From: a phage
Strand: one strand, 5' to 3'
Assembly: GCA_012225525.1 (NCBI GenBank)
Contig: GCA_012225525.1_3923.1
Length of the DNA: 64,000 nucleotides
A program made the position numbers and the translations under genes. Under the pieces are notes generated by a model. That model was not told where the DNA came from. It ran no database searches and saw only the letters and a list, made by a program, of their open reading frames with translations. How positions within the stretch are numbered: position 1 is the first letter of the stretch; every line of letters starts with the position of its first letter. Below are positions 1-64,000 of this stretch, one piece after another.

Positions 1-2
1 AA

Positions 3-2454
<2,452 letters not shown>

Positions 2455-2455
<1 letters not shown>

Positions 2456-3924
2456 TGGCAGGATTAACTACAACAGGATTACAAACTCTAAGATATCAGG
2501 AAATTTTTGATAATATCAAATCAAGACTTCTTAGAGATATTTCACCAAACCTTGACGTTTCTGAAGATAGCCAATTAGGTCTCTTCCTAGCTTCAATTGC
2601 AAGGTCTTTAGCAGATACACATGAGATTCTATCAGAAATCTATGACGGCGGGACAATTGACAAGGCTGAAGGATTTAACCTTGATGATATTACAGCTTTG
2701 AATGCTGTATACAGATATGTTGCTCAGGCAACAAGGGGTCAGGTTGAGTTTACTGGAACAACTGGTGCTACCATCTCTTCAACAACAAGATTGAGAAGTA
2801 CTGCTGGAAATATCTTTTATCCAGTTAACAATATTACCCTTACCCCATCATATTGTGTTGAAGCTGTTCTTGAAGTTAACTCTTTACGAACTGATGCAGA
2901 TTATGTTATTATTATTGATAACGTTATTTTCTCGTATAAACCAACCTCATCAGACACAATTACCACACTACTAACTAAATTAGCAGAGGCTATTAATGGT
3001 GGTATTGTAGCAAAAGCAGAAGTCATTAATGATGGAGCCGCATTAAGAGTCTATAAAGACGAAGGTGATATCATTGCAAGAACAAACCCTATGGTTGTCA
3101 CTGCAACAACGTTTCTGACCTTTACAAAGATTACAACTATTTCAGATGTAGTAGCTGAAGAGGTTGGTGCTACCCCTGCTTTGGCTGGTACGCTTATTGA
3201 GATTGAGACAACTGTTGATGGTCTTGACAGTATTTATAACAGGTATGACTTAACAACTGGTAGAAACGAAGAAACTGACACAGAACTTAGACAGAGATAT
3301 TTAGAATCCTTAGCAGTTACTGGTGTAGGGACTTTGGATGCAATTGTAGCTGCTGTTAAAAGAGTTCAAGGGGTCTCAGATGCTTCAGGTGTTGAAAATG
3401 ATACTGAAGAGACGAACTCAGAAGGTCTTCCACCAAAATCTTTTAAGATTGTCGTAGTTGGTGGTCAAAATGATAATGTTGCTCAAGCAATCTGGGATAC
3501 AAAACCTGCTGGTATTAGGGCTTATGGCTCGATTTTTGGCACAGCCTATGATTTAGGTGGTTTAGCACATAATATTTATTTTAGCAGACCAACACCAAAA
3601 TACGCATTTGTTAAAGTCTCTTACTCTTTATATGACGAAGAGAGCTTGACAATCCCTGAAGAGGATATCAGAGACAGTATTGTACAAGGTATTAATGCCT
3701 ACGGAAGAACTCTTAAGGTTGGTAATGACGTTATCCCTAACAGAATTTATGGGTACATCTATGACGTAATCAAAGGTATTGAGATTAATGAGGTGAAGGT
3801 AGCATTATCAAACAGCCAATCAGTTCCACCTAGTGACGAACAATATACTACAGCAAGAATTACTGTTGACGGTGACCAATATACTGTTTGGGAAAGTAGC
3901 CAGTATACCATCACTAAGGAGTAA
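2455..3924 (+). CDS. putative baseplate J-like protein
   Basis: 489 aa ORF, Thr/Ser/Val-rich, in the baseplate position before the tail-fibre genes; context only. Confidence 0.4.
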
Positions 3925-3926
3925 TA

Positions 3927-4781
3927 ATGTTTGAAAAGATTGATAGTGTTTATTATAAAACACTTGATGAAAGGACTGTAACACAGTTTAAAGATAAATT
4001 TATCTATACAAGTATCTTGAAAGCAATCACTGATGAGCTACAAACACTAGAGGATGTTTGCTGGCAGATGCACACAGAGAGAAATATCAGGACGTCAGTA
4101 GGCCAACAACTTGATAATATTGGCTCACTGATTAAAGTTCCTAGACCTTTAGGTGCTGATGATGAAACATACAGAGCTATGCTTTATATCCAAATCTTCC
4201 TAAGACGTTCTGATACTACTCCAACATTCTTGCAAAAAGCAATTATGACATTGTATGGTGCAACTTTCTCTCAGATTTTTGAACATATTACTCCTAAGAC
4301 TGGTGGTATCGTTATCCGTATTAATACTAGAAAAAGCGTTCTTGATGCTGCATATACACTGTCAAAGATTTCTGCAACAACCACTGGTTCCGCTGTTATC
4401 TTAAGAGATGTTACTTTAAATGGGACCGCTTGGACACCTGTAGAGGTTGCTGATTCATCACTTGCTATTGTTGATGATAAAGAGAACTGGTTTGTAACTG
4501 ATGCTAACAGAGGTCTGGTAACAAATAACACTGGTGGCTCTCTGGAGTCCAACTTAGTAGGGAGTCTTGCAGATGCTGGTGTTATTGATGGTTACTTTAA
4601 GGTTGACAGAACAGCAAACTCACAGAGCGATGATTATATGACTGTAGATAGGTCTAATAATAGTGGCTATTTCATTGCTGGTAAAGAAGCTATTGCAGGT
4701 GGTGCATATGGAATCATGGCTGAGGTTGCACAAATTGTCAAAGGCAGAAAAGATAAATCACAACAAGAAGGAAATTCTTAA
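3927..4781 (+). CDS. putative baseplate or tail-fibre-associated protein
   Basis: 284 aa ORF in structural block. Confidence 0.4.
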
Positions 4782-5083
4782 TGGCAGTTCTAAATTGGTC
4801 TACAAACGAAGTAGATACTGATGGTAATCAGTTAAAAGTTTTACCACCACCGGAAGTTCAAGAGACAGGTCTTTTAAAGGGTGAGCCTATGGGTAGACAG
4901 TGGTTCAACTATATTATCAACTACCTGCTGAATAAAGTAAATGGCACTGTTGGTGAAGTTCGTTCATATGCAACTGAGCAACCAGATTTAGTGGCTAATG
5001 GCTGGAATCTCATTAAGTCTGAGACAGGGACTGCATCAACAAGTACAAGAAACCTTTACACATATGAATATGTAGGAGCTTAA
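4781..5083 (+). CDS. hypothetical structural protein
   Basis: 100 aa ORF coupled between structural genes. Confidence 0.4.
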
Positions 5084-5085
5084 TA

Positions 5086-6261
5086 ATGGCAGTAGGTGAA
5101 ATTCAAATTAGTGCCTTGCCACAAGCGGCCTTACCAATTGATTTGAGTGATATCTTCCACCTTAAGCAAGGTGTTGAGGATAAAAGATGTACGCTTGAGC
5201 AGTTGTTAGCACCTCACGCATCTCTGAGGAATAATCCTCATGGTGTAACTAAATCACAAGTGGGTCTTGATAATGTTATTAACTCTCTTCAATTAGTTGC
5301 AGCTAATAACTTGTCAGACATTGTGAATGTTGCTGAGGCAAGAGCAAATCTACAAATTATGTCGTCAGAGGAAGTGAATAATTTAATTAAGAAACATATT
5401 GACGATAAAAGTAACCCACACAATACAACGAAAGCACAGGTTGGTTTAAGTAACGTTCAAAACTGGACAACATCTAATTTATATAATGAAGATGCTGATA
5501 AATATGCTACAGCAAAAGCAGTCAATAACTTGTACAAAGCTATCCAAGCATCATATCCAGTAGGGACAATCCATCTATCTGTGAATCCAGCTAACCCATC
5601 CACTTACTTACTTTGTGGAGGTACTTGGGAATTAGTTTCTAAAGGTAGAGCACTAGTTGGCTATGATACAGATTCTAGACCTGTTGGTTCAATGTTTGGT
5701 TCTCAGACTGTAGCATTAACAAATAATAATTTACCAGCGCATACTCACTCTATCTATCTAACAGGTGGTGGTCATACACACTCTGCAAGCGTATCTATCT
5801 CTAGCTTTGATTATGGTTCAAAAAGTACATCGACTTTTGATTATGGTACGAAGACAACTAACAGTGCTGGTGCTCACACGCACACGTTTAGTGGCACAAC
5901 AAGCAATGCTGGTAACCACAACCATAGAGTACCTATGAGGGGTAATGATAGAGGTGGTACAAATGCTATTACTGCATCTGCTGATGCTGGTGTTGGTAAT
6001 GCTATGTATACTGATTTAGCTGGTGCTCACACCCATAGCTTCTCAGGCACAGCTGCATCATCTGGTGCTCATAGTCATACTGTTGCAATTGGTGCTCATA
6101 GTCACACTGTTAATATTGGTTCACACAGCCATACAGGTACTGTTACTGTTTCTAGCTCTGAGCATACACACTCAGGGACATCTGGTTCTGTTGGTGGTGG
6201 TCAAGCTTTCAGTGTTGAGCAGCCATCTTTTGTAGTGTATGTGTGGCAGAGAACAGCTTAA
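5086..6261 (+). CDS. tail fibre protein with C-terminal His-x-His repeat domain
   Basis: Repeated HTHS / HSHT / HNH motifs in a Gly/Ser/Thr-rich C-terminus (AHTHSIYLTGGGHTHSAS, GAHSHTVAIGAHSHTVNIGSHSHTG), as in metal-coordinating tips of T4 gp37-type fibres. Confidence 0.7.
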   Translation: MAVGEIQISALPQAALPIDLSDIFHLKQGVEDKRCTLEQLLAPHASLRNNPHGVTKSQVGLDNVINSLQLVAANNLSDIVNVAEARANLQIMSSEEVNNLIKKHIDDKSNPHNTTKAQVGLSNVQNWTTSNLYNEDADKYATAKAVNNLYKAIQASYPVGTIHLSVNPANPSTYLLCGGTWELVSKGRALVGYDTDSRPVGSMFGSQTVALTNNNLPAHTHSIYLTGGGHTHSASVSISSFDYGSKSTSTFDYGTKTTNSAGAHTHTFSGTTSNAGNHNHRVPMRGNDRGGTNAITASADAGVGNAMYTDLAGAHTHSFSGTAASSGAHSHTVAIGAHSHTVNIGSHSHTGTVTVSSSEHTHSGTSGSVGGGQAFSVEQPSFVVYVWQRTA

Positions 6262-6307
6262 TTTCTTTACAGGGGCTTTATAGCCCCTTTTAAGAGGAAA
6301 ATTCATA

Positions 6308-8857
6308 ATGGCAGATTACAAATTGAGTCAATTAAACTCAATCGACACAATTCGTTCAGAAGACCTATTGCACATCAGAGTTAAGAAAAGACCTGAAATG
6401 TTGGGTGATGAAGACCGTAGAATGACCTATCAAGACTTCTTAGCTTCCTTCAAACTAGAAAGGTTTGTTCAGATTGCTGGAAGCACTATGATTGGGGATT
6501 TAGGTATTGTCAAGTTACTTTACGGTGGAAAGTCTGTATTTGACCCTACAGGCTCTTCTGAGATTACTATTGGGGATATTTTAAAGACTTTTAAAATTAA
6601 CGCAAATGGTCTTAAACTAACTATTGCAGATGCTTCAAGGTCAGCAACTGTTTATCATACTCTGAATAAGCCAAGTCCTAATGAGCTTGGTATGAGGACT
6701 AATGAAGAGAATGATGCAAGATACGCAAGACTTGCTATCACAAACACATTCTCTGGAACTCAAAATATTCAAGGTGATGCTAACTTACTTCGCCTTAGAA
6801 ACCAAAATGCAAATAATGCACAATATATCGAAGGTGTAAACCTAGATGGTTCGGCTAGATGGTGGGTTGGTATTGGTAGTAATGGCTCTGACGAAGTAAA
6901 GCTGTACAATAACAAATACAACTCAGCCTTGACTGTTGCAAGTAATGTCTCTGTTAATAAGTCTTTAGCAATCACTGGTCAAGTTCAACCTTCAGATTTC
7001 TCTAACTTAGATGCCAGATACTTCACTCAGACAGTTGCTAATCAGAGATTTGCACAGTTAGCTGGTAATAACACCTTTACAGGTGCTAACACATTTAGGA
7101 CTATGAGTGTTATCTCAAATGCTGCTGCTATCACACTGCAATGTGCATCAGCAAACGAATCCCTGTATCTACTTGCAAAAGATTATGAAGGTGGAAACTT
7201 ATGGTATCTTGGTAAAGGTAGTTCAGGTGCTGGTGTAACTATCTACAACTATACCACTAACACCTCTTTAGTCTTAGATGCTGCTGGAGTATCAGCAAAT
7301 AAAAATGTCAGAATCACTGGTCAAGTTCAACCTTCAGATTGGGCTAACATTGACTCTAGATATATTCCGGCAGCAACATTAAGTACGATTGCAAGAACTA
7401 ATGCAAGGAATACTTTTAATGGTGTACAGACAGTTGTTACGGATAATGAAGGTCTGATTGTTAAAAACTCTACTCAGAATAGACCATTATATATTCGTGG
7501 TGTGGACACTACTAATGTATCAAGATGGTGGATTGGTGTTGGTGGTGCTGATACGAATGATGTTACCCTAAATAACAGTTATTCTGGAACCCAATTGGTT
7601 CTCGGGAATACAACATCATACATTAACAAAACATTGACTATTGCTGGACAAGTTCAACCTTCAGATTTCTCTAACTTAGATGCTAGATACTTTACGCAAA
7701 GTGCTAGTGATAGTAGATACCTAAGAATCAGAAGCACTAGCTTCAATGTGGGAAACACTGATAAGTGGGCTAAAATTGCCACTGTTGTGATGCCACAATC
7801 AGCATCCACTGCTGTTATTGAGGTATTTGGTGGGTCAGGTTTTAATATTAATACACCAAACCAAGCAGGTAAATGTGAAATTGTTCTGCGAACTTCAAAT
7901 AACAATCCAAAGGGCTTAAATGTTGTTGCTTGGAGAACATCAGAGAACACCATTGTCAGGGATATTGGTTATGTGAATACTTCTGGAGACACCTATGATA
8001 TTTACTATCTTGCTGGTACGTATCAAAACAGCACAACGACAAGGGTTCAGTCTTCTAGTAATGCAAGTGTACAGTTGTTTGAAGTCCCACAGACATTTGA
8101 TGATGCTCCACAAGGTATTGTGAAGGGTACAATTGCAAAATACTACACAAGTTTGCAAAAACCAACCCCTTCAGATATTGGTGCATACACTAAAGCAGAA
8201 ACTGACCAGAAGATTGCAGAAGCAATTAGTGACTCTACAGACCTGAATAAAATCTATCCAGTAGGTATTGTAACGTGGTTTAACAGCAATGTTAACCCTA
8301 ATACAGCACTTCCTGGGTTAACTTGGACGTACCTGAATAATGGTGTTGGTAGAACTATTAGAATTGCAGCAGCAAACGGTTCAGATGTTGCTACAACTGG
8401 TGGCTCAGACTCTGTAACGCTGTCTGTTGGTAACTTACCTTCACACACGCACAGCTTCTCTGCTACTACTTCATCATTTGACTATGGTACTAAGACTTCT
8501 AGCACAACTGGTAACCACAACCACAACAGAGGTACTATGGAGATTACTGGTTCATTTGGTTACTTCAGAAGTGACGCTAGTAGCTTCTACACAGCAAGTG
8601 GTGCATTCTACCTCGGTAGTCAGGCAGGTTCTAAAGGGTATACTGGTAACAACTTTACTAATGGTATCCCTGTCAACTTCAACGCATCAAGAAACTGGTC
8701 TGGTGTAACGAATACAACAGGTAACCACAGCCACACTGTTGGTATTGGTGCTCACAGCCACACAGTTAGCGGTAACACAGGTGGTACTGGTTCTGGTTCA
8801 GCATTTAGTGTTACTAACCAGTTCTATAAGTTAATGGCTTGGGTAAGAACTGCTTAA
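6308..8857 (+). CDS. long tail fibre protein
   Basis: 849 aa; three internal copies of ITGQVQPSD(F/W)(S/A)N(L/I)D(A/S)RY; C-terminus has the same HxH motifs (SHTHSFSATTSSFDYGTK, GNHSHTVGIGAHSHTV) as the preceding fibre gene. Confidence 0.75.
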   Translation: MADYKLSQLNSIDTIRSEDLLHIRVKKRPEMLGDEDRRMTYQDFLASFKLERFVQIAGSTMIGDLGIVKLLYGGKSVFDPTGSSEITIGDILKTFKINANGLKLTIADASRSATVYHTLNKPSPNELGMRTNEENDARYARLAITNTFSGTQNIQGDANLLRLRNQNANNAQYIEGVNLDGSARWWVGIGSNGSDEVKLYNNKYNSALTVASNVSVNKSLAITGQVQPSDFSNLDARYFTQTVANQRFAQLAGNNTFTGANTFRTMSVISNAAAITLQCASANESLYLLAKDYEGGNLWYLGKGSSGAGVTIYNYTTNTSLVLDAAGVSANKNVRITGQVQPSDWANIDSRYIPAATLSTIARTNARNTFNGVQTVVTDNEGLIVKNSTQNRPLYIRGVDTTNVSRWWIGVGGADTNDVTLNNSYSGTQLVLGNTTSYINKTLTIAGQVQPSDFSNLDARYFTQSASDSRYLRIRSTSFNVGNTDKWAKIATVVMPQSASTAVIEVFGGSGFNINTPNQAGKCEIVLRTSNNNPKGLNVVAWRTSENTIVRDIGYVNTSGDTYDIYYLAGTYQNSTTTRVQSSSNASVQLFEVPQTFDDAPQGIVKGTIAKYYTSLQKPTPSDIGAYTKAETDQKIAEAISDSTDLNKIYPVGIVTWFNSNVNPNTALPGLTWTYLNNGVGRTIRIAAANGSDVATTGGSDSVTLSVGNLPSHTHSFSATTSSFDYGTKTSSTTGNHNHNRGTMEITGSFGYFRSDASSFYTASGAFYLGSQAGSKGYTGNNFTNGIPVNFNASRNWSGVTNTTGNHSHTVGIGAHSHTVSGNTGGTGSGSAFSVTNQFYKLMAWVRTA

Positions 8858-8936
8858 TCCCTTGTTGACTGATTGTTAAGATGGTGTTAATATTCTTTAT
8901 GGGTATTCTCACCATCTTGGCTGATGAGGTGATTAA

Positions 8937-9131
8937 ATGCCTACAATCCTAGCAATTCTTCTAAAAAATCTAGGTAGCTTCTTCTGGAAACTCATTTTAT
9001 CCCTTCTAAGTGAATACATGATTGAGAAAGTGTTCTTTAAGCTTGCAAGATACCTTGCGAGTAAAACAGATACACCTATTGATGATGAGTTCGTAGATAA
9101 CTTAGAAAAAGCTTTTAAGGGGGAGAAATAA
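8937..9131 (+). CDS. small membrane protein
   Basis: 64 aa, hydrophobic N-terminal segment (ILAILLKNLGSFFWKLILSLL). Confidence 0.35.
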   Translation: MPTILAILLKNLGSFFWKLILSLLSEYMIEKVFFKLARYLASKTDTPIDDEFVDNLEKAFKGEK

Positions 9132-9503
9132 ATGAAGTGGCTAGAGGAAGCTTTTAAAAATAATATTGGTGCAATTGTAGTTGGTATTTTTAGTGTTATT
9201 GGGATGTATACCACTATGCAAGTCTCAAGTGGTAAGCAGGAAGTGTCTGTCACAACAAAGTTACAGCAGCTAGATAATTATTCCAAAAGTAACTATTCAG
9301 CTATTCGTGATTTACAGTCTGACATGAGATTGATTCAGCTAGGGATGGAGAACCAGAAAGTTCAGTTAGAGAATGTTAAGGGTGAAAACGCAAAACTTAC
9401 CAAAACCCTTGATAAATTCTCTGACAGTGTGAACAATCTGGCTCAATCAGTATCAGCCTTGCAAGCTATTACTGAAAAGAACACAAAGAATACTGAAAAA
9501 TAA
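9132..9503 (+). CDS. membrane-anchored coiled-coil protein
   Basis: 123 aa, one N-terminal TM helix (IGAIVVGIFSVIGMY) then Q/L/N-rich heptad-like region; followed by a terminator. Confidence 0.4.
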   Translation: MKWLEEAFKNNIGAIVVGIFSVIGMYTTMQVSSGKQEVSVTTKLQQLDNYSKSNYSAIRDLQSDMRLIQLGMENQKVQLENVKGENAKLTKTLDKFSDSVNNLAQSVSALQAITEKNTKNTEK

Positions 9504-9510
9504 AATTTAA

Positions 9511-9536
9511 GGCTCCCGTAAAAAGGAGCCTTTTTT
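9511..9536 (+). terminator. intrinsic terminator between convergent operons
   Basis: GGCTCC-cgtaaaaa-GGAGCC hairpin followed by TTTTTTGTTTTTT. Confidence 0.7.
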
Positions 9537-9541
9537 GTTTT

Positions 9542-10441
9542 TTACTTACCTACTGACAGAGGTGCTTCAATCTTCCCTGCATGTTGGTAGTTGTTAATAC
9601 CACCAATAAAATCACTTGCAGTAAGATGTTTCAGGTCACTCAGGGTGTTAAGCTGTACACCAATCTCAAAAGTAGGTGCATGGAACTCTTCATTGTTCAT
9701 CAGTTCATAAACCTGTTTCATATGGTTCTGATAAATCTGAGTATCTCCAAAGACACCTATCAAGTACCGTGGAGTGTATCCAGTCATCTTACAAAGAACT
9801 TCTAAGATGAAACCATAAGACGCAATATTAAACGGAAGTCCTAAAAAGGTGTCTACTGAACGTTGATACCACTGTAAGTCAACTTCACCCTCATTAGTGA
9901 TATAAATCTGAAACAGAACATGACAAGGTGCTAAAGCCATTGAGTTTGCTGCAATATCTGCTGCATTCCAAGCATTAACAAGCATGTAACGGTCTGTGAT
10001 ATCACCCTTCATCTTCGTTACTAAGGTCTCTAGCTGGTCTACAACACAACCATTATGACCTTCAAAGTTTCTCCACTGAACCCCATAGATTCTCCCACCT
10101 GCATCTTCTAACCAATCTTGTTCAGAAGAATAATTAGAACTTAACCAGCGTTTAAAATCATCTGACCAGATAGTCCAGCGTTCCCCATCATTTTCACCCC
10201 AAGTGCGATAACGGAGTTCACCAAGCTTATTCTCGCCGTTCAGGAACCATAAAGCTTCCCCAATAACTTGCCGTGTAAACACCTGTTTAGATGTTAAGAG
10301 CGGGAAACCAGTCCTCATATCAAAACGAAACTGAGGTGGAGCAAAAGCAGAGATAACATCTCCAGTTCGTGTAGTACGCAGTTCACCAACGGATAAAACA
10401 TGGTTCAGGATATTTTTGTAACTTGTATCTGCTTGTGACAT
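9542..10441 (-). CDS. thyA: thymidylate synthase
   Basis: 299 aa; contains LAPCH active-site cysteine context typical of ThyA; adjacent to DHFR. Confidence 0.8.
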   Translation of the reverse strand: MSQADTSYKNILNHVLSVGELRTTRTGDVISAFAPPQFRFDMRTGFPLLTSKQVFTRQVIGEALWFLNGENKLGELRYRTWGENDGERWTIWSDDFKRWLSSNYSSEQDWLEDAGGRIYGVQWRNFEGHNGCVVDQLETLVTKMKGDITDRYMLVNAWNAADIAANSMALAPCHVLFQIYITNEGEVDLQWYQRSVDTFLGLPFNIASYGFILEVLCKMTGYTPRYLIGVFGDTQIYQNHMKQVYELMNNEEFHAPTFEIGVQLNTLSDLKHLTASDFIGGINNYQHAGKIEAPLSVGK

Positions 10442-10442
10442 A

Positions 10443-10988
10443 TCAAAAGTGTCCTTTTACTTGTGGAACATAAATTTCAAAAGTTGCTTTACCATCCTCT
10501 GATGGTTTTGACTGTACCTTTGTAAACACACGGTTATCATACAGCTTCTCAAAGAAGTTTTCAAAAGGTAAATGCACAGTGGCCTCTTCAGTAACTTTAT
10601 GGAAAACAGTATGGAACACCACACTAGCATACGGTAAAGCATTGACAAGGATACCTGCACCACCAATTACAAAGACATCTTCATCAATAGAGCTATCAAG
10701 ATACTTCAAAAATGCTCCAAATGACTCTTTACTGGCTTTAGCATACATTACATCATCTTTGCCAAAGTCTATACCTAAGTATGGTACAGAATTTGTTAAG
10801 ATGAGGTTTGCACGTTCTGGTAAAGGTTTACTACCCAGAGTCTTAAAAGTCTCATTACCCATGACTACTAAGTTATTTTTAGTGAGTCTCTTAAACTCTT
10901 GCATGTCCTGTTTATGTCGAGGCCACGGCATACCAGTCGGTGTACCAAACTCCCCATTTTCACCACTTGCAAAGATTAATTTAATCAT
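10443..10988 (-). CDS. frd: dihydrofolate reductase
   Basis: 181 aa; N-terminal IFA..NG.FG and VIGGAGI glycine-rich NADPH-binding motif; coupled to thyA. Confidence 0.7.
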   Translation of the reverse strand: MIKLIFASGENGEFGTPTGMPWPRHKQDMQEFKRLTKNNLVVMGNETFKTLGSKPLPERANLILTNSVPYLGIDFGKDDVMYAKASKESFGAFLKYLDSSIDEDVFVIGGAGILVNALPYASVVFHTVFHKVTEEATVHLPFENFFEKLYDNRVFTKVQSKPSEDGKATFEIYVPQVKGHF

Positions 10989-11245
10989 TTTGTAAACCCT
11001 TTCTTAATGAACCAGTTGATAACATTCTTCACAGCTTTATTGCTATGGTAGATTAAGTGTGGTGTAGGTTGGTATGAACCATAAGCCCAGAAAGCAATGA
11101 TTTCATTACACTCTGTACACCTTGTACTCTCTTCAGCGATATGACCGTTGACTATTTCACTTACCTCGCCTTGCAAGTCTGTACAACCACAATGTGGACA
11201 TCGGATAGGTGTTCCATCAGACTCATAGCAGTGTTCAATTTTCAT
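10985..11245 (-). CDS. small zinc-ribbon protein
   Basis: 86 aa with CPHCGC ... CTEC cysteine pairs. Confidence 0.45.
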   Translation of the reverse strand: MKIEHCYESDGTPIRCPHCGCTDLQGEVSEIVNGHIAEESTRCTECNEIIAFWAYGSYQPTPHLIYHSNKAVKNVINWFIKKGFTK

Positions 11246-11761
11246 CTATTTAACCTCAAAAACTGGTTCAAGAACCAATATAAAGTCTACACAGTCATCT
11301 TCTTCATCCAGAATACCATCAAAGTTCTTAGGAACGAAGTCGAAGAGGCTCATCACAAAACAGTCAGAAGTAACCTTTATAGTTCCTCCCATGTTCTCTA
11401 CAGTTAACACTGTACGACTTTCTTTTACCTCCCTCAGAAGATTACCCACAAAGTCATCTAAGAAGTACTTCATCAATGACTTGAAACCTTTAGGGTAATC
11501 TGTACCAGAGTATGTTTCAATCTGAGGTACAAGCTTAACATTTATACTAGTCTTTGTTAAGAATGCACTAGAGAACATACTATCAGGTAGCTTACAAACA
11601 GTCTTTCCAGTACCTTCATGTTCAATCTCAACAAAACCAGCTTCATCGCCACATGTAACTATTTTAAAAGATGCTTCATTCTCATACTGTGAAGCCATAA
11701 ACTTTTTAAGCATCTCTTTAAGGAAGTCTGCATGAGCATCTTGTAAGAAGATATCAATCAT
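11246..11761 (-). CDS. hypothetical protein
   Basis: 171 aa ORF in co-directional operon. Confidence 0.45.
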   Translation of the reverse strand: MIDIFLQDAHADFLKEMLKKFMASQYENEASFKIVTCGDEAGFVEIEHEGTGKTVCKLPDSMFSSAFLTKTSINVKLVPQIETYSGTDYPKGFKSLMKYFLDDFVGNLLREVKESRTVLTVENMGGTIKVTSDCFVMSLFDFVPKNFDGILDEEDDCVDFILVLEPVFEVK

Positions 11762-11774
11762 AGTTAATCACCTA

Positions 11775-12134
11775 TTATGGGAACAAGCACTTAATGTCGT
11801 CGTTTTTGAAAACAAAACTCGTGTAGTTGTGACCATCAACATCCAACCAAACAGCCTGAACATCTACACCGTCAAGATTATGGTAAAGCTCTTTGATGAA
11901 GTGGTCTTTTACAATCTGACTGCTAGTGGTTTCCAGCTTAATGTTCGAGATTGCTGAACCTACAGCCATGTAGCCCATGACACGTTTCTTCTCAGTGTGC
12001 TTAATCTTACCATCTTTGTAAGCCATAATGAGATTGGAAAGAATTTTTACACCGTAGTACTTTTCAAGGTGAGTAGGTGCACCATAAAAGCCTAATGCGA
12101 AGTTTTCAGAGTGGATAATGTTTTCACGTTTCAT
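11775..12134 (-). CDS. hypothetical protein
   Basis: 119 aa ORF. Confidence 0.45.
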   Translation of the reverse strand: MKRENIIHSENFALGFYGAPTHLEKYYGVKILSNLIMAYKDGKIKHTEKKRVMGYMAVGSAISNIKLETTSSQIVKDHFIKELYHNLDGVDVQAVWLDVDGHNYTSFVFKNDDIKCLFP

Positions 12135-12135
12135 A

Positions 12136-12465
12136 TTAATCTGCCAACCTTAAATTGAAATTAACACCAAATTTTTCACACACTTCCAACATATACTCAA
12201 GAGAGACATTCCCAGTGAGGTGGATTATGTTGGATACACGAGCTTGAGAGATACCACAAATTTTAGCGACTTGTTCTTGAGAAAGACCTCTGGATTTAAT
12301 CTCTCTCTTAAAACGATGTGCAACGAAGTCTCTCATTTCGTCTACATCCATTGGACAAATATAACTCTCCATTTCAGCCTCTCTATCAGCCTCCCAATCA
12401 TCTTGTGGAGCATAAGGGTCAAAAACCTCATTCATCTTTCTTCTTCCGTTTACGTGAAGTATCAA
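12136..12465 (-). CDS. putative helix-turn-helix DNA-binding protein
   Basis: C-terminal LSQEQVAKICGISQARVSNI resembles XRE/sigma-type HTH. Confidence 0.45.
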   Translation of the reverse strand: MILHVNGRRKMNEVFDPYAPQDDWEADREAEMESYICPMDVDEMRDFVAHRFKREIKSRGLSQEQVAKICGISQARVSNIIHLTGNVSLEYMLEVCEKFGVNFNLRLAD

Positions 12466-12640
12466 TTAATGAGTCTATGTTTGTAGCTCTGACCTTTTCA
12501 CGTTCATCATTAAGATAATCATCAAGAGCCTTTTCAATCTGTGAATCATCTTGACAGATGACTGTAAAGACTGTAAAGCCGTCTGTATCGTCAATTATCT
12601 TACCATAACCGCTTCTGGGATGTAACTTTTTAAGAGCCAT
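12428..12640 (-). CDS. hypothetical small protein
   Basis: 70 aa ORF overlapping neighbour; lysine-rich C-terminus. Confidence 0.3.
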   Translation of the reverse strand: MALKKLHPRSGYGKIIDDTDGFTVFTVICQDDSQIEKALDDYLNDEREKVRATNIDSLIDTSRKRKKKDE

Positions 12641-12641
12641 A

Positions 12642-13025
12642 TCAAATACCTGTGCAGCTTCTGTTTTCTAAGAAATACTCAACACCATACATAGCTTTTT
12701 GCATCAAATCTTCTTTAAACTGGATACGGTGGTTGAGCATCGCCTGTACATCAATATCATCATGGTGCTTCTCTTTAATATTTGCAGATTGCAGGAAATA
12801 CTCTGCAAGAACGCGATATTGATAGTCAGTTACCTTATCAGTCATCTCTGTTAAAGACTCTTCAGAGATTGGTTTAAGTAGCTCACCATTGGCCAGAGCA
12901 ACACCTTTTACAATCTGGCAAGTATCCTCTGGAACACCTGATAAGTCCACATTTGGAAGTTCTGTTGCATTGACTGATAAATTCATTGCCATAACCATTG
13001 CAGCAGCTAATAAAATCTTTTTCAT
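12642..13025 (-). CDS. secreted/periplasmic protein
   Basis: N-terminal signal peptide MKKILLAAAMVMAMNLSVNA. Confidence 0.5.
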   Translation of the reverse strand: MKKILLAAAMVMAMNLSVNATELPNVDLSGVPEDTCQIVKGVALANGELLKPISEESLTEMTDKVTDYQYRVLAEYFLQSANIKEKHHDDIDVQAMLNHRIQFKEDLMQKAMYGVEYFLENRSCTGI

Positions 13026-13118
13026 AATGACCTCAAAGTTATATTAAATTTTGTATTACGTTGAGTATAAAAATAAGCTATAACACCTGACTTGTCAACA
13101 GATTTTATAGCTTATTTG

Positions 13119-13417
13119 GCAGATTTTTTATAAGGCTACTGCCATCCTTCCATACATCACCTTACCTTACCTCACCTGACCTGACCTGACCCTACCTAAC
13201 ATTACCGTGCCACACCTCACTTAAAAACCCTCTTAAAAGACTCTTAAGTGATGTAATCGAATTTTAATGTAGCTCCGATTAACTACCCATACCTTACTCC
13301 GCCTCACCTTACCTAACCGTACCGTACCATACCTGACATAACCGTGCCTTACCTTATTAAAAGACCCTCTTTAAAGACCTTTTAAAAAGGAGCCTCCGAA
13401 GAGGCTACCTAGTCAAC
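13119..13417. repeat. composite intergenic repeat element, copy 1 (hairpin, CA-rich ACCTNACC tract, motif B, hairpin, CA-rich tract, motif A, terminator hairpin)
   Basis: GGCAG...CTGCC hairpin at 13119-13146; CCTTACC/CCTGACC tracts; TTAAAAACCCTCTTAAAAGACTCTTAAGTGATGT; hairpin with loop ATTTTAATGTAGCT; TTATTAAAAGACCCTCTTTAAAGACCTTTTAAAAAGG; near-identical modules at 14525-14821. Confidence 0.75.
13381..13406 (-). terminator. putative intrinsic terminator (minus strand)
   Basis: AGCCTC-cgaa-GAGGCT hairpin with T-run on the minus strand. Confidence 0.45.
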
Positions 13418-13858
13418 TTAGAAAGGTTTTCTGCGTTGCTTGTTAATATTAGCTTTCATAGCAGCTAAGTGATTTTGCTGTTCAATCAGTCGTGAACGTT
13501 CTTGATGACTAAGTGCCATAGTGTTCACATTCTCAATCGCTTGAGTGGCTTGCTTTAAAGCACGACCAATCTTACCAGACATTTTGCGTTTTGCAATAGT
13601 TGCTTGATGCTTAGGTTCAACCACACGATAACCAACACCCATTGAAGCAACCAGATAAATCTTCTCTTCTTTAAGAAGTTTTTCAATAAACTTTTCAAGT
13701 CGGTTTAGACGTGTAAGCGCATAAGCCTTCATTTCATCTTCGTACTTAACAATGTCACCTTGATAAGTTGGCTTCACAATACCTAAGAAGGTGTCCATCT
13801 CAGAATGTGATACAGTGTCACCGTAACTAAACTTTGCTGCTAATGCTTTTGTATTCAT
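13418..13858 (-). CDS. hypothetical protein (repeat-flanked cassette)
   Basis: 146 aa ORF. Confidence 0.45.
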   Translation of the reverse strand: MNTKALAAKFSYGDTVSHSEMDTFLGIVKPTYQGDIVKYEDEMKAYALTRLNRLEKFIEKLLKEEKIYLVASMGVGYRVVEPKHQATIAKRKMSGKIGRALKQATQAIENVNTMALSHQERSRLIEQQNHLAAMKANINKQRRKPF

Positions 13859-13860
13859 AA

Positions 13861-14466
<606 letters not shown>

Positions 14467-14524
14467 TTAGTTGATTGTTAAGTTGTTTGTAAAGAACCCT
14501 CAACAGAAGACTCTTTAGAAACTT

Positions 14525-14821
14525 GGTAGATTTTTAACGTGGCTACTACCATCCACCCATACCTCACCTCACTTAACCTCACCCTACCACACCAGACATC
14601 ACCTTACCATACAGCACCTTATTAAAAGACCCTCTTAAAGACCTTTTAAAAAGGTAAGTCTCATTTTAATGTAGCTGAGACTAACTACCCGCACTTTACC
14701 GCACCGGACCTTACCGGACCGCACATCACCGCACTAAACCAGACATCACATTACCTGACCACACCAAACCAAACATCACATTACTTAAAAACCCTCTTAG
14801 AAGACTCTTAAGTGATGTTGG
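14525..14821. repeat. composite intergenic repeat element, copy 2 (same modules as copy 1, motif A and B in swapped order)
   Basis: GGTAG...CTACC hairpin; CA-rich tracts; motif A at 14610-14653; AGTCTCA-ttttaatgtagc-TGAGACT hairpin; motif B at 14786-14819. Confidence 0.75.
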
Positions 14822-15031
14822 TGAGTACCCGTTGGTTTATGCTGCTCAGTATACTCACCAAATTTTCTATGTCAACAACTTTTATAAAAAAGTTCTGATA
14901 GCTATATGCGTCACGAAACAAAAGATTGTAAACAAGACACCCATTGCAAAAGATGTGTCCAAAAGCTTACTTGCAACGTATGACAATACAAAGACAACCA
15001 GTATAAACAAAATGACTGTACTGAACATAGT

Positions 15032-16168
15032 TTACTCATAATCCCTAATAACTAGCCCAACAGGAAACTGTAAAGAACCCTTACGAGTCATCTTCTGGAA
15101 CTGAACCGTTAAAGGTTTCCCGATAAACTCTTCAGGATGTTCAGCAAGATACTGTTTCTTCTCGTGTGTAGTTTTCCATGAAACATCTACAAAGACGTTA
15201 GGAAGAGTCTCTACAACGAACTTACCATGACCACGCTTATCAGTCTTTACACCAGTCACTTTAAACTCTTCAGTGTGCATCTTCTTGTGCTTAATCAAGA
15301 AGTATGAACGGTGACAACACTCATAGAAGGAGTCTTCAGAGATTGAACGGTACATTGCACCTTCAAACTTAGCTTCAACCCACTTATCATGAGCTTCATC
15401 AAACTCTTCCCAAGAATTTACACGACGAGACTTAACAGGAACAACTTTACAGCCGTCTCTAAAGTCATTCAATGGTGAAGTCTCAATAATATCTCTACGC
15501 TCAGGCCACGTCTTAGTGCTGTCACAGATATCGTACCAGTAGAACTGGAGTAGATGTCGGTCTGGATTGTCAGCATTCTTAATCATAGACACAATATCTT
15601 CTAAGTCCCAACCATGAGCATAAATCTCACCATCAAAGTCTTCGACTTGTGGATGCAATTTAAGCAACAAAAGCAAATCTGGGATTAGTTCTTCTGGGAC
15701 GTTGTAAACAGTATTCTCACGAGAATAAGCCGTGAAGCTAACTAAATCAGCATCTCTTGAAATTCTACAACGAACACCATCAAGTTTTGGTTGAGCATCA
15801 GCAGGGAATATCAAATACTTTGCATGGCTAACCTTTGCAGCATCATGAGCAAGCTGTACACCCACCTTTTCAGTATTCTGTGCAGACTCTTTTGTGTAAG
15901 CATAACCTTTGCGGTCAACTTGCTTCTTGTACTTAGCAGTAACTTCAAAGAGAGCTTGCTGTTCAGCGTTACGCTCATTCTTTTTACCGATGTTTTTAGG
16001 TTCTGCTGTATACTCTTCAAACATCATCTTGCCATTTTCTTTACCGTAGGTTGTAATAACTTTGTCACCTACAGCAACGCATGACCAGACGTTGAATGAG
16101 CCGTCTTTATTTTGTTTGTACAGTATTGTCATTTTATTCCTCTGAATGATACCAAGTGTTGCAAGCAT
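15032..16168 (-). CDS. ATP-dependent DNA ligase
   Basis: 378 aa; adenylation motif I KLDGVR (PKLDGVRCRI) and phage-ligase size. Confidence 0.8.
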   Translation of the reverse strand: MLATLGIIQRNKMTILYKQNKDGSFNVWSCVAVGDKVITTYGKENGKMMFEEYTAEPKNIGKKNERNAEQQALFEVTAKYKKQVDRKGYAYTKESAQNTEKVGVQLAHDAAKVSHAKYLIFPADAQPKLDGVRCRISRDADLVSFTAYSRENTVYNVPEELIPDLLLLLKLHPQVEDFDGEIYAHGWDLEDIVSMIKNADNPDRHLLQFYWYDICDSTKTWPERRDIIETSPLNDFRDGCKVVPVKSRRVNSWEEFDEAHDKWVEAKFEGAMYRSISEDSFYECCHRSYFLIKHKKMHTEEFKVTGVKTDKRGHGKFVVETLPNVFVDVSWKTTHEKKQYLAEHPEEFIGKPLTVQFQKMTRKGSLQFPVGLVIRDYE

Positions 16169-16325
16169 TACATGCGTAAAGCTCTAAGTCATTTTTATCT
16201 GGTTTATGAAAACAGTTCGCTCCGCAGTGGCAACGAAACGGCTTTCCACCAACTGTCAGGATGAAGGATTGAACCTTTCCATCAGGAGTTCGTACAGCAT
16301 TTTTATGCTTATCTTCTTTGTTCAT
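16134..16325 (-). CDS. small zinc-finger protein
   Basis: 63 aa with CHC...C and CNAC cysteine/histidine clusters. Confidence 0.35.
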   Translation of the reverse strand: MNKEDKHKNAVRTPDGKVQSFILTVGGKPFRCHCGANCFHKPDKNDLELYACNACNTWYHSEE

Positions 16326-16480
16326 TTATCTCTTGCCTTTGTCAGATTTCATATATGACATGTTACTACGCCTTTTAATGAAATGCACAACGCATTTTGG
16401 TGTATCTTTTGCATCTTTGATGTGCAACCTTTCGAAACTGCGCACTGTGAAGGTTGCATCTGTCATTGTTTGCTTAGGTT

Positions 16481-16786
16481 TCATTTTCTCTTACCACCAA
16501 TCTCTACGTCGATAACTTGAACATCACCAGCAACATCAAACTTATGAATGATACTTTCCACAGTGTAAGTCCAACCCTCAATGCGAACCAATTCACCTTC
16601 TCGTGGGACGATTGGGTTACGTTGAGCTACGGTTGTAGTGGAGTGAACAACATCATAACAATAGATATAGTTTACTAGGACTTCCATCGTGAAAACCTCA
16701 CTCAATAACCGTAGTGTGTGATTGACCATTTTTTCCATAACTATAAGATGTTGTCGTTTGAGAGTTTGGACATCTGACAACAACAA
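16481..16786 (-). CDS. hypothetical protein
   Basis: 101 aa ORF; true start probably an internal Met, since the 5' end overlaps the lipoprotein gene. Confidence 0.3.
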   Translation of the reverse strand: MLLSDVQTLKRQHLIVMEKMVNHTLRLLSEVFTMEVLVNYIYCYDVVHSTTTVAQRNPIVPREGELVRIEGWTYTVESIIHKFDVAGDVQVIDVEIGGKRK

Positions 16787-16955
16787 TGTCTCTACTTATG
16801 GCATCACCATTGAGTTTGTAGATTTTGCAGTCTTGCATCTCTGGAGGGAGGCTGTAAGAAGCATCTTTGTTTTCATAAGATGGGTTGCAGCCAGCCAGAA
16901 AAATTACTCCAAGTGCAACCATTGCTTTCACACAACTCTTAACCTTATTGTTCAC
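16698..16955 (-). CDS. putative lipoprotein
   Basis: Lipobox: basic N-terminus, hydrophobic stretch, then FLAGC (MNNKVKSCVKAMVALGVIFLAGCNPS). Confidence 0.5.
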   Translation of the reverse strand: MNNKVKSCVKAMVALGVIFLAGCNPSYENKDASYSLPPEMQDCKIYKLNGDAISRDIVVVRCPNSQTTTSYSYGKNGQSHTTVIE

Positions 16956-17087
16956 GATAGTCTACCTCTCTGTATGTTTTTAAATAGTGAGTGATGAGTT
17001 CTGGTAATTCACTACGTTTAACGTTTGAACGAAGAAGTGTCCAGTCAAAACCTTTACCAACCCTTCCCCAGAGACTGTACATTTTCT

Positions 17088-17321
17088 TCATAGCAACTCC
17101 AGAATATCAATACGTTCACCTTTGAGTACTCCAGTACGGTCTTTTGCAATCTTACCGTCAACGATAAGGATGTGTGTAGACCTTAAAGCGTCGTTGTTAA
17201 AGGTTTTTACGAACTTGCTAGGCATGACTACAATGGACATCTCCTGAATTAACTCTGGAGTGTAGCAGTTATCATGAAGTTGCTGAATAACGTCTGCAAG
17301 TGTCATTTTTGATGTCTCCAA
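17088..17321 (-). CDS. hypothetical protein
   Basis: 77 aa ORF. Confidence 0.35.
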   Translation of the reverse strand: METSKMTLADVIQQLHDNCYTPELIQEMSIVVMPSKFVKTFNNDALRSTHILIVDGKIAKDRTGVLKGERIDILELL

Positions 17322-17512
17322 TATTCAATATCTACAAGTTCTTGTGTAATACTTTTAAGGTTACTTTTAAGGAAAACTTTCTCACCACCAGACAGGGAAG
17401 TGTTATCAATGAGTCTATTCATTTTCTCAAACAACTTCTGTTTACGGTTCTTGATAGTCTCCTTTGAAGCACCTTTCATCATCGCTGCATGGGTTCTTCC
17501 ACGGTGGCTCAT
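17303..17512 (-). CDS. hypothetical basic protein
   Basis: 69 aa ORF. Confidence 0.35.
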   Translation of the reverse strand: MSHRGRTHAAMMKGASKETIKNRKQKLFEKMNRLIDNTSLSGGEKVFLKSNLKSITQELVDIEYWRHQK

Positions 17513-17573
17513 AAGCCCTCCTATATAAGATATAGTATAAGGTACTCTTCCATGAGCACCTTGTCAATACTAA

Positions 17574-18130
17574 TTAGTGTACTTCAAGCCAATTCTTACC
17601 AACTTTACCAGTACCAGTTACAAGCGTTTCCTCCTTAAGCCCTAAGTTTCTTGATGCCTGACCATACATCCAGTCAATCACTGCTTTAACATCCTGTGTC
17701 ATCTCTTCTGGGCACTCCCAACTATTCTCATCGTGGTATGCCAAAAGCAATCTAGCACCAATAGCTGGTTTTCGACCATTCAGTTTTGTAAGACCTTCTT
17801 CACAAGTCCTTCTACAAGCAAGGTTGATGGCTTCATTCTGAACCTGACTTTCCGAACCCATGAGCAGATAATTCAATAGTTTGTGTGGAGATTTACACCA
17901 CAACCATGCACCAGCAACCTTTACAAAACCACCTTTAGATATTGCAGCAGTCTTACCAAATACCTCTTCAAGAGCCTTCTTAGTGGCTTTGAAGTCTGCT
18001 TCTAAATTATCTATCAACTTCTTAATTTTAGGGAGGCGTACAAAGTATGTTTGCTTAGTTAAAGCACCCTCCTCAGTTGTAGATGCTTTAATCGTCTTAG
18101 CAAATTTCTCATCGCCAGCCCCGAACAATA
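17574..18130 (-). CDS. DNA polymerase I family (T7 gp5-like), C-terminal exon
   Basis: Begins (L)FGAGDEKFAKT, matching T7 motif B tail YGAGDEKIG; contains motif C LLAYHDEN (T7 WVHDEI) and C-terminal GKNWLEVH (T7 GPNWAICH); first codon is TTG, not ATG. Confidence 0.75.
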
Positions 18131-18932
18131 CATCTGGTCAATACACTCGCAAGGTGTACCAGTTCTCTTATGAACTTCTCCGCATTTCCACGGAGTGTCG
18201 GACTATATCACGTAGCAGTGGTGCTACCGTTGCACTTGGGGATGGTCATTAGCTTACCACCCTACTCTACTCAGTTCATACGTTAAGTATGCTTTTCGAT
18301 AGTCTCTGAACGTTTCTCTGTTAGGAATCTCTATAGTTATGTTATTTACTTAGGTAGTCAATTGCTCTTTGCATATTATCAACACTATCTGCAAGCAACC
18401 CCAAAGCTCTGTTGCAATTGTGGCATAACATACCTCTTACCTTTCCGGTTTTGTGGTCATGGTCAACAACAAGTTTAGCCTTGTGTCGTGAACCATCCAT
18501 GATAAAACCTTCACCACCACAAATTTGACATTTGTAATCACAGTTGCGGAGTAGAGTTTCGACCTCTTCTCTTTCCAAGCCATATGTTCTTAGGTAGTAA
18601 TTCTTAACTCTACCTTTCTCACCGCAATGTGATGAACAATAAACTTGCCTTGCTGTTCTTGGCATGAACACCTTTTCACAGCTAGGGCATTTCTTAGTAA
18701 GAACCCTGTGTTCTGCCCTTCTGTCAAATTTTAATACACAACTTCTGCACCGTTTTTGATTGTATTGGTACGGTTTAAACTCCGTGCCACACTCAGTGCA
18801 TAATCTCTCTTCGTAACCTGCCATTGTCTCTCTCCTTTGTTTTAGGAGTCCTAACAGAGACTTCGCTGCTGATTACCATATCTTTACAGACTTAGGCTTC
18901 CAGCAATTCACAACGTTTTACATGCGCCACTG
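18131..18932 (-). mobile_element. putative group I intron (or intervening homing element) inside the DNA polymerase gene
   Basis: 802 nt separating two halves of polymerase motif B; contains a free-standing HNH ORF with its own RBS; upstream exon frame hits a stop 13 codons after the junction; predicted 5' exon ends in U and insert ends in G. Confidence 0.55.
18342..18824 (-). CDS. HNH homing endonuclease
   Basis: 160 aa; multiple CxxC zinc-ribbon pairs and HNH core VVDHDHKTGKVRGMLCHNCN; RBS AAGGAG upstream. Confidence 0.8.
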   Translation of the reverse strand: MAGYEERLCTECGTEFKPYQYNQKRCRSCVLKFDRRAEHRVLTKKCPSCEKVFMPRTARQVYCSSHCGEKGRVKNYYLRTYGLEREEVETLLRNCDYKCQICGGEGFIMDGSRHKAKLVVDHDHKTGKVRGMLCHNCNRALGLLADSVDNMQRAIDYLSK

Positions 18933-21075
18933 ACGCATAAATACCATTCTTGGCTTTCTTACGACCCTTACTAATTTCTTGAAGAAGGCTTGTATCCTGA
19001 GTAGCTCTACAAGTCAAGATATCTTCCTCTTTATTAAGGCTGAAGTAGATACTATTTAAAGTATGTGCATCAGTTCCTGAGTACACCACGTACAAGTCAT
19101 TTTCCGAATCATAATGCAAATACTTGTCAATCTCTGGGTTTAGATACTGGTCAAAATGTTTGCAATAGTATCTACCATCCTCTTGTTTGACAAACTCAAC
19201 CTCTTCTTTGCCCTCTGTAACTGCTTTGGTGAACTCTTTATCACCCATAAAGTTACACAGTAGTACAAGTTGCGCGCTATTCATATCTGCTGAAACAATA
19301 TTAGTTCCTTCTTCACAAGTCCACACTTCCCTCATAGGTGCTCCATAGACAGCAGCACCAGACGGTACGTTTACAATACCATACTGTGTCATACGTCCAG
19401 TTGAAGTACCAAATACCATTGCACCAGCACTAAGGCGACCATCTGGACGAATCTGGTTTAGCCAACCTTTCTCATCATCCTTTGAGTTCTCAATAGTTCT
19501 GCGTCTGTGCATCAAAGTATAGTACTTAGCAATCTTCTGTCCAAGCTCACCTTCAATCGTATCATAAGATGATTCCGTAAGTTTTGGTGAAGTACGGATT
19601 AAGCAAGGTTCAAGCAAATCTGTGTACTTCTTCACAGACCAGTTATGTTCAATGTACTGGACACCTTCATGTTCAACATAACTCAAACCACACCGTTCAA
19701 CCATCTCCTGCCACTTAGGATGTTTTGTAATCATCTTTTTGTTGTCTTTGAAACGACAAACTTTGACAGGGCGACCATCTGAGTCTTTCTTGTAGTTCCA
19801 GTCATCTGGAATCCAACCAACTGATTTCAAGTAGTCTTTAACAACTGCTACCTGAGTCATACGAGAAACTTCAAACTCAATTGGTGTATATGGTGCATCA
19901 ATCAATCCTGTGTAGCGACTTGACTCCAGTTCAAAGTGGTTAACAACATGGCTGTTATAGTACTTCACAGTCTTAACAGTTTTTACTGGCTTCCAGTCTT
20001 TGCACTTCTTACCAATCTTTGCGTTCAACTCATTGCAAATTGCACGAGCATCCTTCATTGCTACAAAACCTTCCTTGTACTCTTCACCAGTTACAGAGTT
20101 GGTTGGTGTATAGCAATTTCTCTTTTCAATGTTAAAAATCTTTGTAGTTGGCTTACCAAATGGTTTGATTTCGTATGTCTGCATCTCACCGTTACGTACC
20201 TGCTGACGGTACTTCGTCTTAGGGTACTTGGTAATTCTCTTCAGTCCATCTGCATGACCGAATGTTTCAACATACTCATTCCAAGCTTTTGCAAACTCTT
20301 CTCCAGTGACTTTACCTTTGGTCTTAATAGTTGGAGGTAGATGTGGTTCAACCTCTGAAGCAAGCTCATTAGTCAACTTGTCAAGTTCCTTTACATGGAA
20401 CTCCATAAGCTCTTTATCAGCTTTCCAACCATTGATAGCTTGTTGACTCATCCAGAAAGATGTTTCTTTAGCTCGCATATAGGTTTCATAAGTGTCTATG
20501 CCACACTTCTTAAGCTTGAGATACTCATTATCAAGTGCTCGTTTAGTTTTGGCGTTAATACGAATATCTTCTACAACACGGGTGAAGATTTCTGCATTCC
20601 ACACACCCCAATGCTCAATCTCTGGCTTACGAACACCGACACGAGCACCCCATGCAGCCAAACCATGAGCACCTTTATAACCCTTTGGAGTTGGTCTATC
20701 CATCCACTGAACACGAGACTGGATAAGAGAATCCTGAAAGAAATTACTCCACGGCTTACATTTTGGATTATCAAAGTTCCATAAATCCGGTGCAATGTGA
20801 TTGAAGACCCACCAGTCATAACCGAGGCCGTTATGGATACAAAGTCGTTTTGCCTTTAACGCAAACTCAACACCTTCACGTAAACCACCCTTAATGTACT
20901 TAGTGTACTTGTGACCGAGGATAGGCTCATCTGTAAAGACCCATACAGGTGGCTCTTCATCGTCAGATTTATAATCTGCGAAAGCCATTACGTGAACTTT
21001 AGTGAACTCAAGGAGTAAACCATCAGTTTCTGTATCACCAACTAAATGTAAGTTTTTAAAATCTACGTTTTCCAT
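18892..21075 (-). CDS. DNA polymerase I family (T7 gp5-like), N-terminal exon: 3'-5' exonuclease plus start of polymerase domain
   Basis: Exo I motif LVGDTETDGL; ends with RKKAKNGIYA (T7 RDNAKTFIYG, motif B); likely start is the Met of MENVDF, preceded by AGGGAG RBS; coordinates run to the in-frame stop, predicted splice donor near 18933. Confidence 0.8.
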   Translation of the reverse strand: MENVDFKNLHLVGDTETDGLLLEFTKVHVMAFADYKSDDEEPPVWVFTDEPILGHKYTKYIKGGLREGVEFALKAKRLCIHNGLGYDWWVFNHIAPDLWNFDNPKCKPWSNFFQDSLIQSRVQWMDRPTPKGYKGAHGLAAWGARVGVRKPEIEHWGVWNAEIFTRVVEDIRINAKTKRALDNEYLKLKKCGIDTYETYMRAKETSFWMSQQAINGWKADKELMEFHVKELDKLTNELASEVEPHLPPTIKTKGKVTGEEFAKAWNEYVETFGHADGLKRITKYPKTKYRQQVRNGEMQTYEIKPFGKPTTKIFNIEKRNCYTPTNSVTGEEYKEGFVAMKDARAICNELNAKIGKKCKDWKPVKTVKTVKYYNSHVVNHFELESSRYTGLIDAPYTPIEFEVSRMTQVAVVKDYLKSVGWIPDDWNYKKDSDGRPVKVCRFKDNKKMITKHPKWQEMVERCGLSYVEHEGVQYIEHNWSVKKYTDLLEPCLIRTSPKLTESSYDTIEGELGQKIAKYYTLMHRRRTIENSKDDEKGWLNQIRPDGRLSAGAMVFGTSTGRMTQYGIVNVPSGAAVYGAPMREVWTCEEGTNIVSADMNSAQLVLLCNFMGDKEFTKAVTEGKEEVEFVKQEDGRYYCKHFDQYLNPEIDKYLHYDSENDLYVVYSGTDAHTLNSIYFSLNKEEDILTCRATQDTSLLQEISKGRKKAKNGIYASVAHVKRCELLEA

Positions 21076-21331
21076 TTTTACTCCCTCTAAAATCATTAAC
21101 CTCATACATTACTGCAAAAAATTATAAAAAGCAAGTTGACAATGTACTTGACAAGGTGTTAATCTTTGCGAAGTGGGTTTTACTTAAAAGGTTACTTAAC
21201 AGTTTAACTATACAGATACTTTAAAACTCTTAAAAGATTATTTAATAGCTTTTAAAAAGCTTTAAAGTATAACGTATAGAATACGTTAAGATAAAAGATT
21301 AAAACTTAATAGTTACTTAAAAGAGGCTTAC

Positions 21332-21754
21332 ATGCAGAAAATGTTTGTTCACCCAGACATAGCTGACTTTGTTAGAGCTTTGCAGAAGTTGGAAGAACTT
21401 GACATTGCTGCTCAACGGGAATATGCTCACCATCACAGGAGAATGGTTGATATACAACATGAAATAGAGTTATCAGAAGACTATGAAGATGACTTAAAAT
21501 GCTCTGTGTTCGAGCATATGAAAGACGTTGCTATAGCTAGACGTAAAGCTAAAGACACAGTTGCTTTACTAGATTCTCTTAAAAAGAGGTTGCAAAGTGG
21601 TACAGACCTGTGTAATCTAGCGTCACTGATTAACGATGTTGAAACTTCTTGGGATAGGCACTATTATCCACGTTCTGAAAAGACACTTGACTTTTCTTCA
21701 TCCGAAAACTTAAAATGTTCTAGAAAGAAACTTAACCAACTGAGAGAGAAATAA
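21332..21754 (+). CDS. hypothetical protein
   Basis: 140 aa ORF, first plus-strand gene after the divergent intergenic region. Confidence 0.45.
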   Translation: MQKMFVHPDIADFVRALQKLEELDIAAQREYAHHHRRMVDIQHEIELSEDYEDDLKCSVFEHMKDVAIARRKAKDTVALLDSLKKRLQSGTDLCNLASLINDVETSWDRHYYPRSEKTLDFSSSENLKCSRKKLNQLREK

Positions 21755-21755
21755 T

Positions 21756-22556
21756 ATGAATATCGATGTAGAAAAGATGCTTGAAGAAAAAGGTATTGAC
21801 GAAGCATTTTTAATCAATGCCGTAGAAAGCATGGCTATGATTCTTCGTGGTAATAACTACACAGAACAGTTTATGCCTGCAAGCTATAACCTACCTAAAG
21901 ACAAGTCTGATAACGGTGCTTTTGCAGAACAGGTTAATATGATGTTGACAGACACTACACTTGCTCTGGCATCTATTGCAGTTGGTGTTGATGCACTTGC
22001 TGAGTTCATTTTTTATGAAATGCAAAAGAATGACTATATCAGAATGTCAGATGAAGATAAGGAACTGTTGCTGACTAAGGACACTGATTTCATTATTGAT
22101 ACGCTTATCTCATCAACGAGTGCTGTTATGGCTGTTCTTGAGAAGCGCATGGAAGAGAAACTTTCACGATATGAAAAACTTGATTGGGGCGTAGAAGAGT
22201 TAAGCCCACGAATCAAAGAAATTATCCAGCAAACTAAAGAGTCTTTGGAAGAAGCTGTTGAAAATGACTCTGTAGCTGATATAGAACCTCTTCAGGTGAA
22301 AGTTGCACTGATGATTCCAGCTATCTCTACGATGATGAATATCGTTGCACTAATCCAACTTTCACAGATGATGGGTGTAAGTATTGAGTTCATTGAAGAG
22401 ATGACTGGTGGCGTTAGTATGCAAGCAATCAATGATGTTTTGGTGAACATCGGTGCTTCAATCATTGAAGAGAAACTACGCATTAACTTCGGTGATGATT
22501 TTGTGAAGCAAATCTCAGCTATGGCTGAAAAAGAGTCTGCTGAGCAACTGCACTAA
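21756..22556 (+). CDS. hypothetical acidic protein
   Basis: 266 aa ORF. Confidence 0.45.
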   Translation: MNIDVEKMLEEKGIDEAFLINAVESMAMILRGNNYTEQFMPASYNLPKDKSDNGAFAEQVNMMLTDTTLALASIAVGVDALAEFIFYEMQKNDYIRMSDEDKELLLTKDTDFIIDTLISSTSAVMAVLEKRMEEKLSRYEKLDWGVEELSPRIKEIIQQTKESLEEAVENDSVADIEPLQVKVALMIPAISTMMNIVALIQLSQMMGVSIEFIEEMTGGVSMQAINDVLVNIGASIIEEKLRINFGDDFVKQISAMAEKESAEQLH

Positions 22557-22573
22557 GTCTTTATAAATCTTAC

Positions 22574-22600
22574 AAGCCTCCTTAGTTGGGGGCTTTTTAG
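22574..22600 (+). terminator. putative intrinsic terminator
   Basis: AAGCCTCC...GGGGGCTT imperfect hairpin followed by TTTTT. Confidence 0.45.
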
Positions 22601-22617
22601 TAATTAATGGAGATAAA

Positions 22618-23361
22618 ATGAGTAATATTATCGCCTTTACTGGAAAGGCACGTTCTGGAAAAGACACCTCATGTTCTATTGTGAAGAACATTTTAGAGGA
22701 TGAGTATGGCTACAATGTTGAAGTAATGGCCTTTGCAGACAACCTTAAACTATCTGCATCAAAGATATTTGACTTGACTTGGAATGACCTGTACGGTGAA
22801 ACTAAAGAGACTCCACAGGTTTTTGACTTATCATATCCTGAACTGATGTTTAAAGTTACGGAAGCTATGGAGTTCACCTTCAGAGATGAACGTTACCATA
22901 TGGACTTCAAGCTTATGTCAGAGTTAACCGGACGATTAATCATGGAGCTTAAGAAGGTTGCTAAACCTACCCTATTAACACGTCTGGGATTTAGTAAAAA
23001 GTATAAATTCTCATCAAGACAAATTCAACAGATTTGGGGTACTGAAGTTGTCCGTAAAGTAATGGGCGACAAGTTCTGGTCTAAAGACCTTGAAAAAAGA
23101 ATGGTTAGATTCCATGAAATGTGCTCACTTAGAAATCAATATGGTTTTGTCTTAATCAGTGATTTAAGATTTGACTCTGAAGCTGAATGGCTGAGTAGAT
23201 TTGCACACCAAACTATTGAAGTAAAAAGAGACAATGTGGACAAAGTTTCATCACATGTTTCAGAAAATGGGATTTCTACAAAATATGAGCGTGACATTAT
23301 TCATAATAATGGTACTCTTGCAGACCTTGAGAACAAGCTAAGAGCCATCATTAAAGTTTAA
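22618..23361 (+). CDS. deoxynucleoside monophosphate kinase (T4 gp1-like)
   Basis: N-terminal P-loop IIAFTGKARSGKDT matches T4 gp1 LIFLSGVKRSGKDT as recalled from memory; size 247 aa. Confidence 0.65.
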   Translation: MSNIIAFTGKARSGKDTSCSIVKNILEDEYGYNVEVMAFADNLKLSASKIFDLTWNDLYGETKETPQVFDLSYPELMFKVTEAMEFTFRDERYHMDFKLMSELTGRLIMELKKVAKPTLLTRLGFSKKYKFSSRQIQQIWGTEVVRKVMGDKFWSKDLEKRMVRFHEMCSLRNQYGFVLISDLRFDSEAEWLSRFAHQTIEVKRDNVDKVSSHVSENGISTKYERDIIHNNGTLADLENKLRAIIKV

Positions 23362-23369
23362 AAGAGAGA

Positions 23370-23570
23370 ATGAAGATGAGAGTAAAAGACAATTTTAAAG
23401 TTATTGACCACCGTTTAGTGGAACTCTCATCTCTTTCCAATGAGGTAATGATTGAACGTCTTAAGAGAGTTGAATCACGAAGGAAAGAGATTGCAGATGA
23501 AATTCATGAACTGGACAAGATTGAAAATGGATTGAAGGCAGAACTACAACGAAGAGGCGCTAATGTCTAA
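23370..23570 (+). CDS. small coiled-coil protein
   Basis: 66 aa ORF. Confidence 0.35.
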   Translation: MKMRVKDNFKVIDHRLVELSSLSNEVMIERLKRVESRRKEIADEIHELDKIENGLKAELQRRGANV

Positions 23571-25548
23571 AGGTCGTAAATTGAAAGAGGCTGGTCAGTT
23601 TATTGGTCATTGTGCATGTCCACGTTGTGGTTCATCAGATGCTGGTTCAATCTATCATCATGACGATGATTCTTATTCGATGACTTGCTTTAGTTGTAAC
23701 AAAGGTTTCCCAGAGTGGGATTTTGATAAAGGACAAATCGTGAGCACTTATTCTACTGGTTCAGACAATAAAAACCGTACTTTCCGTGGAATGGATTTAG
23801 ACGATGTAAAAGAAAACCTAGAAGCAATGGACTTGAAAGATAGGAAGATTCCTGCAAAAGTCCTTGAACGCTTAGGTATCAAGGTTGACATTGACAGTGA
23901 CGGTGAAATTGATGCGCACTTCTATCCAACTTACAAACGTAATGAAGATGGTAAGCTAGAACATGTTGGCTACCGTGTTCGTCACCGTTACCCAGAAGAC
24001 CATCCAAAAGAGCACCTACGTGGTAAGCTAAAAGACTTTTCTGGTGGTGTTGGAGACATTAAAGGTGAACTGGCAATGTTCGGCTCATGGATTGCTCCAG
24101 AAGGTGGTAACCGTCTATTCATCTGGGAAGGTGAGATGGAATGTGCGACAGCAATCTACATGACTTCTTTGGCGATTAAAGATAAGTCTCGTCGTAAGAA
24201 TTACTGTCACGTATCTGTTCCATCAGGTGCAAACATCAAGTCTATCAAAGATAACTATCAGTACATCACATCATTTGATGAGATTTACTTGTGCTTTGAT
24301 AATGATGAAGCAGGTGCTAAAGCTACCAAAGAGGCTGCTGGTATCTTACCTATTGAGAAGGTTCGTTTATTCCAGTATCCAGAGGGTGTAAAAGACCTTA
24401 ACGAATGGTGGACAAAGTTCTATAAAGAGAAAGACACAGTTCTGGAAGGATTTAAGCAGCGTATCTACAATGCGCCCCGTTACTGCCCTGCTGGTATCAA
24501 GAACTTCGCAGATGGTTTTGAGGCAATGAAGAATCGTGGTCAGATTCCATTGATTCCTTTCCCAGAATCTTTCGGAGATTTGAACAGGCTGACTTATGGT
24601 GGTTACGGTTTAGGTGAGATTACAACTATTGCAGCACCATCTTCAGTAGGTAAGTCAGCTTACACTCGTGAGATGATTTACTCAGCTTGGAAAGAAACTG
24701 ATTATAATATCGGTGTAATTCCTGTAGAAGATACCTATGAAGAGTTGATGGAGATGCTCTGTGCAATCCACCTGAGCAAGCAGATTTCTGAGATTCCTTA
24801 TGATGAACGGGATTGGGATGAATTAAAAGGAGCACACGCAGAACTGTCTAAAGGCCGTCGTATCCATATCGTTGACCATCAAGGGGCAATTGACCAAGAT
24901 AACCTGCTAGAGTTTGTTGACTATCTTGTTAACAGTTTAGACTGTAAGATTATCATTCTTGACCCTATCACGTTAGCCCTGTCACGTTCTGATACGGATG
25001 AAGAAGAAGTTTTGTCTGAGCTATTGCGTCGTTGCAAACGCTACCAGTATGCGCAGGTAAACGTATGTCACGTTCGTAAGAGTGCAGGTGGTCAGAAAGC
25101 TAACTCTGAAGGTGGAGATATCTCTGAAGAGGATATCAAAGGTTCTGGTGCGTATTTTCAGATTTCTATGAATAACATTCTGTTAATGCGTAACAAGGTT
25201 GACCCAGACCCTGTTAAGAAAAACTTGACAAAAATCAAGTTAACTAAATGCCGTCGTCACGGTAAGTCGACAGGTATTGCTGGTCATACTTGGTACAATC
25301 CAGATACAGGACGTCTCATTAAAGCCTCTGGTTGTGGAGTTGACATTGATGGCGCAGCAGAAAATATTCGCCAACAGTTTGGTATTGGTGAAGCTGAAGA
25401 CCATTACGATGACTCTTTGCCACATTATGAGGATGAAGTATTTGACCGTGAGACTGGTGAAGTCTATACTGAAGAGCAGCGTCAAAGCTCAACGATTCCA
25501 CCTGTATTAAGTGAGGATGCAGATGACTGCCCATTCGAAACTGAGTGA
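23563..25548 (+). CDS. bifunctional DNA primase-helicase (T7 gp4-like)
   Basis: N-terminal Zn ribbon CACPRCGS...CFSC; central TOPRIM-like acidic region (FDNDEAG); helicase Walker A AAPSSVGKSAYT and DnaB-like C-terminal half. Confidence 0.85.
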   Translation: MSKGRKLKEAGQFIGHCACPRCGSSDAGSIYHHDDDSYSMTCFSCNKGFPEWDFDKGQIVSTYSTGSDNKNRTFRGMDLDDVKENLEAMDLKDRKIPAKVLERLGIKVDIDSDGEIDAHFYPTYKRNEDGKLEHVGYRVRHRYPEDHPKEHLRGKLKDFSGGVGDIKGELAMFGSWIAPEGGNRLFIWEGEMECATAIYMTSLAIKDKSRRKNYCHVSVPSGANIKSIKDNYQYITSFDEIYLCFDNDEAGAKATKEAAGILPIEKVRLFQYPEGVKDLNEWWTKFYKEKDTVLEGFKQRIYNAPRYCPAGIKNFADGFEAMKNRGQIPLIPFPESFGDLNRLTYGGYGLGEITTIAAPSSVGKSAYTREMIYSAWKETDYNIGVIPVEDTYEELMEMLCAIHLSKQISEIPYDERDWDELKGAHAELSKGRRIHIVDHQGAIDQDNLLEFVDYLVNSLDCKIIILDPITLALSRSDTDEEEVLSELLRRCKRYQYAQVNVCHVRKSAGGQKANSEGGDISEEDIKGSGAYFQISMNNILLMRNKVDPDPVKKNLTKIKLTKCRRHGKSTGIAGHTWYNPDTGRLIKASGCGVDIDGAAENIRQQFGIGEAEDHYDDSLPHYEDEVFDRETGEVYTEEQRQSSTIPPVLSEDADDCPFETE

Positions 25549-25804
25549 TAGTTATAAAAGAGAGGGGTTCACACCCTTCTTTGAAGAAAAAAGTTTAAAT
25601 AAATTTCAGGAAGAGTGTTTGACAAAGATTGATAGGTTCTATAGAATGCTCTACATGAAATGTGATGGTGGCGTTGAGGTAGAAGAAAAGTTCCATCACA
25701 GTATTATCACAGTCACTATTACTATACCTGAACATAATATTGGTTGGCTGTTTATAATGAAAGAAAATGTGTTTGAATATCAAGTATATCGGAGAATATC
25801 ATGA
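25511..25804 (+). CDS. hypothetical protein
   Basis: 97 aa ORF overlapping the helicase 3' end. Confidence 0.3.
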   Translation: MRMQMTAHSKLSDSYKREGFTPFFEEKSLNKFQEECLTKIDRFYRMLYMKCDGGVEVEEKFHHSIITVTITIPEHNIGWLFIMKENVFEYQVYRRIS

Positions 25805-25950
25805 AACACTCTAAAGCATTTGAAAAAGTTTTTGGGGACTCTTTAAAAGCCACTGCTGGAAAACCAGCAAAATACTATGAAGAAAAACGTGTAAGAACTG
25901 GAAAAACTGCACGTAAAGCAGCTTCTAAAGATAAGCACAACTTCCAGTAA
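25801..25950 (+). CDS. small basic protein (below the 60-aa ORF-track cutoff)
   Basis: 49-codon ORF MKHSKAFEKVFGDSLKATAGKPAKYYEEKRVRTGKTARKAASKDKHNFQ; GGAG RBS 6 nt upstream; ATGA start/stop overlap with preceding ORF. Confidence 0.4.
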   Translation: MKHSKAFEKVFGDSLKATAGKPAKYYEEKRVRTGKTARKAASKDKHNFQ

Positions 25951-25957
25951 TTAATGT

Positions 25958-25991
25958 TTGACAATAGAGTATCAACAAATTAGAATTGGTA
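25958..25991 (+). promoter_or_regulatory. sigma70-like promoter
   Basis: TTGACA, 17-nt spacer, TAGAAT upstream of the SSB gene. Confidence 0.55.
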
Positions 25992-26022
25992 CTCTTCATA
26001 AATTGAGATAGAGGTTTAAATA

Positions 26023-26880
26023 ATGTCTAAAGTTGTTAAAATGAAAGCTCCGGTAGAGAAGTACAACGGTACTGAACGTCAAACTCTGCGTTACCTGCTG
26101 AAAGATGTCTGGTTTTATTACCTGAATACTTCACCACGTCCGGGAAAAGGTAAGTCTATTGATAAGAAATTCCCAGGAAAAGATTGTAACTACAGCGTAT
26201 CAATTCTGGCAGAAGACGGTAACAAACTGTTTAAAGAGTTTACTAAGTCTAAGAAAAATCCAGAAGGATGGGATAAAGTTACTACTGAAGCAGTTGATGC
26301 AGACGACTTCGAAGAGAAGTTTGGTTGCAAACCACCTTTTGAAGCAGACACTTACTACATCTTGAAAGTAAGTCGTGCAGCAGCTTATAAAGATGGTGCT
26401 GTATGGACAGCTAAACAGTCATTCCCTGTAATGCTGATTGAAGAAGTAAATGGTAAGCGTGTAGCTGTTAAGCAGCCGATGAAGAAAATCAAAGCTCAAG
26501 CATCTGACAAACATGAAGATGATAAGAACTATGATGTAATTCATCCAGATATTGCAGTTGGTAACGGTTCTTTTGGTAGTGTGATTCTTTCTACTCACTT
26601 CTACACTTTTGAGAACAATGTCTTGACAAAGCCTATTCAGGAACAGTTTATCATTGATACTCTTGTACCTTACACTGGTGGTAACGGTGCTAACGGTGAA
26701 CCTGAACTGGATGAAGATGAACTGGCTATGCTTGGTCTTGATGGTGTCGAAGATAACGGTGAAATCACTGAAGAAGACGCAACAGACCATAAATCTTCGA
26801 ATGATTCTGATGATGGTGACGATGAAGACTTGCCAGACCCAGATGACGAAGAAGATGAAGACTTCGATACAGAAGACTAA
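26023..26880 (+). CDS. single-stranded DNA-binding protein (T7 gp2.5-like architecture)
   Basis: 285 aa with a strongly acidic C-terminal tail (DSDDGDDEDLPDPDDEEDEDFDTED); sits between helicase and nuclease genes. Confidence 0.55.
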   Translation: MSKVVKMKAPVEKYNGTERQTLRYLLKDVWFYYLNTSPRPGKGKSIDKKFPGKDCNYSVSILAEDGNKLFKEFTKSKKNPEGWDKVTTEAVDADDFEEKFGCKPPFEADTYYILKVSRAAAYKDGAVWTAKQSFPVMLIEEVNGKRVAVKQPMKKIKAQASDKHEDDKNYDVIHPDIAVGNGSFGSVILSTHFYTFENNVLTKPIQEQFIIDTLVPYTGGNGANGEPELDEDELAMLGLDGVEDNGEITEEDATDHKSSNDSDDGDDEDLPDPDDEEDEDFDTED

Positions 26881-26898
26881 TCTCTAAAAGTTACTTTA

Positions 26899-26926
26899 AA
26901 GCCCTGTACTTAGTATGGGGCTTTTT
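26899..26926 (+). terminator. intrinsic terminator
   Basis: AAGCCC...GGGCTT hairpin followed by TTTTT. Confidence 0.5.
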
Positions 26927-26942
26927 CATATGGAGAGCCATA

Positions 26943-27983
26943 ATGGAGAAGTACACATTAACAAAGCTTCCCGATTCAGTTACACATGTCTTTATTGACT
27001 CTGACAGCATTGCCTATAAAGGTGCTTGTGTAGTTGAGAAAGCAAAGTATAAATACGTTAATAAACTCACAGCAGAAGAATCTGAACCATTTGATAATGC
27101 GAAAGATGCTGCAAGATGGTTAGCAGACCAGAGAATCCTTGTGGAAGAGCTTGGCCTGACATTTGATGAAGATGAATGGGAAAGACAGACTTGGAAAGAA
27201 GCTAAGAGTGAAAAAGAAGCTATCATGGCTACTCAACAGGTGCTTCAGGAATGGCTTAAGGTTGTTGGGAAAGAGAGAACTTGGGTAGGCTATTTAACAG
27301 AGAAAGGTGTGCATAAACATAAAGACGTTAAAGGTCTTGAGCACCAATATCAAGGCAACCGTAAAGATGCTGTCACACCAACACACTTAGTTGCTTGTCG
27401 TGAATACCTTCTGTCAAGACCAGAGTTTAAGCTCTTAAAGGGGGGCTTCGAAGCCGATTCAATCGTAATCGCTAAAGCTGAAAAGATGGGTAAGAAAGCT
27501 GCTCTTATGAGTATTGACAAAGACCTTCGACAAGCTGAAGGAACTTATTGTATTGATATGACTTATGAAAAGTCACCACTAATTTTTATTGCTGACAATA
27601 ATGTTGGTGATATCTGGGATTGCCCTATCAAATCAAAACCAAAAGCTGCAAAAACAGTTGGCGTAGGTTTTAAATTCTTGTGTTATCAGGCTGTTGCTGG
27701 AGATAATGCAGACAACTACTTCGGCCTAAAAGGTGCTGGTAAAGTAGCTGTGATGAATGCTTTAGAGGGTAAAGAGACCTACAAAGAGTGTCTTGACGCT
27801 ATCTATGAACTTTATGCTAAAAAAGATTCTTATACCTATGTGTCATGGGATGGACAGACTGTTACCAAAACACCATTAGAGTTAATGGAACAGCATTTCT
27901 GGATAGCATATCAAGAGAGAAATCCAAAAGACAATTTCTCTTTCAAGAAATATAATTGGGAGCCGTGTATGAATGAAGATTAA
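26943..27983 (+). CDS. 5'-3' exonuclease / flap endonuclease (FEN family)
   Basis: N-terminal acidic cluster VFIDSDSIAYKG; H3TH-like motif AGDNADNYFGLKGAGKVAV (FEN consensus GDxSDNIPGVxGIGxKTA). Confidence 0.65.
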   Translation: MEKYTLTKLPDSVTHVFIDSDSIAYKGACVVEKAKYKYVNKLTAEESEPFDNAKDAARWLADQRILVEELGLTFDEDEWERQTWKEAKSEKEAIMATQQVLQEWLKVVGKERTWVGYLTEKGVHKHKDVKGLEHQYQGNRKDAVTPTHLVACREYLLSRPEFKLLKGGFEADSIVIAKAEKMGKKAALMSIDKDLRQAEGTYCIDMTYEKSPLIFIADNNVGDIWDCPIKSKPKAAKTVGVGFKFLCYQAVAGDNADNYFGLKGAGKVAVMNALEGKETYKECLDAIYELYAKKDSYTYVSWDGQTVTKTPLELMEQHFWIAYQERNPKDNFSFKKYNWEPCMNED

Positions 27984-28470
27984 AGGATTTGGCAATTGCC
28001 CCACCTACGGTCATTGGGTATCTTTATGTGGGGAAGTTGACCCCACTAAACATTTTGGCTTTGTCTATTTAGTGCACTGTAAGAAGACTGGACAATATTA
28101 TATCGGAAAGAAACAGCTTAACAGTGTGACAAAAAGAAAAGTTGCTGGGAAGACTCGGAAGAAGGTAGTCACTAAGGAGAGTGATTGGATGACTTACGAG
28201 ACTTCTTCTGAGTATATTAAAAAAGATATTGAGAGCTTTGGAAAAGAATTTTTTGACTTTTACATCATTCAGACCTACTACACAAAAGGTGGCCTAGTCT
28301 ATGGTGAAGCAAACCTTCAACATAAATTCGATGTAATGACAAAAAGGATTGACTCGAAGCTCAGACTCTTCTACAATGCCAATATTGCAGCAATTAAGTT
28401 TATTACTAAAGAAACTTATGAAGATGCTGAAAAAAGAATCCATAAGGTAATGAAAGCAAATTGTGCTTGA
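27973..28470 (+). CDS. putative GIY-YIG family endonuclease
   Basis: FGFVYLVHCKKTGQYYIGKK matches GIY...YIG spacing; 165 aa. Confidence 0.45.
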   Translation: MKIKGFGNCPTYGHWVSLCGEVDPTKHFGFVYLVHCKKTGQYYIGKKQLNSVTKRKVAGKTRKKVVTKESDWMTYETSSEYIKKDIESFGKEFFDFYIIQTYYTKGGLVYGEANLQHKFDVMTKRIDSKLRLFYNANIAAIKFITKETYEDAEKRIHKVMKANCA

Positions 28471-28476
28471 TAACTA

Positions 28477-28740
28477 TTGAGAGAGAATAAAATGTTTAAC
28501 AAAAGCAAAGCTGTGAATCATGTAGCAAAAGTTGACAGTAAGATTGAAGAACTTGAGCGCATTCTTGCAAATGCTAGAGAATCAATAATTAAAGAAGTTG
28601 AAGCTGTTGAATCACAAATGCAGCACCTAATGCTTAAACGCCAAGAGCTACGTGAGCATCTAGAATATATTGAAACACGAGAGCTAAAAGTTAACAGATA
28701 TTTTAAGGAGTCCGAATGTTTAACTCAAGAGAATCAGTAA
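28477..28740 (+). CDS. hypothetical coiled-coil protein
   Basis: 87 aa ORF. Confidence 0.4.
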   Translation: MRENKMFNKSKAVNHVAKVDSKIEELERILANARESIIKEVEAVESQMQHLMLKRQELREHLEYIETRELKVNRYFKESECLTQENQ

Positions 28741-29471
28741 AAAACTGGAACCTTCGTTGTGGAAACACTCAAAAGCAACCTTACAGTAATGAGTATTGGG
28801 AATCTTTAAAATCTCAATCTCTGTGTATGCTTGAAGAAGCAAAAGAGCTTGTAAAAGCAATTGAAGAGAAAGACCCCATTGAGACATTGGATGCTCAGGC
28901 AGATTTGCAATATGTTCTTGACGGTTTGATTTACCTGTCACAACATGACCACAACGGTGCTATGGAAGCTGTTTGCCATAATAATGACCTGAAGTACACA
29001 GATGACTATGAAGAAGCTTTAAAACGTCTTGCAGACATTGAAAAGCGTACTGGTCAAGAGTGTATTATTCGAATGTCAGTGGTTGATGGTAAAGAGTGGT
29101 ATGCGATTGTCCGTGCAGCCGATGGGAAGATTATGAAGCAATCAAATCTCCCTAAAGTACAGCTTGGTGAATACATTGTAGAGCTTGAAAGCCAAGAACT
29201 TTTTGTGGTAGTATCTGAGACATGCGTTATCTGCAAAGGTATTGTAGGTAGCTTAAAGGATTTGGGTGTAGATGGTTTTGTAGAAGTTAATCCAATTACC
29301 TCTAAAGCAGATAAAGACTTCTGTAAAGAGAATGGACTATGGATTGCAGATATTGTCTACTATGATGGTGAGCAGTTCCATGTAACCTCATACCCGAAAC
29401 TGAATTATGATGCTAATAACCTGAAGTGCTGGTTAAAAGGGGTTGGTTATAATGGATTCACAGAACATTAA
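28716..29471 (+). CDS. hypothetical protein, possible MazG-like NTP pyrophosphohydrolase N-terminal domain
   Basis: EEAKELVKAIEEKDPIETLDAQADLQYVLDGL resembles the all-alpha MazG EExxE...E..D pattern; weak. Confidence 0.3.
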   Translation: MFNSRESVKNWNLRCGNTQKQPYSNEYWESLKSQSLCMLEEAKELVKAIEEKDPIETLDAQADLQYVLDGLIYLSQHDHNGAMEAVCHNNDLKYTDDYEEALKRLADIEKRTGQECIIRMSVVDGKEWYAIVRAADGKIMKQSNLPKVQLGEYIVELESQELFVVVSETCVICKGIVGSLKDLGVDGFVEVNPITSKADKDFCKENGLWIADIVYYDGEQFHVTSYPKLNYDANNLKCWLKGVGYNGFTEH

Positions 29472-29775
29472 TAAAGAGGGTGTGGCTCAGAAGAGCCACT
29501 TCTCAAACTACAATATTTCTATGACGGTGTTTATGAATGACCCGTTACTTGAGAAGTATGGTGAGACTCCAGATACACTTCTGGATAATGAACAAGTTTT
29601 AAAAGCAGTCCTGTACAAATACGGGATTGACATTGAGAAAGAGTATTCTTTTGAAATCTGCCAACACAGGAATACTTTCGGTAAAGTTGTGATGGCTCCG
29701 CTCTTTATGGGTGTAGAAAGGACTGACTATGGTTGGCTGTATCTGAAAAGAAACTTGGAGAAATACCGTGTTTAA
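29443..29775 (+). CDS. hypothetical protein
   Basis: 110 aa ORF. Confidence 0.4.
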   Translation: MVIMDSQNINKEGVAQKSHFSNYNISMTVFMNDPLLEKYGETPDTLLDNEQVLKAVLYKYGIDIEKEYSFEICQHRNTFGKVVMAPLFMGVERTDYGWLYLKRNLEKYRV

Positions 29776-30103
29776 AGCAAAAAAGCTATCTTATGATGAT
29801 ATCATTTCTGGCGCTAAATTAGGTGTTGACAGTCTCGGACAAGACGTTAAACACGGAGACACAGTGATGTACTGTGATGACCGAAGAGGAAGAAGTGCAA
29901 TCTTGTTTGGAAAAGTTGTATGTAAAATACGCGGTAATTATGTTGTTTCAGATATGGATGTCAACGTCGCACAAAAGCTCAAAACAATCATGGATAGCAA
30001 GATTTCATCATGGCTCTTAAATTGTATGCACGCATCGTCAATCACAAAGGTAAGTGATAAGTTTTACGATATGTGGCAGAATGAGCAAATTTTCAAGATT
30101 TAA
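29768..30103 (+). CDS. hypothetical protein
   Basis: 111 aa ORF. Confidence 0.4.
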   Translation: MFKAKKLSYDDIISGAKLGVDSLGQDVKHGDTVMYCDDRRGRSAILFGKVVCKIRGNYVVSDMDVNVAQKLKTIMDSKISSWLLNCMHASSITKVSDKFYDMWQNEQIFKI

Positions 30104-30107
30104 ACTA

Positions 30108-30131
30108 GGGAGCCTCTTCGGAGGCTCTTTT
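30108..30131 (+). terminator. intrinsic terminator
   Basis: GAGCCTC-ttcg-GAGGCTC hairpin with TTCG tetraloop followed by TTTTC. Confidence 0.7.
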
Positions 30132-30149
30132 CATCTGTAGGATTTAAAA

Positions 30150-32384
30150 ATGATTAAGACAATTAAAAAATCAAACGGTACAGTAGTAAGCTTTGACCCA
30201 GAAAGACTGAATAAATGGGCATCATGGGCAGATAAGCGTGGAATTATCTGGTCAGAAGTCACTATGGAAGCTATGAAACGTGTCTATGAAGGTTGCACCA
30301 CAAAAGAGATGCACCAAGCCATGATTGATGTTTGTGTTGATAAACAAACTCAAGAGTACTCAGATATGGCTGGACGACTGCTTTTGGGTATTATCTACAA
30401 AGAAGCCTTTGGAGGCTTTACTAAGGTTCCTACGCTGGTTACCTTCGTTAAAAATATGGAGAGAGCAGGACTTTGGGAGAAGATGGACTATTCTCAGGAA
30501 GAGCTTGAATACCTGCAAGGGTACATTGTGCACTCAAAAGATATCTCTTATGGTTATGCAGTCCTGAAACAGTTCAGAGACAAGTATGGTATCCGTGATA
30601 TTAAAACGGGAAGACTTTTTGAGTCACCACAATTTATGTTTATGGGTATGGCTATGAAAGCCTTTGAGAAGCAACCAAAGCACCGTAGACTACAAGATGT
30701 TATCAAGCTGTACACTTACCTATCTGACCTGAAGATTAACGCTCCTACTCCTTACCTGAATGGTTTAAGAGCCACTAAATCAGGTTATGCGTCATGCTGT
30801 TTGATTAAGGCGAATGATACCGCTGAATCTCTCGGTATTGCTGCAAAGGTTGCTTATGATATGACTACAAAGCAAGCTGGTATCGGGATGCTGATGGAGA
30901 CTCGCACTATTGGTGATGGTATCCGTCAAAATACTATTGAACACATGGGTAAGCTACCTTATTACAAGCTTGTACGTTCATCTGTAGAGGCAAACAAACA
31001 GAAGAGTCGTGGTGGTTCAGCTAACAACTTCTATACTGCTCTAGACCCGCAGATTGAAGATTTACTGCGTTTGAAGCACCCTACAACGGTTCCTTCGAAA
31101 CGTATTAACGAGATGGACTACTCATTTGGTACAAATGATTATTTCTGGCAGTGTGTTCAATATGATACAGACTGGTTGCTATTCTCTTACAAGGATGCAC
31201 CAAAACTCTATGACATGTTCTACACAGCATCTGCTGATGAGTTTGCTATGGCAGTTGGTCACGCAGTCCATTCAGGTGTTAAGCACAGACGAGTAAAGGC
31301 TCGTGAAATTGCTAAACTGTTTATCCAGCAGCGTTATGCAACAGGCCGTGTGTACCCATTCTTCACGAATAATGCAAACACACATACGCCATTTAAAGAA
31401 CCTTTGAAGATGTCAAATCTTTGTATGGAAATTGTGTTGCCAGTGTACGGCTTTGAGAAAGAGACAGACCTTTACAGAGATGATGCTGTGAAAGAGGATG
31501 GTGAGGTAGCTCTTTGCTTCCTAGCTAGTTTGGTTGCAGGGAGAATTTCAGAAGATGAATACGCTGACGTTGCTTATTATGCTCTTGCAATGGTTGACTC
31601 CGTTATTGACCTTATGGATTATCCGTATCCGTCGATGCGTAACCATGTTCAGAAGCGTCGTTCTGTTGGTATTGGCCTTACAAATGTGGCTCATTACCTT
31701 GCAAAAAACTACGTGAACTACTCTTCAAGAGCAGGTAAGACGAAGCTTCATGAGCTTGCTGAAATGCACTCTTACTACTTACACGAAGCTTCTTTAAGAC
31801 TTGCTAAAGAACGTGGTGTACCTGAGTATATGCAGTTCACTAAGTATCCTGAAGGCTGGGTTCCTCCAAAGACAGCTAACAAGAAGATTGATGAGAAGCA
31901 TGATGCAAAACTTCGTTATGATTGGGATGACTTAGCACAACGTATTAAAGAAAATGGTGGAATCCGTAACTCTGTATTAGAGGCTTACATGCCTAATGAG
32001 AGTTCTTCACTGGCAACTAATACGACAAACGGCTTGTACCCAATTCGTGACTTTATTTTAACTAAAAAGTCTGCAACTGGTAACGTACTGTTTATTGTTC
32101 CAGATTACGAAGAGTTGAAGTATGTCTATGAAATTGCTTGGGATATTGACACCTTTGACCTGATTGATTGTTATGCAATTGTTCAAAAGTTCACTGGTCA
32201 AGCTATCTCTTCAGATTTCTATGTTGACTACGCAAAAGCTAAGAAGGTATCATTGGCTCAAGCTTTGAAGTACATGATTTATGCTAACTCAGTAGGTATG
32301 AAAACTATGTACTACCTTAACAGTCGCATTGGTGTAGGTAAATCTGCACTGCAAGATGCTTATTGCGAGGGTTGTGGTGTTTAG
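30150..32384 (+). CDS. nrdA: ribonucleoside-diphosphate reductase alpha subunit (class Ia)
   Basis: 744 aa; N-terminal ATP-cone-like region (IKKSNGTVVSFDPERL), catalytic core length and C-terminal CEGCG redox cysteine pair. Confidence 0.85.
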   Translation: MIKTIKKSNGTVVSFDPERLNKWASWADKRGIIWSEVTMEAMKRVYEGCTTKEMHQAMIDVCVDKQTQEYSDMAGRLLLGIIYKEAFGGFTKVPTLVTFVKNMERAGLWEKMDYSQEELEYLQGYIVHSKDISYGYAVLKQFRDKYGIRDIKTGRLFESPQFMFMGMAMKAFEKQPKHRRLQDVIKLYTYLSDLKINAPTPYLNGLRATKSGYASCCLIKANDTAESLGIAAKVAYDMTTKQAGIGMLMETRTIGDGIRQNTIEHMGKLPYYKLVRSSVEANKQKSRGGSANNFYTALDPQIEDLLRLKHPTTVPSKRINEMDYSFGTNDYFWQCVQYDTDWLLFSYKDAPKLYDMFYTASADEFAMAVGHAVHSGVKHRRVKAREIAKLFIQQRYATGRVYPFFTNNANTHTPFKEPLKMSNLCMEIVLPVYGFEKETDLYRDDAVKEDGEVALCFLASLVAGRISEDEYADVAYYALAMVDSVIDLMDYPYPSMRNHVQKRRSVGIGLTNVAHYLAKNYVNYSSRAGKTKLHELAEMHSYYLHEASLRLAKERGVPEYMQFTKYPEGWVPPKTANKKIDEKHDAKLRYDWDDLAQRIKENGGIRNSVLEAYMPNESSSLATNTTNGLYPIRDFILTKKSATGNVLFIVPDYEELKYVYEIAWDIDTFDLIDCYAIVQKFTGQAISSDFYVDYAKAKKVSLAQALKYMIYANSVGMKTMYYLNSRIGVGKSALQDAYCEGCGV

Positions 32385-32439
32385 TTTTAATAACTATGAG
32401 GGTCGTAAAAGACCCTCTAAAATTAACTTTGGAGAGACT

Positions 32440-32697
32440 ATGAAAGACTTAATAGCAAATCACGAATGGCCCATATACTTGTTCCACAAACCTCGGAAAA
32501 CGATGTACTATGTGAGTAGCACAGACATGATGATAAAACAAAATGATGACTCATGGGTCGATGGTGTCTCTTACATCTCTACAGCAGATGGTAAAATCTA
32601 TGCAAGACCTTATGACATGTTTAACAAAGAAAATTGGGAAGTTTTAGACAGAAAACAAGCCTTAGAGATGATAAAGAAAGGAGAAATCACGCTATGA
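32440..32697 (+). CDS. hypothetical protein between nrdA and nrdB
   Basis: 85 aa from ATG at 32440 with GGAGAG RBS; follows a hairpin at 32398-32417. Confidence 0.4.
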   Translation: MKDLIANHEWPIYLFHKPRKTMYYVSSTDMMIKQNDDSWVDGVSYISTADGKIYARPYDMFNKENWEVLDRKQALEMIKKGEITL

Positions 32698-33767
32698 TTA
32701 ACCAACACCCAATCTTTTTAGGTGGTGAGAGAAAGACATTTGACTCACTTAACAAGCACTACCCAAAAATCTTTGAACTCTATAAACAACAAAAAGCACA
32801 AGACTGGTCAGAAGATGAGTTCCCTTTTGAACAATCACGTCTTGATTTTGAGAGTGTACCAGCATCAATGTCAGGTGTAATGCTTGAGATTCTTAAGTGG
32901 CAGTGGGAAGCAGATACCCAAGTTGCTAAGAGTTTAGCGTTTGCTTTTGCACCATTCATCTCTGATGACATTTATGCAACTGCAATTATGAAGCAGTCTG
33001 AGATTGAAAACCTACATGCTCTTACTTACTCGGAGATTGTAAGACAGTGTATTAAAAATCCTGAAACAATCTTAGATGAGATTAACCAGAACATTGCTGT
33101 ACAAGACCGATTAAAAACTGTGAATCGTGTTCTTGAAGAATTACTGGATGAAGGTATAAACTATCGACTGAGTTATGTCCGTGACTCACTTCTGGATAAA
33201 GACCCTTTGCACTTCCATAAAGTGATTCTGAAAGGGCTGTTTGCAGTGACTGCACTTGAAGGCATATCTTTTATGGCATCCTTTGCATGTACTTTTGCAC
33301 TTGATGCTCAAGATAAATTTCAGGGTATTGCTCAAGCTGTGCAGAAGATTATGCTTGATGAAATCCTTCACACTAAAATTGATATTGAAGTTTTAAAAGA
33401 AACTTTAAGAGATGATGAGTGGCAGAAAGCTTTTCAACAAATTCTTCCAGAGATTAAAGTAATCTTAGATGAAGTAGTTGAAAGTGAAGAGAAATGGTCG
33501 TATTATATCTTCTCCGAAGGACGTGCTGTAGTTGGCTTAAATACAAAGCTTCTTCATGAGTGGGTTTACTATAATGCTGCCCCACTGTATGATATGTTTG
33601 GAATTCCCAGAGATTTTGTAGCTCCTAAAGAACCACCTTTGAAGTACATGATTAAGAAGATGGAAATTGATAAAGAGCAGAATGCTAATCAGGAGCAACA
33701 GAACGGTGCGTACCTGTTGAATACTGTTGTAGATGATTTGAATAGTGGATTTTTAGAGGTTCCTTAA
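32694..33767 (+). CDS. nrdB: ribonucleoside-diphosphate reductase beta subunit (class Ia)
   Basis: Start chosen at ATG 32694 after AAGGAG; di-iron/tyrosyl-radical protein size (about 357 aa) adjacent to nrdA. Confidence 0.75.
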   Translation: MINQHPIFLGGERKTFDSLNKHYPKIFELYKQQKAQDWSEDEFPFEQSRLDFESVPASMSGVMLEILKWQWEADTQVAKSLAFAFAPFISDDIYATAIMKQSEIENLHALTYSEIVRQCIKNPETILDEINQNIAVQDRLKTVNRVLEELLDEGINYRLSYVRDSLLDKDPLHFHKVILKGLFAVTALEGISFMASFACTFALDAQDKFQGIAQAVQKIMLDEILHTKIDIEVLKETLRDDEWQKAFQQILPEIKVILDEVVESEEKWSYYIFSEGRAVVGLNTKLLHEWVYYNAAPLYDMFGIPRDFVAPKEPPLKYMIKKMEIDKEQNANQEQQNGAYLLNTVVDDLNSGFLEVP

Positions 33768-34009
33768 TGACTTATGTAATTTACTCCAAAACTGGATGCC
33801 CTCAGTGTGAGACTGCAAAGAATTTTGCAAAAGCTCGTGGTATTGACCATGTTGTGAGAATGTTAGGGCAGGACTATGAACTATCAGACCTGATGGATAT
33901 TGCACAGATGCCAGTTCGTCAGATGCCATTCATCATGAAAACTGATGGACAAAACCTAAAACCTGTTGGAACGCTACAGAATTTTATGGCAGAGGTGAAT
34001 AATGCTTAA
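33767..34009 (+). CDS. glutaredoxin-like protein (NrdH/Grx-type)
   Basis: 80 aa with N-terminal CPQC redox motif (YSKTGCPQCETAKNF). Confidence 0.7.
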   Translation: MTYVIYSKTGCPQCETAKNFAKARGIDHVVRMLGQDYELSDLMDIAQMPVRQMPFIMKTDGQNLKPVGTLQNFMAEVNNA

Positions 34010-34208
34010 ACGCCTTTGGGAAGGTCTGGTTGTTGATGCACCAGCCATTGTGATTGGTATGCTTGTTGTTAACCTATTTACTGATTTTGAACAAGGTTCA
34101 TTGTTTGGAGCCATGTTACTATGGGTTATCTTTGAAATATTAGAGATACAGTTAGGCATCACTGAAAAACTGAGAAAACTCGTTTCTAAGTTTTCTAAAA
34201 AGATTTAA
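34002..34208 (+). CDS. small membrane protein
   Basis: 68 aa, hydrophobic. Confidence 0.35.
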   Translation: MLKRLWEGLVVDAPAIVIGMLVVNLFTDFEQGSLFGAMLLWVIFEILEIQLGITEKLRKLVSKFSKKI

Positions 34209-34215
34209 AATGAAA

Positions 34216-34237
34216 GGGTCTCTTCGGAGACCTTTTT
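34216..34237 (+). terminator. intrinsic terminator
   Basis: GGGTCTC-ttcg-GAGACC hairpin followed by TTTTT. Confidence 0.7.
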
Positions 34238-34256
34238 AGCATGTAAAGGGGCAATA

Positions 34257-36401
34257 ATGAACAAAGTGCAGATTATTAAAAAGAATGGCTCACTCGAAGA
34301 ACCTGATATCAAAAAAGTTTTAGCAGCAGTCACAAAGTCAGCTAATAGGGTTGGTTATAAAGAGCTTCCACCAGATGTTACTCAAGCTCTTGAGTCAGCA
34401 TTTATGAGGATTCTGGTAAAGTCCGCTAAGCAGAATAATTTGCTTATCTCGGTAAATGATATTCACAGTATTGTTGAAGGTGCTTTGGCAGAAGTTAATC
34501 ACGAGATTTATGAGTCTTACTCAACATATAGAAATTACCGTAAAGAAGTTGCTCAAAATTGGGATGAACTCTACCAGAAGACCAAAGATACACTCTTCTT
34601 AGGTGACAGAGAGAATGCTAACTTTGACAGCAGTTTAATTTCTACAAAAGGTTCAATTATTCGTGGTTATCTGACTAAAGAAATCTTTAAACAGTACCAT
34701 TTAACACCAGAGGAACTTGAAGCCATTGAAAAAGGGTTTATCTATATCCATGATTTAAGAGACCTAATCTTTGGTGGTATCAACTGTTGCCTGTTTGACA
34801 TTGGTAAAGTCCTGAAAGGTGGCTTTGAAATGTCTGGCATCGAATATTGTGAACCAAAGTCTGTGCTGTCGGCCTTACAGGTTATTGGTGACGTAGTTCT
34901 TTCAGCAACTGCACAGCAATTTGGTGGCTTTACTTTAGCAGAGATTGATAAGGTACTTGTACCGTATGCTAAGAAGTCTCTACGCTATCATGCTGAGAAA
35001 GCAGCATCTTATGGTATTCCTAAAGAACATTACCACAATTATGTCATGGAGCAGCTACAGATTGAACTAACTCAAGGTTTCCAGTCACTTGAAATGAAAC
35101 TAAATACCGTACCTTGTAGCCGTGGGGATTTTGCATTTACAACTTTGACATTCGGGTTACTTGACTCAGATATGTCTAATGAAGATAACCGACTGCAATA
35201 TATGATTGCAAGTACTCTCCTAGATGTTCGTATGAATGGACAAGGTAAGAGCAAGAAACCTGTTGTATTCCCTAAACTGGTTTATATTTATGACCAGAAG
35301 AGACATAATGAGAATATCTGTCAAGGCCACCTGTACAGTAAAGCTATAGAGTGTTGCTCTAAAGCGATGTATCCAGATTTCTTAAGTGTATCTGGTCATG
35401 GTGCTGTAGCAGAAGCTTTTGAGCGTTCTGGCAAGGTAATCTCGCCGATGGGTTGTAGAGCCTTCTTATCTCCATATCTTAACGAGGATGGGGAAGAGTT
35501 CTACGTTGGTCGTGCTAACATTGGTGCTGTATCTTTGAACTTACCAATGATTTACCAGTATTCTAAAGAGAATGGTTTAGATTTCTGGAAAGAGCTTGAT
35601 AAGTACCTAGAGATGATTCGCAGCTTCCACAAGAAACGCTACGAAATGATTGCTAATATGCCAGCAAGTTCTAACCCTCTTGCGTTCACACAAGGTGGTC
35701 TGTACAAAGGAACTAAGAAACCTACTGACAAGGTTGGTTGGGATATTGTGAAGTCCTTCACAGCTTCTTTTGGTGTTACTGCGCTTGATGAGTTGTCTGT
35801 TCTTGCTGAAGGTAAACGACTTCATGAAGTTGGAAGCTATAGTTTTGCATATGATGTTCTGGCATACATTAACATGAAAACCGAAGAGTTTAAAAATGAA
35901 GATGACTTCTTATATGCCGTCTATGGTACTCCAGCAGAATCACTATGTGGGACTCAGCTAAAACAGTTCAGAGATATGTTTGGGGTTATCAAAGGTGTTT
36001 CCGATAAGGAATACTTTACAAATAGTTTCCATATGAATGTTGCAGCAGACATCTCACCATTTGAGAAGCAGGACTTAGAAGAGCCATTCTTCCATATCTG
36101 TAGAGGCGGTAGAATCCAGTATGTAAGAGTAGCTAACCCAGAAAACTTAACAGCACTTAAAAGTTGTATTACAAGAGGTATGTTGAAAGGTTTCTATCAG
36201 GGACTTAACTTTGACTTAGCAATCTGTGAACATTGTGGTAACAGGCCAAAGGCTGATGTTGAAGAATGTGAAGTTTGTCACTCACATGATATCTCTGTGA
36301 TTAACAGGGTGTGTGGGTATCTTGGATGGACTAAGATTAAAGGTGAATCCCGAATGAACGATGCAAAAATCGCTGAGATTCGTGACAGGGTTTCTATGTA
36401 A
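34257..36401 (+). CDS. nrdD: anaerobic ribonucleoside-triphosphate reductase (class III)
   Basis: 714 aa; C-terminal zinc ribbon CEHCGN...CEVCHSHD followed by glycyl-radical motif RVCGYLG. Confidence 0.85.
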   Translation: MNKVQIIKKNGSLEEPDIKKVLAAVTKSANRVGYKELPPDVTQALESAFMRILVKSAKQNNLLISVNDIHSIVEGALAEVNHEIYESYSTYRNYRKEVAQNWDELYQKTKDTLFLGDRENANFDSSLISTKGSIIRGYLTKEIFKQYHLTPEELEAIEKGFIYIHDLRDLIFGGINCCLFDIGKVLKGGFEMSGIEYCEPKSVLSALQVIGDVVLSATAQQFGGFTLAEIDKVLVPYAKKSLRYHAEKAASYGIPKEHYHNYVMEQLQIELTQGFQSLEMKLNTVPCSRGDFAFTTLTFGLLDSDMSNEDNRLQYMIASTLLDVRMNGQGKSKKPVVFPKLVYIYDQKRHNENICQGHLYSKAIECCSKAMYPDFLSVSGHGAVAEAFERSGKVISPMGCRAFLSPYLNEDGEEFYVGRANIGAVSLNLPMIYQYSKENGLDFWKELDKYLEMIRSFHKKRYEMIANMPASSNPLAFTQGGLYKGTKKPTDKVGWDIVKSFTASFGVTALDELSVLAEGKRLHEVGSYSFAYDVLAYINMKTEEFKNEDDFLYAVYGTPAESLCGTQLKQFRDMFGVIKGVSDKEYFTNSFHMNVAADISPFEKQDLEEPFFHICRGGRIQYVRVANPENLTALKSCITRGMLKGFYQGLNFDLAICEHCGNRPKADVEECEVCHSHDISVINRVCGYLGWTKIKGESRMNDAKIAEIRDRVSM

Positions 36402-36555
36402 AACTTGACATGGTGGTGTGAGTCTTGATAGGCTTACATCACCTTTTTTATTGGATGTTAGATATGGCAGAGAGTATTATTAGGTTGTTCATAGGTTCTG
36501 TCTTACTAGGGTTCTTTTTAGGACTCTCTTATTGTGAATTAAGAGGCAAGTTAAA

Positions 36556-36756
36556 ATGTTTAAAATATCAAAAGCGTTGATATACATTCTCCACATTCTA
36601 ATCTTCTTCTTTGGGGTTAGTGTTATGGTATGGGGTTTTTCAGACCCACAATGGAGTTTCGCATATCAGGGTCAGATGGATTTATGGTCATGCTTCAAAC
36701 CATTTTTAGGGTTAGTCATAGCATTCAGTGCATTGCCAACTAAGGTGAAATTATGA
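36556..36756 (+). CDS. small membrane protein
   Basis: 66 aa with two hydrophobic segments. Confidence 0.35.
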   Translation: MFKISKALIYILHILIFFFGVSVMVWGFSDPQWSFAYQGQMDLWSCFKPFLGLVIAFSALPTKVKL

Positions 36757-37148
36757 TTAAGTTGAACAAAAAACAGTTAGAGTGGATTAAAGATTATGCC
36801 TCAGAGTGTGGCTCTTGCGAAAAGAATCACGTAAGATATTCAACATTCCATACAGCCTTTACATTATATCTCAGCGAAAACGTTCTAGCTGATTCTGTAG
36901 AAGATGGTGTGTCATTACCTAATGAGTTACTTGATAAATTAGCTGTAGTTACTGGAACTTGGTCTGAAGAAGATGGTCATGAGTTATCTGATGATGTTGT
37001 CTTCTACAGTCTTGAAAATATTATGAATCCAGAGTATATTGCACTAATGACCTGTGCACAAGACTGTGTAATCTTGCAGGATTTCATCAAGAAACACTGC
37101 GAAGAATTTATTACTAAACAGGTTCCTTGTCAGGTGGTGTTTGAATGA
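36753..37148 (+). CDS. hypothetical protein
   Basis: 131 aa ORF, coupled. Confidence 0.4.
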   Translation: MIKLNKKQLEWIKDYASECGSCEKNHVRYSTFHTAFTLYLSENVLADSVEDGVSLPNELLDKLAVVTGTWSEEDGHELSDDVVFYSLENIMNPEYIALMTCAQDCVILQDFIKKHCEEFITKQVPCQVVFE

Positions 37149-37444
37149 GTAAAACAATTCGAAGAAAAGGTTTAAAGAACGTTCATGGACTCTATGAGTG
37201 GAGAAATGAGGTACGTAACAGAGAAAATGCTTCAGATGTCTACTTCCATTCTGATATGATGTCCAGAAAAGGTGGCTCTTACGACTTCACAAGCCAGCCT
37301 TGTAGAGAGATTAAGAAGGCCACTAAACGTCTTACAAGAACACAAATAAGGCAGCTTTCTAAGACATCCTTCTTAGATGAAGATTTTGATATTGATAGCA
37401 AGTCTCCAAAGAAAGCCGCTAAGAACACTTATATGTATTGGTGA
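37145..37444 (+). CDS. hypothetical basic protein
   Basis: 99 aa ORF. Confidence 0.4.
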   Translation: MSKTIRRKGLKNVHGLYEWRNEVRNRENASDVYFHSDMMSRKGGSYDFTSQPCREIKKATKRLTRTQIRQLSKTSFLDEDFDIDSKSPKKAAKNTYMYW

Positions 37445-37453
37445 GGTAACTAG

Positions 37454-37939
37454 ATGAATTACATGGAGATTCGACCATTTGACACAGCTAATGGTGAAGG
37501 GGTTCGTGTAAGCCTCTTCGTAGCTGGTTGTAAGCATCACTGTGAAGGTTGCTTTAATAAGGAATCTTGGAAGTTTAATGCTGGTAAAGAGTTCACTTAT
37601 GCAAACCTTTATGGCATCATTAAGTTAATGGATGATAATGCCATCAGTGGGCTGTCAATACTTGGTGGAGAACCTCTGGATGATAGAAACATTCAAGAGG
37701 TTACCAACATATGCAAACGTATTAAAACCGTTTACCCAGAAAAATCTATCTGGCTCTGGACAGGTTTTCAGTTACATGAAAAAATTCACCTTGATGTGAT
37801 GAAATATGTTGACGTGGTGATTGATGGTAAGTATGATTCATCTAAACCAACAGTTAAACCGTATCGTGGTTCAGATAACCAAAACCTCTGGAGAAAAGAG
37901 TACGGATGGCAAGGTGATTGTCAGTGGAGAGCAGAGTAA
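37454..37939 (+). CDS. nrdG: anaerobic ribonucleotide reductase activating protein (radical SAM)
   Basis: 161 aa; cysteine cluster FVAGCKHHCEGCFN typical of NrdG-type activases. Confidence 0.8.
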   Translation: MNYMEIRPFDTANGEGVRVSLFVAGCKHHCEGCFNKESWKFNAGKEFTYANLYGIIKLMDDNAISGLSILGGEPLDDRNIQEVTNICKRIKTVYPEKSIWLWTGFQLHEKIHLDVMKYVDVVIDGKYDSSKPTVKPYRGSDNQNLWRKEYGWQGDCQWRAE

Positions 37940-38063
37940 ATCTCGTTATAAAGTAGGTTATCGGTAAAAGCCACTTTACAATGTTCTACAGAACAAACTT
38001 AACCGTTGGTATCACTGAAGAAGAACTTAAAACATTTTGTGAAAAGATTGAGAGAGATATGAA

Positions 38064-38321
38064 ATGGGACTCTGGAATAGTTTTAAATCAAAAGTGAAAG
38101 CAGCACTAGCTTCATTAGGTATGCTCACTGGTGTTGATGTGACTCATCTTATGCAGAACTTCAAGATGGATGAGAAACTGGCTAATGAGATTATGAAAAG
38201 CATCTATGTAGGCCGTGGCAAAGGTGGTAAGAAGCAAGCCCATCGTCCGACTGGTGCAGCAGCAATTAAACGCGCAGCTAAGAAAGCTCGTAACCGTAAA
38301 CGTAATAAGAAGGCTAAATAA
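38064..38321 (+). CDS. small protein with highly basic C-terminal tail
   Basis: 85 aa; C-terminus GRGKGGKKQAHRPTGAAAIKRAAKKARNRKRNKKAK. Confidence 0.4.
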   Translation: MGLWNSFKSKVKAALASLGMLTGVDVTHLMQNFKMDEKLANEIMKSIYVGRGKGGKKQAHRPTGAAAIKRAAKKARNRKRNKKAK

Positions 38322-38323
38322 TC

Positions 38324-38644
38324 ATGAGCAAAGTTTATAACACTCGTAAATTACAGATTTTCTTACTGTGCCAGTTTATGGCTAGAGAACATAACTCCTA
38401 CTATTGTGGTACAGGATTCATTAGTGATAATGATGGCTCATATCTCCCATTCAAAGAGGCTGTAAAACTCTTCAATGAAGAGAAAAGCTCTGAGAAAGAT
38501 ATTGAAAAGGTTAAATTAACCTATAGTAAGAAAGATAAGAAGATTATCTGCCTAGATAACTTTGTGAAAGTTACCAAAGAAACTAAAGAGTTAATGGAAG
38601 AAAGTGAAATTCCATTCACAAGAATCTTGAAAGTAGCTCAGTAA
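38324..38644 (+). CDS. hypothetical protein
   Basis: 106 aa ORF. Confidence 0.4.
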   Translation: MSKVYNTRKLQIFLLCQFMAREHNSYYCGTGFISDNDGSYLPFKEAVKLFNEEKSSEKDIEKVKLTYSKKDKKIICLDNFVKVTKETKELMEESEIPFTRILKVAQ

Positions 38645-38695
38645 ACAGATACTATAAGGGGACTGTAAAGGTTCCCTTTTTATTTTGGAGGTAAA

Positions 38696-39211
38696 ATGTA
38701 TCTGTCAAACCTGAAACGTTCGGTTGCAATGTCAGTTCTAAGACTCAGCTTTGATGAGCGTCAAGAGTTTATAGACTCCCACAAATATGACCCTTCAAAT
38801 TCTAATCACATGGTTCTTTGGAATCGTGGTAACTTACGTGAAAGAGCACTTGTCCGTTATTACCCACACTACACAATAGATAACCTGTATGAATGGTGTG
38901 TTGTGAAGAACACCATTGCAACACTGAACAATCTTTGCAGGTATACGGGTAAGCAAATATTTACATTAGGTCATCACAAACCTGTTACAAAAGGTGGTGA
39001 GCATCACTGTGCAAACTGGTTTATCCAAACTAAAGCTGATAACCAGAAGCAAGGAGATAGCCTCCTAAGTATCCCTAAGATGACCTATGAAGAGCAAGAG
39101 AAATATATCAAAAATAATATGCCAGATGTGCTTGACAACAACTATACAGATTTGGCAATATCTCTCCTGTTGAAGTTCGAGACAGTTTATAGGGCAACTT
39201 ATAATGACTAA
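38696..39211 (+). CDS. putative HNH-family endonuclease
   Basis: LGHHKPVTKGGEHHCANW resembles HNH core (HH..P...GG...N); free-standing between nrdG and the prs-like gene. Confidence 0.4.
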   Translation: MYLSNLKRSVAMSVLRLSFDERQEFIDSHKYDPSNSNHMVLWNRGNLRERALVRYYPHYTIDNLYEWCVVKNTIATLNNLCRYTGKQIFTLGHHKPVTKGGEHHCANWFIQTKADNQKQGDSLLSIPKMTYEEQEKYIKNNMPDVLDNNYTDLAISLLLKFETVYRATYND

Positions 39212-39482
39212 AGAAAAGTGGGAGATTTTACCATTAGTCAGTGAAGGAGGTAATGGTTGTGAAATGTACATGATACGTGGTCATGTTCCAGAGCCAATTG
39301 CACTTGAGATGGTAAACAACTTTACAGATGGTTCTTACAAAGACTTAGGCGAACCAACTGTCAAGCAACAATGGGTTAAACCTGTACCAGACAGCACAGG
39401 TAACTGTAGTGTACTTTATCACGTTGTAGACCCTGCAAAATGCAAATCTGCAATGGCAGTAACAAACGTAACTTTTGATTGA
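39204..39482 (+). CDS. hypothetical protein
   Basis: 92 aa ORF. Confidence 0.35.
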   Translation: MTKEKWEILPLVSEGGNGCEMYMIRGHVPEPIALEMVNNFTDGSYKDLGEPTVKQQWVKPVPDSTGNCSVLYHVVDPAKCKSAMAVTNVTFD

Positions 39483-40375
39483 GAGAGAAAACTATGAAAA
39501 CATCTATCCGTGTTACAGTTCATTCACCAACTAAAGGGACTCATGAAGAAGAGTTTAACATCGTCCAATTCCCTTCTGGTGAGATTGGTGGACACTTTTC
39601 GCCAGAGTTTGTTGATTTTACTGCTTATGCAGCATCATCCATCAACAATGTGATTATGATTGTAAAAGGTTATGACAAGGACACATTGTTTGCTGTGGCA
39701 CTTGCTAAAGAAGCAATTGATGATTTAATTCCTCATGATTATGCTTTAAAGACTGTCATCTTTTACTACTTACCAAATGCACGATATGACCGTCACATGT
39801 TTAAAGGTGACGCAGCAGCTTTAAAGGTTTTTGCTAAACAGATTAATGCAATGGGATTTGGCGCAGTCTGTGCAGTTGACCCTCACAGCTATGTACCAGA
39901 TAACCTGTTTAACTGCTTCCAGAGTATTCCTCAAAAGGAGATTGCAGTCCACTATGCAAATGACCCACTGATTGATTACTTAGTAGCCCCAGATGCAGGT
40001 GCTGCTAAGAAGATTGCAGAGACTGCTAAAGAGGTGGATAAACCATATATCACAATGTCTAAAGTACGCAACCTTAAGACTGGTGAAATTACTGGTATGC
40101 GAATCCTTGATGATGTTGATTTGACAGATAAAACCGTCATGATTCTGGATGATATCTGTGATGGTGGTCGAACCTTCATAGAAGCAGCTAAACATCTTCG
40201 TGAAGCAGGTGCAAAACGTGTGGAACTCTATGTAACACACGGTATCTTCTCTAAAGATGTTGAAAACCTTCTTGACAATGGCATTGACCACATCTACACT
40301 ACAAACTCTTTAGGGGAAGCTAAAGACCGTGGCTTAACACATTATGGTCAAGTTACTGTAGCAAACCTTGATTGA
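39479..40375 (+). CDS. ribose-phosphate pyrophosphokinase (PRPP synthetase)-like protein; candidate ADP-ribose pyrophosphate synthetase
   Basis: 298 aa; Prs-like motifs YLPNARYDR (Prs YARQDR), VDPHS (Prs DLHA) and PRPP-binding loop VMILDDICDGGRTF. Confidence 0.75.
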   Translation: MREKTMKTSIRVTVHSPTKGTHEEEFNIVQFPSGEIGGHFSPEFVDFTAYAASSINNVIMIVKGYDKDTLFAVALAKEAIDDLIPHDYALKTVIFYYLPNARYDRHMFKGDAAALKVFAKQINAMGFGAVCAVDPHSYVPDNLFNCFQSIPQKEIAVHYANDPLIDYLVAPDAGAAKKIAETAKEVDKPYITMSKVRNLKTGEITGMRILDDVDLTDKTVMILDDICDGGRTFIEAAKHLREAGAKRVELYVTHGIFSKDVENLLDNGIDHIYTTNSLGEAKDRGLTHYGQVTVANLD

Positions 40376-40384
40376 AACTTTATA

Positions 40385-40406
40385 GGGGCTTAAAAGCCCC
40401 ATTTTG
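40385..40406 (+). terminator. hairpin, possible weak terminator
   Basis: GGGGCT-taaa-AGCCCC hairpin followed by ATTTTG. Confidence 0.4.
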
Positions 40407-40420
40407 AGAGAGATTAAAAG

Positions 40421-42202
40421 ATGACTAAATCACTTTATGCAGTACCAGCAGGTTTAAACGCAGATGCTTACAAATCTGGTCATGTTTACCAGTACCCTAG
40501 TGCAACAGAGTACTTGATGTTCAACCTGACACCACGTAGTGACAAATGGTTTAACAGCCCCTTAGCAATTGATGGTGTAGTAGCTTTTGGTATTCAACGT
40601 TTCGTTAAAGATTACTTGATAGACCACTGGAACGCCACTTTCTTTGAACGTGATAAAAAAGAAGCCATTGATGAAATCTTAGAAGTCATGAATGGTGTTC
40701 TGGGTAAAGATGCTATCGGTCGAGAGCATTGGGAAGCACTTCACGACTTAGGTTATCTACCAGTTGAAGTATACGCTGTAGAAGAAGGTACAGTTGTTCC
40801 TATGCGTGTACCAATGATTGTCTTCCAGAACACTGTTTCAGGTTTCCATTGGGTAGCGGGGTATCTGGAAGATGCTTTCTCTGCTGAGATTTGGAAGGCT
40901 TGTACCATTGCAACTATTGCATTGCATTATAAACGCATCTGTAAGAAGTGGGCTGACCTTACTTGCGACAATGACTTACATTTGCCTTATCAGTGCCATG
41001 ACTTTGCTATGCGTGGTATGTCCGGCTTTACTGATGACGCATTTAACGCTGTAGGCCACTTAACCAGCTTTAAAGGAACTGATAGCTTCCCTGCTGTGTA
41101 TACGGCTAAACGAATCTATGGACAGTCTTACCCAATCTCTGATATTGGTAGCTCTGTACCAGCCACTGAGCACTCTGTAATGTGTGCAAACATTGCTTGG
41201 GAAGGTGGTAATGATTTGGTTGAAGAAGAAAGACGCTTTAAAGGTGAGTTACAAACCTTCCGTCGTTTCTTAACAGAAACTTACCCAACTGGTATTGCAA
41301 GTGTTGTTTCAGACACTTATAACTTCTGGAGAACTGTGTCAGAAATCTTACCAGCACTTCGTAAAGAAATTATGGAACGTGATGGCAAACTGGTAATTCG
41401 TCCTGACTCTGGAGACCCTGTACATATTGTCACAGGTTATAAAGCAATCCACTTAGAATGTGCTAAGAAGGCTTATTACGAGCACCTAATCAAGCTGGAA
41501 GCCAGTGACACAATGTTGAATGCTGTTCTGAACATGAAGCTTGAAAACATCAACTATGGTATTGCTGGATGGCTACTGTCAGAAGGCTACGAAATGGTTG
41601 TTGACAGAGAAGACTTTGAAGTTGCTGATACAGTGATGTTGAAAAACGCCTATATGGTTGGTTCTGCAAACGTTGTAACACGTCCTGTAGCAGAGATTGA
41701 TGGGGCCATTAAGACCTTGTATAACATCTTTGGAGGAACTATCAACTCTAAAGGGTTTAAGGTACTGGATGAGCACATTGGCCTTATCTATGGTGACTCT
41801 ATCACGTTGGAACGTGCAAACGAAATCCTGAAGCGTTTGTATGAAATGGGTTTTGCAAGCTCTAACGTAGTGTTTGGTGTAGGTTCTTACACTTACCAGT
41901 ACATGACTCGTGACACCTTTGCATTTGCTGTCAAAGCAACTCTTGCAAGCATTGGTGGTAAAGAGATTATGCTTGCAAAAGACCCTAAAACAGATAGCGG
42001 TATTAAGAAGTCTGCTTTTGGTGGTGTAGCCCCTATGTGGGATGGTGAGAATCTGAAAGCTGTAGATGGCTATGGATTCCAGAGTTTTGCAGATGCACTT
42101 GAGCATCCAGCTTGTGCTTTACGTTTAGTCTTTAGCGACTCTGAGCAGTTCGGCTACACAACTCTTGGCGATATTCGAAATAATATTGACAAGCAGCTTT
42201 AA
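40421..42202 (+). CDS. nicotinamide phosphoribosyltransferase (NAMPT/NadV)-like protein; candidate nicotinamide ADP-ribose transferase
   Basis: 593 aa ORF immediately after the Prs-like gene; assignment from overall family resemblance and the conserved gene pairing, not a specific motif I can verify by eye. Confidence 0.6.
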   Translation: MTKSLYAVPAGLNADAYKSGHVYQYPSATEYLMFNLTPRSDKWFNSPLAIDGVVAFGIQRFVKDYLIDHWNATFFERDKKEAIDEILEVMNGVLGKDAIGREHWEALHDLGYLPVEVYAVEEGTVVPMRVPMIVFQNTVSGFHWVAGYLEDAFSAEIWKACTIATIALHYKRICKKWADLTCDNDLHLPYQCHDFAMRGMSGFTDDAFNAVGHLTSFKGTDSFPAVYTAKRIYGQSYPISDIGSSVPATEHSVMCANIAWEGGNDLVEEERRFKGELQTFRRFLTETYPTGIASVVSDTYNFWRTVSEILPALRKEIMERDGKLVIRPDSGDPVHIVTGYKAIHLECAKKAYYEHLIKLEASDTMLNAVLNMKLENINYGIAGWLLSEGYEMVVDREDFEVADTVMLKNAYMVGSANVVTRPVAEIDGAIKTLYNIFGGTINSKGFKVLDEHIGLIYGDSITLERANEILKRLYEMGFASSNVVFGVGSYTYQYMTRDTFAFAVKATLASIGGKEIMLAKDPKTDSGIKKSAFGGVAPMWDGENLKAVDGYGFQSFADALEHPACALRLVFSDSEQFGYTTLGDIRNNIDKQL

Positions 42203-42217
42203 AAGTATATGATAATA

Positions 42218-42238
42218 GGCTCCTACGGGAGCCTTTTT
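42218..42238 (+). terminator. intrinsic terminator
   Basis: GGCTCC-tacg-GGAGCC hairpin followed by TTTTT. Confidence 0.7.
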
Positions 42239-42255
42239 AATTTCTGGAGAAAATT

Positions 42256-42591
42256 ATGAAAATCAAAGAGATGAACATCAACATTGTCTTAGAAGAGCGT
42301 TGGGAGAACATCAAGAAGCCTGAAAATGGTCATAAGTTCCTCAACAAAATCTTAGTAGCAGCTAAAGAAGAACTGACTGGGAAGATTGCAGCAGCAATCA
42401 CAATAAAGGTGTGTGTAAAAGGTCTTCCAGACAATCACCAATTTGCACTTGACGAGTTTAAAGAAAGCTTCTACAATCCAAACAAACAGATGCTTGAAAG
42501 TAACTTTGCAGTATCTACAAGTATCGTCCATGACAGAAGCTTTATCCTTTACAAAAACATGAGAGGTGAGTCATGCAAGCATATTGGGTAG
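42256..42591 (+). CDS. hypothetical protein
   Basis: 111 aa ORF. Confidence 0.4.
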   Translation: MKIKEMNINIVLEERWENIKKPENGHKFLNKILVAAKEELTGKIAAAITIKVCVKGLPDNHQFALDEFKESFYNPNKQMLESNFAVSTSIVHDRSFILYKNMRGESCKHIG

Positions 42592-42749
42592 AAATTTTAC
42601 TGTCACTTGGTAGTGTAGCAGTCCTTGTTTACCTTCTTTGTAAGTACTTTGCAGAACACAAGAAGTGTGACTACTGTAATGGAGAAGGGTATACAAGAGC
42701 AGGTTGTTGCCCTATGTGTGGTGGTTCTGGTAAAATGTTTAATAAGTAA
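42573..42749 (+). CDS. small membrane-anchored zinc-ribbon protein (below the 60-aa ORF-track cutoff)
   Basis: 58-codon ORF MQAYWVEILLSLGSVAVLVYLLCKYFAEHKKCDYCNGEGYTRAGCCPMCGGSGKMFNK; GAGGTG RBS upstream; hydrophobic N-terminus plus CxxC...CCPMCGG. Confidence 0.5.
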   Translation: MQAYWVEILLSLGSVAVLVYLLCKYFAEHKKCDYCNGEGYTRAGCCPMCGGSGKMFNK

Positions 42750-42777
42750 TTTAACAGTAAACTAAGAGGAAAGTATT

Positions 42778-45144
42778 ATGCGCATGGTAAATGACCACGC
42801 AGAAGTGATTAAGAGTTCAACTTCTTTAGAGACGTCTCAAGCACAGATTACAATGACACCTGAGATGTTCAGCCTTTTGAGTTCTGGTGTATATACCTTT
42901 AAAGAAAGGGCAGTGATTCGTGAACTGTCATGTAACGCAGTAGATGCTCAGAAAGAAGCTGGAAAAGAGAACATCCCGTTCCATGTGCATTTACCTACTC
43001 GTTTTGAGCCTTACTTTGAAGTTCGTGATTTTGGAACTGGATTGACTCATGATAAAGTTATGAGTTTGTACCTAAACTACGGGGCTTCTACGAAGAATGA
43101 CTCTAATGACTACATTGGTGCAATGGGTATCGGCTCAAAATCCCCATTTGCAATTGCTCAGTCATTCACAGTATCTAGCTATGTTGATGGTGTTGTTAAT
43201 AAGTACTCTGTTTATCTTGAGAATGGTATCCCTCAAGTAACTAAGCTGACCACTAACCCAACAAAAGAACCTAATGGTTTAGCTGTACGTGTGGCAGTTG
43301 CTGACCACCGTATCTCAAAGTTCTTTGAAGAAGCTGGAAATGTGTACTCATACTTCACTGTAAAACCAGAAAGTAATATTGAGTACGACGATGTATTAGC
43401 AGATATGAACGTCATTGCCCGTGAAGAAGGTGTTTATGATGCCATGATTCATAAGCAAAGCTGGCGTTCTAGTGGTAATAGGACAGAGTTTAATGTGGTG
43501 ATGGGTAATATTGCCTATCCAGTGAACATGGAAGCATTACTTGGTGATGATTTCTTCAAAGTCTTGCCAGAGTTTTTCCGTAGGAGCGTAGACCTTGTAA
43601 ACATCTACATGCCTATTGGTTCAGTTGCTATAGCCGCTTCTCGTGAAGCATTGCAGATGAATGATACGACAAAAAATGTTATCATCGAGGCTACCAAAAA
43701 GATAACTGAAGCAATTACAAAGGATGTTATCAAGAAAGTTAATAGCCAACCTACACTGATGGATGCTGCACAGGCTTATGCAGAGTTACGTTTGAACTCA
43801 CGAGAGATGTTTAATGCTGTGTGTCCAAAGCTAGAGTGGGGAGGCGTTAAGCTTGATTCTCTGGAAGAAGAATTGTTAAACATTCGTCGTGGAATTATCT
43901 ACGCAGAAGACGGCTCAGTCATTTATGAACGTGACGGTAAAGGCAATATTAAGGTTGATAGGAACGGGAATAATATCCCTAAAGTAGATTATCTTTATAA
44001 CCCAGTTGCTTATGTCAAGTTCAACTCTTTAGAGAGTAAGATTCGTGCAACAGCACTTTCCTACACTCAAGAGGCAAGTATGTTCAATATCTTTGGTGCA
44101 ATGCGTAAAAGCCAAATTGAACAGTTTTTGTTCGTGATTAATGACCGTCGCAATAAAAACGGTACTGAGAAGACTGTAGGACGCAATCAAATCTTGCGTG
44201 GTGCATGTCGAGACTACGCTAACGAGTCAAGTCTGTTCCACAGATACAATGGTATTGTGTTTGTATTCTCGACTGAGAAAGAGCTAGATGACTTAATCAA
44301 TCTGCACAAACTTGATAAAAGCTTGTTAAAGATTGTGAAGATGTCTGATAAGGAACATCACTATCAGCGTAAAGAAGCTGTAAGAGGTGTTGTAAAACTC
44401 TGGAAAGCTGTTCCAGCAGAAGGTGTAGCTTCCTATAAAGAGGTTTCAGAGGACTTTGATACAATTGAAGAACCTCAGCTTTACATTAAGGCAGTTGGTG
44501 ACACAGTTGATGGCGAATGTTTTTGCTCATCTCCAGAAGATGTGGCTAAGTCAGTTGCTAATGTTATAGGGAAGACAGTCTATGTTTTCCGAAAAGCAAA
44601 TTGGAAAAAGATACCAGAAGACTGGATTGAAGTAGATGAGAAGCTCTTGAACGACAGCTTAACTGATGTTCATTGGATTAATCATAACAGGTATATGACA
44701 CGCATCTACATGAATGGTGTTCTTGACCTTACAAGCAGTTGGATTATTGCCAGAAACTTTACATTCAATAACAGGAAGATTTCTCGTGGCTATTGCTATT
44801 CACGAGATACTAGCAAAACTATCTTCCTAGAAGGTAATGAAGAGGCTGTAGAGGCTATGTTCGGTAAAATCCAGTATGTTGCTGCACCGTTTGCATACAC
44901 TTACACTATTAGCAGATTGCAAACTTTGAAAGAATGCCTTGACAATGATACAAAGCTTTACAAGAAAATTAAGAAAGCTGGTGACCGTATGGTTATTAAG
45001 GTGACAAACTACCTTTCAAAAAGAAAACAAGAAAACTTCTTGCTTTCTCATTTAGATTGGAATAAAGTGTCACCCATCGAAGTGAGTAAGTTCTTAGGCT
45101 TTGATGTGAAGTGTGTTCCAGAAGGAACTACAGTTTACGATTAA
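42778..45144 (+). CDS. rIIA: rIIA-like protein (membrane-associated GHKL-ATPase-like)
   Basis: N-terminal region tracks T4 rIIA as recalled from memory: FSLLSSGVYTFKERAVIRELSCNAVDA, RDFGTGL, NDYIGAMGIGSKSPF. Confidence 0.8.
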   Translation: MRMVNDHAEVIKSSTSLETSQAQITMTPEMFSLLSSGVYTFKERAVIRELSCNAVDAQKEAGKENIPFHVHLPTRFEPYFEVRDFGTGLTHDKVMSLYLNYGASTKNDSNDYIGAMGIGSKSPFAIAQSFTVSSYVDGVVNKYSVYLENGIPQVTKLTTNPTKEPNGLAVRVAVADHRISKFFEEAGNVYSYFTVKPESNIEYDDVLADMNVIAREEGVYDAMIHKQSWRSSGNRTEFNVVMGNIAYPVNMEALLGDDFFKVLPEFFRRSVDLVNIYMPIGSVAIAASREALQMNDTTKNVIIEATKKITEAITKDVIKKVNSQPTLMDAAQAYAELRLNSREMFNAVCPKLEWGGVKLDSLEEELLNIRRGIIYAEDGSVIYERDGKGNIKVDRNGNNIPKVDYLYNPVAYVKFNSLESKIRATALSYTQEASMFNIFGAMRKSQIEQFLFVINDRRNKNGTEKTVGRNQILRGACRDYANESSLFHRYNGIVFVFSTEKELDDLINLHKLDKSLLKIVKMSDKEHHYQRKEAVRGVVKLWKAVPAEGVASYKEVSEDFDTIEEPQLYIKAVGDTVDGECFCSSPEDVAKSVANVIGKTVYVFRKANWKKIPEDWIEVDEKLLNDSLTDVHWINHNRYMTRIYMNGVLDLTSSWIIARNFTFNNRKISRGYCYSRDTSKTIFLEGNEEAVEAMFGKIQYVAAPFAYTYTISRLQTLKECLDNDTKLYKKIKKAGDRMVIKVTNYLSKRKQENFLLSHLDWNKVSPIEVSKFLGFDVKCVPEGTTVYD

Positions 45145-45149
45145 AGTGT

Positions 45150-45180
45150 TTGACAAGGGGCTTCAAAGCCCCTTAGAATA
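45150..45180 (+). promoter_or_regulatory. putative promoter with hairpin in the spacer, overlapping rIIA terminator-like hairpin
   Basis: TTGACA-AGGGGCTTcaaAGCCCCT-TAGAAT; the hairpin occupies the 18-nt spacer. Confidence 0.4.
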
Positions 45181-45223
45181 GCCTTACAAAATGATTTATT
45201 AACTAACAAGAGAGAGTAATAAG

Positions 45224-46333
45224 ATGACTACTAAAACTAAAGCACAGATTGACGCAGAAATTTACAAACTGGTTAAAGAAGGTAAGCTGACTAAAACAGC
45301 TATTGCACAGAAATTTAATACTTCAACCCGTTCAGTTGGTCGTGCTGTAGAGCGTCATGAAGCAACCTTAAAAGGGAATAAGAAGGCGACTTCTACACCA
45401 GCTACGAAAACTTTGAAGCAAGTTGCTAAGACCTTTAAGAAGAAAGCTGGCAAACCAGTTGAAAAGGCTGTTAAAGACACTGTACAGAAAGCTCCAGTAA
45501 ATAAACTGCACGAAGCTATGCAGAAAGATGACAAGATTGAGTACATGATTACTGGTGATTCTGTAATTATGACTTATGGTTCAGAATCTGAAATTGTTGA
45601 GTCTACTCATCCGAACTATCAAGAGATTGTAGTTCATGTTGTGAAAGGTGAGTTCAAGAAAGCATTTGAACTGATGAACATTCGTAAGTCTATCGAAAAC
45701 TTCACTCAGGGTGCTATCACAATCAAAGGTGACAAGCTATTCTACGGTGCTGTTGAGATGCGTTCTACTCTGGTTGACCGTATTCTTCACATGATGAAAA
45801 CTGGCGATAAAGGTTTTGAACGACTTGTAATGTTCTTCGAAAAACTGATGGAAAACCCATCTAAAGATTCTGTAGAACAACTTTGGGGATTTGTATCTCA
45901 CCTTGATGTTGAAATTGATGAAGAAGGCTACATCATTGGTTGGAAGAAAGTCTCTACTCGTGAAGGCAAGCTGGTTGACTCTCACACCTACAAAGTTCCT
46001 AATGATTTGGGTAACATTGTAGAAATGCCACGTTGGATGGTTGATAATAACCGTAACGTAACTTGCTCTCAAGGTCTTCATGTTGGTGCTTGGGATTATG
46101 TTCGTTGCTTCTCAGGTGATACAATCCTGAAGGTTCGCGTACATCCACGAGATGTTGTATCTGTTCCAACTGATTACAACGATATGAAGATGCGTTCCTC
46201 TCGTTATGAAGTTGCAGCAATCGTTGATAATCAACGTAAAGTGCTGGAAGCATGGGACGGTAAGACTGAAGCTTTGCATGTCATCGTTGGCACTGCTGGT
46301 GAACTCATCTCTCAACGTAAACGTGAAATCTAA
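45224..46333 (+). CDS. rIIB: rIIB-like protein
   Basis: 369 aa ORF directly after rIIA, the conserved rIIA-rIIB order; no independently verifiable motif. Confidence 0.5.
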   Translation: MTTKTKAQIDAEIYKLVKEGKLTKTAIAQKFNTSTRSVGRAVERHEATLKGNKKATSTPATKTLKQVAKTFKKKAGKPVEKAVKDTVQKAPVNKLHEAMQKDDKIEYMITGDSVIMTYGSESEIVESTHPNYQEIVVHVVKGEFKKAFELMNIRKSIENFTQGAITIKGDKLFYGAVEMRSTLVDRILHMMKTGDKGFERLVMFFEKLMENPSKDSVEQLWGFVSHLDVEIDEEGYIIGWKKVSTREGKLVDSHTYKVPNDLGNIVEMPRWMVDNNRNVTCSQGLHVGAWDYVRCFSGDTILKVRVHPRDVVSVPTDYNDMKMRSSRYEVAAIVDNQRKVLEAWDGKTEALHVIVGTAGELISQRKREI

Positions 46334-46350
46334 TAAGTAATTTCTTAAAA

Positions 46351-46372
46351 GGCTGCTTCGGCGGCCTTTTTT
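46351..46372 (+). terminator. intrinsic terminator
   Basis: GGCTGC-ttcg-GCGGCC hairpin followed by TTTTTTATTT. Confidence 0.65.
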
Positions 46373-46374
46373 AT

Positions 46375-46402
46375 TTGTATTTTGTGCAGAGTGCTGTATA
46401 AT
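46375..46402 (+). promoter_or_regulatory. putative sigma70-like promoter
   Basis: TTGTAT, 16-nt spacer, TG-TATAAT (46397-46402) upstream of the transglycosylase gene. Confidence 0.4.
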
Positions 46403-46433
46403 TGTTGTCACGATAAACTAAACAGGAGAACCA

Positions 46434-46982
46434 ATGAAGAAATTGATTCTAGGTTTGTGCTTAATGTTTACAGCACACTTATCTTATGCAGTTGACTGCC
46501 CAGAGCTATCAATTAGCCAAAAAGTGAACATGTTAAAAGCTTACCAGTATGGTGAGAATAACATGGGTAAAGGTTGGGGTATCACTCTAGCAGCTATAGC
46601 CTTACAAGAGTCAGAGTTAGGTCTGAAGGTAGAAAATAAAAAGACCCATGACTATGGTATCTTCCAGAATCACTTGAAGACTGTTGTAAAGCGTAACAAA
46701 ATTAGTCCTAATGTTGCTAAAAAGAAACTCTTAAAAGATTTTGACTATGCCGCAAAAGAAACACATAAAGAGCTTGAGTTTTGGACGAAGGTACATGGTC
46801 ACCCAAAGTCAAAGAAGACTTTACAAAAAGTTTTAGCATCATATAATGCTGGGTATTCGTACAGAATCCCTAAAGCTAAGAAATACTCTCAAGATGTCTA
46901 TAACAATATGAAAGTTATCGCTCAATGTGAATTTGCAACAAACATTTCTAAGGTAAATCATGAAAAAATTAAGAAAGTCTGA
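46434..46982 (+). CDS. secreted lytic transglycosylase (SLT domain)
   Basis: Signal peptide MKKLILGLCLMFTAHLSYA; SLT-like motifs ALQESELG (catalytic Glu-Ser), YGIFQ and SYNAGY. Confidence 0.55.
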   Translation: MKKLILGLCLMFTAHLSYAVDCPELSISQKVNMLKAYQYGENNMGKGWGITLAAIALQESELGLKVENKKTHDYGIFQNHLKTVVKRNKISPNVAKKKLLKDFDYAAKETHKELEFWTKVHGHPKSKKTLQKVLASYNAGYSYRIPKAKKYSQDVYNNMKVIAQCEFATNISKVNHEKIKKV

Positions 46983-47655
46983 TGAAGTCCTGTGCCACGC
47001 TTATGACTTGCATCCTCATGAGTTAGGTCTTGATTCCTGTGTATGGACTCCAGAACAGTGCAGAGATTTTGAAGACACTGCAAGAGAGGTTGTATGTTCA
47101 CTTGAAGAGTTCCACACATCAGAACCCATTGTGAACGTTGTGGACAAAGAGACTGGACAAACTATAGGTGTAAGGCGTGATAGTTTAGTGATAGTCAATA
47201 AAGACCTTGTAGAAAAAGGTAACCTCATCTTAGCAGATATTGATGGTGTTCTTACAAATTTTAATCACGAAGATTGCTCAACGGAATTGACTGATGGGTC
47301 ATTCTCACAGTACACTAATCTTCTTGATTCTGTAAGAGCAAAACCAACATATGTTTTCAACATTATTGATGCAATTGCAAATCATGCAGCAGTTGGACTC
47401 TTGACAGCAAGAGGTGAATCTCAGAGAATACCTACTGAGATGTTTTTAAGGCACAATATAGAGCATGATTACTTGCTTTTTATGCGTGGTTTTGGAACTA
47501 ACTCTATAAGTGCAGAAAGTTTGAAAGTGAGGATGATTCAGTCTTGCATTCTTCCTTACTTTAATATAGTATGCTTTATAGAAGATACAGAGAAGAATGT
47601 TCAGAAGGTAAACAGAATCCTTCCACACATTAAAACCATGTTAGTTAAACATTGA
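46960..47655 (+). CDS. putative HAD-superfamily phosphatase
   Basis: Motif I-like LILADIDGVL and C-terminal acidic FIEDTEKN; weak. Confidence 0.35.
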   Translation: MKKLRKSDEVLCHAYDLHPHELGLDSCVWTPEQCRDFEDTAREVVCSLEEFHTSEPIVNVVDKETGQTIGVRRDSLVIVNKDLVEKGNLILADIDGVLTNFNHEDCSTELTDGSFSQYTNLLDSVRAKPTYVFNIIDAIANHAAVGLLTARGESQRIPTEMFLRHNIEHDYLLFMRGFGTNSISAESLKVRMIQSCILPYFNIVCFIEDTEKNVQKVNRILPHIKTMLVKH

Positions 47656-48131
47656 GAGAAGAACTTATGAACAATATCATTACGGTAGCACTGGACGATA
47701 CGGCAAACAAATCTGAAGTAGTTCGTAAAATGATTCAAGGTAACTTTGAAGGTAAAATTTTCCGTGCTGTTAATGTAAAAGCTGATGGCAGCATTCGTGA
47801 ATATCGTGCATTGTTGAACGTTAAGAAGCACGTAAAAGGTGTTGGTTCAACGACTGCACACAAAGAAAACCTGATGACTATCTATGATATGGGTAAGGCT
47901 TCAGAGTTAGGTGCTGAAGGTATCGTTAAAGAAGGTGCTCCGTATCGCTCTTTCAATCTGGAAACTACCCTTATGCTTTCCTTTACAAGTGGTTCCAAAA
48001 CAATCACTTATCTCTTTACTGATGCTGCAACGGTATCTGCTATTAAGGATAGCACTGTCAAAGCTGGCGTAGTTGCTGCTGCAAAAGCTTCTTCGATGGC
48101 TGCGAATATCCTTGCTAAAGTCCTCGGTTAA
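47652..48131 (+). CDS. hypothetical protein
   Basis: 159 aa ORF followed by a strong terminator. Confidence 0.45.
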   Translation: MREELMNNIITVALDDTANKSEVVRKMIQGNFEGKIFRAVNVKADGSIREYRALLNVKKHVKGVGSTTAHKENLMTIYDMGKASELGAEGIVKEGAPYRSFNLETTLMLSFTSGSKTITYLFTDAATVSAIKDSTVKAGVVAAAKASSMAANILAKVLG

Positions 48132-48142
48132 GGTTAAGATAC

Positions 48143-48165
48143 AGGCTCCTTCGGGAGCCTTTTTC
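48143..48165 (+). terminator. intrinsic terminator
   Basis: GGCTCC-ttcg-GGAGCC hairpin followed by TTTTTC. Confidence 0.7.
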
Positions 48166-48183
48166 ATTTCAGGAGATTGTTAA

Positions 48184-48531
48184 ATGACATTTAAAGAGTT
48201 CTGTCAAGCTACTTTCATAATTGTTTTCTTAGTTGGGACAGGTGTCTGGGGAGGATACTCTTACAGAGACTACCAAGTTGCTGAAACTGAGCTAAACAAC
48301 CAGAAGCTAATAAGTGTTGCTAAAGATGCTTATCAGGAAGGATTAGCTACACTGAGCACCAATTACAAAAATGATTTGAAAGACGTGCTTGCTAAGAATA
48401 AGCACACAAAAGAGGTACTGACATATGAAAAGACTAAGCCAGAGTTTTATAATGTTTGTGTTACTGATAACTATGTCAGGGTGTTCAACGAACAAAGTGA
48501 ACAGTACATTCAAAAACTCCCAAGTAAGTGA
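48184..48531 (+). CDS. putative i-spanin (Rz-like) membrane protein
   Basis: 115 aa, N-terminal TM helix (FIIVFLVGTGVWGGY) then charged helical periplasmic region; 3' end overlapped out of frame by a lipoprotein ORF. Confidence 0.4.
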   Translation: MTFKEFCQATFIIVFLVGTGVWGGYSYRDYQVAETELNNQKLISVAKDAYQEGLATLSTNYKNDLKDVLAKNKHTKEVLTYEKTKPEFYNVCVTDNYVRVFNEQSEQYIQKLPSK

Positions 48532-48694
48532 GAGTGATAAGTACACTCAAGAAGAATCACGGTATATCATCAAAGGCAACACAGGCAGTGATGTAGCAGC
48601 AGCACTTGAGTTCTACCGTGACGGCTTTTACCAGTGTACAATTAAAGCTAATAACCTTATTGACATGATTTTATTAGGGAATAAGCAGCAATGA
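48425..48694 (+). CDS. putative o-spanin (Rz1-like) lipoprotein
   Basis: 89 aa; lipobox LLITMSGC; starts inside the previous gene in another frame. Confidence 0.4.
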   Translation: MKRLSQSFIMFVLLITMSGCSTNKVNSTFKNSQVSESDKYTQEESRYIIKGNTGSDVAAALEFYRDGFYQCTIKANNLIDMILLGNKQQ

Positions 48695-48960
48695 CAGAGA
48701 ATCAAGACACTTTCTATGTAGAAGGTTACTTACTGTTACCACGACCAAAAGAAACTTATATGCGAATCGATTTCTTACCAACCATTATGGATAATGTGAT
48801 GTGTCATATCTTTATGCAAGGTGTCACAGCACAGCTTAAGCATGTTGGTAAAGATTGCAAAATAAAGGTTGACACTCATCCAGAAATCAAAGAGAATCAC
48901 TACACATGGTTCTTACCAGATTCTAAAGAAATCTTAGCAGTTCTTAAAACGAGGAAGTAA
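48691..48960 (+). CDS. hypothetical protein
   Basis: 89 aa ORF. Confidence 0.4.
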   Translation: MTENQDTFYVEGYLLLPRPKETYMRIDFLPTIMDNVMCHIFMQGVTAQLKHVGKDCKIKVDTHPEIKENHYTWFLPDSKEILAVLKTRK

Positions 48961-48962
48961 CT

Positions 48963-49289
48963 ATGCAGATTAATGGAAGAGACTTTGTAGCCGTTTACTA
49001 CGAGAAAGATAAAGAAGTTGGCGTAGCACAAGTGTCTTATAGCAATGGTAAGTGGCTATATGGAACAATCGCAGTAGTTGGAACAAGAAGTGATACAAAA
49101 ACTTTTAAAGATTGTGTTGACCTTCTTGAAGAATCCATTCAGAATCATTGGTGTCTGATATGGATGACTGACAATGAAGTGATAGAACGCTTCAAAAAGA
49201 TTGATATCAACATTGATAGTATTGAGCATGTTGATTTATATGAGCTAACTGAGAAGGTAAACTATGAGAGTAATTCTAGCCAGAGATAA
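48963..49289 (+). CDS. hypothetical protein
   Basis: 108 aa ORF. Confidence 0.4.
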   Translation: MQINGRDFVAVYYEKDKEVGVAQVSYSNGKWLYGTIAVVGTRSDTKTFKDCVDLLEESIQNHWCLIWMTDNEVIERFKKIDINIDSIEHVDLYELTEKVNYESNSSQR

Positions 49290-49491
49290 AAAGACACGGA
49301 AACTCATCCGGTCAGCAGTATTCATTGGAAGAAATGAAGTCATCCCGTTTACAGCAAACGATGTGATAGCCTACAGGAAAAACTTAGTATTTAGTGATTG
49401 CTTGCGTGGCTTCATCTCCCAACCGTTGGAAGACTTTAAAAGCCGTTGTGGTAAAGGTATCATCATTCAAGAGGCAATTATCAATGGCTGA
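49264..49491 (+). CDS. hypothetical protein
   Basis: 75 aa ORF. Confidence 0.35.
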   Translation: MRVILARDKKTRKLIRSAVFIGRNEVIPFTANDVIAYRKNLVFSDCLRGFISQPLEDFKSRCGKGIIIQEAIING

Positions 49492-49684
49492 CTTCTGCAA
49501 AGACTGTTCTATAGAAATGTTTGGACGTGATACAGGTGACTTAAAAGGTCTTATCACTGAGGATGACTTTAAAGCTGGCTACGCAATGCCAGTAATCTGT
49601 GAAGGCTGTGGGTGCATCTGGGTAGACCACGAAGGACAGCGTGTAAAACCTTCAGAAGATAAAGAGTCTTGGGAGAGATGTTAA
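49484..49684 (+). CDS. small zinc-ribbon protein
   Basis: Start at internal ATG 49484 (MADFCKDCS...CEGCGC); 67 codons (66 aa plus stop). Confidence 0.4.
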   Translation: MADFCKDCSIEMFGRDTGDLKGLITEDDFKAGYAMPVICEGCGCIWVDHEGQRVKPSEDKESWERC

Positions 49685-50470
49685 ATGGGTATTGTAAAAA
49701 TAATCAATGGTGATATCTTTGCCGCATTTGATAAAGGTAAGTTTGACATCATCGGTCACGGTTGCAACTGTATGAATTTAATGGGTGCAGGTATCGCTGA
49801 CAAGATTTCTAAACTTTACCCAAAAGCATATGAGACCGATACAGAAGTTTATCTATATGCAGGTGGTATAGGACACAAACCCTGTGAAAATTTACTGGGT
49901 AATTTCTCTGTAGCACGTTTAAAACAAGGTCGTATAGCTAACCTTTACACTCAGCTTAAGACTGGTAAAGATGCCCGATACAGTGCTTTAGAGTCATCTT
50001 TGAAACAGCTTAACAGATACTGTGAAGTTAATCAGTTGAAGAAAGTTGGTTTACCTATGATTGGTGCAGGTATTGGTGGGCTGGACCCTCAAGCTGTCAT
50101 AGTTATCATCAATCAGGTGATGAAGAGTGTAGATGTTTATCTGTATGTCTATGAAGGAGAGATGTACCACAAGTTACGCTCAGGTTGGAAGAACTACTGT
50201 GAACCAGAATACTTTGCAGGTGTAGCAGTGTTCACAGATAACGCAGTTACCCTCTTCAGACGAAGAAAAGGTAAGATACATCAAAGTAACCCTCCGGTTG
50301 AAAAGATGTCTCTGAGTAACGCTCTAGTTACCCACCTGTCGAAGAGCAATCACAGGATTGCAGTAACATTTGGCAGTGATGCAGATACTTATATCTATGC
50401 AAGAACTGATGAGGATATCGAGACAGTTTTCTCTTCACCAGAAGTTACCTTCTTAGACGCAAAGAACTAA
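49685..50470 (+). CDS. macrodomain protein (TARG1/DarG-like ADP-ribose-processing fold) with extra C-terminal domain
   Basis: N-terminal INGDIF...IIGHGCNCMNLMGAGIA...PMIGAGIGGLD parallels TARG1-type motifs (GDLF...H..S.DC.MGAGIA...PRIGCGLD); about 110 aa C-terminal extension of unknown fold. Confidence 0.65.
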   Translation: MGIVKIINGDIFAAFDKGKFDIIGHGCNCMNLMGAGIADKISKLYPKAYETDTEVYLYAGGIGHKPCENLLGNFSVARLKQGRIANLYTQLKTGKDARYSALESSLKQLNRYCEVNQLKKVGLPMIGAGIGGLDPQAVIVIINQVMKSVDVYLYVYEGEMYHKLRSGWKNYCEPEYFAGVAVFTDNAVTLFRRRKGKIHQSNPPVEKMSLSNALVTHLSKSNHRIAVTFGSDADTYIYARTDEDIETVFSSPEVTFLDAKN

Positions 50471-50538
50471 GAAACTCTGTAGAATATTCACAATAGACTA
50501 AGCCTTTCTTATCTGGTAAATTTTTCAGGTAAGGAGGG

Positions 50539-50724
50539 CTTTTTCATTTCAGGATTGTGCAGGTAGAGTTCTGTAGAGAAATCTGTAGAGAGAATTTTGA
50601 ACTCCAAAGAGAAAATTCATTTTCAAACTGTGCAGGTAATCTCCAAAGAGCTTTTTCATTTTCAAAACGTGCAGACCCCGCTCAGGTCGGGCAAGAAAAA
50701 TCATTTTAGAATTGTGCAGGTAGG
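50539..50724. repeat. four direct repeats of a 25-28 nt motif, followed by a C-rich tract
   Basis: CTTTTTCATTTCAGGATTGTGCAGGTAG, AAAATTCATTTTCAAACTGTGCAGGTAAT, CTTTTTCATTTTCAAAACGTGCAGACC, AAAAATCATTTTAGAATTGTGCAGGTAGG; then CCCCTCTCCCCCTCTTACTCCCCCTCTCCCC at 50748-50778. Confidence 0.7.
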
Positions 50725-50898
50725 TTTTTATAGAGAGCCAGACCAACCCCTCTCCCCCTCTTACTCCCCCTCTCCCCAAAAGTCAAGAGAAAAATTTGTA
50801 GTGGATTGAAAAATAATTCTTGATTTGTGTTCTGTTTTGTGGTAGTCGCGTGCGCCCGTTTCATTACAGTTTTGCTAAAAATATTTTTAAAAATTTTC

Positions 50899-50927
50899 TT
50901 GACTCTTTGAACGGGGTTATCTAATAT
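50899..50927 (+). promoter_or_regulatory. sigma70-like promoter heading the small-gene array
   Basis: TTGACT, 17-nt spacer, TAATAT. Confidence 0.55.
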
Positions 50928-50979
50928 TTGCATCAGACGGGGCGACAAGCTCAACAACCTTAAACTAGGAGATTCAAAA

Positions 50980-51360
50980 ATGGCATATCGTGCACCTAAA
51001 TTCATCAACAAAGACAACTTTCGCAACGCACTGGAGAAGTCACTTGATGAAAATTTTAAAGGTAACATTATCGTTGTTCACGCATTCAATTTTAAGTATG
51101 ATGTAAACGGGAATAGAATCAACCATTACACGGCAACCATGTCAGATGGTACACTTTCAAGTGAAAAAGCCGTACTAAATGCACTGGCAGGACGTGGAAA
51201 GGTATTAGTAAGATGTGATAAGAGACGTTATCAGGGCGGCGCATATGGTTATGATGATGCTGTTTACCATCTTGAAAATATGGGCTATCAAGTAGAAAAA
51301 GCTGGAGCATCACAAATCATCGGCAGCGATGGTTATGTAACAATCTTCAAAATTAACTGA
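50980..51360 (+). CDS. small early-type protein 1
   Basis: 126 aa; ATG preceded by conserved CCTTAAACTAGGAGATTCAAAA leader. Confidence 0.6.
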   Translation: MAYRAPKFINKDNFRNALEKSLDENFKGNIIVVHAFNFKYDVNGNRINHYTATMSDGTLSSEKAVLNALAGRGKVLVRCDKRRYQGGAYGYDDAVYHLENMGYQVEKAGASQIIGSDGYVTIFKIN

Positions 51361-51448
51361 TAAAGTACTTTACAAGGGGCTTATAGTTCGATAAAGTAAG
51401 CCCCAGATAAAGAGCTTTACCACTAAATCCTAAATTGGAGATTCAAAA
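51357..51448 (+). promoter_or_regulatory. type-1 intergenic cassette (hairpin plus conserved AGATAAAGAGCTTTACCACT box plus conserved RBS leader)
   Basis: GTACTTTACAAGGGGCTTAtagttcgataaagTAAGCCCCAGATAAAGAGCTTTACCACTAAATCCTAAATTGGAGATTCAAAAATG; near-identical copies at 51737, 52811, 53598, 54876. Confidence 0.7.
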
Positions 51449-51739
51449 ATGGCTACTATCAAAAACGTTGTAATTCCTGTAAAAACTCGTGATGACGCTC
51501 GCATCATGGCGAAAAAGTTAGGCGGGAAAGTGGTTGACAACGGAAAACAATCTGCTGTAAGATGGGGTGTGAAGGCTGATAAACAGTTGAAGTTAAAAAA
51601 TTCACCAATAAATCTTTTTACATGTGTAAACACTATCGGAAAGACAAATGTATACACGAAAAAGGCATATATTAGACGCGTAGCCTTAACATCTCCAATT
51701 CGTACAATGAGAGGTTATGCAAAGCTGAAAATTAACTGA
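51449..51739 (+). CDS. small early-type protein 2 (basic)
   Basis: 96 aa behind a type-1 cassette. Confidence 0.6.
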   Translation: MATIKNVVIPVKTRDDARIMAKKLGGKVVDNGKQSAVRWGVKADKQLKLKNSPINLFTCVNTIGKTNVYTKKAYIRRVALTSPIRTMRGYAKLKIN

Positions 51740-51827
51740 TAAAGTACTTTACAAGGGGCTTAAAAGTTGGTATCTTAAGCCCCAGATAAAGAGCTTTACC
51801 ACTCAATCCTAAACTGGAGATTCAAAA

Positions 51828-52124
51828 ATGAAATTACCAAATAAAGTTCGTGAAAATCTAAGCAAATTACTCAACAAAATTGATTTCATTGAAACATCAA
51901 GAAATAGCCATGATGTTATGGAATGGTTACACGGCAAAATAAAAGGTCGTCGTGTAGTGATTTGCTTATGGAATAGTTGCAGGGAGTATAAAAAACCTGT
52001 ATTGCAAGTTAATATCTATGATGATACTCTTAAAAGTCCTGTCAAATCTAAAAGCGATTTACTAGATTCTTATGAGATAACTGTAAATGGCAAAGTGTCA
52101 CGTAAAGAGGAAGCACCATGTTAA
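51828..52124 (+). CDS. small early-type protein 3
   Basis: 98 aa behind a type-1 cassette. Confidence 0.6.
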   Translation: MKLPNKVRENLSKLLNKIDFIETSRNSHDVMEWLHGKIKGRRVVICLWNSCREYKKPVLQVNIYDDTLKSPVKSKSDLLDSYEITVNGKVSRKEEAPC

Positions 52125-52450
52125 TGACTGGTATCACTGCAATCATTGCCATTTTCGCGCTCTATAAGGCATATAAAGCCTATAATCTAGCAAATAAGGC
52201 AATTACACAACAGGTTAGCAATAACCTTGTAATGAGCTTTCTAGAGCGGTTGAGCGATGAACAATTAAAGCGGTTAGAAATGAGCTTCAGATTCAGGGCG
52301 AGAACTTATCAAATCAGCGACATTTTCAAAGATGATTTTCAATTAGTCGATGATTATAATTCTCTGATAAATGCTTTAAATATTAGTGACTTAAAAGACT
52401 ATCATACTGTAATTGTTCAAGAGTTGAGCAAACGAAAACAAAACTGTTGA
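52118..52450 (+). CDS. small membrane protein 4
   Basis: 110 aa, N-terminal TM helix (TGITAIIAIFALY); overlaps previous stop. Confidence 0.5.
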   Translation: MLMTGITAIIAIFALYKAYKAYNLANKAITQQVSNNLVMSFLERLSDEQLKRLEMSFRFRARTYQISDIFKDDFQLVDDYNSLINALNISDLKDYHTVIVQELSKRKQNC

Positions 52451-52540
52451 CACTGGTTTTTAGATAGATTAAATTACACATCAACGGGGAGGGAATGACC
52501 TTCCCCACTAAATAAAGTCCTTAAACTAGGAGATTCTAAA
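52447..52540 (+). promoter_or_regulatory. type-2 intergenic cassette (promoter TTGACA-17-TAAATT, GC hairpin, conserved RBS leader)
   Basis: TTGACActggtttttagatagatTAAATTacacatcaacGGGGAGGGAATGACCTTCCCCactaaataaagtccttaaactaGGAGAttctaaaATG; related copies at 53310, 54556, 55462, 56057, 56389. Confidence 0.7.
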
Positions 52541-52813
52541 ATGTATACTACTAACAATGGCCGCACTTTGAACGTCACACTACGTCACTATGTAGATGGT
52601 GTCATGCACTTTGAAGATTTACAAGCTGAACAACATATCTTAGATTGGCAAGTCGCAGGACTCCAAAAAACTGCTACGGGATACGGTAAAAAGATTCCAA
52701 CTAGTTGGAAAGTTCACTATGAAGGACGTTTGCGCAGAATTTATCAAGATGTGCAAAGCAATAGTGCATCGAGTTACATTATAGTAAAAGGTAAAAAACT
52801 GCATTTAGTGTAA
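52541..52813 (+). CDS. small early-type protein 5
   Basis: 90 aa behind a type-2 cassette. Confidence 0.6.
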   Translation: MYTTNNGRTLNVTLRHYVDGVMHFEDLQAEQHILDWQVAGLQKTATGYGKKIPTSWKVHYEGRLRRIYQDVQSNSASSYIIVKGKKLHLV

Positions 52814-52896
52814 AGTACTTTACAGGGGGTTATCAAGCTGATAAGATAGCCCCAGATAAAGAGCTTTACCACTAATCCTAAATTGGAGATTCAAAA

Positions 52897-53301
52897 ATGG
52901 CTATCAATAATCGTGAATTATCAATCTTAAAAGCACGTTTGACCGTTAATCGAATCAATGTTATCACGTCATCAGCACCGGATGAAACATTGCACAACAT
53001 TATCGGAAAGATTCAAAGCGTTATCTTAGACGTTGAAAACGTAAAAAGTTCATTGGCTGACGTTGCAGCAGGTATCACGCTAGACGGTGCGCAATATGAA
53101 ATGGCTGACATGTTAGGCAAATCAAAGGTAATGAATAAAGAACTTGATTTAAAAATGTTTCGATTTGCCGTGAAAGTATGGCTATCCGTCGAGTATGACG
53201 CTAATTTTGCAATCGCTGATTTCTTCGCCACTTGGTTGCAACGTAATTTGACAAATCATGATTTTCGTGACATCTGCGACGCAATTTATGCAGAACTCTA
53301 A
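52897..53301 (+). CDS. small early-type protein 6
   Basis: 134 aa behind a type-1 cassette. Confidence 0.6.
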   Translation: MAINNRELSILKARLTVNRINVITSSAPDETLHNIIGKIQSVILDVENVKSSLADVAAGITLDGAQYEMADMLGKSKVMNKELDLKMFRFAVKVWLSVEYDANFAIADFFATWLQRNLTNHDFRDICDAIYAEL

Positions 53302-53402
53302 AAATTTTATTGACACTGATTTTTAGATAGATTAAATTACACATCAACGGGGAGGGAATGACCTTCCCCACTAAGTAAAGTCCTTAAACTAGGAGATTCA
53401 AA

Positions 53403-53600
53403 ATGGCTATTATCAACGGTTTAACCATTGAAACCACGCACATCAAAGACATTAAAGTTGGTGATGTAGTTCTTTCCCACGGCGTAGAAAAAACAGTCAC
53501 TGCAAAGGATATCAAAGATGATTCTTTCATGGGTAGAACTCTCTTCGGTGATTCTTATTGCTTAGGTTATCTTGCAGTTTTAAAAGTTGTCAAAAATTAA
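53403..53600 (+). CDS. small early-type protein 7
   Basis: 65 aa behind a type-2 cassette with TTGACA-17-TAAATT promoter at 53310-53338. Confidence 0.55.
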   Translation: MAIINGLTIETTHIKDIKVGDVVLSHGVEKTVTAKDIKDDSFMGRTLFGDSYCLGYLAVLKVVKN

Positions 53601-53693
53601 CTGATAAAGTACTTTACAAGGGGCTTATAGTTCGATAAAGTAAGCCCCAGATAAAGAGCTTTACCACTAAATCCTTAAACTAGGAGATTCAAA

Positions 53694-54236
53694 ATGAAAT
53701 GCTTTCACGGTACTACTCAAGAAAACTTTATCAACCTGATTAATAACGGTGATAAACCATCAGGTGTATGGAATTGTTCGGATATGGACGGCAATTTTTA
53801 CGTGTACCCAGAAAATAAACTCTATGGTGATGATGAGGAAGAGATAGCATCGGAAGGTATCCAGCAAGCTCTAGGAAATGCCACTATCACGGCAGCTTTT
53901 CAGATGAAAACTCAAAATATTGTTATCTTAGAACTTGACATTCCAGAGGATGAGCTAAATGATGATTATTCTTGTGATAACATGTCAAATATAGCAAGCT
54001 TTACAGAGTACTTTGATGTAAATTGGATTAAAAAGGTCTATACAACAGAGTTCAACGCTATGTATTCACCTTTTTGTCTCCCTTCACTGGATAACCCAAA
54101 TTTAAATTATCTTGATGAAACATTGGAGCTACTTGCTAAAAGTATCCAACAATCCGACAGTATTCAGGTTTTTTGTGACATCATGGATACACTGACAGAA
54201 AACATTGTAGAGAGTGATTTAAAGGTCTTTTTCTAA
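53694..54236 (+). CDS. acidic protein 8
   Basis: 180 aa, rich in Asp/Glu (DDEEEI, IPEDELNDDYSCDNM); behind a type-1 cassette. Confidence 0.6.
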   Translation: MKCFHGTTQENFINLINNGDKPSGVWNCSDMDGNFYVYPENKLYGDDEEEIASEGIQQALGNATITAAFQMKTQNIVILELDIPEDELNDDYSCDNMSNIASFTEYFDVNWIKKVYTTEFNAMYSPFCLPSLDNPNLNYLDETLELLAKSIQQSDSIQVFCDIMDTLTENIVESDLKVFF

Positions 54237-54302
54237 AAACCTATACATTCACCTTATAAACACTGATTAACCCCTTACAGGGGCTTTTAGAGGGCTTAAA
54301 TC

Positions 54303-54536
54303 ATGCTTACAACCATTTATCTCATCCTTTCCATTTGTAACGGCCATTCATGTGACTTTAAAGGGCTTGAAGAGTTTACAGGAAGTAAAGAAAATGCTAT
54401 TCAAGTTTGCCAGATAGCAAGACAAGACTACCCCGCCAGTGATGATATACAATGTTACTTTAAGACAGAAGATGACGAAGGAATCTATTTCGACAGTGTC
54501 GATGGTCAATATGAAATTATCATTGAAAAAGACTAG
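54303..54536 (+). CDS. small acidic protein 9
   Basis: 77 aa; own short leader with a GGGGCTTTTAGAGGGCTT stretch upstream. Confidence 0.5.
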   Translation: MLTTIYLILSICNGHSCDFKGLEEFTGSKENAIQVCQIARQDYPASDDIQCYFKTEDDEGIYFDSVDGQYEIIIEKD

Positions 54537-54629
54537 ACAAGCCTGATAAAAGTCTGTAAATTATCAATCAACGGGGAGGGAATGACCTTCCCCACTAAGT
54601 AAAGTCCTTAAACTAGGAGATTCCAAAAA

Positions 54630-54878
54630 ATGTATACTAAAACTCAACTAAAAAACATGGTTAGCAATGGCTTAATGGATGAAGTCTATAAAGAGTGTAG
54701 ACGCTACGGGGAAATTAAGGATAAGACTAGTTATGAGTATACCCACACAATAGACTTTAAAACCAATGAGAAGAGGACTGACCTTGTTACTGTAGTAGTG
54801 ATTGAGTATAAACGAATTATTTGGACCTTTGAGCTAGTAAAAGGTGAGTGCACAGAGATAGAATATAAAGACGCTTAA
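54630..54878 (+). CDS. small early-type protein 10
   Basis: 82 aa behind a type-2 cassette. Confidence 0.6.
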   Translation: MYTKTQLKNMVSNGLMDEVYKECRRYGEIKDKTSYEYTHTIDFKTNEKRTDLVTVVVIEYKRIIWTFELVKGECTEIEYKDA

Positions 54879-54963
54879 AGTACTTTACATGGGGCTTATT
54901 AGTCTGTATAGTAAGCCCCAGATAAAGAGCTTTACCACTCAATCCTAAACTGGAGATTCTAAA

Positions 54964-55305
54964 ATGGCTTATGTAACCGTAATTACCGATAAAGCTGGCT
55001 CATCTTGGTCAACTCAAGTAAGTGATAAGATGTCACCTATGCAGTGCCTAAAATACTTTGAACAGTGGAACAAAGGCGAGGGTGTAAGCCCCTTTCAAGT
55101 GATGCAAATCATCCATACAGATAACGAAGGGAATAAAACGACCTTGAACAGTGAATACTACGCAAGCCGTTTTGAAACGAGAAGTAAAACAATGAAGCTT
55201 TTACGTGAATCCGGTTATGCACATATTGCCGCTTTAATCTGGGATGACCTGCTAAAAAGTCAGCGTATCAGCTATGTAAAACCTGAAAAAATATTCATCA
55301 GTTAA
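54964..55305 (+). CDS. small early-type protein 11
   Basis: 113 aa behind a type-1 cassette. Confidence 0.6.
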   Translation: MAYVTVITDKAGSSWSTQVSDKMSPMQCLKYFEQWNKGEGVSPFQVMQIIHTDNEGNKTTLNSEYYASRFETRSKTMKLLRESGYAHIAALIWDDLLKSQRISYVKPEKIFIS

Positions 55306-55433
55306 TCAATAACTTATAAAAAACTTTTAAAAAAGTGTTGACAATACCCATTGACATTGGTAACTTTGTTCGAGGGGGTTATCTAAAAGGGATTCACTTA
55401 ATAGATTCTTTATAGATAAACTTAAAAAATTGC

Positions 55434-55462
55434 TTGCAAAGGCAAATCAAAACAAGTATAGT
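55434..55462 (+). promoter_or_regulatory. sigma70-like promoter
   Basis: TTGCAA, 17-nt spacer, TATAGT, just upstream of a type-2 hairpin/RBS leader; further TTGACA motifs at 55338 and 55351. Confidence 0.55.
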
Positions 55463-55526
55463 ACTAATCAACGGGGAGGGAATGACCTTCCCCACTAAGT
55501 AAAGTCCTTAAACTAGGAGATTCAAA

Positions 55527-56057
55527 ATGAACAAGTTTCAAGCTATCAACTACATTCGCTCATCTAACGTTATGACTAAACCCGTTAAAGATACCTTCGA
55601 ATTTCGTTGCAACGGTGTACACTTTGCAACTATCACTAAATCAGAAAACGGGGCTTATTATATACATCGTCGTAATGTTTCTACTGTTGTAGTATCTCAC
55701 TTTATGCAAGCTGTAGCAGAACTGTTACCGCTATTCTTAGGTATTTACTTAGATGAGTGTAAAAACGTTCGCAACCACGTTAAAGACCTTTTAAATGGTT
55801 ATAAAATGGCTTATGAACGTTCTATCAAGAATCTTAACAAGTTCTATAAAGCCCCTGAAAACACCGTATCAATAGCTTATGATGTAAGCGGTGAAATGGT
55901 CAACCTCTCCAATGTAGAACAAATTGGCCTTTATGATTTACGTCCTAGCGGTTATTCTAAGACTCTCGGTGAAGGCTTATCCTTCAATATCAAGAACTTA
56001 GAAAAAACTTTAAAAGATATTGAAAAAGATATTGACGAGACAATCAAAAGTCTGTAA
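55527..56057 (+). CDS. early-type protein 12
   Basis: 176 aa behind a type-2 cassette. Confidence 0.6.
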   Translation: MNKFQAINYIRSSNVMTKPVKDTFEFRCNGVHFATITKSENGAYYIHRRNVSTVVVSHFMQAVAELLPLFLGIYLDECKNVRNHVKDLLNGYKMAYERSIKNLNKFYKAPENTVSIAYDVSGEMVNLSNVEQIGLYDLRPSGYSKTLGEGLSFNIKNLEKTLKDIEKDIDETIKSL

Positions 56058-56124
56058 ATTGTCAATCAACGGGGAGGGATTAACCTTCCCACTAAGTAAA
56101 GTCCTTAAACTAGGAGATTCAAAA

Positions 56125-56388
56125 ATGGAAAACGTAGAATTAACCACACTTTTACAAATTGCAACCGACAAAGAAGATGTAGCATTATTCCACCGTATCG
56201 AAAGCGATTTGTTCAATGGTGAAATCATTAAAGAATCTTACGAAGTTGTCGGATTCAAAGATGGTAAAGCATTTGGCTTTTTTGACCTCGACAAAAGCAA
56301 AGCGGTTACAATGTACGATGTTCTATCTTGTGAAATTCTGACAAAATACAACGAAAAAAGGCTTGCAACCTACGCCAATATGCAGTAA
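56125..56388 (+). CDS. small early-type protein 13
   Basis: Start at ATG 56125 (MENVELTT...) after conserved leader; the ORF-track start at 56020 reads through the cassette and is unlikely. Confidence 0.55.
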   Translation: MENVELTTLLQIATDKEDVALFHRIESDLFNGEIIKESYEVVGFKDGKAFGFFDLDKSKAVTMYDVLSCEILTKYNEKRLATYANMQ

Positions 56389-56455
56389 ATTACTAATCAA
56401 CGGGGAGGGAATGACCTTCCCACTAAACAAAGTCCTAAACTGGAGAATCTAAATT

Positions 56456-56704
56456 ATGTCAACTATCCGCGTAACTGTTAATGCTTATGGCTGCCACCAA
56501 CTTGATGCAAAATTCGATATCGGTGGAACAGATAACACCTTTGACCTTATCAAAATGCTGATTCAGCAGGTGATACCAGATTATAACCCTACTGATGACT
56601 TCTGGAAAGATGCCGTAAAAGAAGCCATAAACGAGGAATCTCACTACCATTATTGGGGTGACTTGATTATCTCTCTGTACTACAGCAAACAAGGTTACAA
56701 CTAA
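56456..56704 (+). CDS. small early-type protein 14
   Basis: 82 aa behind a variant type-2 cassette. Confidence 0.55.
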   Translation: MSTIRVTVNAYGCHQLDAKFDIGGTDNTFDLIKMLIQQVIPDYNPTDDFWKDAVKEAINEESHYHYWGDLIISLYYSKQGYN

Positions 56705-56712
56705 TCGACGCA

Positions 56713-56770
56713 ACGGGGCTAAATAGCCCCAGATACCTGAAAAGCTCCTTCTCATAGGGGCTTTTTTACG
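56713..56770 (+). terminator. putative terminator at end of small-gene array
   Basis: GGGGCTaaatAGCCCC hairpin, then CATAGGGGCTTTTTTACG. Confidence 0.45.
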
Positions 56771-58340
56771 TCTATAAAGAGACTCTATACAATCCCTTTC
56801 CTTTCCTTCCTAGAATCTATCCCGTACCTTAAAAGCAATAACTCTATAGGTTATTCTATAGCCCCTTATCAAATCAACTTAAATAAAAGCCAATAACCCC
56901 AGAAAGGGGATGGCCCATTAAAACGCTCTATAAAGCTCTATAACAGCCTTATCAACCTAACTTAAGCAATCATATTAACCCACTCTAAAAAGCCCTTTAT
57001 AGAGCTTCCCAGAGCCTTAAAAGAATCTTATAAGGGTGTAAGTTTATAGGCTGGCTAGTATCTTGTGAATAACTAAACAATCCCCTTGATAGTCACTAAA
57101 AAGCATGTTATAGGGGGTATAAAGTTACTTCAAAGTAACGTAAAAAAGGCTATAAAGTTACGTAAATGCTAGCCCCCTTAACATTTTCTTAACAATTTCT
57201 TAACAATCCCTACATAGTTATGCTTGTTAGCCCCTTGTTAAATCTCTGTTAAGACCACGTAAAAGCCTTGTAAGAGTCTTTGACATAGCCTTAAAAGCTC
57301 CTGTAAAGCCCTATAAAGAGGTGTCTGTATAGTTGGGGTGTAATTACTAGGAAGAGACTTAAAAGAGCTTACAAGGAGCTATAGAGAGCTTTTAAGAGGT
57401 ATGTTTAAGAGTTCACTAAGAAAGGAAGGGAACGATAAGAAAAGAGATAGTGACCATGTTAATAGCTTGTTAAAAAGATTAAACACTTGTTAGGAACTTG
57501 TTAATTATCTTAATTGGTATTGTTACCAATCCCTACAAAATAACTCTTTAAAATTAACTTGTTAGCTCTTGTTAGTCATCTGTTAAGCCTCTGTAAAGAC
57601 TATTCAGCACTTGTTAGAAAACTGTTAAGCCCTTGTTAGTTCTGTTAAGAAACTGTTAAGACCTTTGAAGAGATGTTAAGAGCTTGAGAGAGTTGTTAAG
57701 AGATTGTTAAGGATATTTTAAAATTTTGCAAAGTACTTGTAAGGGAGCTGTTAAGGGCTACCAAGCAGATATACATCTTCTACAGATATTTTTCAGTCCC
57801 TTCAAAGACCCTAAAAAATGACTTGATAGTCCTATTTTATAAAAATTTTAAAATTCTGAATAATTACCTAGACAGTCTTTTAAAAATACAGGTAGAAACA
57901 GGCTTATAAGATACCTTGTTAGTACCGTGTTAGACCTTGTGAGATAAGGTCTGTAAAGATATTCCTGTTAAGTTTGTTAAAACAGTCTATATAGAGGCTT
58001 AGTAGTGCCTAGTGAACACCTATAGAGGGTAACATAGCTAACCTAGAGATTAAGAGGTGTATAGGAGCTTCTAAGAGGGTGTAGAGAGATGGTTAAGGTG
58101 ATTGTATAGGTTGTTAAGAAGGCTTGTTAGAAGAGTGTTTAGAAGGGCTATACAGAGGGGCTATTAAGACCACTAGATAGATACTAAGATACTATATAGT
58201 ACTATATAACTATATAGAGAGTAAGATTAAGAAGGTTGTTAAGAAGGGTAGATATTTTATTCACATATGATGGTGACCCAGCGGTTGGGACAACCGATAA
58301 ATTTTATAAAAATTAAAAAGCCCCCGATTAAGGAGGCTCT
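56770..58340. repeat. 1.6 kb ORF-free region dense in short degenerate direct repeats (CTATAAAG/CTATAGAG family, then TGTTAAG/TGTTAG family)
   Basis: No ORF of 60 aa or more on either strand; at least 12 exact TGTTAAG plus many TGTTAG/TGTAAAG variants clustered at 57200-58260; CTATAAAG/CTATAGAG words at 56770-57420; lies between convergently transcribed blocks. Confidence 0.8.
58314..58340 (-). terminator. putative terminator (minus strand)
   Basis: On the minus strand GAGCCTCC...GGGGGCTT hairpin followed by TTTTTAATTTTT. Confidence 0.4.
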
Positions 58341-58349
58341 TAAGATATT

Positions 58350-58943
58350 TTAAATCAGTGTTTCCAGAACTGTTTTCAATGATGACTTGGTTGTCTGATA
58401 AAAATGAGTAAATCCATTGTTATTATCGAATACCTGCATCATGATATCATCTCCCTTGATTGGGTACACTCGGATATCATAGTGAAAACCATTAAAGACA
58501 CAAGAGCCATTACAGAATGCACTAAAGTCATCCACTGAGATATACTCTTCATGTCCTGTGATTTTTATACAAACACCTTTACTCGGTCTCTTAGGGTTGA
58601 TATCTTCCATCACAGACATACTCTGTCCACCAAGAGACACCATAGTGACCACTTTACGGTTCTTCTGTTTAAAGTACATCTTAACTTTCTGCAAAGTGTC
58701 TTCATAGAACGGATAAGACTTCTCTACAAATATTCCTTCAAGTGGCTCTTTACCATTTTCAACTTCTCTGGTATGTCGTACTGCAAAGATAATTTGTTGG
58801 AACCAGTCAAGATTTTCTTCGGAGAGTGCTTCTCGAACATCACTCCAGTCAAGGACTAGATAGTTACCTTCAACTTCTTTTAAGTTATCTTTTTCCATAT
58901 CTATCACACCATTATCGTAAAACTTGATATTCTGGTACTGCAA
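58350..58943 (-). CDS. hypothetical protein
   Basis: 197 aa ORF, last gene of minus-strand block. Confidence 0.5.
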   Translation of the reverse strand: MQYQNIKFYDNGVIDMEKDNLKEVEGNYLVLDWSDVREALSEENLDWFQQIIFAVRHTREVENGKEPLEGIFVEKSYPFYEDTLQKVKMYFKQKNRKVVTMVSLGGQSMSVMEDINPKRPSKGVCIKITGHEEYISVDDFSAFCNGSCVFNGFHYDIRVYPIKGDDIMMQVFDNNNGFTHFYQTTKSSLKTVLETLI

Positions 58944-59376
58944 ACTTGTTGCTATTGTTCCTAATAAGGTCTTCTTCTGTTACTAAGAATGTAATCCCAC
59001 ATAAGTGCGTATAGTGGCTGTCATACTCGAATATTTTAAGTAAGTATTTACCATCATGATAAACAGATTCTACTACACCTTTTGCAACAATCTTTCCAGT
59101 CTTGAAGTCTTTAAGAGGGTATGTATTACCAACTTTAGGGACTGTTTTCACTTCAGGTTCTTTTAGCTTCTCACTAGCTTCTACATCACCTAGTAAGTTA
59201 GAACTTTCAAAAGCTCTGAATCTCATATAAGCTTCTGAACATTCCCAGATAAAACAATGTACAAGAACCTTAGCAGCATGTCTTGAGCAATTCAACTCAT
59301 CACAGATTTCTTTGTACATTTCATCTTTAGTTGAATTGGTAAGCATTGCTTTTCGAACTGTTTCTTTAATTTTCAT
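58912..59376 (-). CDS. hypothetical protein
   Basis: 154 aa ORF. Confidence 0.45.
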   Translation of the reverse strand: MKIKETVRKAMLTNSTKDEMYKEICDELNCSRHAAKVLVHCFIWECSEAYMRFRAFESSNLLGDVEASEKLKEPEVKTVPKVGNTYPLKDFKTGKIVAKGVVESVYHDGKYLLKIFEYDSHYTHLCGITFLVTEEDLIRNNSNKFAVPEYQVLR

Positions 59377-59794
59377 AAGCTCTCCGAATAACCCTATTAA
59401 GCATCTCTAAAGTCAGCTTTCCAGACTCTAAATGTGGCATAACAAGCTTTAAAGCTTTTTCAACATCATGCACAACATCTATTATACCTTCTTCATAGGC
59501 TTCTACAAGGATATCTTTTACGTTTTGTTGGTTATCTTTTTGTGGTATTGCTAGACGCATATTAAACTCATTTGCTTGAGGGTGGTCACTACCACGCCAG
59601 TAACCATCTTTGTTAAAGCTGATGTAGTCACCGTGGTAAAAGTGTACACCATTAGCTTTAAACTTCTCCAGCACAAGGCATTGAATTGGGTATTCAGTAT
59701 TCCACTCCCTGACTCCTATAACCTTCACTGTTGCGATGTACTCCTGTGTTTTTGCATCTATGATGTCAAGTTCTTGACCAGCTATGATTTGCAT
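59366..59794 (-). CDS. hypothetical protein
   Basis: 142 aa ORF. Confidence 0.45.
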   Translation of the reverse strand: MQIIAGQELDIIDAKTQEYIATVKVIGVREWNTEYPIQCLVLEKFKANGVHFYHGDYISFNKDGYWRGSDHPQANEFNMRLAIPQKDNQQNVKDILVEAYEEGIIDVVHDVEKALKLVMPHLESGKLTLEMLNRVIRRAYEN

Positions 59795-59848
59795 ATTCGC
59801 TACCTTCTAAGTTTCTACAAAGGGGCTATCAAGTAACCCCTCAAGTTA

Positions 59849-60073
59849 TTACTCAGACTTTTCAGTCTTCTTGTCGGATTTCTTACTAGTCTTCTTCTCA
59901 GCTTTCTGCTCAGGCTCCTTCTCAGAAGTTGCCTTAATAACCATATCAAGAAGCTCTGATAAGTCACTCTTCAGTAAAGTAACAGGCTGCTCATTGTAGA
60001 AGTTTTTGTCAAGATAGACTTTGAACTCTTCAATAGATGGAAATCCAAAAATTGGTACAGGTGTCTTAATCAT
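59849..60073 (-). CDS. hypothetical small protein
   Basis: 74 aa, lysine-rich C-terminus. Confidence 0.4.
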   Translation of the reverse strand: MIKTPVPIFGFPSIEEFKVYLDKNFYNEQPVTLLKSDLSELLDMVIKATSEKEPEQKAEKKTSKKSDKKTEKSE

Positions 60074-60149
60074 TACTTAGTTTCTCCATAAGCATCTTTC
60101 AAGATTGCCTTGTTAATCATTTCAGCGATTGCAAAACGAACACATACAG

Positions 60150-60683
60150 CTATAATTGTAGGTTGCATTCTTTACTTACCTCTTCAAGTTTAACCTCAGA
60201 GTCCTTAAGTCGTTTCTTATGAACTCTGAATCTCATTAGTGAGATGATGATACCAACTAAAGGGACAGCATACAAGTACCAAACATCATATACCTTTGCA
60301 GTAATCTGTGCAATTGTCAAATCTTGAGCTATGCAGCTAATTACTGATACTGCCAGTAACGTTGCTAAGAAGAAAGCCAGTATCATAACAATATTCAGAC
60401 AACCTCTGGCATGGTATTCATGCTTAATGCACTTATTCTTTTCGTCAACAACCCTGTTGTAGTCGTTTGTAAAGTCTCTGTAGAAAGCTTTCAAGTATTC
60501 TTGAGTGTAGCCTTCAAAGCAACCTGTACCATACCAATAATCACCACCAAAATGTGCTATGATACCGGTATCTCCATTTGGTTTGGTTACTCTTAAAGAG
60601 ACATGATGACCAGTCTTCTGGTAATCTATCTTATATCTTTCTTCGTAAATCATTTTCCAACCCCTCTCAATCTCTTGTTCCAT
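60150..60683 (-). CDS. membrane protein
   Basis: 177 aa with two predicted TM helices in the C-terminal half (IVMILAFFLATLLAVSVISCIA; VWYLYAVPLVGIIISL). Confidence 0.5.
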   Translation of the reverse strand: MEQEIERGWKMIYEERYKIDYQKTGHHVSLRVTKPNGDTGIIAHFGGDYWYGTGCFEGYTQEYLKAFYRDFTNDYNRVVDEKNKCIKHEYHARGCLNIVMILAFFLATLLAVSVISCIAQDLTIAQITAKVYDVWYLYAVPLVGIIISLMRFRVHKKRLKDSEVKLEEVSKECNLQL

Positions 60684-60868
60684 TCAAGGTCAACAAATCT
60701 TTGCAGAACTTTTCCTCTAGGTGTTACACCTTTTAAATCTGCATCGTAACAATGGTAAAAATCACCTTCAGCGTGTTTACCATAGCATTTTCTGATATTC
60801 TGGCTTCTGCGATACTGTTCTAACAAGGACAGTTTGTAGTAATCTTCAACTGTAGTTAGTTTTTTCAT
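60650..60868 (-). CDS. hypothetical small protein
   Basis: 72 aa ORF. Confidence 0.4.
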   Translation of the reverse strand: MKKLTTVEDYYKLSLLEQYRRSQNIRKCYGKHAEGDFYHCYDADLKGVTPRGKVLQRFVDLEWNKRLRGVGK

Positions 60869-61410
60869 TCTTTCACCATAGCATTTCTGAACTGGCGTTG
60901 TGTTTCTCTTGTAATTTCGTTTGGGGTAAACCCTGCTTTTAGCATATCTCTGAAAAGAACTTCTAAGTGGTCCCTCTCAATGGTGTAAATGGCATTCTGA
61001 ATAGCTGTTTTACGCTCCTTCAGGTCGCTGCTAATCTCTTCGCACTTGCTTGTAAGTTCTGTGTCAACTTTCTTATAGACTGGCATAACATGTGCATAAC
61101 AACCTTTATTGGTCTCCATGAAGAATTTAAAAGATTCTTCAGAGTCCTTTAGAGCAATCCCTATAAAGTTCTTGTAAGCACCTGTGAAAGATAAGGACTC
61201 AATCTCAGCAGTTGAGTATACAGTCCCTGCACACAGCCTTGCAGAAGTACTAAATGTGTGGTTTGGTGTCATGTCAAAATCTAAGTTCTTCAGTGGCCTG
61301 AAATAAACAATACCGTTGTGTGAGATATGTGTTACAACAGCCTCAACACTCTTTGAAGGATTCTGTTTAACATACAAAATAATTTTATCGTGTTCTTTCA
61401 CTTTAGCCAT
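60865..61410 (-). CDS. hypothetical protein
   Basis: 181 aa ORF. Confidence 0.45.
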   Translation of the reverse strand: MAKVKEHDKIILYVKQNPSKSVEAVVTHISHNGIVYFRPLKNLDFDMTPNHTFSTSARLCAGTVYSTAEIESLSFTGAYKNFIGIALKDSEESFKFFMETNKGCYAHVMPVYKKVDTELTSKCEEISSDLKERKTAIQNAIYTIERDHLEVLFRDMLKAGFTPNEITRETQRQFRNAMVKE

Positions 61411-61482
61411 ATCTATTCTCCAGAAACTAAAAAGGGAACTACCTTTCGATAGCTCCCATCATAATCAATATTGTATACTCGG

Positions 61483-62064
61483 TCAAGAGTATTTTTTAGG
61501 CAGTAATGCACTGCGCTTGTTGCTCTCTTCACTCAGCAGTGCGATAAATTCATCACCTTTACCCTTCCACGGGCTAAATGTAGGGATGTGTTCTCTGATA
61601 GCGTCAATCACTGTTTTCAGGGCATTGTTTTTTAGCCACCAATCAGACACTGCTGAAGCTACAATATAATAAGCACCATCATCTGTGAAGATTGGCTCAG
61701 AGATACATGGTGAAATCATAGTGGTGATGATAGAGCCGTTATTCATGTAATATGTTCTTTTTTCAACCTTATCAAGAAGCTTATGTAGGTCTGCAAAGAG
61801 ACTCACAACCTCTTTATGGTCAATATCTTTTTCAAGATTTGCTCTATATTTCAGCAGTGCAGCATCAACCTCTTTATCATTAAATTTGAAGTACTGGACT
61901 TCTTCATTCACACATACACTGATGTTGTTAGTGTTTATCGTCAATTTGCACAGTTTGACTGGAGAGTTGATGTTGGTCTGAAAAAGTGCTACACAGCCTT
62001 CTACATTTCCGAAATGTTTTACTAATGTAACTTCTGGTTGGATATGCTCATGTTCTTCTGACAT
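61483..62064 (-). CDS. hypothetical protein
   Basis: 193 aa ORF. Confidence 0.45.
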   Translation of the reverse strand: MSEEHEHIQPEVTLVKHFGNVEGCVALFQTNINSPVKLCKLTINTNNISVCVNEEVQYFKFNDKEVDAALLKYRANLEKDIDHKEVVSLFADLHKLLDKVEKRTYYMNNGSIITTMISPCISEPIFTDDGAYYIVASAVSDWWLKNNALKTVIDAIREHIPTFSPWKGKGDEFIALLSEESNKRSALLPKKYS

Positions 62065-62408
62065 TACAGTTTCCTCATTAAATACTTTTTAAGTTGTGTG
62101 TTAGGTTTCTCAAAAACTTCTATAGAAGATATCTTGACAGACTCACCACGCATACCAGTATGTTTGAATATGTAGTACTCTAACATCCCTATGTACTTTG
62201 CTGGTAAGTCATATTTGACATACACCGTCACAGAATCTTCAAATTCTACAACCTTTGTACCATCTTTGTAGTTGAACTCTTTAGGATGGTTGTAGTTGTC
62301 TATGTCATACATTAAAAAGAGTCTTTTACGTTGTAAATCAAGCTTATTTGTTAAAGACTCTTTGATATCTGAGAAGTTTTTGTACACTGTGACATGGAGC
62401 TTACTCAT
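62064..62408 (-). CDS. hypothetical protein
   Basis: 114 aa ORF. Confidence 0.45.
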   Translation of the reverse strand: MSKLHVTVYKNFSDIKESLTNKLDLQRKRLFLMYDIDNYNHPKEFNYKDGTKVVEFEDSVTVYVKYDLPAKYIGMLEYYIFKHTGMRGESVKISSIEVFEKPNTQLKKYLMRKL

Positions 62409-62694
62409 CGTTAAACTCTCTGACGAAGAAATAGTTGACTTTGTTATTACCTACCATAAGGTCAAAGCAGGTATTTTCAAAAGGTTTGTTGTAGGCATCG
62501 TATGAAACATATGGGTCAGCTACTTGCTTAGTGCTTAACTTCTTACTTGATGGATTTAAGAGGCCACCATACAGCTTCTTGATAGCCTCTTCTACAACAG
62601 ACCAGATAATTTCGTCAGTAATTTCTTCGTACAGGTCAAGTTCACGCTCTAGTGAGAAGTCACAAATAGGGAAAACAACCTGTACTTTACTCAT
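62401..62694 (-). CDS. hypothetical protein
   Basis: 97 aa ORF. Confidence 0.45.
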   Translation of the reverse strand: MSKVQVVFPICDFSLERELDLYEEITDEIIWSVVEEAIKKLYGGLLNPSSKKLSTKQVADPYVSYDAYNKPFENTCFDLMVGNNKVNYFFVREFNDE

Positions 62695-63083
62695 TAACGA
62701 ACAACCTGTGAGACTTGAATTGCTTCAGTTACAGACAAATCACCAACTTTCTCTTCTTTGATAAAAGTGAAGGTGAGTTCAACAGGCTCTTGCTCTTCTT
62801 GCTCAACTGGAATGCCATTAAGCTCATCGCGGATTGATTGAGTTGTCCAGTCTTCTCCACCATCTGGATAATGGATGGCGTAAAGAGGAAACTCCGTGTC
62901 ATACCAGCCAAATACAGGGCAACCATCTGCATCATCTCGCATTCTGCGAAGGGTGCTACCTGAGCCTGTAAAGCGAAGACTAATATTCCCATTACACTCA
63001 AAAATCACTGCGTCAGCAAGTCCAGCATCTTCTCGACCATCATGGCCAAAGGTGTCAACTTTTACTTGAATCTCTTTATTCAT
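62694..63083 (-). CDS. hypothetical acidic protein
   Basis: 129 aa ORF. Confidence 0.45.
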   Translation of the reverse strand: MNKEIQVKVDTFGHDGREDAGLADAVIFECNGNISLRFTGSGSTLRRMRDDADGCPVFGWYDTEFPLYAIHYPDGGEDWTTQSIRDELNGIPVEQEEQEPVELTFTFIKEEKVGDLSVTEAIQVSQVVR

Positions 63084-63474
63084 AAAAACCTCTCTCTGCT
63101 TGTTCTATTTTTGCTCTTAAAGCTTCGCAATGTTGTAAATGATAGTTAGCTTCTTGCTCATGTGTTGCTAACTGCCTTTCCAGAACAGTTTTATAATAAC
63201 TTGCGAGTTGCTCTTTTGTCAATGGGTGCTCTGAAATAATATCAAGTCCACTTTCACCAAGAGGGTTGAATTGTCCATGTTCGTTGACATTGTAAGTCTC
63301 AAACTTGAACAGGCCATTGTTCACAGACTCAATAGGTGACAGTTCAACAAGCTCTACAGTAAACCGTGTATATACCTTGTCACCTCTTGAAACCACATTG
63401 TTCCCGACAATGCGTACAAGCGAGCCATTACGAGTGTACTTAAAAGTTCCAAAGTCACTAGCCCAAAGTTTCAT
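63076..63474 (-). CDS. hypothetical protein
   Basis: 132 aa ORF. Confidence 0.45.
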   Translation of the reverse strand: MKLWASDFGTFKYTRNGSLVRIVGNNVVSRGDKVYTRFTVELVELSPIESVNNGLFKFETYNVNEHGQFNPLGESGLDIISEHPLTKEQLASYYKTVLERQLATHEQEANYHLQHCEALRAKIEQAERGFYE

Positions 63475-63493
63475 AGCTTTCTCCTTAGAAAAT

Positions 63494-63516
63494 AAAAAAG
63501 GCTCCCGAAGGAGCCT
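63494..63516 (-). terminator. intrinsic terminator (minus strand) after the lysozyme gene
   Basis: GGCTCC-ttcg-GGAGCC hairpin followed on the minus strand by TTTTTTATTTT. Confidence 0.65.
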
Positions 63517-63525
63517 ATGAAGATA

Positions 63526-63990
63526 TTACTTTGGGTATACACTGTCAAGATAAATGTCAGCTTCCATTCTACGTCTGTTTTTCAGACCGTTTGAAGTGAC
63601 CTTCTTACCTTTGACTGTAACCTTGTTCCACCACTGCATAGCTTCTGCACAACCTACCTTATTACCGGCATTGTGGCGCTTGATAAATGTGGAATCCTGC
63701 ATAGCTGTGATACCGATGTTGTATGTTTCACTTACAAGTGCATCGAACTCATTCTGAGTAGTTGGAACCTTGATAGCTTTGTTCACTGCTGCAACAAACT
63801 TCTCAACATCCGCGAGAAGATACTGTTCAGCTTGTTCAGCAGTAATTTTCATACCCATCTTAACAGGTTTTCCGTCAATACGGATTGTCCCATACCCGAT
63901 TGTTGGGATTCCGGCAGAATCTTCGTAAGCCTCTAACTCCAGACCTTCGAAGAACTTAATAGCATCTAAACCTTTTCTTGAGAGTTGCAT
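63526..63990 (-). CDS. phage lysozyme (GH24, T4 e / lambda R-like endolysin)
   Basis: N-terminal FFEGLELEAYEDSAGIPTIGYGT matches the GH24 catalytic Glu...Asp...Thr region (E-x8-D-x5-T); 154 aa. Confidence 0.8.
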   Translation of the reverse strand: MQLSRKGLDAIKFFEGLELEAYEDSAGIPTIGYGTIRIDGKPVKMGMKITAEQAEQYLLADVEKFVAAVNKAIKVPTTQNEFDALVSETYNIGITAMQDSTFIKRHNAGNKVGCAEAMQWWNKVTVKGKKVTSNGLKNRRRMEADIYLDSVYPK

Positions 63991-64000
63991 TACGCCTCCC

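Follow-up and report, generated by a model that had tools for sequence, protein, structure and literature searches.

The window analyzed here, a stretch of 64,000 nucleotides (64 kb) of phage DNA, contains two consecutive tail-fibre genes with histidine-rich C-termini, which raises the question of whether both fibres carry one and the same receptor-binding tip on different shafts, and whether this tip has been exchanged between them. The window corresponded to a wV8-like Felixounavirus, i.e., a Felix O1-like E. coli phage, with 94–97% nucleotide identity over 95–100% coverage to wV8, KEP3 and the O157 typing phages 1, 8, 11, 12 and 15.

Both open reading frames were present exactly as originally predicted, on the plus strand like every feature described below. 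The upstream frame (positions 5086–6261; 391 aa), here the short tail fibre (STF), matched PHROG 2097, ‘tail fiber protein’ (E 6e-138), and is orthologous to gp26 of Bas63, also named JohannRWettstein, to Felix O1 gp76 (gp75 in the numbering of the FO1a record) and to wV8 gp82. It was 73% identical to Bas63 gp26, which occupies the same place in the gene order; identity was 73–78% when the STFs of Bas63 and Felix O1 are taken together, compared to 96–99% for STFs of the wV8 group. The downstream frame (6308–8857; 849 aa), the long tail fibre (LTF), was assigned by synteny and by a full-length match to PHROG 4277 (E 0), with Bas63 gp27, Felix O1 gp77 and wV8 gp83 as orthologues; in Sf14, the corresponding fibre pair is gp52 and gp53. 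The whole fibre region was syntenic with gp23–gp31 of Bas63 in an identical gene order. Specifically, Bas63, Felix O1, wV8 and Sf14 have in common the order wedge 2, wedge 1, LTF platform, STF and LTF, followed by two small ORFs, thymidylate synthase and DHFR; in the window, the wedge 2 protein (489 aa) carries a Baseplate_J domain (Pfam), and the two small ORFs belong to PHROG 402 and 4038, both of unknown function. Immediately upstream of the STF gene, a 100-aa protein (4781–5083) was matched by phmmer (E 9.9e-59) to chain S of PDB entry 9NDY, the Bas63 ‘LTF platform protein (gp025)’, through which the long fibre attaches to the baseplate. For the Felixounavirus STF/LTF pair, orthologous genes were thus found in a conserved order, downstream of the genes for wedge proteins and LTF platform.

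The enrichment of the C-termini in HxH motifs, the feature that had first drawn attention to this locus, was confirmed in both proteins and was far above that of shuffled sequences. Nine motifs were present in the STF (at 219, 230, 264, 278, 315, 329, 338, 347 and 360), comprising 18 of its 24 histidines, and four in the LTF (at 713, 737, 807 and 816), comprising 8 of 10. Neither number was ever reached in 20,000 composition-preserving shuffles of the STF (mean 1.4, maximum 7) or 20,000 shuffles of the whole LTF (mean 0.11, maximum 2); when only the last 150 residues of the LTF were shuffled, four motifs were reached in 4 of 20,000 cases. Of the 30 HxH motifs encoded by the 99 open frames of the window with 100 aa or more, 13 belong to these two fibres. 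The shared peptide SSFDYG(S/T)K was likewise recovered, as SSFDYGSK at residue 239 of the STF and SSFDYGTK at residue 722 of the LTF, and a second FDYGTK was located at residue 251 of the STF.

With regard to the proposed resemblance to the tip of T4 gp37, the comparison stood as one of true homology. Residues 145–362 of the STF matched the crystal structure of the gp37 tip (2XGF) with an E value of 4.6e-26, while the E value for the LTF was 5.7e-7 with the sequence by itself and 4.5e-30 with the profile of its family, whose alignment extended from the collar to the C-terminal residue. Each of the seven HxH motifs of T4 had a counterpart in the STF; six, T4 H915 to H998, fell into a stretch of 103 residues aligned without gaps, and the spacing of motifs was 11-34-14-37-14-9-9-13 in the STF versus 32-14-37-14-9-9 in T4. 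In the 2XGF alignment, STF H230, H264 and H278 correspond to T4 H883, H915 and H929, and positions 315, 329, 338 and 347 to T4 966, 980, 989 and 998; in the LTF, 737, 807 and 816 align with T4 915, 980 and 989, and 713 lies only roughly at T4 883. The T4 counterparts of STF motifs 219 and 360 and of LTF motif 713 are not certain. In both fibres, a collar of the gp10/gp11/gp12 type precedes the needle, and HxH motifs flank the head on an ascending and a descending arm (four and five in the STF, two and two in the LTF) in the register of the T4 iron sites. The tips hence resemble gp37 in the collar, the FDYGTK peptide, the HxH needle with matching spacing, the chain reversal at the head and the C-terminal strand, and differ from it in that the STF has two additional HxH motifs and the LTF three fewer. 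Fe occupies the HxH sites in the solved T4 structure 2XGF, according to the account of Bartual et al. 2010 given in PMC12609058. By analogy, the STF and LTF tips may bind metal and form a trimeric needle. Monomers modelled with AlphaFold2 were of mediocre quality (pLDDT 73.9 and 62.3, pTM about 0.35, with the LTF head below 50); phmmer searches with STF and LTF matched no chain of 9NDY, and no deposited atomic model of a Felixounavirus fibre was found.

The STF was divided into five parts. Residues 1–145 (5086–5520), in which the motif NPHxxTKxQVGLxNVxN was found twice (aa 50 and 110), would comprise the baseplate-binding region and shaft, a role taken from the Bas63 model, in which the STF N-terminus binds wedge 2 (PMC12609058). 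A collar of the T4 gp10/gp11/gp37 type (about aa 146–218; 5521–5739) is followed by the ascending needle arm (aa 219–280; 5740–5925), with HxH motifs 219, 230, 264 and 278 and two FDYGxK repeats. The head (aa 281–314; 5926–6027), a predicted distal knob for receptor contact, is variable between relatives; its HxH-to-HxH span of 37 residues equals that of the T4 head, and the same head type was present in 60 phage records, all with Ounavirinae-sized genomes. The descending needle arm and C-terminal strand ...QAFSVEQPSFVVYVWQRTA (6028–6258) contain motifs 315, 329, 338, 347 and 360, and this strand probably returns to the collar, as judged from the chain-reversal topology of T4 and Bas63. Within this architecture, an exchangeable cassette was delimited at about aa 251–340 (5836–6105), between FDYGTK and IGAHSHTV; these borders are putative and derive from the match between the STF and LTF of Felix O1. 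Nucleotide identity to Felix O1, AYO145A, KhF1 and Bas63 fell to 37–60% at about 5866–6045, whereas it was 65–90% in the flanks.

The LTF has a different shaft, with three repeats of about 110 aa (6695–7717) assigned to gp37_trimer (PF20744; Pfam E 2.2e-77 in three stretches), each terminating in GQVQPSD (aa 224, 338 and 447). At the DNA level, these correspond to repeat families D1 and D6 with a period of 342/327 nt, and the shaft blocks are mosaic between relatives. The collar (about aa 639–712; 8222–8443) was recognized by Pfam as Gp10_C (E 8.4e-6, 27.2 bits with a cut-off of 27) and is 97–100% identical across Felixounavirus. An ascending arm (aa 713–739; 8444–8524), with motifs 713 and 737 and the SSFDYGTK peptide, leads to the head, a large knob of 67 residues (aa 740–806; 8525–8725). 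This head is of a type typical for O157 and Shigella phages and was found at 100% identity in O157:H7 phages only, at 91% in the T-even-type phage ZQ3 and at 79% in fibres of Mu-like E. coli prophages. The descending arm and C-terminal strand ...SAFSVTNQFYKLMAWVRTA (8726–8854), with motifs 807 and 816, were 100% identical to those of Felix O1 and Bas63. Here, the exchangeable cassette (8477–8760) runs from the stretch coding for FDYGTK to that for GAHSHT.

The relationship between the two tips could in principle reflect independent origin, a recent copy or older common descent. Residues 136–391 of the STF and 623–849 of the LTF were 28% identical by BLASTP with compositional adjustment (E 2e-15), and comparison of the two families by profile (hhalign) gave a probability of 100% (E 1e-39). 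Smith–Waterman z scores were 17.9 for the whole tips and 11.3 against shuffles of 10-residue blocks; by part, they were 8.4 for the non-repetitive collar, 8.4 for the needle and head and 11.8 for the C-terminal strand. That Gly/Ser/Thr/His-rich β-strand repeats arose twice, with HxH motifs forming no metal needle, would agree with the compositional bias of the tips (S+T+G+A about 54% of STF 206–391 and about 52% of LTF 700–849) and with the fold searches, in which the monomer models yielded nothing significant. This explanation is hardly credible in view of the composition-corrected BLASTP and hhalign values, block-shuffle z scores of 5–11 in every sub-segment, collar and C-terminal strand included, the presence of FDYGTK and identical HxH spacing within the gapless 103-residue match to 2XGF, and the conservation of most HxH columns at 90% or more in alignments of 66 and 73 homologues. 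Global and block shuffles and profile comparison refuted a compositional artefact at the sequence level. The similarity of the gp10-type collar, needle and C-terminal strand is therefore one of true homology. The original view of one shared tip module was accurate in that the tips are homologous, but they are diverged paralogous modules, whose collars are 38%, central cassettes 22% and C-terminal parts 57% identical. Very unlikely, too, is a recent copy or gene conversion between the two fibre genes of the window, which would imply that both recognize an identical or closely similar receptor. Such events do occur in the family, since the STF and LTF cassettes of Felix O1 (FO1a) are 80% identical in amino acids and 81.5% in nucleotides over 271 nt, with an exact run of 42 nt, and short His-box matches also connect the two genes analyzed here (81% over 43 nt; 6070–6112 and 6097–6139 versus 8726–8768). 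However, DNA similarity between the two genes of the window is confined to this 43-nt match, with a longest exact run of 16 nt, the heads (34 versus 67 residues) could not be aligned, the cassettes and collars have diverged to the identities given above, and the nearest relatives of the LTF cassette are T-even and Mu-like fibres instead of the neighbouring STF. A recent STF/LTF exchange in this window was thus refuted by the 22% cassette identity and the 16-nt longest run.

The proposal of modular exchange was nonetheless right in principle. The exchanged unit is the inner cassette, i.e., distal needle and head between FDYGTK and GAHxHT, and not the whole tip, and the LTF cassette has its partners in gp37 of T-even phages and in fibres of Mu-like prophages. 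In particular, the LTF cassette was 88.7% identical over 284 nt to gp37 of the Mosigvirus vB_EcoM-ZQ3, with nothing alignable beyond it, and 75.9% identical in nucleotides to a Mu-like prophage fibre, while it was only 28–32% identical in amino acids to Felix O1, Bas63, AYO145A and KhF1, whose flanks were 97–100% identical. Similarly, the LTF cassette of AYO145A was 87% (amino acids) and 87.8% (nucleotides) identical to T4 gp37, so that T-even gp37 genes and Felixounavirus LTFs have whole cassettes in common at 87–89% nucleotide identity. In T-even fibres, conserved motifs coding for GxHxH flank the variable adhesin segments and serve as recombination junctions. This ‘His-box’ recombination of the distal fibre was reportedly described by Tetart, Desplats and Krisch in J Mol Biol in 1998; our literature search did not find the term ‘His box’. 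The cassette borders at FDYGTK and GAHxHT are comparable to these boxes, with the difference that exchange here spans Ounavirinae, Tevenvirinae and Mu-like prophages and, in Felix O1, also took place between two fibre genes of one genome.

The homology, motif correspondence, mosaic borders and gene order observed here are very probably best explained by a Felixounavirus STF and LTF with gp37-type trimeric tips, two adhesins and swappable cassettes. According to this model, the STF would be anchored on the baseplate wedge and the LTF on the platform protein encoded just upstream, both fibres would be homotrimers, and their C-terminal 210–245 residues would form a T4 gp37-type receptor-binding tip. 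Each chain would run from a gp10/gp11-like collar through an ascending strand to a small distal head, where it would turn back and descend to the collar; the trimer's six strands would build a thin needle. At each HxH, the three chains would give six imidazoles to one octahedral metal ion, Fe(II) in T4, and the ions would pin the register and stiffen the needle. Judged by motif count, the STF might hold up to nine ions, i.e., the seven T4 sites and an extra one at each collar-proximal end, whereas the LTF would hold four, lacking three T4 sites, the two nearest the head and the last on the descending arm, and carrying its 67-residue head in place of the missing sites. The cassette of distal needle and head would be swapped by recombination through the conserved stretches coding for FDYGTK and GAHxHT.

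Since the heads differ completely between the fibres, the phage would present two different adhesins. Both heads of the window were 100% identical to those of TP11 and TP15, which depend on both the group 4 capsule and the GlcIII residue of the R3 core (bioRxiv 10.64898/2026.07.23.740414), and two different adhesins would fit these two surface determinants; how the receptors are divided between the fibres, and in what order they are bound, are parts of the model that we infer. GlcIII denotes the glucose that terminates the outer core of R3 LPS, and the requirement was established genetically for O157 typing phages 11 and 15. Alternatively, the LTF could be the sole adhesin and the STF tip mainly structural, serving as a brace or trigger that docks on the tail sheath of the resting virion. 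Indeed, the Bas63 STF head lies between sheath domains D2 and D3 of the tenth ring, and the STFs are fully occupied while LTF occupancy varies (PMC12609058); moreover, the STF is the more conserved fibre and is kept in Kolesnikvirus, whose second fibre is without an HxH tip. We consider this improbable. The STF head is among the most variable parts of the structural module, and the STF cassette is 34–58% identical between genera compared with 72–85% for its flanks, a signature of host-driven selection. Head types also co-vary with the host group (60 records for the STF, 61 for the LTF), and the long fibres of T4, when retracted, likewise dock on the tail and yet are adhesins. The 60 and 61 records are largely the same genomes of E. 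coli and Shigella phages.

The presence of two fibres with gp37-type tips is real but ordinary, having already been published for close relatives. C-terminal similarity of both Felix O1 fibres to gp37 was reported by Whichard in 2010 (PMC3185647), and the 2025 cryo-EM study of Bas63 placed the STF on wedge 2 and the LTF on a platform resembling gp9; in either fibre, the tip was gp37-like and consisted of a collar, a needle with HxH motifs (7 and 6, respectively) and a head (PMC12609058). Our recount reproduced these motif numbers. The anticipated two adhesins with related tips on different shafts agree with that structure, as do synteny and the match of the platform protein to 9NDY chain S. 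A preprint on gene essentiality in Bas63 (PMC11482910) contained nothing on STF or LTF. Compared to Bas63 (7 and 6) and Felix O1 (9 and 6), the window has 9 and 4 motifs in STF and LTF, its head cassettes differ and its LTF shaft blocks are mosaic.

Enterobacterales prophages of the lambdoid, Mu-like and P2-like types have the same tip module in their side and tail fibres, annotated in Pfam as Collar (PF07484) or Gp10_C, Phage_fiber (PF03335) and Phage_fiber_2 (PF03406). Residues 602–849 of the LTF were 40–50% identical over 85–90% of their length to hundreds of such fibres, and the STF needle was 56–59% identical to E. coli prophage fibres. Unlike here, the prophage fibre genes are followed by a Caudo_TAP/Tfa chaperone gene, and their N-terminal shafts differ. 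Fibres of T4, lambda and Mu with this type of tip need a chaperone of the gp38 or Tfa type. In T4, gp37 makes up the distal quarter of a kinked, 145-nm fibre built from four proteins and needs gp38 and gp57A, whereas STF and LTF are each one protein, of 391 or 849 aa, directly on the baseplate. No chaperone of the gp38 or Tfa type was detected in the 64-kb window, out of a genome of about 88 kb as judged by its closest relatives, by tblastn with T4 gp38 and a Mu-like Caudo_TAP (best E 0.21). A nearby folding chaperone is an accessory feature that lies outside the definition of the gp37 fold.

It is conceivable, although we put it forward tentatively and hold it to be rather doubtful, that the FDYGTK and GAHxHT stretches are universal splice sites of a two-slot adhesin system, whose cassettes are traded, at about 88% nucleotide identity, with gp37 of T-even phages and with fibres of Mu-like prophages and fold without gp38 or Tfa, the chaperones on which this cassette relies in those other hosts. 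In such a system, one cassette of head and distal needle would fit either the STF or the LTF of an Ounavirinae phage; Felix O1 has near-copies in both. If true, host range would be reprogrammable by cassette swaps at set junctions, without co-transfer of a chaperone.

The fibres decide which bacteria are infected by this phage group of relevance for biocontrol, which includes the typing phages for O157:H7 as well as Felix O1, a tool of Salmonella diagnostics, and specificity in a short cassette with recognizable borders offers a practical handle for the prediction and engineering of host range. This is no new kind of biology, with the architecture published for Bas63 and Felix O1 and His-box cassette exchange being a classical T-even result. 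For the window itself, the value lies in the correct annotation of STF, LTF and platform protein and in the coordinates of the cassettes. As a minor observation, a hairpin (GGGGCT-TTAT-AGCCCC, followed by TTTT; 6272–6291) lies between the two fibre genes. A scan of this interval for consensus terminators returned none, the hairpin being below the threshold; with its GC stem of 6 bp, it may act as a weak terminator, and the annotations of wV8 and AYO145A list it as a rho-independent terminator.

The window derives from a phage genome of the genus Felixounavirus (Ounavirinae), and its 3.8-kb fibre region showed 97% nucleotide identity, at 95–100% coverage, to the Escherichia phages KEP3 and wV8 and to the O157 typing phages 1, 8, 11, 12 and 15. 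Both fibre ORFs of the original prediction were found at exactly the coordinates proposed, on the + strand: the short tail fibre gene (STF) at 5086–6261 (391 aa) and the long tail fibre gene (LTF) at 6308–8857 (849 aa). Their neighbourhood is the same as in phage Bas63 (JohannRWettstein), the locus being ordered as a Baseplate_J wedge protein (489 aa), a 284-aa wedge protein, a 100-aa protein, STF, LTF and two small ORFs, followed on the opposite strand by the genes for thymidylate synthase and dihydrofolate reductase. The 100-aa protein matched chain S of PDB 9NDY, the ‘LTF platform protein (gp025)’ of Bas63 (E 9.9e-59), and STF was 73% identical to the Bas63 short tail fibre gp26. Based on these matches and on the conserved neighbourhood, we identify the 391-aa protein as the orthologue of gp26 and the 849-aa protein as that of the Bas63 long tail fibre gp27. 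The two ORFs after LTF (PHROG 402 and 4038) lie at 8937–9131 and 9132–9503 and both code for small proteins of unknown function, the second being annotated as ‘putative holin’ in SUSP1 and Sf15.

The proposal that both fibres end in HxH-rich segments and share the peptide SSFDYG(S/T)K was borne out. STF harbors nine HxH motifs (residues 219, 230, 264, 278, 315, 329, 338, 347 and 360) and LTF four (residues 713, 737, 807 and 816), and nearly all histidines of the two proteins are located inside such motifs. Neither the STF count (0 of 20,000) nor that of the whole LTF was ever reached by composition-preserving shuffles, and for the last 150 LTF residues alone the observed count was reached by 4 of 20,000. 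The two fibres together account for 13 of the 30 HxH motifs counted across the 99 open reading frames of ≥100 aa in the window. The peptide is present as SSFDYGSK at STF 239 and as SSFDYGTK at LTF 722, with an extra FDYGTK at STF 251.

Sequence comparison showed that each fibre has a C-terminus homologous to that of gp37, the T4 long tail fibre protein whose receptor-binding tip has been crystallised (PDB 2XGF), so that the likeness to a T4 gp37-type tip held for both fibres. STF matched 2XGF with an E value of 4.6e-26, and its residues 246–348 aligned without gaps to gp37 897–999, so that six STF motifs (264, 278, 315, 329, 338 and 347) fall one-to-one on T4 H915, H929, H966, H980, H989 and H998; a seventh motif, STF 230, pairs with T4 H883 one alignment block earlier. 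The motifs are spaced 11-34-14-37-14-9-9-13 in STF compared with 32-14-37-14-9-9 in T4, and STF therefore comprises a needle of T4 length plus one additional motif per collar-proximal end. LTF matched 2XGF with E 5.7e-7 as a single sequence and with E 4.5e-30 as a family profile, which spanned the collar to the last residue. In comparison with T4 gp37, LTF has kept the counterparts of 915, 980 and 989 and, roughly, that of 883, whereas three sites are missing, two next to the head and the last one of the descending arm, and the head insert is 67 residues long instead of about 34. N-terminal to the needle, each fibre carries a gp10/gp11-type collar (Pfam Gp10_C, 64.7 and 27.2 bits; cut-off 27), and T4 gp10 was also matched by phmmer. 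The LTF shaft consists of three gp37_trimer repeats of ~110 residues (Pfam E 2.2e-77), which are also repeated at the DNA level.

A similarity between the two tips confined to low-complexity composition, the outcome that would have spoken against the original prediction, is at odds with several comparisons. STF 136–391 aligned to LTF 623–849 with E 2e-15 in BLASTP with compositional correction, and the whole-tip alignment score lay above those of global and 10-residue block shuffles (z 11–18); against the same shuffles, z values of 5–12 were obtained for each of the non-repetitive collar, the needle plus head and the C-terminal strand. Profile–profile comparison of 66 STF-type with 73 LTF-type homologues gave a probability of 100% and E 1e-39. 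Identity between STF and LTF in the window is 38% in the collar, 22% in the cassette (the distal needle plus head, bounded by FDYGTK and GAHxHT) and 57% in the C-terminal part, and at the DNA level the two genes share a single 43-nt His-box match (81%). The low cassette identity and the single DNA match therefore identify the tips of the window as old paralogues with different heads; a module recently shared between them is ruled out by the 22% cassette identity and a longest exact run of 16 nt.

AlphaFold2 monomer models of the tips reached a pLDDT of 73.9 for STF and 62.3 for LTF (head <50), with a pTM of about 0.35 in both cases, and a Foldseek search of these models against the PDB gave no significant match, T4 gp10 being the best (E 0.12 and 0.04). 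T4 gp10 belongs to the right family, and modelling one chain of an interdigitated trimer alone would be expected to give weak scores. Because the monomer models are uninformative on the needle, the predicted trimer geometry and metal sites are based on the sequence homology to 2XGF together with the published reconstruction of Bas63.

In order to compare the tips among relatives, both fibres were taken from twelve Ounavirinae and aligned with T4 gp37. STF carries nine HxH motifs in Felix O1 and the wV8 group, seven in Bas63 and SUSP1, six in Kolesnikvirus and ten in Pectobacterium phage Wc4-1, while LTF carries four in the window, wV8, HY02, Sf15 and Shigella phage Tf, and six in Felix O1, Bas63, SUSP1, AYO145A and KhF1. 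Kolesnikvirus has kept STF, and its second fibre is devoid of an HxH tip: at 5153–7414 of the two Kolesnikvirus loci (L005 and L006; hosts Erwinia and Salmonella), a 502-aa ‘proximal subunit’ without HxH replaces LTF; next come a 244-aa fibre protein and a large structural protein, which gives the second fibre a multi-protein design in this genus. Between the window and Felix O1, Bas63, AYO145A and KhF1, the LTF collar with the proximal arm and the C-terminal part were 97–100% identical, whereas the central cassette was only 28–32% identical. A sliding nucleotide comparison located the cassette at about 8446–8745 in LTF and at about 5866–6045 in STF. The LTF shaft is also a patchwork, with blocks at 6706–6945, 7066–7305 and 7366–8145; block 7066–7305 is 42–65% identical to wV8 (elsewhere 97% at the nucleotide level) and 95–98% to Shigella phage Tf, and block 7366–8145 matches wV8 at 98–100% identity and has diverged from the rest of the phages compared. 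In the STF shaft, the motif NPHxxTKxQVGLxNVxN occurs twice (5233–5283 and 5413–5463; aa 50–66 and 110–126), and STF 26–130 is 36–41% identical to structural proteins of the jumbo phages Serratia PCH45, Klebsiella phiKp24 and Ralstonia RP12.

The modular exchange of the original prediction is right in principle and is visible with other viruses, but a recent sharing between the two fibres of the window was not borne out. The LTF segment 8477–8760 extends from the FDYGTK to the GAHSHT codons and shares 88.7% identity over 284 nt with gp37 of the T-even-type Mosigvirus vB_EcoM-ZQ3 (locus L015, 3450–3733), and nothing was alignable between the window and this gp37 beyond that segment. The LTF head also resembles a fibre of a Mu-like E. 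coli prophage (locus L014, 5631–5920; 79% protein and 75.9% DNA identity), which showed no similarity to LTF beyond the cassette, has T4-like flanks and is followed by a Caudo_TAP chaperone gene. Similarly, the AYO145A LTF cassette (locus L009, 7206–7492) is 87% identical in amino acids and 87.8% in nucleotides to T4 gp37 (locus L013, 3516–3802), whose head and distal needle are the receptor-recognising part of T4. In Salmonella phage Felix O1 (FO1a; locus L002), the STF and LTF cassettes (4748–5017 and 7198–7467) are 80% identical in amino acids and 81.5% over 271 nt, with an exact run of 42 nt, whereas the collars are only 39% identical; this is an intragenomic cassette copy, which is absent from the window's phage. 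In all four cases, the mosaic borders were located at FDYGTK and GAHxHTV. These nucleotide comparisons show that the LTF cassette has been exchanged horizontally between virus families, the junctions lying at the FDYGTK and GAHSHT codons. The borders are those of the ‘His-box’ recombination of T-even distal fibre genes, reportedly described by Tetart, Desplats and Krisch in 1998, although the exchange spans virus families here. In T-even phages and Mu-like prophages, a chaperone gene (gp38 or Tfa/Caudo_TAP) lies downstream of the fibre genes that carry this cassette, and no homologue of either chaperone was detected by tblastn in the 64-kb window (best E 0.21).

The LTF head of the window was present in 61 of 50,697 phage records. 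Among the matches listed, all 100%-identical heads belonged to phages for which E. coli O157:H7 was the isolation host, and the remaining ones to E. coli, Shigella and Citrobacter phages, with one partial match only from a Salmonella phage. The STF head was found in 60 records, mostly of the same genomes. Both heads of the window are identical to those of the typing phages TP11 and TP15, for which RB-TnSeq on O157:H7 revealed two dependencies: the group 4 capsule and GlcIII, the terminal glucose of the R3 LPS outer core (bioRxiv 10.64898/2026.07.23.740414). Two determinants and two distinct heads are consistent with a two-adhesin model.

In published structures of relatives, wedge 2 carries STF and the platform trimer carries LTF; in the resting virion the two fibres are folded upwards against the sheath, and the chain reverses at the head. 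STF and LTF would be homotrimers with up to nine and four axial metal ions, respectively, each held by six histidines, and, given six fibres of each type, a virion could contain up to 78 metal ions. The heads would act as the receptor-contact surfaces, and the two fibres may be used sequentially.

The resemblance of both Felix O1 fibre proteins to T4 gp37 at their C-termini was noted by Whichard et al. 2010 (PMC3185647), and the wV8 and Felix O1 database records name the short fibre ‘tail fiber protein GP37’. The Sf14 structure paper considers different receptors possible for the two fibre types (PMC11821841), and the Bas63 cryo-EM paper assigns both fibres a gp37-like tip (collar, HxH needle and head) and describes a chain that doubles back at the head, with seven di-histidine motifs in STF and six in LTF (PMC12609058), in line with our recount on the Bas63 sequences (7 and 6). 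Since the latter paper is explicit on these tips, the finding is already in print for the orthologues. The feature is thus known for the genus, its initial observation is confirmed and its interpretation was essentially right; the only additions made here are the motif numbers of nine and four, the large O157-type LTF head, the cassette coordinates and the cassette-level picture of exchange.

Between the STF and LTF genes, a hairpin (GGGGCT-TTAT-AGCCCC followed by TTTT) is located at 6272–6291; it is listed in the wV8 and AYO145A annotations as a rho-independent terminator and fell under the threshold of a consensus terminator scan. This hairpin might lower LTF expression relative to that of STF; LTF occupancy is partial in Bas63 virions. 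Finally, the central spike protein (P2 gpV-like; 1413–2036, + strand, 207 aa) carries a C-terminal EHTHH at residues 187–191, which matches the HxH (H188, H190) that the Bas63 paper places at an iron site of the puncturing apparatus (PMC12609058), so that the spike is a third protein of the same module with a putative HxH metal site.

Follow-up and report, generated by a model that had tools for sequence, protein, structure and literature searches.

Three stretches of closely similar DNA lie in the middle of the long tail fibre (LTF) gene described here. Do they mark the joints of a repeated domain in the fibre shaft, and do they give recombination a place to act, or does the fibre simply need the same peptide three times over? 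We address these questions in the window, by which we mean the whole 64-kb stretch of phage DNA that was analysed, and in relatives of the gene.

A Felixounavirus long tail fibre

The LTF gene (6308..8857, + strand) is an open reading frame of 849 aa, and phrog_4277 was matched across residues 1-849 (E = 0). Its DNA has 98% nucleotide identity to Escherichia phage KEP3 and wV8 relatives; 222 phage records were matched, mostly Escherichia and Salmonella Felixounavirus. As in other Felixounavirus loci, the gene sits in the structural module downstream of a shorter fibre gene, and the gene order is common to its syntenic relatives (wedge genes, a 100-aa gene, a 391-aa fibre, LTF, thymidylate synthase and DHFR). 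The source of the window is a wV8/KEP3-like Felixounavirus. Its presumed orthologues are gp27 of Bas63 (Sci Adv 2025, PMC12609058) and gp53 of Sf14 (Commun Biol 2025, PMC11821841), whose architecture has already been described by cryo-EM. Matched to these published descriptions, it is the same gene at the same genomic position, with an N-terminal baseplate-binding part, beta repeats with helix-and-turn connectors, and a T4 gp37-like HxH tip.

The N-terminal region (aa 1-135; 6308..6712, + strand) is conserved (amino acid conservation 0.88-0.99 among 24 orthologues) and ends in linker 0, KPSPNELGMRTNEENDARY. A Pfam scan of this region gave no match, and its role in baseplate binding is presumed from the Bas63 description. 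Beyond the shaft lies a variable middle module (aa ~466-615; 7703..8152, + strand), which is replaced by an unrelated module in a 790-aa class of relatives recorded on 141 contigs; similarity between that class and LTF stops at gene nt 1392, just past the third of the repeats (J3, below). The right boundary of the module is a connector-like conserved motif, KPTPSDIGAYTKAETDQKIA (8159..8218, + strand), found through a dot-plot offset of 497 and BLASTP self-matches. This motif resembles linker 0 (aa 121-140), and identity transitions among orthologues accumulate in its region (gene nt 1831-1890). The C-terminal collar, needle and tip with HxH motifs follow (8246..8854, + strand), with a Pfam Gp10_C match at aa 647-756 and a match to PDB 2xgf, the T4 gp37 tip, at aa 707-828 (E 5.7e-7) that includes the HSHTVGIGAHSHTV segment. 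This end of the protein resembles the receptor-binding tip of T4 gp37. The same tip was the sole find when the whole protein was searched against PDB sequences, with no Bas63 fibre chain among the matches, and T7 gp17 was reached only by a profile of the shaft units.

Three junction repeats in frame

A preliminary description of this DNA had pointed out three direct repeats inside the gene, and a repeat search recovered them as one family (D1) with three copies of 76 nt, at 6954-7029, 7296-7371 and 7623-7698. The spacings of 342 and 327 nt are both multiples of three, and the copies are in frame within the gene. J1 (6954..7029, + strand; VNKSLAITGQVQPSDFSNLDARYFTQ) is the reference copy and comprises the end of the first shaft unit and its connector. 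J2 (7296..7371, + strand; ANKNVRITGQVQPSDWANIDSRYIPA), a conserved island, is 68% identical to J1, and J3 (7623..7698, + strand; INKTLTIAGQVQPSDFSNLDARYFTQ), which also delimits the swappable middle module on its left side, is 83% identical to it. The longest exact matches between copies are 29 nt (J1-J2), 35 nt (J1-J3) and 19 nt (J2-J3). The positions first given for the repeats need a small correction: the 41-mer pointed out there is exact at 6974-7014, matches at 34/41 positions at 7316-7356 and has 39/41 matches at 7643-7683, which puts the third position given about 10 nt off.

An 18-mer common to J1-J3, CAAGTTCAACCTTCAGAT, occurs exactly three times in the window, always on the + strand and inside the LTF gene. 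When up to three mismatches were allowed, 0.18 matches were expected, and none of 100 shuffles reached three. The junction peptides are ITGQVQPSDFSNLDARYF, ITGQVQPSDWANIDSRYI and IAGQVQPSDFSNLDARYF, and D1 as a whole encodes a conserved domain end plus an inter-domain connector with the consensus I(T/A)GQVQPSD(F/W)xN(L/I)D(A/S)RY.

An old triplication of a T7 gp17-like domain

The periodicity of the shaft extends well beyond these peptides. On a protein self dot-plot, each of the offsets 109, 114 and 222/223 carries 24-29 high-scoring 20-aa windows. A second patch (RWWVGIGS / LWYLGKGS / RWWIGVGG; 6857-6880, 7199-7222 and 7523-7546, + strand; repeat family D5) and an NTFxG patch recur across the units in the same way. 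Scanned separately, all three units exceed the PF20744 (gp37_trimer) gathering cut-off of 21.7 bits: unit 1 (aa 136-234; 6713..7009, + strand) with 114.8 bits (E 1.8e-33), unit 2 (aa 235-348; 7010..7351, + strand), placed also by the unit alignment, with 65.6 bits (E 4.2e-18), and unit 3 (aa 349-457; 7352..7678, + strand) with 101.7 bits (E 2.2e-29). The whole protein scores 255.6 bits with three matched stretches. The tandemly triplicated shaft domain of about 110 aa that had been proposed for this gene is therefore borne out by both the dot-plot offsets and the family match in each unit, and the self dot-plot speaks against the possibility, raised at the same time, that only a short peptide motif is periodic.

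Tandem Repeats Finder, run on 5500-9500, missed the 330-nt array, whose units have diverged too far for it; its sole find was a 27-nt HxH repeat in the upstream gene. Protein identity between the unit cores is about 43-44%, and outside the junctions their synonymous sites agree no more often than by chance, which argues that the triplication is ancient, with no recent duplication.

A profile of the units matched 4a0u_A, 4a0t_A and 7boz_a in PDB at gp17 residues 371-438 (E 6.8e-7 to 1e-6). The AlphaFold monomer model (mean pLDDT 71.6, unit cores 80-94) has five confident strands per unit, with pLDDT 83-92 in the five-strand core of unit 1, and short helices in the connectors. Its top Foldseek match was 4a0t_A (probability 1.00, rmsd 1.6 A, 63 aligned columns, 27% identity). 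By sequence and predicted fold, each shaft unit is homologous to the T7 gp17 pyramid domain (PDB 4A0T, residues 371-447), with the core YI..(K/R)D....WY(I/V)G.G in common, and T7 gp17-like domains have also been described in gp53 of Sf14 (PMC11821841). T7 gp17 has only one pyramid domain, which lies immediately below the receptor-binding tip, whereas the three of LTF form a tandem array in the shaft and each leads into a conserved connector. This gp17 homology, together with the fibre densities of Bas63 and Sf14, leads us to infer that LTF is homotrimeric.

The Pfam name gp37_trimer hints instead at homology to T4 gp37 or gp34, which profile scans did not find. PF20744 had no match at E <= 0.01 in T4 gp37, gp34 or gp36, being undetectable in gp37 itself despite the family name, and an HMM built from 274 unit sequences reached only E 0.2-1.1 against T4 gp34-gp37. 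A literature search for PF20744 found no paper. The T4 fibres are alike in construction: gp34 and gp12 contain alpha-helix-containing repeats and the triangular P3-P5 domains (Granell et al. 2017, PMC5537660), and share with LTF a shaft of small repeated trimeric modules with three-helix axial elements and triangular five-stranded beta-sheet domains. The authors of the Bas63 study likewise called the LTF rod, from a trimer model, 'very similar' to the T4 gp34 rod (PMC12609058). However, sequence homology between the LTF units and T4 gp34/gp37 is not detectable, and the fold match is weak; 5nxf, 5nxh and 4uxe were among the top Foldseek matches at E 0.16-0.4 and a probability of only about 0.2.

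Conserved connectors and exchangeable cores

The connectors stand out as conserved islands among 146 relatives, with nucleotide identity of 80-98%. In a conservation profile of 24 orthologues, amino acid conservation is 0.85-0.9 at the junctions versus 0.36-0.6 in the cores. For J1 itself, nucleotide identity is 81-99% in the orthologues from Felixounavirus and falls to 66-69% in the three loci that diverge most. Transitions in pairwise identity among orthologues concentrate at the J1 edges; such clustering at island edges is partly a product of how the segments were defined and is no map of physical crossovers.

The cores between these islands behave differently. The unit 1 core (gene nt ~424-665; 6731..6972, + strand) is either at least 90% or about 50% identical to its orthologues, and core identity at this slot is also bimodal by cassette clustering. 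The unit 2 core (gene nt ~770-1005; 7077..7312, + strand) is essentially the sole difference between LTF and wV8 (L009), at 56% identity compared with 92-100% elsewhere. The opposite holds for another relative (L027), with which LTF shares the unit 2 core alone (96%, versus 50-52% in the other two), and in a third (L005) the unit 1 core is the only one shared. The unit 3 core (gene nt ~1109-1342; 7416..7649, + strand) was delimited from the same kind of segment identities and boundary mapping.

Clustering of the 439 cores of the 146 proteins, with at least 75% amino acid identity as threshold, gave 53 discrete types. Between types, nucleotide identity is about 50%, and the differences include indels and changes at every kind of base. 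The combinations found include (1,3,2), (1,4,2), (8,3,2), (8,4,2), (1,3,5) and (8,3,5), and each pair of adjacent slots shows all four gametes, as the four-gamete test requires. It is well supported by these comparisons that the variable cores have been swapped among phages like cassettes, and the relatives include natural chimeras, with apparent exchange points at or beside conserved motifs.

Shifted cassettes and changes in unit number

Cassettes also turn up at other slots. Type 1, a type at slot 1 in several of the combinations above, is found at slot 3 in two relatives (P0120 and P0072) and at slot 2 in a third (P0112, with the combination (8,1,6)), the GenBank isolate Salmonella phage DaR-2019a. 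Type 13 is found at slots 1 and 3. In another relative (P0013), unit 3 is a hybrid of the LTF unit-3 and unit-1 types, and the type changes at the RWWVGIGS patch.

Three units are kept in the proteins of 142 of the 146 relatives. Syntenic orthologues with other numbers have five units (P0121, 1015 aa; SRR22802239), four (P0122, 901 aa; ERZ28599557) and two (P0058, 740 aa; ERZ1505402). Slot 4 of the five-unit gene holds a cassette like LTF unit 1 (78% nucleotide identity versus 72% in the backbone). In the two-unit gene, J3-type sequence comes immediately after a slot-2 cassette, and the junction is a J2/J3 chimera. We had considered its second unit as a unit-2/unit-3 hybrid or as novel sequence, and clustering placed it in cassette type 6, which is common at slot 2. 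This variant comes from one SPAdes metagenome contig at 6.7x coverage (NODE_674), which may have been joined wrongly at the shared core during assembly.

Taken together, the copy-number variants, the reassorted cassettes and the concerted evolution of the connectors (below) lend good support to exchange at connectors, sometimes out of register, over evolutionary time. This also qualifies the earlier suggestion that the repeats could allow length variation by unequal recombination. Over evolutionary time the suggestion holds, given the orthologues with two, four and five units, the shifted and hybrid cassettes and the concerted connectors, but length change is rare, with three units in 142/146. 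In-register cassette exchange is a commoner outcome of recombination at the junction repeats than a change in length.

What keeps the connectors alike?

We place a probability of roughly 0.7 on the reading that LTF is a homotrimeric fibre with three T7 gp17-like shaft domains, in which conserved connectors serve as recombination landing pads for cassettes. Each D1 repeat encodes the last strand of a domain and the short connector after it, and this connector would correspond to the 'triple alpha-helix and turn' between the shaft domains of the Bas63 cryo-EM fibre. We propose that the connector stays conserved because packing on the three-fold axis constrains it, leaving the domain cores free to vary. 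Since connector DNA is conserved both between phages and between positions in one gene, homologous recombination could then use the connectors as landing pads. Crossovers in register would exchange single domain cores between co-infecting phages and so generate many combinations. Rarer out-of-register crossovers would move a cassette to another slot, create hybrids and homogenise the connector copies, and would also change the number of whole units, gained or lost without a shift of frame (by 342, 327 or 669 nt here). That the crossovers lie physically inside the connectors, and that the diversity of cassettes is selected by host-surface or defence pressure, are likewise inferred parts of this explanation. 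One point against the explanation is that the copies are exactly identical over stretches of only 19-35 nt, little for homologous recombination to work on efficiently.

A rival account, which we consider unlikely, is pure structural constraint: the DNA of the repeats would be alike solely through an indispensable connector peptide and the biased codon usage of the phage, the cores would diverge by point mutation under relaxed or diversifying selection, and the repeats would have no special role in recombination. Codon usage within the window goes some way with it. J1 and J2 share 12 of 15 codons where 7.5 are expected from codon usage (P = 0.015), while the J1-J3 and J2-J3 tests, two of the three, are not significant (P = 0.15 and P = 0.23), and the unit cores are at chance codon identity. 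Codon identity at the junctions is thus only modestly above the codon-usage expectation within the window, and protein constraint and codon bias therefore account for most of the DNA similarity between them. The junction islands also have about the same between-phage nucleotide identity as the conserved N-terminus, and the account agrees with the first option of the Bas63 authors, who ascribed the variability to sequence variation (PMC12609058). However, point mutation cannot give 96-100% identity in one core and about 50% in its neighbour, nor can it place one cassette type across many backgrounds and in different slots.

Structural constraint also leaves over the lineage-specific synonymous states that paralogous junctions have in common. 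Within-genome synonymous concordance of the three junctions is 0.68, versus 0.627 with genomes permuted (P = 0.0004), a signal driven by the serine codon TCA/TCT. Felixounavirus junctions read GGT CAA .. CCT TCA/TCT, while in the five-unit gene GGA and CCA AGT are found in 4/5 junctions, a switch of serine codon from TCN to AGT in one gene, and CAG in 5/5. These states indicate concerted evolution of the connector copies inside one genome. One synonymous difference between the paralogues is kept genus-wide (GAC in J2, GAT in J1 and J3), and homogenisation of the junctions is therefore incomplete.

Less probable again is a recent tandem duplication, or an active length-variation hotspot that would produce frequent repeat-number variants in phage stocks. 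In its favour, the repeats keep both frame and phase and match exactly over 29-35 nt, and genes with two, four and five units exist in nature. The divergence of the units outside the junctions (43-44% protein identity, synonymous sites at chance) and the constancy of three units in 142/146 proteins speak against it, as do the slots themselves, which are orthologous genus-wide and keep slot-specific features such as W..NIDSRY at J2.

Programmed diversification, by a diversity-generating retroelement or by site-specific inversion or cassette switching from silent copies, is suggested by how sharply conserved sequence bounds the hypervariable segments, but it is hardly credible given that the window contains just three copies of the junction core, on the + strand and inside the gene (so that a search for this core on either strand showed no inverted copies, silent donor cassettes or template repeat), that the types differ by indels and at all bases (about 50% nucleotide identity) with no adenine-specific pattern, and that the diversity lies between genomes, not inside one.

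Comparison with known fibres

A precedent for exchange of this kind comes from the T-even phages. Trojet et al. 2011 (PMC3157838), citing Tetart et al. 1996 and 1998, recount that exchanges in or near conserved motifs of their distal fibres gave rise to chimeras, and that the protein also changed when a small domain of the fibre was duplicated between repeated motifs. In that account, gp37/gp38 resemble LTF in that conserved motifs alternate with hypervariable segments. The T-even motifs it describes, however, are glycine-rich sequences and His-boxes at the receptor-binding end of gp37/gp38, whereas those of LTF are the QVQPSD..D.RY connectors between pyramid domains of the shaft. The T-even case as presented there also includes experimental recombinants and host-range data, whereas exchange in LTF is deduced from sequence comparison.

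For Bas63 gp27, the repeat domains were reported to be unexpectedly variable, as in LTF, and recombination was not discussed (PMC12609058). That study counted five beta-helix repeats, compared with the three PF20744 units recognised in LTF. It found no repeat-number variation among the fibres of ICTV-listed Felixounavirus members; here, orthologues with two, four and five units were found outside the ICTV set, together with discrete cassettes that reassort and shift slots.

What the cassettes may mean for the phage

The repeat and the shaft architecture are real, largely already known and of modest interest in themselves. The exchange of cassettes would account for a puzzle of the Bas63 study, the variable repeat domains of the shaft, as discrete replacement between connectors and not diffuse drift. 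A further step, possible but in our view doubtful, is to regard the shaft as a combinatorial cassette array, with at least 50 core types in interchangeable slots numbering two to five, whose pyramid domains are specificity determinants and not inert spacers. If this were true, the shaft domains would act, for instance, by lateral contacts with O-antigen/LPS or by evading a defence system that senses fibres, which are two of the three possibilities left open by the Bas63 authors (PMC12609058).

There are practical sides to this as well. Felix O1-type phages are used in typing, biocontrol and therapy of Salmonella and E. coli. The connectors may offer natural in-frame splice points for building chimeric fibres or altering fibre length. 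If shaft cassettes aid host recognition or defence evasion, predictions of host range based on the tip only would be incomplete. Biologically, the LTF shaft is one more example of how the tail fibres of phages evolve as mosaics, which has long been known.

The junction repeats and the tandem shaft domain

The whole repeat region lies within a single open reading frame, the 849-aa long tail fibre (LTF) gene (6308-8857, + strand). It contains a 76-nt direct repeat in three copies, all on the + strand, at the junctions following shaft units 1, 2 and 3: J1 (6954-7029), J2 (7296-7371; 68% identical to J1, the reference copy) and J3 (7623-7698; 83% identical to J1). The copies are spaced 342 and 327 nt apart, and are thus in phase with the reading frame. 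The 41-mer by which the preliminary description recognised them is exact at 6974, and matches at 34/41 positions at 7316 and 39/41 at 7643. Between copies, the longest exact stretches are 29, 35 and 19 nt, the 35-nt stretch being an uninterrupted match between J1 and J3. The three direct repeats reported within the tail fibre gene are real and beyond chance: the 18-mer CAAGTTCAACCTTCAGAT, common to all copies, occurs at exactly three sites in the 64-kb window, on the + strand only, and when up to three mismatches are allowed, 0.18 matches are expected and 0/100 shuffles reach three. Tandem Repeats Finder did not report the 342/327-nt-spaced array, because the units have diverged.

The repeats had also been taken to imply a tandemly triplicated shaft domain, which would fail if a self dot-plot showed periodicity of the short motif only. 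The protein self dot-plot instead shows domain-length diagonals at offsets of 109, 114 and 222/223, with 24-29 high-scoring 20-residue windows each. A second patch, RWWVGIGS / LWYLGKGS / RWWIGVGG (repeat family D5), has the same period, as does an NTFxG patch. Scanned alone, unit 1 (aa 136-234), unit 2 (aa 235-348) and unit 3 (aa 349-457) match Pfam PF20744 with 114.8, 65.6 and 101.7 bits, each far exceeding the gathering score. Their alignment with each other shows 43-44% identity and has 28 invariant columns. The periodicity is therefore that of entire domains, beyond the motif.

A profile of the three units matched the T7 fibre gp17 in the PDB (4a0t, 4a0u and 7boz; E 7e-7 to 1e-6), aligning to residues 371-438, the pyramid domain. 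An AlphaFold monomer model (aa 121-480, 30 homologues, mean pLDDT 71.6) has five strands per unit core (pLDDT 80-94), and short low-confidence helices at PSD and ARY in the connectors, as expected for a chain outside its trimer. With this model, the top Foldseek match is 4a0t_A (probability 1.00, rmsd 1.6 Å over 63 columns); T4 gp34 structures match weakly (probability ~0.2). Given these sequence and fold matches, each DNA repeat encodes the final strand of one pyramid-like domain and the connector that leads to the following domain. By analogy with the description of Bas63 (PMC12609058), the connector would be an axial helix-and-turn element, its geometry in the trimer being likewise inferred. 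Sequence homology of the unit to T4 gp37/gp34, as the Pfam name 'gp37_trimer' suggests, was looked for and not found: neither PF20744 nor an HMM built from 274 units matches T4 gp37, gp34 or gp36.

Genomic context

At the DNA level, identity is 98% to Escherichia phage KEP3 and, over the aligned parts, ~98% to wV8 and the O157 typing phages. Nearly all of the 222 matching phage records are Escherichia or Salmonella Felixounavirus. Two exceptions, MG065664.1 ('Campylobacter phage A132') and one 'Staphylococcus' record, carry a Felixounavirus LTF gene (~80% nucleotide identity over 92% of the query), which looks like host mislabelling or contamination. Felix O1-type genomes bear a tRNA cluster; ARAGORN found 0 tRNA genes over 1-64000, so the cluster must lie outside the window.

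The LTF protein aligns with phrog_4277 ('tail fiber protein') over its full length, and fibres of this type have been described in two cryo-EM papers, on Bas63 (PMC12609058) and Sf14 (PMC11821841). HxH motifs are present in the C-terminal 200 residues of the LTF protein, which match the T4 gp37 receptor-binding tip (PDB 2xgf); the Bas63 fibre likewise terminates in a collar, needle and head resembling those of T4 gp37 (PMC12609058). Relatives keep the gene order around the LTF gene. Directly downstream of the fibre module are thymidylate synthase and dihydrofolate reductase (9542-10441 and 10443-10988, - strand), an arrangement kept at every syntenic locus examined, those of relatives with four and five units among them.

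Upstream lies a second fibre gene (5086-6261, + strand; 391 aa), assigned to phrog_2097 and presumably encoding the shorter fibre, the counterpart of Bas63 gp26. The HxH needle at the end of the long fibre is also found at the end of this protein, which has a duplicated motif, NPHGVTKSQVGLDNV / NPHNTTKAQVGLSNV, at aa ~50-65 and 109-125. Units of the GAHSHTV type are encoded by a 27-nt tandem repeat in this gene (2.1 copies, 87% matches), especially at 6063-6120. Over 54 nt, this HxH repeat region is 76% identical to 8715-8768 in the LTF gene, giving the two genes potential C-terminal recombination patches in common.

Age of the triplication

Outside the junctions, amino acids shared by pairs of units use the same codon in 14/26, 11/23 and 10/20 cases, with no excess over the 11.4, 10.7 and 8.5 expected from codon usage. 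This chance-level identity indicates that the triplication is ancient. Within the junctions, the excess of identical codons is modest: 12/15 for J1-J2 (7.5 expected, P = 0.015), 13/22 for J1-J3 (10.2, P = 0.15), 9/14 for J2-J3 (7.1, P = 0.23) and 8/14 for all three (4.1, P = 0.025). Most of the 'near-identical nucleotide sequence' noted in the preliminary description is hence due to peptide conservation and codon bias, and the uninterrupted 35-nt J1-J3 match is the sole hint of anything more within the window. Pure structural constraint with mutational drift would thus cover the similarity seen in this window, and comparison with relatives is what speaks against it.

Cassette exchange between related fibres

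We compared 146 distinct proteins and 24 gene sequences. In the codon alignment, the N-terminus is conserved (0.88-0.99) and the junctions form islands (0.85-0.9) between the three variable unit cores (0.36-0.63); the middle module (aa 466-615) and tip (aa 740-800) also vary. The variable cores agree with the variability of Bas63 repeats 2-5, which its authors described as 'not expected' (PMC12609058). Individual relatives are mosaics. From unit 1 through J1, unit 2, J2 and unit 3 to J3, nucleotide identity to the LTF gene is 97/92/56/96/100/100% in wV8 (locus L009), 52/89/96/95/50/76% in locus L027 and 97/98/63/97/51/87% in locus L005. In the 790-aa class (L002), identity is 91-98% up to and including J3; the sequence from there to the KPTPSDIGAYTKAETD motif is unrelated, and after it identity is again 92%. 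Cassette boundaries recur at gene nt ~424, 666-682, 769-773, 1003-1009, 1066-1108, 1342-1378 and 1853-1866. Almost none of 1259 sharp identity transitions (190 gene pairs) fall within a core, although this partly follows from how the segments were defined.

Two connector-like motifs, KPSPNELGMRTNEENDARYA (aa 121-140; 6668-6733) and KPTPSDIGAYTKAETDQKIA (aa 618-637; 8159-8218), are similar both to one another (dot-plot offset 497) and to the QPSD..D.RY connector. The former bounds the unit array on the left, the latter the swappable middle module on the right. This module (7703-8152, aa ~466-615) is replaced by an unrelated shorter one in the 788-790-aa class, whose fibres are otherwise 84-97% identical and of which one member occurs on 141 contigs; PHROG profiles of several tail fibre families match aa ~477-629. 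Three IMG/VR loci (L052, L056 and L060; 30, 50 and 15 kb), of sizes unlike Felixounavirus, each contain a single exact match to the degenerate junction pattern GGNCARGTNCARCCNTCNGAYTKB; fibres from other groups of phages may also carry the connector.

Clustering 439 unit cores at amino acid identity of at least 75% gave 53 types, and slot-1 identities are bimodal (either at least 80% or below 50%). Written as the types at slots 1, 2 and 3, we found (1,3,2), (1,4,2), (1,3,5), (8,3,2), (8,4,2), (8,3,5), (1,6,9), (1,6,2), (1,3,9), (8,3,9) and (10,3,9). With types combining this freely, neighbouring slots show all four gametes; recombination between cores, in the connector islands, can yield this pattern, while point mutation cannot. 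Types also change slot. The window phage's unit-1 type is found at slot 3 in proteins P0120 and P0072 and at slot 2 in P0112, which is (8,1,6) and comes from the isolate Salmonella phage DaR-2019a; type 13 is found at slots 1 and 3. Unit 3 of P0013 (848 aa) is a natural hybrid, its first half of the window phage's unit-3 type and its second half of the unit-1 type. The switch is at RWWxGxG, suggesting that this second periodic patch may also act as an exchange point.

The connectors evolve in concert. Across 19 non-redundant genes, synonymous-codon sharing between junctions is 0.68 within genomes vs 0.627 across genomes (P = 0.0004), driven by the serine codon: some phages have TCA, and others TCT, at every one of the three junctions. 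Felixounavirus junctions read GGT CAA .. CCT TCA/TCT, while a 5-unit gene has GGA and CCA AGT in 4/5 junctions and CAG in 5/5. Without copying between junctions, it is hard to explain why several paralogous sites switched their serine codon from TCN to AGT. Genus-wide, J2 retains GAC while J1 and J3 have GAT, so homogenisation is incomplete. Constraint with drift fails on the mosaics, the reassortment and this concerted evolution, and we consider it unlikely.

Copy number of the units

When 1.84 billion representative proteins were searched exhaustively with a profile, 185 had the domain. Among the closest are P0121 (1015 aa), with five units, and P0122 (901 aa), with four; their genes are in the syntenic position on Ounavirinae-like contigs of 77 and 87 kb, with backbones ~70-73% identical to the window. 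P0058 (740 aa) has two units. Its type-6 cassette, normally followed by J2, runs straight into J3-type sequence, making the junction a J2/J3 chimera. This would be the product expected of unequal exchange in the shared core, although P0058 comes from a single metagenome contig (6.7x coverage) and may be a mis-assembly at that core. Length variation by unequal recombination, as suggested earlier, is thus supported over evolutionary time by the 2-, 4- and 5-unit genes, but 142/146 close-family proteins have three units. This agrees with the constant repeat number among ICTV-listed Felixounavirus fibres noted by the Bas63 authors (PMC12609058). A recent duplication or an active hotspot of length variation is contradicted by both this near-constant count and the age of the units, and seems quite improbable. 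A programmed diversification system is barely credible, given the nature of the cassette differences and the lack of any further or inverted repeat copy within the 64-kb window.

We instead favour exchange at the connectors, which are conserved, probably on structural grounds, and would have a second role as homology patches. In co-infecting phages, in-register crossovers would swap pyramid cores one at a time. Gene conversion or out-of-register crossovers between J1, J2 and J3, the probable physical sites of exchange, would shift cassettes, form hybrids and homogenise connectors, and now and then cause the in-frame loss or gain of a unit. The diversity of cassettes presumably has a selective reason. 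Mechanistically, the nearest parallel is found in the distal fibre and adhesin of T-even phages. According to the work of Tetart (1996, 1998) as cited by Trojet et al. (2011; PMC3157838), exchanges there take place within conserved motifs or close to them, and host range changes when a small domain is duplicated.

Overall, the feature is real and was correctly read at the outset. Its architecture has been published for a well-sampled phage genus, and tail fibres are well known to evolve in this way. What is new here is that the 'unexpected' variability of the shaft reflects cassette exchange at connector repeats, with rare register shifts and two to five units across the subfamily.

Follow-up and report, generated by a model that had tools for sequence, protein, structure and literature searches.

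Group I introns in family A DNA polymerase genes are known from the phages SPO1, SP82 and Bastille (endonucleases I-HmuI, I-HmuII and I-BasI), Pf-WMP3 (I-PfoP3I), phiL7, PhiI and W31, all of the IA2 type and all with an ORF for a ββα-metal endonuclease in a peripheral loop. The polymerase introns of PhiI and W31 were reportedly described by Bonocora and Shub in 2004. In PhiI, W31 and Pf-WMP3 the ORF sits in the loop of P6a, and the sites occupied by this classical set are 674, 676 and 881 in E. coli Pol I numbering (PMC3428280). Another well-described case is the polymerase intron of LUZ24, a podovirus of Pseudomonas, whose splicing in vivo has an earlier account from 2008 and was re-confirmed by Putzeys et al. 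(2024; PMC10914365), with a small fraction of reads spliced in pooled samples. Closest to the locus studied here are the orthologues in the phages JH2, EC6, FSL SP-010 and 2 JES-2013, designated 'intron-encoded' proteins with an Endo VII motif (DHHRN) by Fang et al. (2018, Mob DNA 9:27, PMC6083498); in the accessible sections of that article these phages appear as a tree label only, and it offers no experiment on them and does not give splice sites, a structure or the distribution of alleles. The paper on the Felix O1 genome gives introns as absent (PMC3185647).

The window, the whole stretch of 64,000 nucleotides of phage DNA analysed here (GenBank assembly GCA_012225525.1), derives from a Felix O1-like phage (Felixounavirus). 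Over the 3.5 kb of the polymerase region it is 95% identical to the DNA of JH2 and 88% identical to that of EC6 and FSL SP-010, and these sister Felixounaviruses have the insertion site and the ribozyme of the window (96-100% identical).

We consider it very probable that the polymerase gene of this phage carries a mobile, IA2-like group I intron, that the spliced exons code for a polymerase of 909 aa, and that a homing endonuclease is encoded in the P6a loop (Table 1). Such an element is of an ordinary selfish kind, already in print for the sister phages and hardly ever annotated in their genome records.

Table 1. Features of the interrupted polymerase gene, in window coordinates
Feature	Position	Strand	Basis or remark
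DNA polymerase exon 1 (family A; 3'-5' exonuclease domain, thumb, fingers to mid motif B)	18933..21105	-	ORF list, allele alignment, spliced translation
DNA polymerase exon 2 (remaining motif B, motif C, C-terminus)	17574..18130, stop 17576-17574	-	
Group I intron, 802 nt, IA2-like (predicted), no P2; starts CAGUGGCGCAU, ends CCAGAUG, omega-G 18131	18131..18932	-	
P1: exon AUGCGU (18938-18933) with internal guide GCGCAU (18927-18922), U·G at splice site	18922..18938	-	invariant, 11 distinct alleles
P10: intron CAGUG (P1 loop) with first 5 exon 2 bases UAUUG	18932-18928 with 18130-18126	-	
P3 5' strand CGUUG (18915-18911); P4, P5, P5a with GUAA tetraloop (18906-18866)	18866..18915	-	Rfam alignment, minimum-energy fold, pair counts
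P6/P6a: 12-bp stem UCUCUGUUAGGA (18860-18849) with UCCUAACAGAGA (18326-18315), 522-nt loop	18315..18860	-	fold, pair counts
Homing endonuclease gene, 160 aa, Endo VII / DHHRN type ββα-metal nuclease	18342..18824	-	Pfam, PHROG, PDB matches
Ribozyme 3' domain	18131..18304	-	minimum-energy fold, pair counts, covariance model R1
P7: GACUAU with AUAGUC	18304-18299 with 18206-18201	-	
P7.1; P7.2	18291-18277; 18262-18240	-	
P3 3' strand CAACG; P8	18232-18228; 18227-18212	-	
P9; P9.1; P9.2	18195-18178; 18176-18161; 18160-18136	-	

An earlier note made from the letters and their reading frames had placed an insert of 802 nt inside motif B of the polymerase, with exon 1 ending in U and the insert in G. 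Alignment to the intron-less polymerase genes of ESCO49 and ESh22 returns these same limits, correct to the base, and the position of the junction is fixed by 27 intron-less alleles: TATGCAC/TGCTGTTC in these corresponds to TATGCGT-(802 nt)-TATTGTTC in the window, and Y-A-L-L-F is encoded by both. On the minus strand the terminal base of exon 1 is indeed U (18933) and that of the insert G (18131), exon 2 following from 18130. Joined in translation, exon 1 (2173 nt) and exon 2 (557 nt) give a single open frame of 2730 nt and 909 aa that reads ...KNGIYA-LL-FGAGDEK..., as had been proposed, and is colinear with the uninterrupted polymerases of related phages; the predicted peptide across the junction is ...NGIYALLFGAGDEK.... 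Its motif B aligns with T7 DNA polymerase residues 518-533, RDNAKTFIYGFLYGAG, and the insertion separates base 1 from base 2 of the codon that corresponds to T7 residue 528, a residue of the O-helix.

Read without splicing, the minus-strand ORF 21105..18892 continues from ...KGRKKAKNGIYA into SVAHVKRCELLEA and ends at a UAA (18894-18892) 13 codons into the insert, within the region of P4, P5 and P5a. The frame of exon 2 opens 3 codons past a TGA stop and lacks an ATG, its ORF being listed from a TTG at 18128 (MFGAGDEKFAKT...); both features had been anticipated. An intein, or any other in-frame insertion acting at the level of the protein, is brought to mind by an endonuclease within a conserved polymerase motif and by nothing else. 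We rejected it outright, because 802 nt is not divisible by 3 and the exon frame is closed within the insert, at the UAA given above; the endonuclease, moreover, is equipped with a start codon and a ribosome-binding site of its own.

A second possibility is that the polymerase gene has been physically broken in two by a homing endonuclease gene, with no splicing, and that two polypeptides of ~737 aa and ~184 aa form the active enzyme. There is a precedent in the mobE-split nrdA of phage Aeh1. Annotation among the GenBank matches listed is of this form, giving two 'DNA polymerase' CDSs and an 'endonuclease VII', in some cases together with a spurious ORF that overlaps the ribozyme, and the TTG at 18128 is a formal start option for exon 2. 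However, exon 2 has neither an ATG nor a Shine-Dalgarno sequence upstream, the sole nearby ATG being out of frame, and the break falls within the O-helix, between the equivalents of T7 Y526 and Y530. A promoter-like site was looked for inside the insert and none was found. Moreover, an insert of 268 nt that has no endonuclease gene still breaks the gene in sister phages and exceeds the group I threshold, and the complementarity of the exons to P1 and P10 is strictly tied to the presence of the insert (both below). The split gene, which the earlier note had kept as its alternative, is thus disfavoured, and we hold it to be highly improbable.

Evidence for the ribozyme, and hence for the reading as a group I intron, comes from several sides. 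In a covariance-model search with Rfam RF00028 (Intron_gpI) the window stays below the gathering score of 50 bits, with a partial match over P4-P6 (18905..18815; 24.6 bits, local E 8e-4), and the 3' part of the intron alone gives no match to the model. The low score arises because the ORF lies in the 522-nt loop of P6a, which the model cannot bridge. In sister phages the same insert occurs without the endonuclease ORF, in versions of 268 nt and 311 nt, where UUAA stands in place of the loop that in the window contains the entire endonuclease gene. These ORF-less copies match RF00028 over its full length (model positions 1-253) with 62.1 bits in D1-2, 61.3 in tootiki and 62.3 in Mushroom (E ~1e-14). 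The Rfam scan suggested in the earlier note therefore succeeded for relatives that have the same break and no endonuclease ORF, and fell short for the window itself. To these and other alleles the window ribozyme is 97-100% identical over its 5' 77 nt and 96-99.5% over its 3' 190 nt, and its core elements AAUUGCUGG, AAUCAGCAGC, GUUCAGAGACUA and GAUAUAGUCC agree with the Rfam consensus AAUUGCGGG, AAuCCGCAGC, GUUCAaAGACUA and GAUAUAGUC.

The window sequence allows a complete structure from P1 to P10, in which P1 with its U·G pair, P10, P3-P9 including the P3/P7 pseudoknot, P7.1/7.2 and P9.1/9.2 all find a place. Over 11 distinct alleles, 99.9% of the cells of its 84 pairs in 15 helices are paired, against 28-46% with slid partners, a fraction that is partly circular because the structure was drawn from those same sequences. 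Two of the 7 variable pairs are compensatory (U-A/C-G at the base of P6 and C-G/U-A in P8), the other 5 change on one side and preserve pairing, and a single cell is unpaired; covariation is thin in the Felix-type alleles, since they are ~96% identical. The helices are recovered independently by minimum-energy folds, that of the 3' domain giving all its helices, and cross-lineage covariance-model matches with replaced helices, although model-fitted, agree with the structure. Between P7 and the 3' strand of P3, minimum-energy folding predicts the extra hairpins of IA2 type, P7.1 and P7.2, for the introns of the window, of D1-2 and of the Berlin type, with one-sided changes that keep pairing, and we accordingly predict an IA2-like subgroup. 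Allele boundaries, the Rfam matches of the ORF-less copies, the P1-P10 structure, the linkage of exon pairing to the insert and the homologues of the endonuclease all support, at the level of sequence, a group I intron with exactly the splice sites proposed.

The same folds raise the question of whether the intron has decayed, so that self-splicing would be inefficient and it would need a host or phage protein or translation of the pre-mRNA, or would serve as a regulatory brake on polymerase output and not be a neutral parasite: in the isolated 5' domain, an alternative AACGUU/AACGUU pairing competes with P3. In pooled samples, spliced reads of the LUZ24 intron were only a small part of the total (PMC10914365), and splicing of phage introns is reported to depend on translation as well as on growth state (Sandegren and Sjöberg 2007, as cited in PMC10914365). 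Against this stand the agreement of the window core elements with the group I consensus, the fact that observed variation nearly always keeps pairing, and the presence of the intron in an essential gene of ~97 independently isolated, viable lytic phages. Decay is in our opinion unlikely, and we retain the reading as a group I intron that would excise itself.

The pairing partners of P1 and P10 in the exons, UAUGCGU/UAUUG, are found in 15/15 intron-bearing alleles and both together in 0/27 intron-less ones. Between phages, the ribozyme parts are 96-100% identical where identity over the 300 nt of flanking exon falls to 73-90%. In GenBank, ~97 of 261 polymerase-matching records have the intron core, 44 with the ORF; in IMG/VR, 31 of 32 loci extend across the junction, and 25 of them are empty, 5 have intron and ORF, and 1 is ORF-less. 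The genus therefore presents three stages of a homing cycle side by side: the empty site, the intron with the endonuclease gene, and the intron without it. This patchy distribution, together with an intron far better conserved than its exons, may be taken as an indirect signature of mobility.

By its motif, the window ORF codes for an intact Endo VII-type (DHHRN) homing endonuclease, so that the HNH ORF with its own ribosome-binding site perceived in the earlier note has been borne out, with AAGGAG at 18837-18832, 7 nt upstream of the AUG. This Shine-Dalgarno sequence may pair locally with an upstream CUCCU. The protein matches Pfam PF02945 (Endonuclease_7) with 70.2 bits (cut-off 23.6), the endonuclease VII family of PHROG, and, in the PDB, Hpy99I and T4 Endo VII. 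All DHHRN residues are present in its catalytic part (CQIC99, DHDH121-124, R130, CHNC-N138), and CxxC motifs occur in its N-terminal part at C9, C26 and C46. The Endo VII motif occupies residues 79-159 of 160, which is C-terminal; according to the accessible text of Fang et al. (2018, PMC6083498), a C-terminal motif marks the endonuclease clade and an N-terminal one the resolvases.

Taken together, these features suggest the following course. The polymerase gene would be read as one pre-mRNA, in which the intron would fold with P1 and its U·G pair at the 5' splice site, the P3-P9 core and P10, excise itself by two guanosine-initiated transesterifications, and leave the exons ligated for translation into a single 909-aa polymerase; on unspliced RNA, translation would halt 13 codons into the intron. 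The endonuclease, made from its own ribosome-binding site, would by analogy with its relatives cut or nick, close to the insertion site, the intron-less allele of a co-infecting phage, and the intron would be copied in during repair.

The LUZ24 intron resembles that of the window in its family A polymerase host gene, in its target in the O-helix of motif B, in exon ends in U and intron ends in G, and in an Endo VII-type endonuclease (gp35) that is 52% identical over 116 aa. It differs in its site, which lies 6 nt upstream between bases 1 and 2 of the Tyr526-equivalent codon, in an ORF that reaches the P7 region, and in helix sequences; the window endonuclease, for its part, is longer at its N-terminus by ~42 residues, which include two further CxxC motifs (C9, C26). 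Gene 5 is also interrupted in motif B in the Berlin-like T7-group Yersinia phages Berlin, Yepe2, Yep-phi and YpP-G and in Pectobacterium phage Jarilo, podoviruses with an intron of 677-680 nt and an Endo VII-type endonuclease 50% identical to that of the window. The site of these lies 11 nt upstream, between bases 2 and 3 of the Phe524 codon (RDNAKTF/IYG), a boundary deduced from the U/G rule. The order of helices (P7, P7.1, P7.2, P8, P9, P9.1, P9.2) is that of the window, and the two introns have in common the 15-mer AGUUCAUAAGAGAAC, which is P9.1. A covariance model built from the Felix-type 3' domain alone finds the polymerase introns of the Berlin-like phages (28 bits), LUZ24 (20.6 bits, E ~1e-4) and Jarilo (18.7 bits), the E-values of such a home-made model being rough. 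Unlike the classical set, with its sites elsewhere, the window has its insertion at what we take to be position ~764 of E. coli Pol I, from a motif-B alignment that equates R754/K758 with T7 R518/K522. The enzymes also differ, those of the I-HmuI type being classical HNH nucleases with NUMOD domains and that of the window of Endo VII type.

Three introns with their Endo VII-type endonucleases, all related, therefore occupy sites 5 and 6 nt apart in one 11-nt stretch of the O-helix, in the unrelated groups of Berlin-like T7-group podoviruses, LUZ24-like podoviruses and Felix O1-like myoviruses. Tentatively, and with more doubt than conviction, we raise the idea that the conserved DNA of motif B is recognised by a single endonuclease lineage, which has repeatedly carried or recruited its ribozyme to slightly shifted new sites across phage families. 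If this were true, the motif-B hotspot would be a natural series on the change of site in group I introns. Staggered related introns in one polymerase motif are also of use to intron biology, and neither they nor the coexisting homing stages alter the known workings of such elements.

The main value of these observations is for annotation, with the intron in ~97 Felix O1-like GenBank genomes and no intron label seen among the GenBank matches listed. Felix O1-like phages are widely proposed for the biocontrol of Salmonella and E. coli. In the Berlin-like group, gene 5 of Yepe2 is annotated as a joined CDS. As to the start of the polymerase, the longest ORF of the window begins at 21105, and relatives start 3 or 10 codons inward, equivalent to 21096 (annotation of Sl26) or 21075 (CDS length of other relatives).

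The DNA polymerase gene is interrupted on the minus strand by an insert of 802 nt, which the earlier note had proposed, from the sequence alone, as a candidate group I intron lying within motif B and carrying an HNH endonuclease ORF. Relatives fall into three classes according to a 1.5-kb test segment, which is whole, ~530 nt shorter or ~800 nt shorter, and representatives of each class were aligned. The intron-less polymerases of ESCO49 and ESh22, annotated as a single CDS, read ...GGTATCTATGCAC/TGCTGTTCGG... at the junction, and the window reads ...GGTATTTATGCGT, 802 nt, then TATTGTTCGG...; this alignment therefore places the insert at 18932..18131, exactly as had been predicted, with U as the final base of exon 1 and G as the final base of the insert. 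Window and intron-less versions both encode Y-A-L-L-F-G. The joined exons (21105..18933 plus 18130..17574) form one open frame of 2730 nt and 909 aa, with a predicted junction ...UAUGCGU/UAUUGUUC..., a junction peptide NGIYALLFGAGDEK and a predicted product of ~104 kDa. Towards its C-terminus the joined protein can be aligned to T7 DNA polymerase, with GRKKAKNGIYALLFGAGDEK falling on T7 residues 517-536, TRDNAKTFIYGFLYGAGDEK, and the T7-type motif B is rebuilt as claimed.

The remaining sequence features on which the proposal rested are also present (see table). Exon 1 reads past the junction to a stop, the endonuclease ORF has its own AAGGAG 7 nt 5' of the AUG, and the exon 2 frame, which lacks an ATG, opens three codons 3' of a TGA stop. 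The frame and the stop codons rule out an intein. A promoter and terminator scan inside the intron found none.

Coordinates of the ORFs and main predicted intron helices in the window
Feature	Position	Strand	Remark
Polymerase exon 1 ORF	21105..18892	-	ends ...KGRKKAKNGIYA, then 13 more codons and UAA
Endonuclease ORF, 160 aa	18824..18342	-	from the ORF list
Polymerase exon 2 ORF	TTG 18128 to 17574	-	starts (M)FGAGDEKFAKT
P1	exon AUGCGU 18938-18933 with GCGCAU 18927-18922	-	U·G pair at the splice site
P10	3' exon UAUUG 18130-18126 with intron CAGUG 18932-18928	-	
P3	CGUUG 18915-18911 with CAACG 18232-18228	-	
P4, P5, P5a with GUAA loop	18906-18866	-	
P6/P6a	18860-18849 with 18326-18315	-	12-bp stem; 522-nt loop encloses the whole ORF
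P7	GACUAU 18304-18299 with AUAGUC 18206-18201	-	
nrdD (anaerobic ribonucleotide reductase)	34257-36401	+	uninterrupted 714-aa ORF

The Rfam scan suggested in the earlier note gave a divided answer. At gathering score the window has no match; a permissive scan gives a partial Intron_gpI match to P4-P6 (18905..18815, 24.6 bits, E 8e-4 in a 1.3-kb scan and 0.04 over the whole window), which is also all that scanning the entire window by E-value yields, and the 3' part of the intron taken alone has no match. The failure of the window at the threshold is due to the endonuclease gene sitting in the middle of the ribozyme. In phages D1-2 and tootiki the same insert is a 268-nt element that lacks the ORF, and Mushroom has a 311-nt version that has lost it; the segment absent there is flanked by CCUAA in the window, suggesting from sequence a deletion between short repeats. 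All three ORF-less copies match the full RF00028 model above the gathering score of 50 (D1-2 62.1, tootiki 61.3 and Mushroom 62.3 bits, E ~1e-14). Since the first 77 nt of the window intron are 97-100% and its last 190 nt 96-99.5% identical to ORF-less and other alleles, this result transfers to the window.

A group I structure can be drawn for the insert, as anticipated, and includes P10; P7.1, P7.2, P8, P9, P9.1 and P9.2 are placed in addition to the helices in the table, and P2 is absent. When the 3' domain of the window intron or of D1-2 is folded by itself, the minimum-energy structure contains P7, P7.1, P7.2, P8, P9, P9.1 and P9.2, and the minimum-energy fold of a Berlin-type intron has an identical helix order. 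The fold of the 5' domain recovers P1, P4, P5 and P6 and favours an AACGUU/AACGUU pairing over P3. Across 11 distinct alleles, the 84 pairs of the 15 helices are 99.9% paired versus 28-46% with slid partners, a difference that is weak alone because the alleles are ~96% identical and the structure was drawn from them. Seven pairs vary: two have changed on both sides (P6 U-A to C-G, P8 C-G to U-A) and five on one side with pairing kept, the sole unpaired cell belonging to one of the seven. In the modelled structure, the presence of P7.1/P7.2 and of an ORF within P6a argues for subgroup IA2, to which other phage polymerase introns have been assigned (Kong et al., 2012; PMC3428280). In the FSL SP-107 allele, additional UAC repeats extend P8 (GUAGUAUUACUACUACUACUAC).

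We gathered 42 alleles from GenBank loci and 31 of 32 IMG/VR loci. The junction UAUGCGU/UAUUG is found in all 15 intron-bearing alleles, and its two halves occur together in none of the 27 intron-less ones, which have UAUGCAC/UGCUG (as in wV8 and ESCO49), UACGCCC/UGUUA or other synonymous variants; SUSP2 has TATGCGT/TACTG in its DNA. The exon bases that differ between the two sets are exactly those pairing in P1 and P10, a pattern expected if flanking exon bases were co-converted during homing, if splicing was under selection, or both. As a signature of mobility, phages whose adjacent 300-nt exon segments share only 73-90% identity have ribozymes that are 96-100% identical. The alternative raised in the earlier note is a gene physically split by a homing endonuclease and making two polypeptides. 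Such a split is very unlikely, as ribozyme-only alleles without the ORF exist, exon 2 has no start signals, the break falls within the O-helix, and the P1/P10 exon bases are linked to the insert. The ORF-less RF00028 matches, the identity of the ribozyme parts, the helices and the P1/P10 exon linkage together support the group I assignment, and we consider it highly probable that the window carries a mobile group I intron that functions, or did so until recently, and that may splice either unaided or with help.

The ORF matches Pfam Endonuclease_7 (70.2 bits, cut-off 23.6), its matching PHROGs are annotated as endonuclease VII, and its nearest solved structures are Hpy99I and T4 Endo VII. Residues CQIC99, DHDH121-124, R130 and CHNC-N138 correspond to the ‘DHHRN’ signature defined for Endo VII-type homing endonucleases (Fang et al., 2018; PMC6083498). 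CxxC motifs at C9, C26 and C46 suggest, from their sequence, zinc-ribbon-like DNA-binding modules in the N-terminal part. In the predicted fold, a local hairpin can form between the Shine-Dalgarno sequence of the ORF and a CUCCU lying upstream, which suggests that expression may be restrained.

The 3.5-kb region is closest to Salmonella phage Sl26 (97.8% identity) and matches 261 phage records in all, many of them from Felix O1-like phages (Felixounavirus, Ounavirinae) at 88-96% identity; the Sl26 gene order (DNA ligase, polymerase fragments, primase/helicase, nucleotide-metabolism genes) confirms this setting. No tRNA genes were found in window 1-64000 versus the 22 given in the Felix O1 genome paper (PMC3185647), so the tRNA cluster must lie outside the window. 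The Sl26 record places a CDS for a ‘hypothetical protein’ on the other strand, corresponding to window 18170-18286 (+) inside the ribozyme 3' domain, which is almost certainly a gene-calling artefact. A second intron was considered in nrdD, which is split by an HNH gene in Sl26, and was rejected, as the window gene is a single intact ORF; no Rfam signal was found at 35350-36400.

The intron core is present in ~97 Felix-like records among the 261 that match the polymerase, and an ORF at least 60% identical to that of the window in 44. The site is empty in many well-known members (wV8, UAB_Phi87, Mooglevirus and Suspvirus phages), as in 25 of the 31 IMG/VR loci spanning the junction, the others being intron plus ORF (five) or ORF-less (one). 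All three stages of a homing cycle thus coexist in the genus. The intron of VpaE1 measures 780 nt rather than 802 nt, a length that suggests possible damage to its endonuclease ORF. In many Felixounaviruses the polymerase end is abutted or overlapped by a free-standing HNH-AP2 homing endonuclease gene of 167-187 aa, which comes in five or more sequence variants; it is found irrespective of intron state (15 of 25 intron-less loci, Si3 and BPS17W1) and is absent from the window directly 3' of the polymerase stop (~17570 and below). Mobilisation of ORF-less introns in trans by this gene (‘collaborative homing’) was rejected, as there is no specific pairing and the gene also accompanies those intron-less loci and one intron-plus-ORF allele.

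In the literature searched, introns are given as absent from Felix O1 (PMC3185647), and later genus papers describe solely homing endonucleases inserted into genes (PMC3728262). For this intron in Felix O1-like phages, we found there only an entry of ‘two introns’, counted among the ncRNAs of Felixounavirus SPJ41 with no further detail (PMC9951933), and a one-line mention touching this element (Fang et al., 2018; PMC6083498); the orthologous element is present in JH2, EC6 and FSL SP-010. None of the GenBank rows inspected carries an intron annotation. This intron has therefore been noted in print before, if only in passing. It is an ordinary element from a class that is well known, and it had already been flagged for sister phages. 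The modest additions are the precise junction, a structural map, the exon signature that accompanies the three allelic states, and a staggered trio of related introns in motif B.

The nearest ORFs outside the genus (50-52% identity) are carried by introns in the polymerase genes of Berlin-like Yersinia phages, Pectobacterium phage Jarilo and Pseudomonas phage LUZ24. The Berlin-type site (RDNAKTF/IYG) follows base 2 of the Phe524 codon, that of LUZ24 base 1 of the Tyr526-equivalent codon (published coordinates 19143-19811), and that of the window base 1 of codon 528; the three are spaced 5 and 6 nt within the O-helix coding sequence. Splicing of the LUZ24 intron is documented by RT-PCR and long-read cDNA (PMC10914365), and the Yepe2 record gives gene 5 as a joined CDS. 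The PhiI/W31 intron site is 881 in E. coli Pol I numbering according to Kong et al., 2012 (PMC3428280), citing earlier work. I-PfoP3I was rejected as a homologue, the Pf-WMP3 tblastn match being a different, free-standing Endo VII gene. A covariance model built from Felix-type 3' domains only, whose E-values are rough, matches the Berlin-type (28.3 bits), LUZ24 (20.6) and Jarilo (18.7) introns and has no match in intron-less loci; Felix-type and Berlin-type introns have the same P9.1 sequence (AGUUCAUAAGAGAAC). The best match to this model outside the genus, among the loci examined, is in the N4-like Escherichia phage vB_EcoP-ZQ2 (NC_070874.1; compared locus L047, 587-749; 54 bits, E ~3e-13). 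It lies in an insert that has no annotation and separates two ‘RNA polymerase’ CDS fragments beside an HNH endonuclease gene; this insert probably represents a group I intron of related type within an RNA polymerase gene.

Follow-up and report, generated by a model that had tools for sequence, protein, structure and literature searches.

The pairing of a Prs-like gene with a NAMPT-like gene in a phage raises the question of whether the two serve ordinary NAD+ salvage or rebuild NAD+ that host immunity has consumed. The pair lies in a 64,000-nucleotide stretch of phage DNA (the window), and an earlier note had preferred a NARP1-type pathway over PRPP/NMN salvage. The window phage is a Felixounavirus, and we put at roughly 92% the probability that the two genes constitute the NARP1 NAD+ reconstitution pathway of this genus, with the direct ADP-ribose (ADPR) route. 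In this pathway, NAD+-depleting defences (SIR2-HerA, type I Thoeris, DSR1/2, SEFIR and similar systems) would cleave NAD+ to ADP-ribose and nicotinamide; the Prs-like enzyme, Adps, would use ATP to pyrophosphorylate ADP-ribose at the 1'' position, yielding ADPR-PP, and the NAMPT-like enzyme, Namat, would combine ADPR-PP with nicotinamide to give NAD+ and pyrophosphate. NAD+ would be rebuilt in this way with neither an NMN intermediate nor an NMN adenylyltransferase. The pair has already been published, in the same genus, and the finding is not new.

Both open reading frames are as first described. The Prs-like frame carries the motifs YYLPNARYDRH, AVDPHSY and TVMILDDICDGGRTF and matches Pfam Pribosyltran and Pribosyl_synth; adjacent to it on the same strand, across a 45-nt spacer (40376-40420), lies the 593-aa frame, which matches Pfam NAPRTase and NAMPT_N. 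Only the start of the first gene calls for revision. The frame had been listed at 39479-40375 on the plus strand with a TTG start (298 aa), but adps most likely begins at ATG 39494 (293 aa), since Bas63 gene 79 is annotated likewise and a GAGAGAG Shine-Dalgarno-like run stands upstream, as it also does before the namat ATG; the TTG overlaps the stop codon of the preceding ORF. Upstream of adps, the ORFs of 171 aa and 92 aa have bas63_0077 and 0078 as their orthologs, and phrog_3500, one of the families that these two ORFs match, carries weak HNH-like similarity. The ORFs beside the pair match only PHROG families of unknown function. In a Pfam search of seven flanking ORFs, four before the pair and three after it, E values up to 1 brought up only NrdG, DUF7390 and rIIA/rIIB-type proteins and neither a Macro nor a RyR domain.

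Table 1. Features of the adps-namat locus and of the distant Macro-domain gene, in window coordinates
Feature	Position	Strand	Basis
Probable upstream unit boundary: promoter match, hairpin and T-run	38627..38678	+	sequence
Two ORFs without assigned function (171 aa and 92 aa)	38696..39482	+	phrog_3500, phrog_4726
adps, ADP-ribose pyrophosphokinase (Prs-like, 293 aa)	39494..40375	+	ORF list; comparison with Bas63 gene 79
5' half of adps, allele deeply diverged from Bas63	39494..39995	+	DNA identity
GC hairpin GGGGCU-UAAA-AGCCCC followed by AUUUU, in the adps-namat spacer	40385..40400	+	folding
namat, nicotinamide ADP-ribose transferase (NAMPT-like, 593 aa)	40421-42202	+	ATG ORF
Namat selectivity-clamp loop (SCL), residues S40-I50	40538..40570	+	identical to Bas63
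Insertion of ~80 aa in Namat, residues ~345-427	41453..41701	+	alignment
Namat selectivity-clamp helix (SCH), G488-S-Y-T-Y-Q-Y-M-T-R-D498	41882..41914	+	alignment
Intrinsic terminator-like hairpin AGGCUCC-UACG-GGAGCCU plus UUUUUAAUUU	42217-42234	+	-13.8 kcal/mol, z -2.5
Macro-domain protein (261 aa), Adpp homolog, outside the operon	49685..50470	+	Pfam Macro, 31.9 bits vs cut-off 22

NARP1 was discovered by deleting genes 79-80 of the Felixounavirus Bas63 (JohannRWettstein, MZ501086; Osterman et al., bioRxiv 10.1101/2024.02.11.579819). Namat of the window is 98% identical (580/593) to the product of gene 80, and Adps is 78% identical (229/293) to that of gene 79. With the two genes intact, Bas63 overcomes SIR2-HerA, keeps NAD+ up and makes ADPR-PP, as seen by metabolomics of infected cells; the deletion mutant does not (10.1101/2024.02.11.579819). 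The supplementary tables of the discovery paper contain near-identical proteins from phage wV8—the Prs-like one in the Adps/Prs table, the NAMPT-like one as 'Adps-associated'. NARP1 is defined there by Prs-family and Namat-family genes within 10 genes of each other, and adps and namat are immediate neighbours. Orthology and synteny with Bas63, the wV8 entries and the signatures of Namat described below thus support the original preference for a NARP1-type pair over salvage. In vitro activity is known for the SPbetaL1, DyoEdafos and Paenibacillus homologs; the biochemistry rests on the SPbetaL1 proteins (31% identity to the window's Adps, 46% to its Namat) because the Bas63 protein did not purify. 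By analogy, the proteins encoded in the window, including the divergent Adps allele, presumably catalyse the NARP1 reactions.

The closest solved structures to Namat are those of SPbetaL1 Namat (9W5W/9W5X, E 7e-128), with human NAMPT at about 1e-40; identity reaches 43-46% to Namat proteins versus 31% to the two Nampt proteins compared that lack Adps. The general model PRK09198 (NAPRTase) is also passed (468.9 bits vs 405). The published rule for the clamp loop calls for Arg at position 3, or for Lys or Tyr at this position followed by an adenine-stacking residue, with Bas63 as the Lys-type example. In the window the loop reads S40-D41-K42-W43, with Lys at position 3 and W43 next, and it would supply the adenine-stacking residue. 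The Phi3 position of the clamp helix, usually Asn or Val, is Met in this protein, and GGGLLQ..RD occupies the same site in the two phage Nampt homologs that have no Adps next to them. All 20 NAD+-contact residues of SPbetaL1 Namat are identical or conservatively replaced, and the catalytic core is intact: F195, R198, D221, R327, D329 and the invariant H251 (ATEHS motif) correspond to F189, R192, D215, R306, D308 and the catalytic His of SPbetaL1. Namat also carries an insertion of about 80 residues that is missing from the SPbetaL1, phage K and ICP1 proteins and is represented by a shorter one at the same site in JG004. Its sole family match is to NAMPT-type PHROGs, and the term 'insertion' is absent from the Namat structure paper (PMC12774641).

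Adps matches phrog_619 (E 4e-97) and passes only the broad subfamily model TIGR01251 (122.6 bits vs cut-off 113). It scores below every Prs equivalog cut-off (best NF002095, 104 bits vs 296) and shares 23% identity with E. coli Prs; by the equivalog measure it is not a canonical PRPP synthetase (Prs). The K-x-R loop is retained: K190-V-R192 aligns with K162 of SPbetaL1 Adps, which is essential in that enzyme and equivalent to K197 of B. subtilis Prs. These scores weigh against ordinary salvage, under which the Prs-like protein would make PRPP, the NAMPT-like protein would make NMN, and host NadR or PncC would complete NAD+. Salvage does agree with the names in the databases—Pfam, NCBIfam and PHROG label the proteins Prs and NAMPT/NAPRTase, two NCBIfam models lie above cut-off, and the GenBank records of all relatives are annotated in the same way—and with the ability of Namat to form NMN from PRPP in vitro, where it is roughly half as active as human Nampt. 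Yet the counter-defence of the orthologous Bas63 operon persists in a host without pncC and nadR, ADPR-PP builds up in infected cells only under an active defence system, and the SPbetaL1 Adps homolog converted ADPR and ATP to ADPR-PP with no measurable PRPP-synthase product (10.1101/2024.02.11.579819). The adenine clamp of the window's Namat, moreover, is lacking in Nampt. Grouping with canonical Prs and with Nampt that forms NMN, which the earlier note had named as an outcome against its reading, was not seen in equivalog scores, identities or the clamp motif. The statement that no NMN adenylyltransferase (Nmnat) lies nearby is likewise borne out: when the cytidyltransferase of Vibrio phage PG07 was run by tblastn over the 64-kb window, which is part of the genome, the best E was 0.19 (Nampt control, 8e-34), and no Nmnat is annotated in the syntenic region of Bas63 (positions 30-79 kb). 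We therefore consider salvage as the function of the pair very improbable, while Namat may play a minor salvage role because it can still form NMN from PRPP in vitro. A phage NAD+-dependent ligase was considered separately as a source of NAD+ need and rejected: the ligase at 15032-16168 is of the ATP-dependent type.

A different question is posed by the N-terminal third of Adps. DNA identity to Bas63 drops from 99% to 60-64% at 39496, the recombination boundary at the start of adps. Codons 1-90 show saturation at synonymous sites (pS 0.81), with a dN of 0.35; the N-terminal ~90 residues are 59% identical to the Bas63 allele, the C-terminal 113 residues 96%. The window and wV8 share 99.8% DNA identity over the 5' half. 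Across the genus, identity of this half is bimodal (at least 90% in 156 records, 60-80% in 98, none between), and the Adps allele of most Felixounaviruses differs from the experimentally tested Bas63 allele. Conceivably, the wV8-type N-terminus alters the substrate range or regulation of NARP1 relative to Bas63, for instance through use of another ADPR derivative or evasion of a host inhibitor, with NAD+ still rebuilt. The sharp boundary and bimodal distribution are in line with such a change, as are the dN value against a nearly unchanged Namat and the Adps of FelixO1, a mosaic of wV8-type and Bas63-type sequence. However, dN/dS is low (0.05-0.2) wherever measurable and therefore indicates purifying rather than diversifying selection; both alleles keep the residues that are the same in every Adps and Prs sequence compared (among them R97, D99, R100, K111, H131, D167, R192 and D219-D220), and both are present in the published Adps table. 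An altered input to the pathway is accordingly a slim prospect, and we retain the NARP1 reading with ADP-ribose as the presumed substrate for both alleles.

The pair had also been placed between two strong terminators, which holds on one side only. The hairpin and T-run 3' of namat are conserved in Bas63, and this terminator-like element would end the adps-namat unit. Immediately 5' of adps no terminator-like structure is present (z = 0.23); the closest such site upstream, 38656-38678, is separated from the gene by the ORFs of 171 aa and 92 aa. The unit therefore probably comprises four genes, and to judge from the sequence these genes, bounded by the two terminator-like sites, probably form one transcript. 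At the upstream boundary a sigma70-like promoter match (TTGAAA-17-TACTAT) stands directly before the hairpin and T-run, and the same cassette layout is repeated at 42186-42234. The spacer between adps and namat contains a further hairpin (-11.5 kcal/mol for the centroid, z = -2.73) whose stem is kept in Bas63 with one change in the loop. It may terminate transcription in part or affect RNA stability; Rfam returned no family for the hairpin or its flanks at E up to 1.

Downstream of namat, past the terminator and at a distance of some 7.5 kb (about 13 genes), the window encodes a Macro-domain protein. It belongs to phrog_335, as do Gary Adpp and the operon-linked Macro protein of JG004, and its fold resembles TARG1, Poa1p and DarG. 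The two residues essential in Gary Adpp, H24 and N27, have their counterparts in H25 and N28. The protein is closer to T4-type Macro proteins (34-35% identity) than to Gary Adpp (27%, E 8e-14), and NARP1 is not known from the phage groups with T4-type Macro proteins; a search of the literature on phage Poa1p-like or T4 Tk.4 macrodomains found nothing specific. An extra C-terminal beta domain of ~105 aa is lineage-specific, has no recognisable fold and might add regulation or targeting.

Adpp, an ADPR-1''-phosphate phosphatase, is the third enzyme of the extended pathway NARP1-AP, described as Adps-Adpp-Namat in Vibrio phage Gary (bioRxiv 10.64898/2026.01.28.702374). Gary and the window share Adps, Namat and an Adpp-type Macro protein, but Gary has Adpp in the operon, whereas the Macro gene of the window is unlinked. 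NARP1-AP was assigned where a Macro-domain protein is encoded at most two genes away from Adps or Namat, and the window has none at that distance; the published screen would miss the gene at 49685-50470 because it was limited to two genes around NARP1. The main text and tables of that paper mention neither an aRES test of a Felixounavirus nor a NARP1-AP listing for the genus. Elsewhere, the window phage nonetheless encodes a homolog of Adpp in which both the His and the Asn essential to Adpp are kept (bas63_0095 in Bas63). We tentatively raise the possibility, on balance doubtful, that Felixounaviruses including Bas63 run a dispersed three-enzyme NARP1-AP with the Macro protein as Adpp. The Macro protein would then turn ADPR-1''-phosphate into ADPR, and NAD+ would also be rebuilt once RES-type (aRES) NAD+ phosphorylases have attacked. 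With unlinked Adpp-like proteins of this kind, the share of NARP1 phages countering aRES may exceed the reported 15%; published NARP1 phages number 859. Alternatively, the Macro protein may remove ADP-ribose from DNA, RNA or protein.

The locus is a confirmation of a pathway published in 2024, inferred from raw sequence and correct for the genus of its discovery. Public annotation is misleading in this case: related GenBank records, Pfam, NCBIfam and PHROG all name a PRPP synthetase and a nicotinamide or nicotinate phosphoribosyltransferase. For re-annotation, the clamp motif of Namat offers a simple discriminator, and the side observations reported above could modestly extend the published picture of NARP1.

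Among known systems, the NARP1 of Bas63 agrees with the window in genus, gene order, the 45-nt spacer with its hairpin, the terminator and the neighbouring genes (NrdG upstream, rIIA/rIIB downstream), and its Namat has the same ~80-aa insertion and both clamp elements. It differs in the N-terminal allele of Adps and in a small extra gene, 0081, directly after namat. The NARP1 of Bacillus phage SPbetaL1 (PMC12774641) has the same Adps-then-Namat order, catalytic core, clamp-helix motif and Adps loop lysine; its clamp loop, however, has R40 in place of K42-W43, the insertion is lacking, and the two genes abut with no spacer hairpin. NARP2, of the Vibrio phage KVP40 type, also restores NAD+ with a NAMPT-fold enzyme, but it lacks Adps and depends on PRPP and a partnering Nmnat. 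In the window, Adps is present and the clamp is of Namat type; with its aromatic clamp-helix motif and no Nmnat match in 64 kb, the window falls outside the NARP2/NMN-forming Nampt class. Cellular Prs and Nampt/NadV share with the pair their folds and catalytic chemistry, in which a pyrophosphoryl group is placed on ribose C1 and then displaced by nicotinamide. The substrates set them apart: the cellular enzymes use ribose-5-phosphate and PRPP, whereas the phage pair, as NARP1, would use ADP-ribose and ADPR-PP.

The earlier note had described a Prs-like ORF with characteristic motifs, followed after a 45-nt spacer by a 593-aa NAMPT-like ORF, and this arrangement is real. It is present in the ORF list and recognized by Pfam (Pribosyltran and Pribosyl_synth in the first product, NAPRTase and NAMPT_N in the second) as well as by PHROGs (phrog_619, "ribose-phosphate pyrophosphokinase", E 4e-97; phrog_448, "nicotinamide phosphoribosyl transferase", E 5e-202). 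The frame of the first gene, adps, is open from the TTG at which that note had begun it, but the ATG at 39494 is the likely start: the ortholog in phage Bas63 is annotated from the equivalent position, an identical GAGAGAG run precedes both this ATG and that of namat, and the TTG overlaps the stop codon of the upstream ORF.

Features of the adps-namat region and the distal Macro-domain gene
Feature	Coordinates	Strand	Remarks
Upstream boundary cassette	38627-38678		sigma70-like -35/-10 match, directly GC hairpin, T-run, GGAG, ATG; consensus matches only
Nearest upstream terminator-like site	38656-38678		two ORFs 5' of adps
Two ORFs between upstream terminator and adps	38696-39482	+	171 aa (phrog_3500, weak HNH-like similarity) and 92 aa (phrog_4726)
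adps, open frame	39479-40375	+	TTG start, 298 aa; ORF list; holds the motifs quoted in the earlier note
adps, likely frame	39494-40375	+	ATG start, 293 aa
Spacer hairpin	40385-40400		GGGGCU-UAAA-AGCCCC, then AUUUU; inside the 45-nt adps-namat spacer; z = -2.7
namat	40421-42202	+	593 aa; ORF list
Downstream boundary cassette	42186-42234		same layout as upstream cassette; consensus matches only
Terminator-like hairpin and T-run	42217-42234		3' of namat
Macro-domain protein gene	49685-50470	+	261 aa; above Pfam Macro threshold; 7.5 kb 3' of namat

Megablast of the gene pair retrieved 254 phage records, almost all of them from Felixounavirus or FelixO1-like phages (wV8, SP22, HY02 and others), with a best identity of 97.9%; a search with the first 25 kb of the window points to the same group. 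All related GenBank records annotate the pair as Prs and NadV or NAPRTase, and curated general models keep these old names: TIGR01251 (ribose-phosphate diphosphokinase) passes on the adps product (122.6 bits versus a cut-off of 113), and PRK09198 (nicotinate phosphoribosyltransferase) on the namat product (468.9 versus 405). NARP1, the two-enzyme NAD+ rebuilding pathway, is therefore mislabelled by automatic annotation. In the Felixounavirus Bas63 (MZ501086), gene 79 (293 aa) and gene 80 (593 aa) are flanked by NrdG and rIIA/rIIB, as is the pair in the window, and identity reaches 580/593 for Namat and 229/293 for Adps. The wV8 Adps differs from that of the window at two positions within the stretch shown, and the 5' halves of the two adps genes are 99.8% identical. 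Proteins of wV8 are already listed in the supplementary tables of the NARP1 discovery paper, where its Namat is tagged "Adps-associated" (bioRxiv 10.1101/2024.02.11.579819).

In that work, Osterman et al. deleted genes 79-80 in the BASEL phage Bas63 (JohannRWettstein), which became sensitive to SIR2-HerA. NAD+ levels were maintained with the wild-type phage, ADPR-pyrophosphate (ADPR-PP) was seen only in defence-carrying cells under wild-type infection, and the effect was retained when the host had neither pncC nor nadR. The chemistry comes from the SPbetaL1 homologs: Adps converts ADPR and ATP to ADPR-PP, from which Namat makes NAD+ with nicotinamide (bioRxiv 10.1101/2024.02.11.579819). Solved structures of SPbetaL1 Namat (9W5X, 9W5W) defined an adenine "selectivity clamp" composed of a variable loop (SCL) and a helix (SCH), the latter carrying the Namat-only motif GS-X-Phi-X-Phi-X-Phi-TRD (PMC12774641).

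We aligned the Namat proteins of the window, Bas63, SPbetaL1, phage K, ICP1 and JG004 with two phage Nampt proteins without a neighbouring Adps, one of which adjoins a cytidyltransferase gene. At every NAD+-contact position of SPbetaL1 Namat, the window Namat has the same residue or a conservative substitution. Its SCH motif reads GSYTYQYMTRD (residues 488-498) versus GGGLLQ..RD in the Adps-less proteins, and its SCL, S-D-K42-W43, is the Lys-type arrangement described for Bas63 (PMC12774641); identity is 43-46% to other Namat and 31% to the Nampt group. The window Adps retains the K-x-R loop, and its K190 is aligned with K162, which is essential in SPbetaL1 Adps. It is 23% identical to E. coli Prs and falls far short of the cut-off of every Prs equivalog model. 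Among solved structures, cellular Prs is the best match to Adps (best E 4.5e-18), so an Adps structure appears to be absent from the PDB copy searched.

The NARP1-type reading proposed in the earlier note is thus supported by orthology to Bas63, the clamp signature and the failure of the Prs equivalog models. The published Bas63 genetics and the clamp signature both contradict an ordinary PRPP/NMN salvage pair; Namat makes NMN from PRPP in vitro (PMC12774641), so it may have this as a minor side activity. The reported lack of an NMN adenylyltransferase near the pair holds for the entire 64 kb, where no Nmnat is detectable. A special NAD+ need arising from the phage's own ligation was also considered and rejected, since the DNA ligase (15032-16168, minus strand) is of the ATP-dependent type (DNA_ligase_A_M and OB domain).

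The pair had also been placed between two strong terminators. A terminator-like hairpin does follow namat, but the nearest upstream site precedes adps by two ORFs, and the unit between terminators therefore probably comprises four genes; sequence directly 5' of adps folds no better than shuffled (z = 0.23). The 171-aa and 92-aa ORFs have conserved counterparts in genes 77 and 78 of Bas63 and probably share a transcript with NARP1. The compact cassette layout at the 5' end of the unit recurs at its 3' end. A transcript from the promoter match of such a cassette would start within the hairpin, which would then stop upstream read-through only. The spacer hairpin has a stem conserved in Bas63 and no Rfam match; it may reduce read-through or make the transcript more stable. 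A comparison of 42203-42255 of the window with 25456-25858 of L006, the Bas63 sequence, shows that Bas63 has an extra 114-aa gene, bas63_0081, directly 3' of namat, which is absent from the window.

Some NARP1 operons include accessory enzymes, namely Adpp, a Macro-domain ADPR-1''-phosphate phosphatase that makes NARP1 ("NARP1-AP") effective versus aRES, and RyDEP, a RyR-domain glycosidase. No Macro or RyR domain was found in the ORFs flanking the adps-namat pair. The distal 261-aa Macro-domain protein has a Bas63 ortholog, bas63_0095 (98% identity; annotated "putative phosphatase"). Several features relate it to Adpp: PHROG 335, to which it belongs, also contains the characterised Adpp of Vibrio phage Gary and a Macro protein linked to the operon in JG004, and its alignment with each spans the whole Macro domain (27% identity, E 8e-14, and 30%, E 2e-21, respectively). 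It keeps all positions invariant in four NARP1-linked Macro proteins, among them H25 and N28, the equivalents of H24 and N27, which are essential in Gary Adpp, and its confident predicted model (pLDDT 90.5) matches the TARG1, Poa1p and DarG macrodomains; the extra C-terminal beta domain of ~105 aa has no recognisable fold and no PDB fold match. The published NARP1-AP screen covered two genes on either side of NARP1, a range that excludes this gene by its distance from namat, and its table lists no Felixounavirus. The family has a very wide distribution, with 2,852 phage records, and its T4-type members resemble the protein more closely (34-35% identity) than Gary Adpp does; phages of the T4 type are not known to carry NARP1. 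More distant homologs with both domains (32-41% identity) all lie in the same Ounavirinae-type synteny, 7.5-10 kb 3' of namat; this arrangement reflects conservation in one lineage and is no evidence that the gene became associated with NARP1 independently. A functional link of the protein to NARP1 is possible, though less likely than not. We also observe that a JG004 gene annotated "phosphatase" (4377-4856 of L010, the JG004 sequence), two genes 3' of its Namat, encodes a Macro-domain protein; this protein appears as NARP1-associated in the table of the aRES paper.

DNA identity to Bas63 is 99% up to 39495, drops right at the start of adps to 60-64% (39496-39795), and climbs via 77-79% to ~90% at the adps 3' end and 93-100% over most of namat. 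Synonymous sites are saturated in adps codons 1-90 (pS 0.81, dN 0.35); dS then declines along adps (1.18, 0.74, 0.44) to 0.17 in namat, with dN/dS of 0.05-0.2 wherever measurable. Among the 254 records, identity over the adps 5' half (39494-39995) is bimodal: 156 are at ≥90%, 98 at 60-80% and none between, and FelixO1 Adps combines the two types as a mosaic. This half looks like an old, deeply diverged allele that recombination has swapped and purifying selection has maintained. The window has the more common type, and the experimentally deleted allele is of the other. Felixounavirus Namat also has ~80 extra residues (~345-427; window 41453-41701) between the RPDSGDP strand and the next helix; they are absent from the Namat of SPbetaL1 (crystallised), phage K and ICP1, and in JG004 Namat a shorter insertion occupies this site. 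The Namat structure paper does not use the word "insertion" (PMC12774641).

The evidence supports the locus as a member of the described NARP1 pathway, in the genus of its discovery. Since the pathway is published and was found in the same genus, Felixounavirus, the locus is already known: beyond a minor description of the allele and insertion and one tentative lead, a specialist would see in it the founding example of a published pathway.
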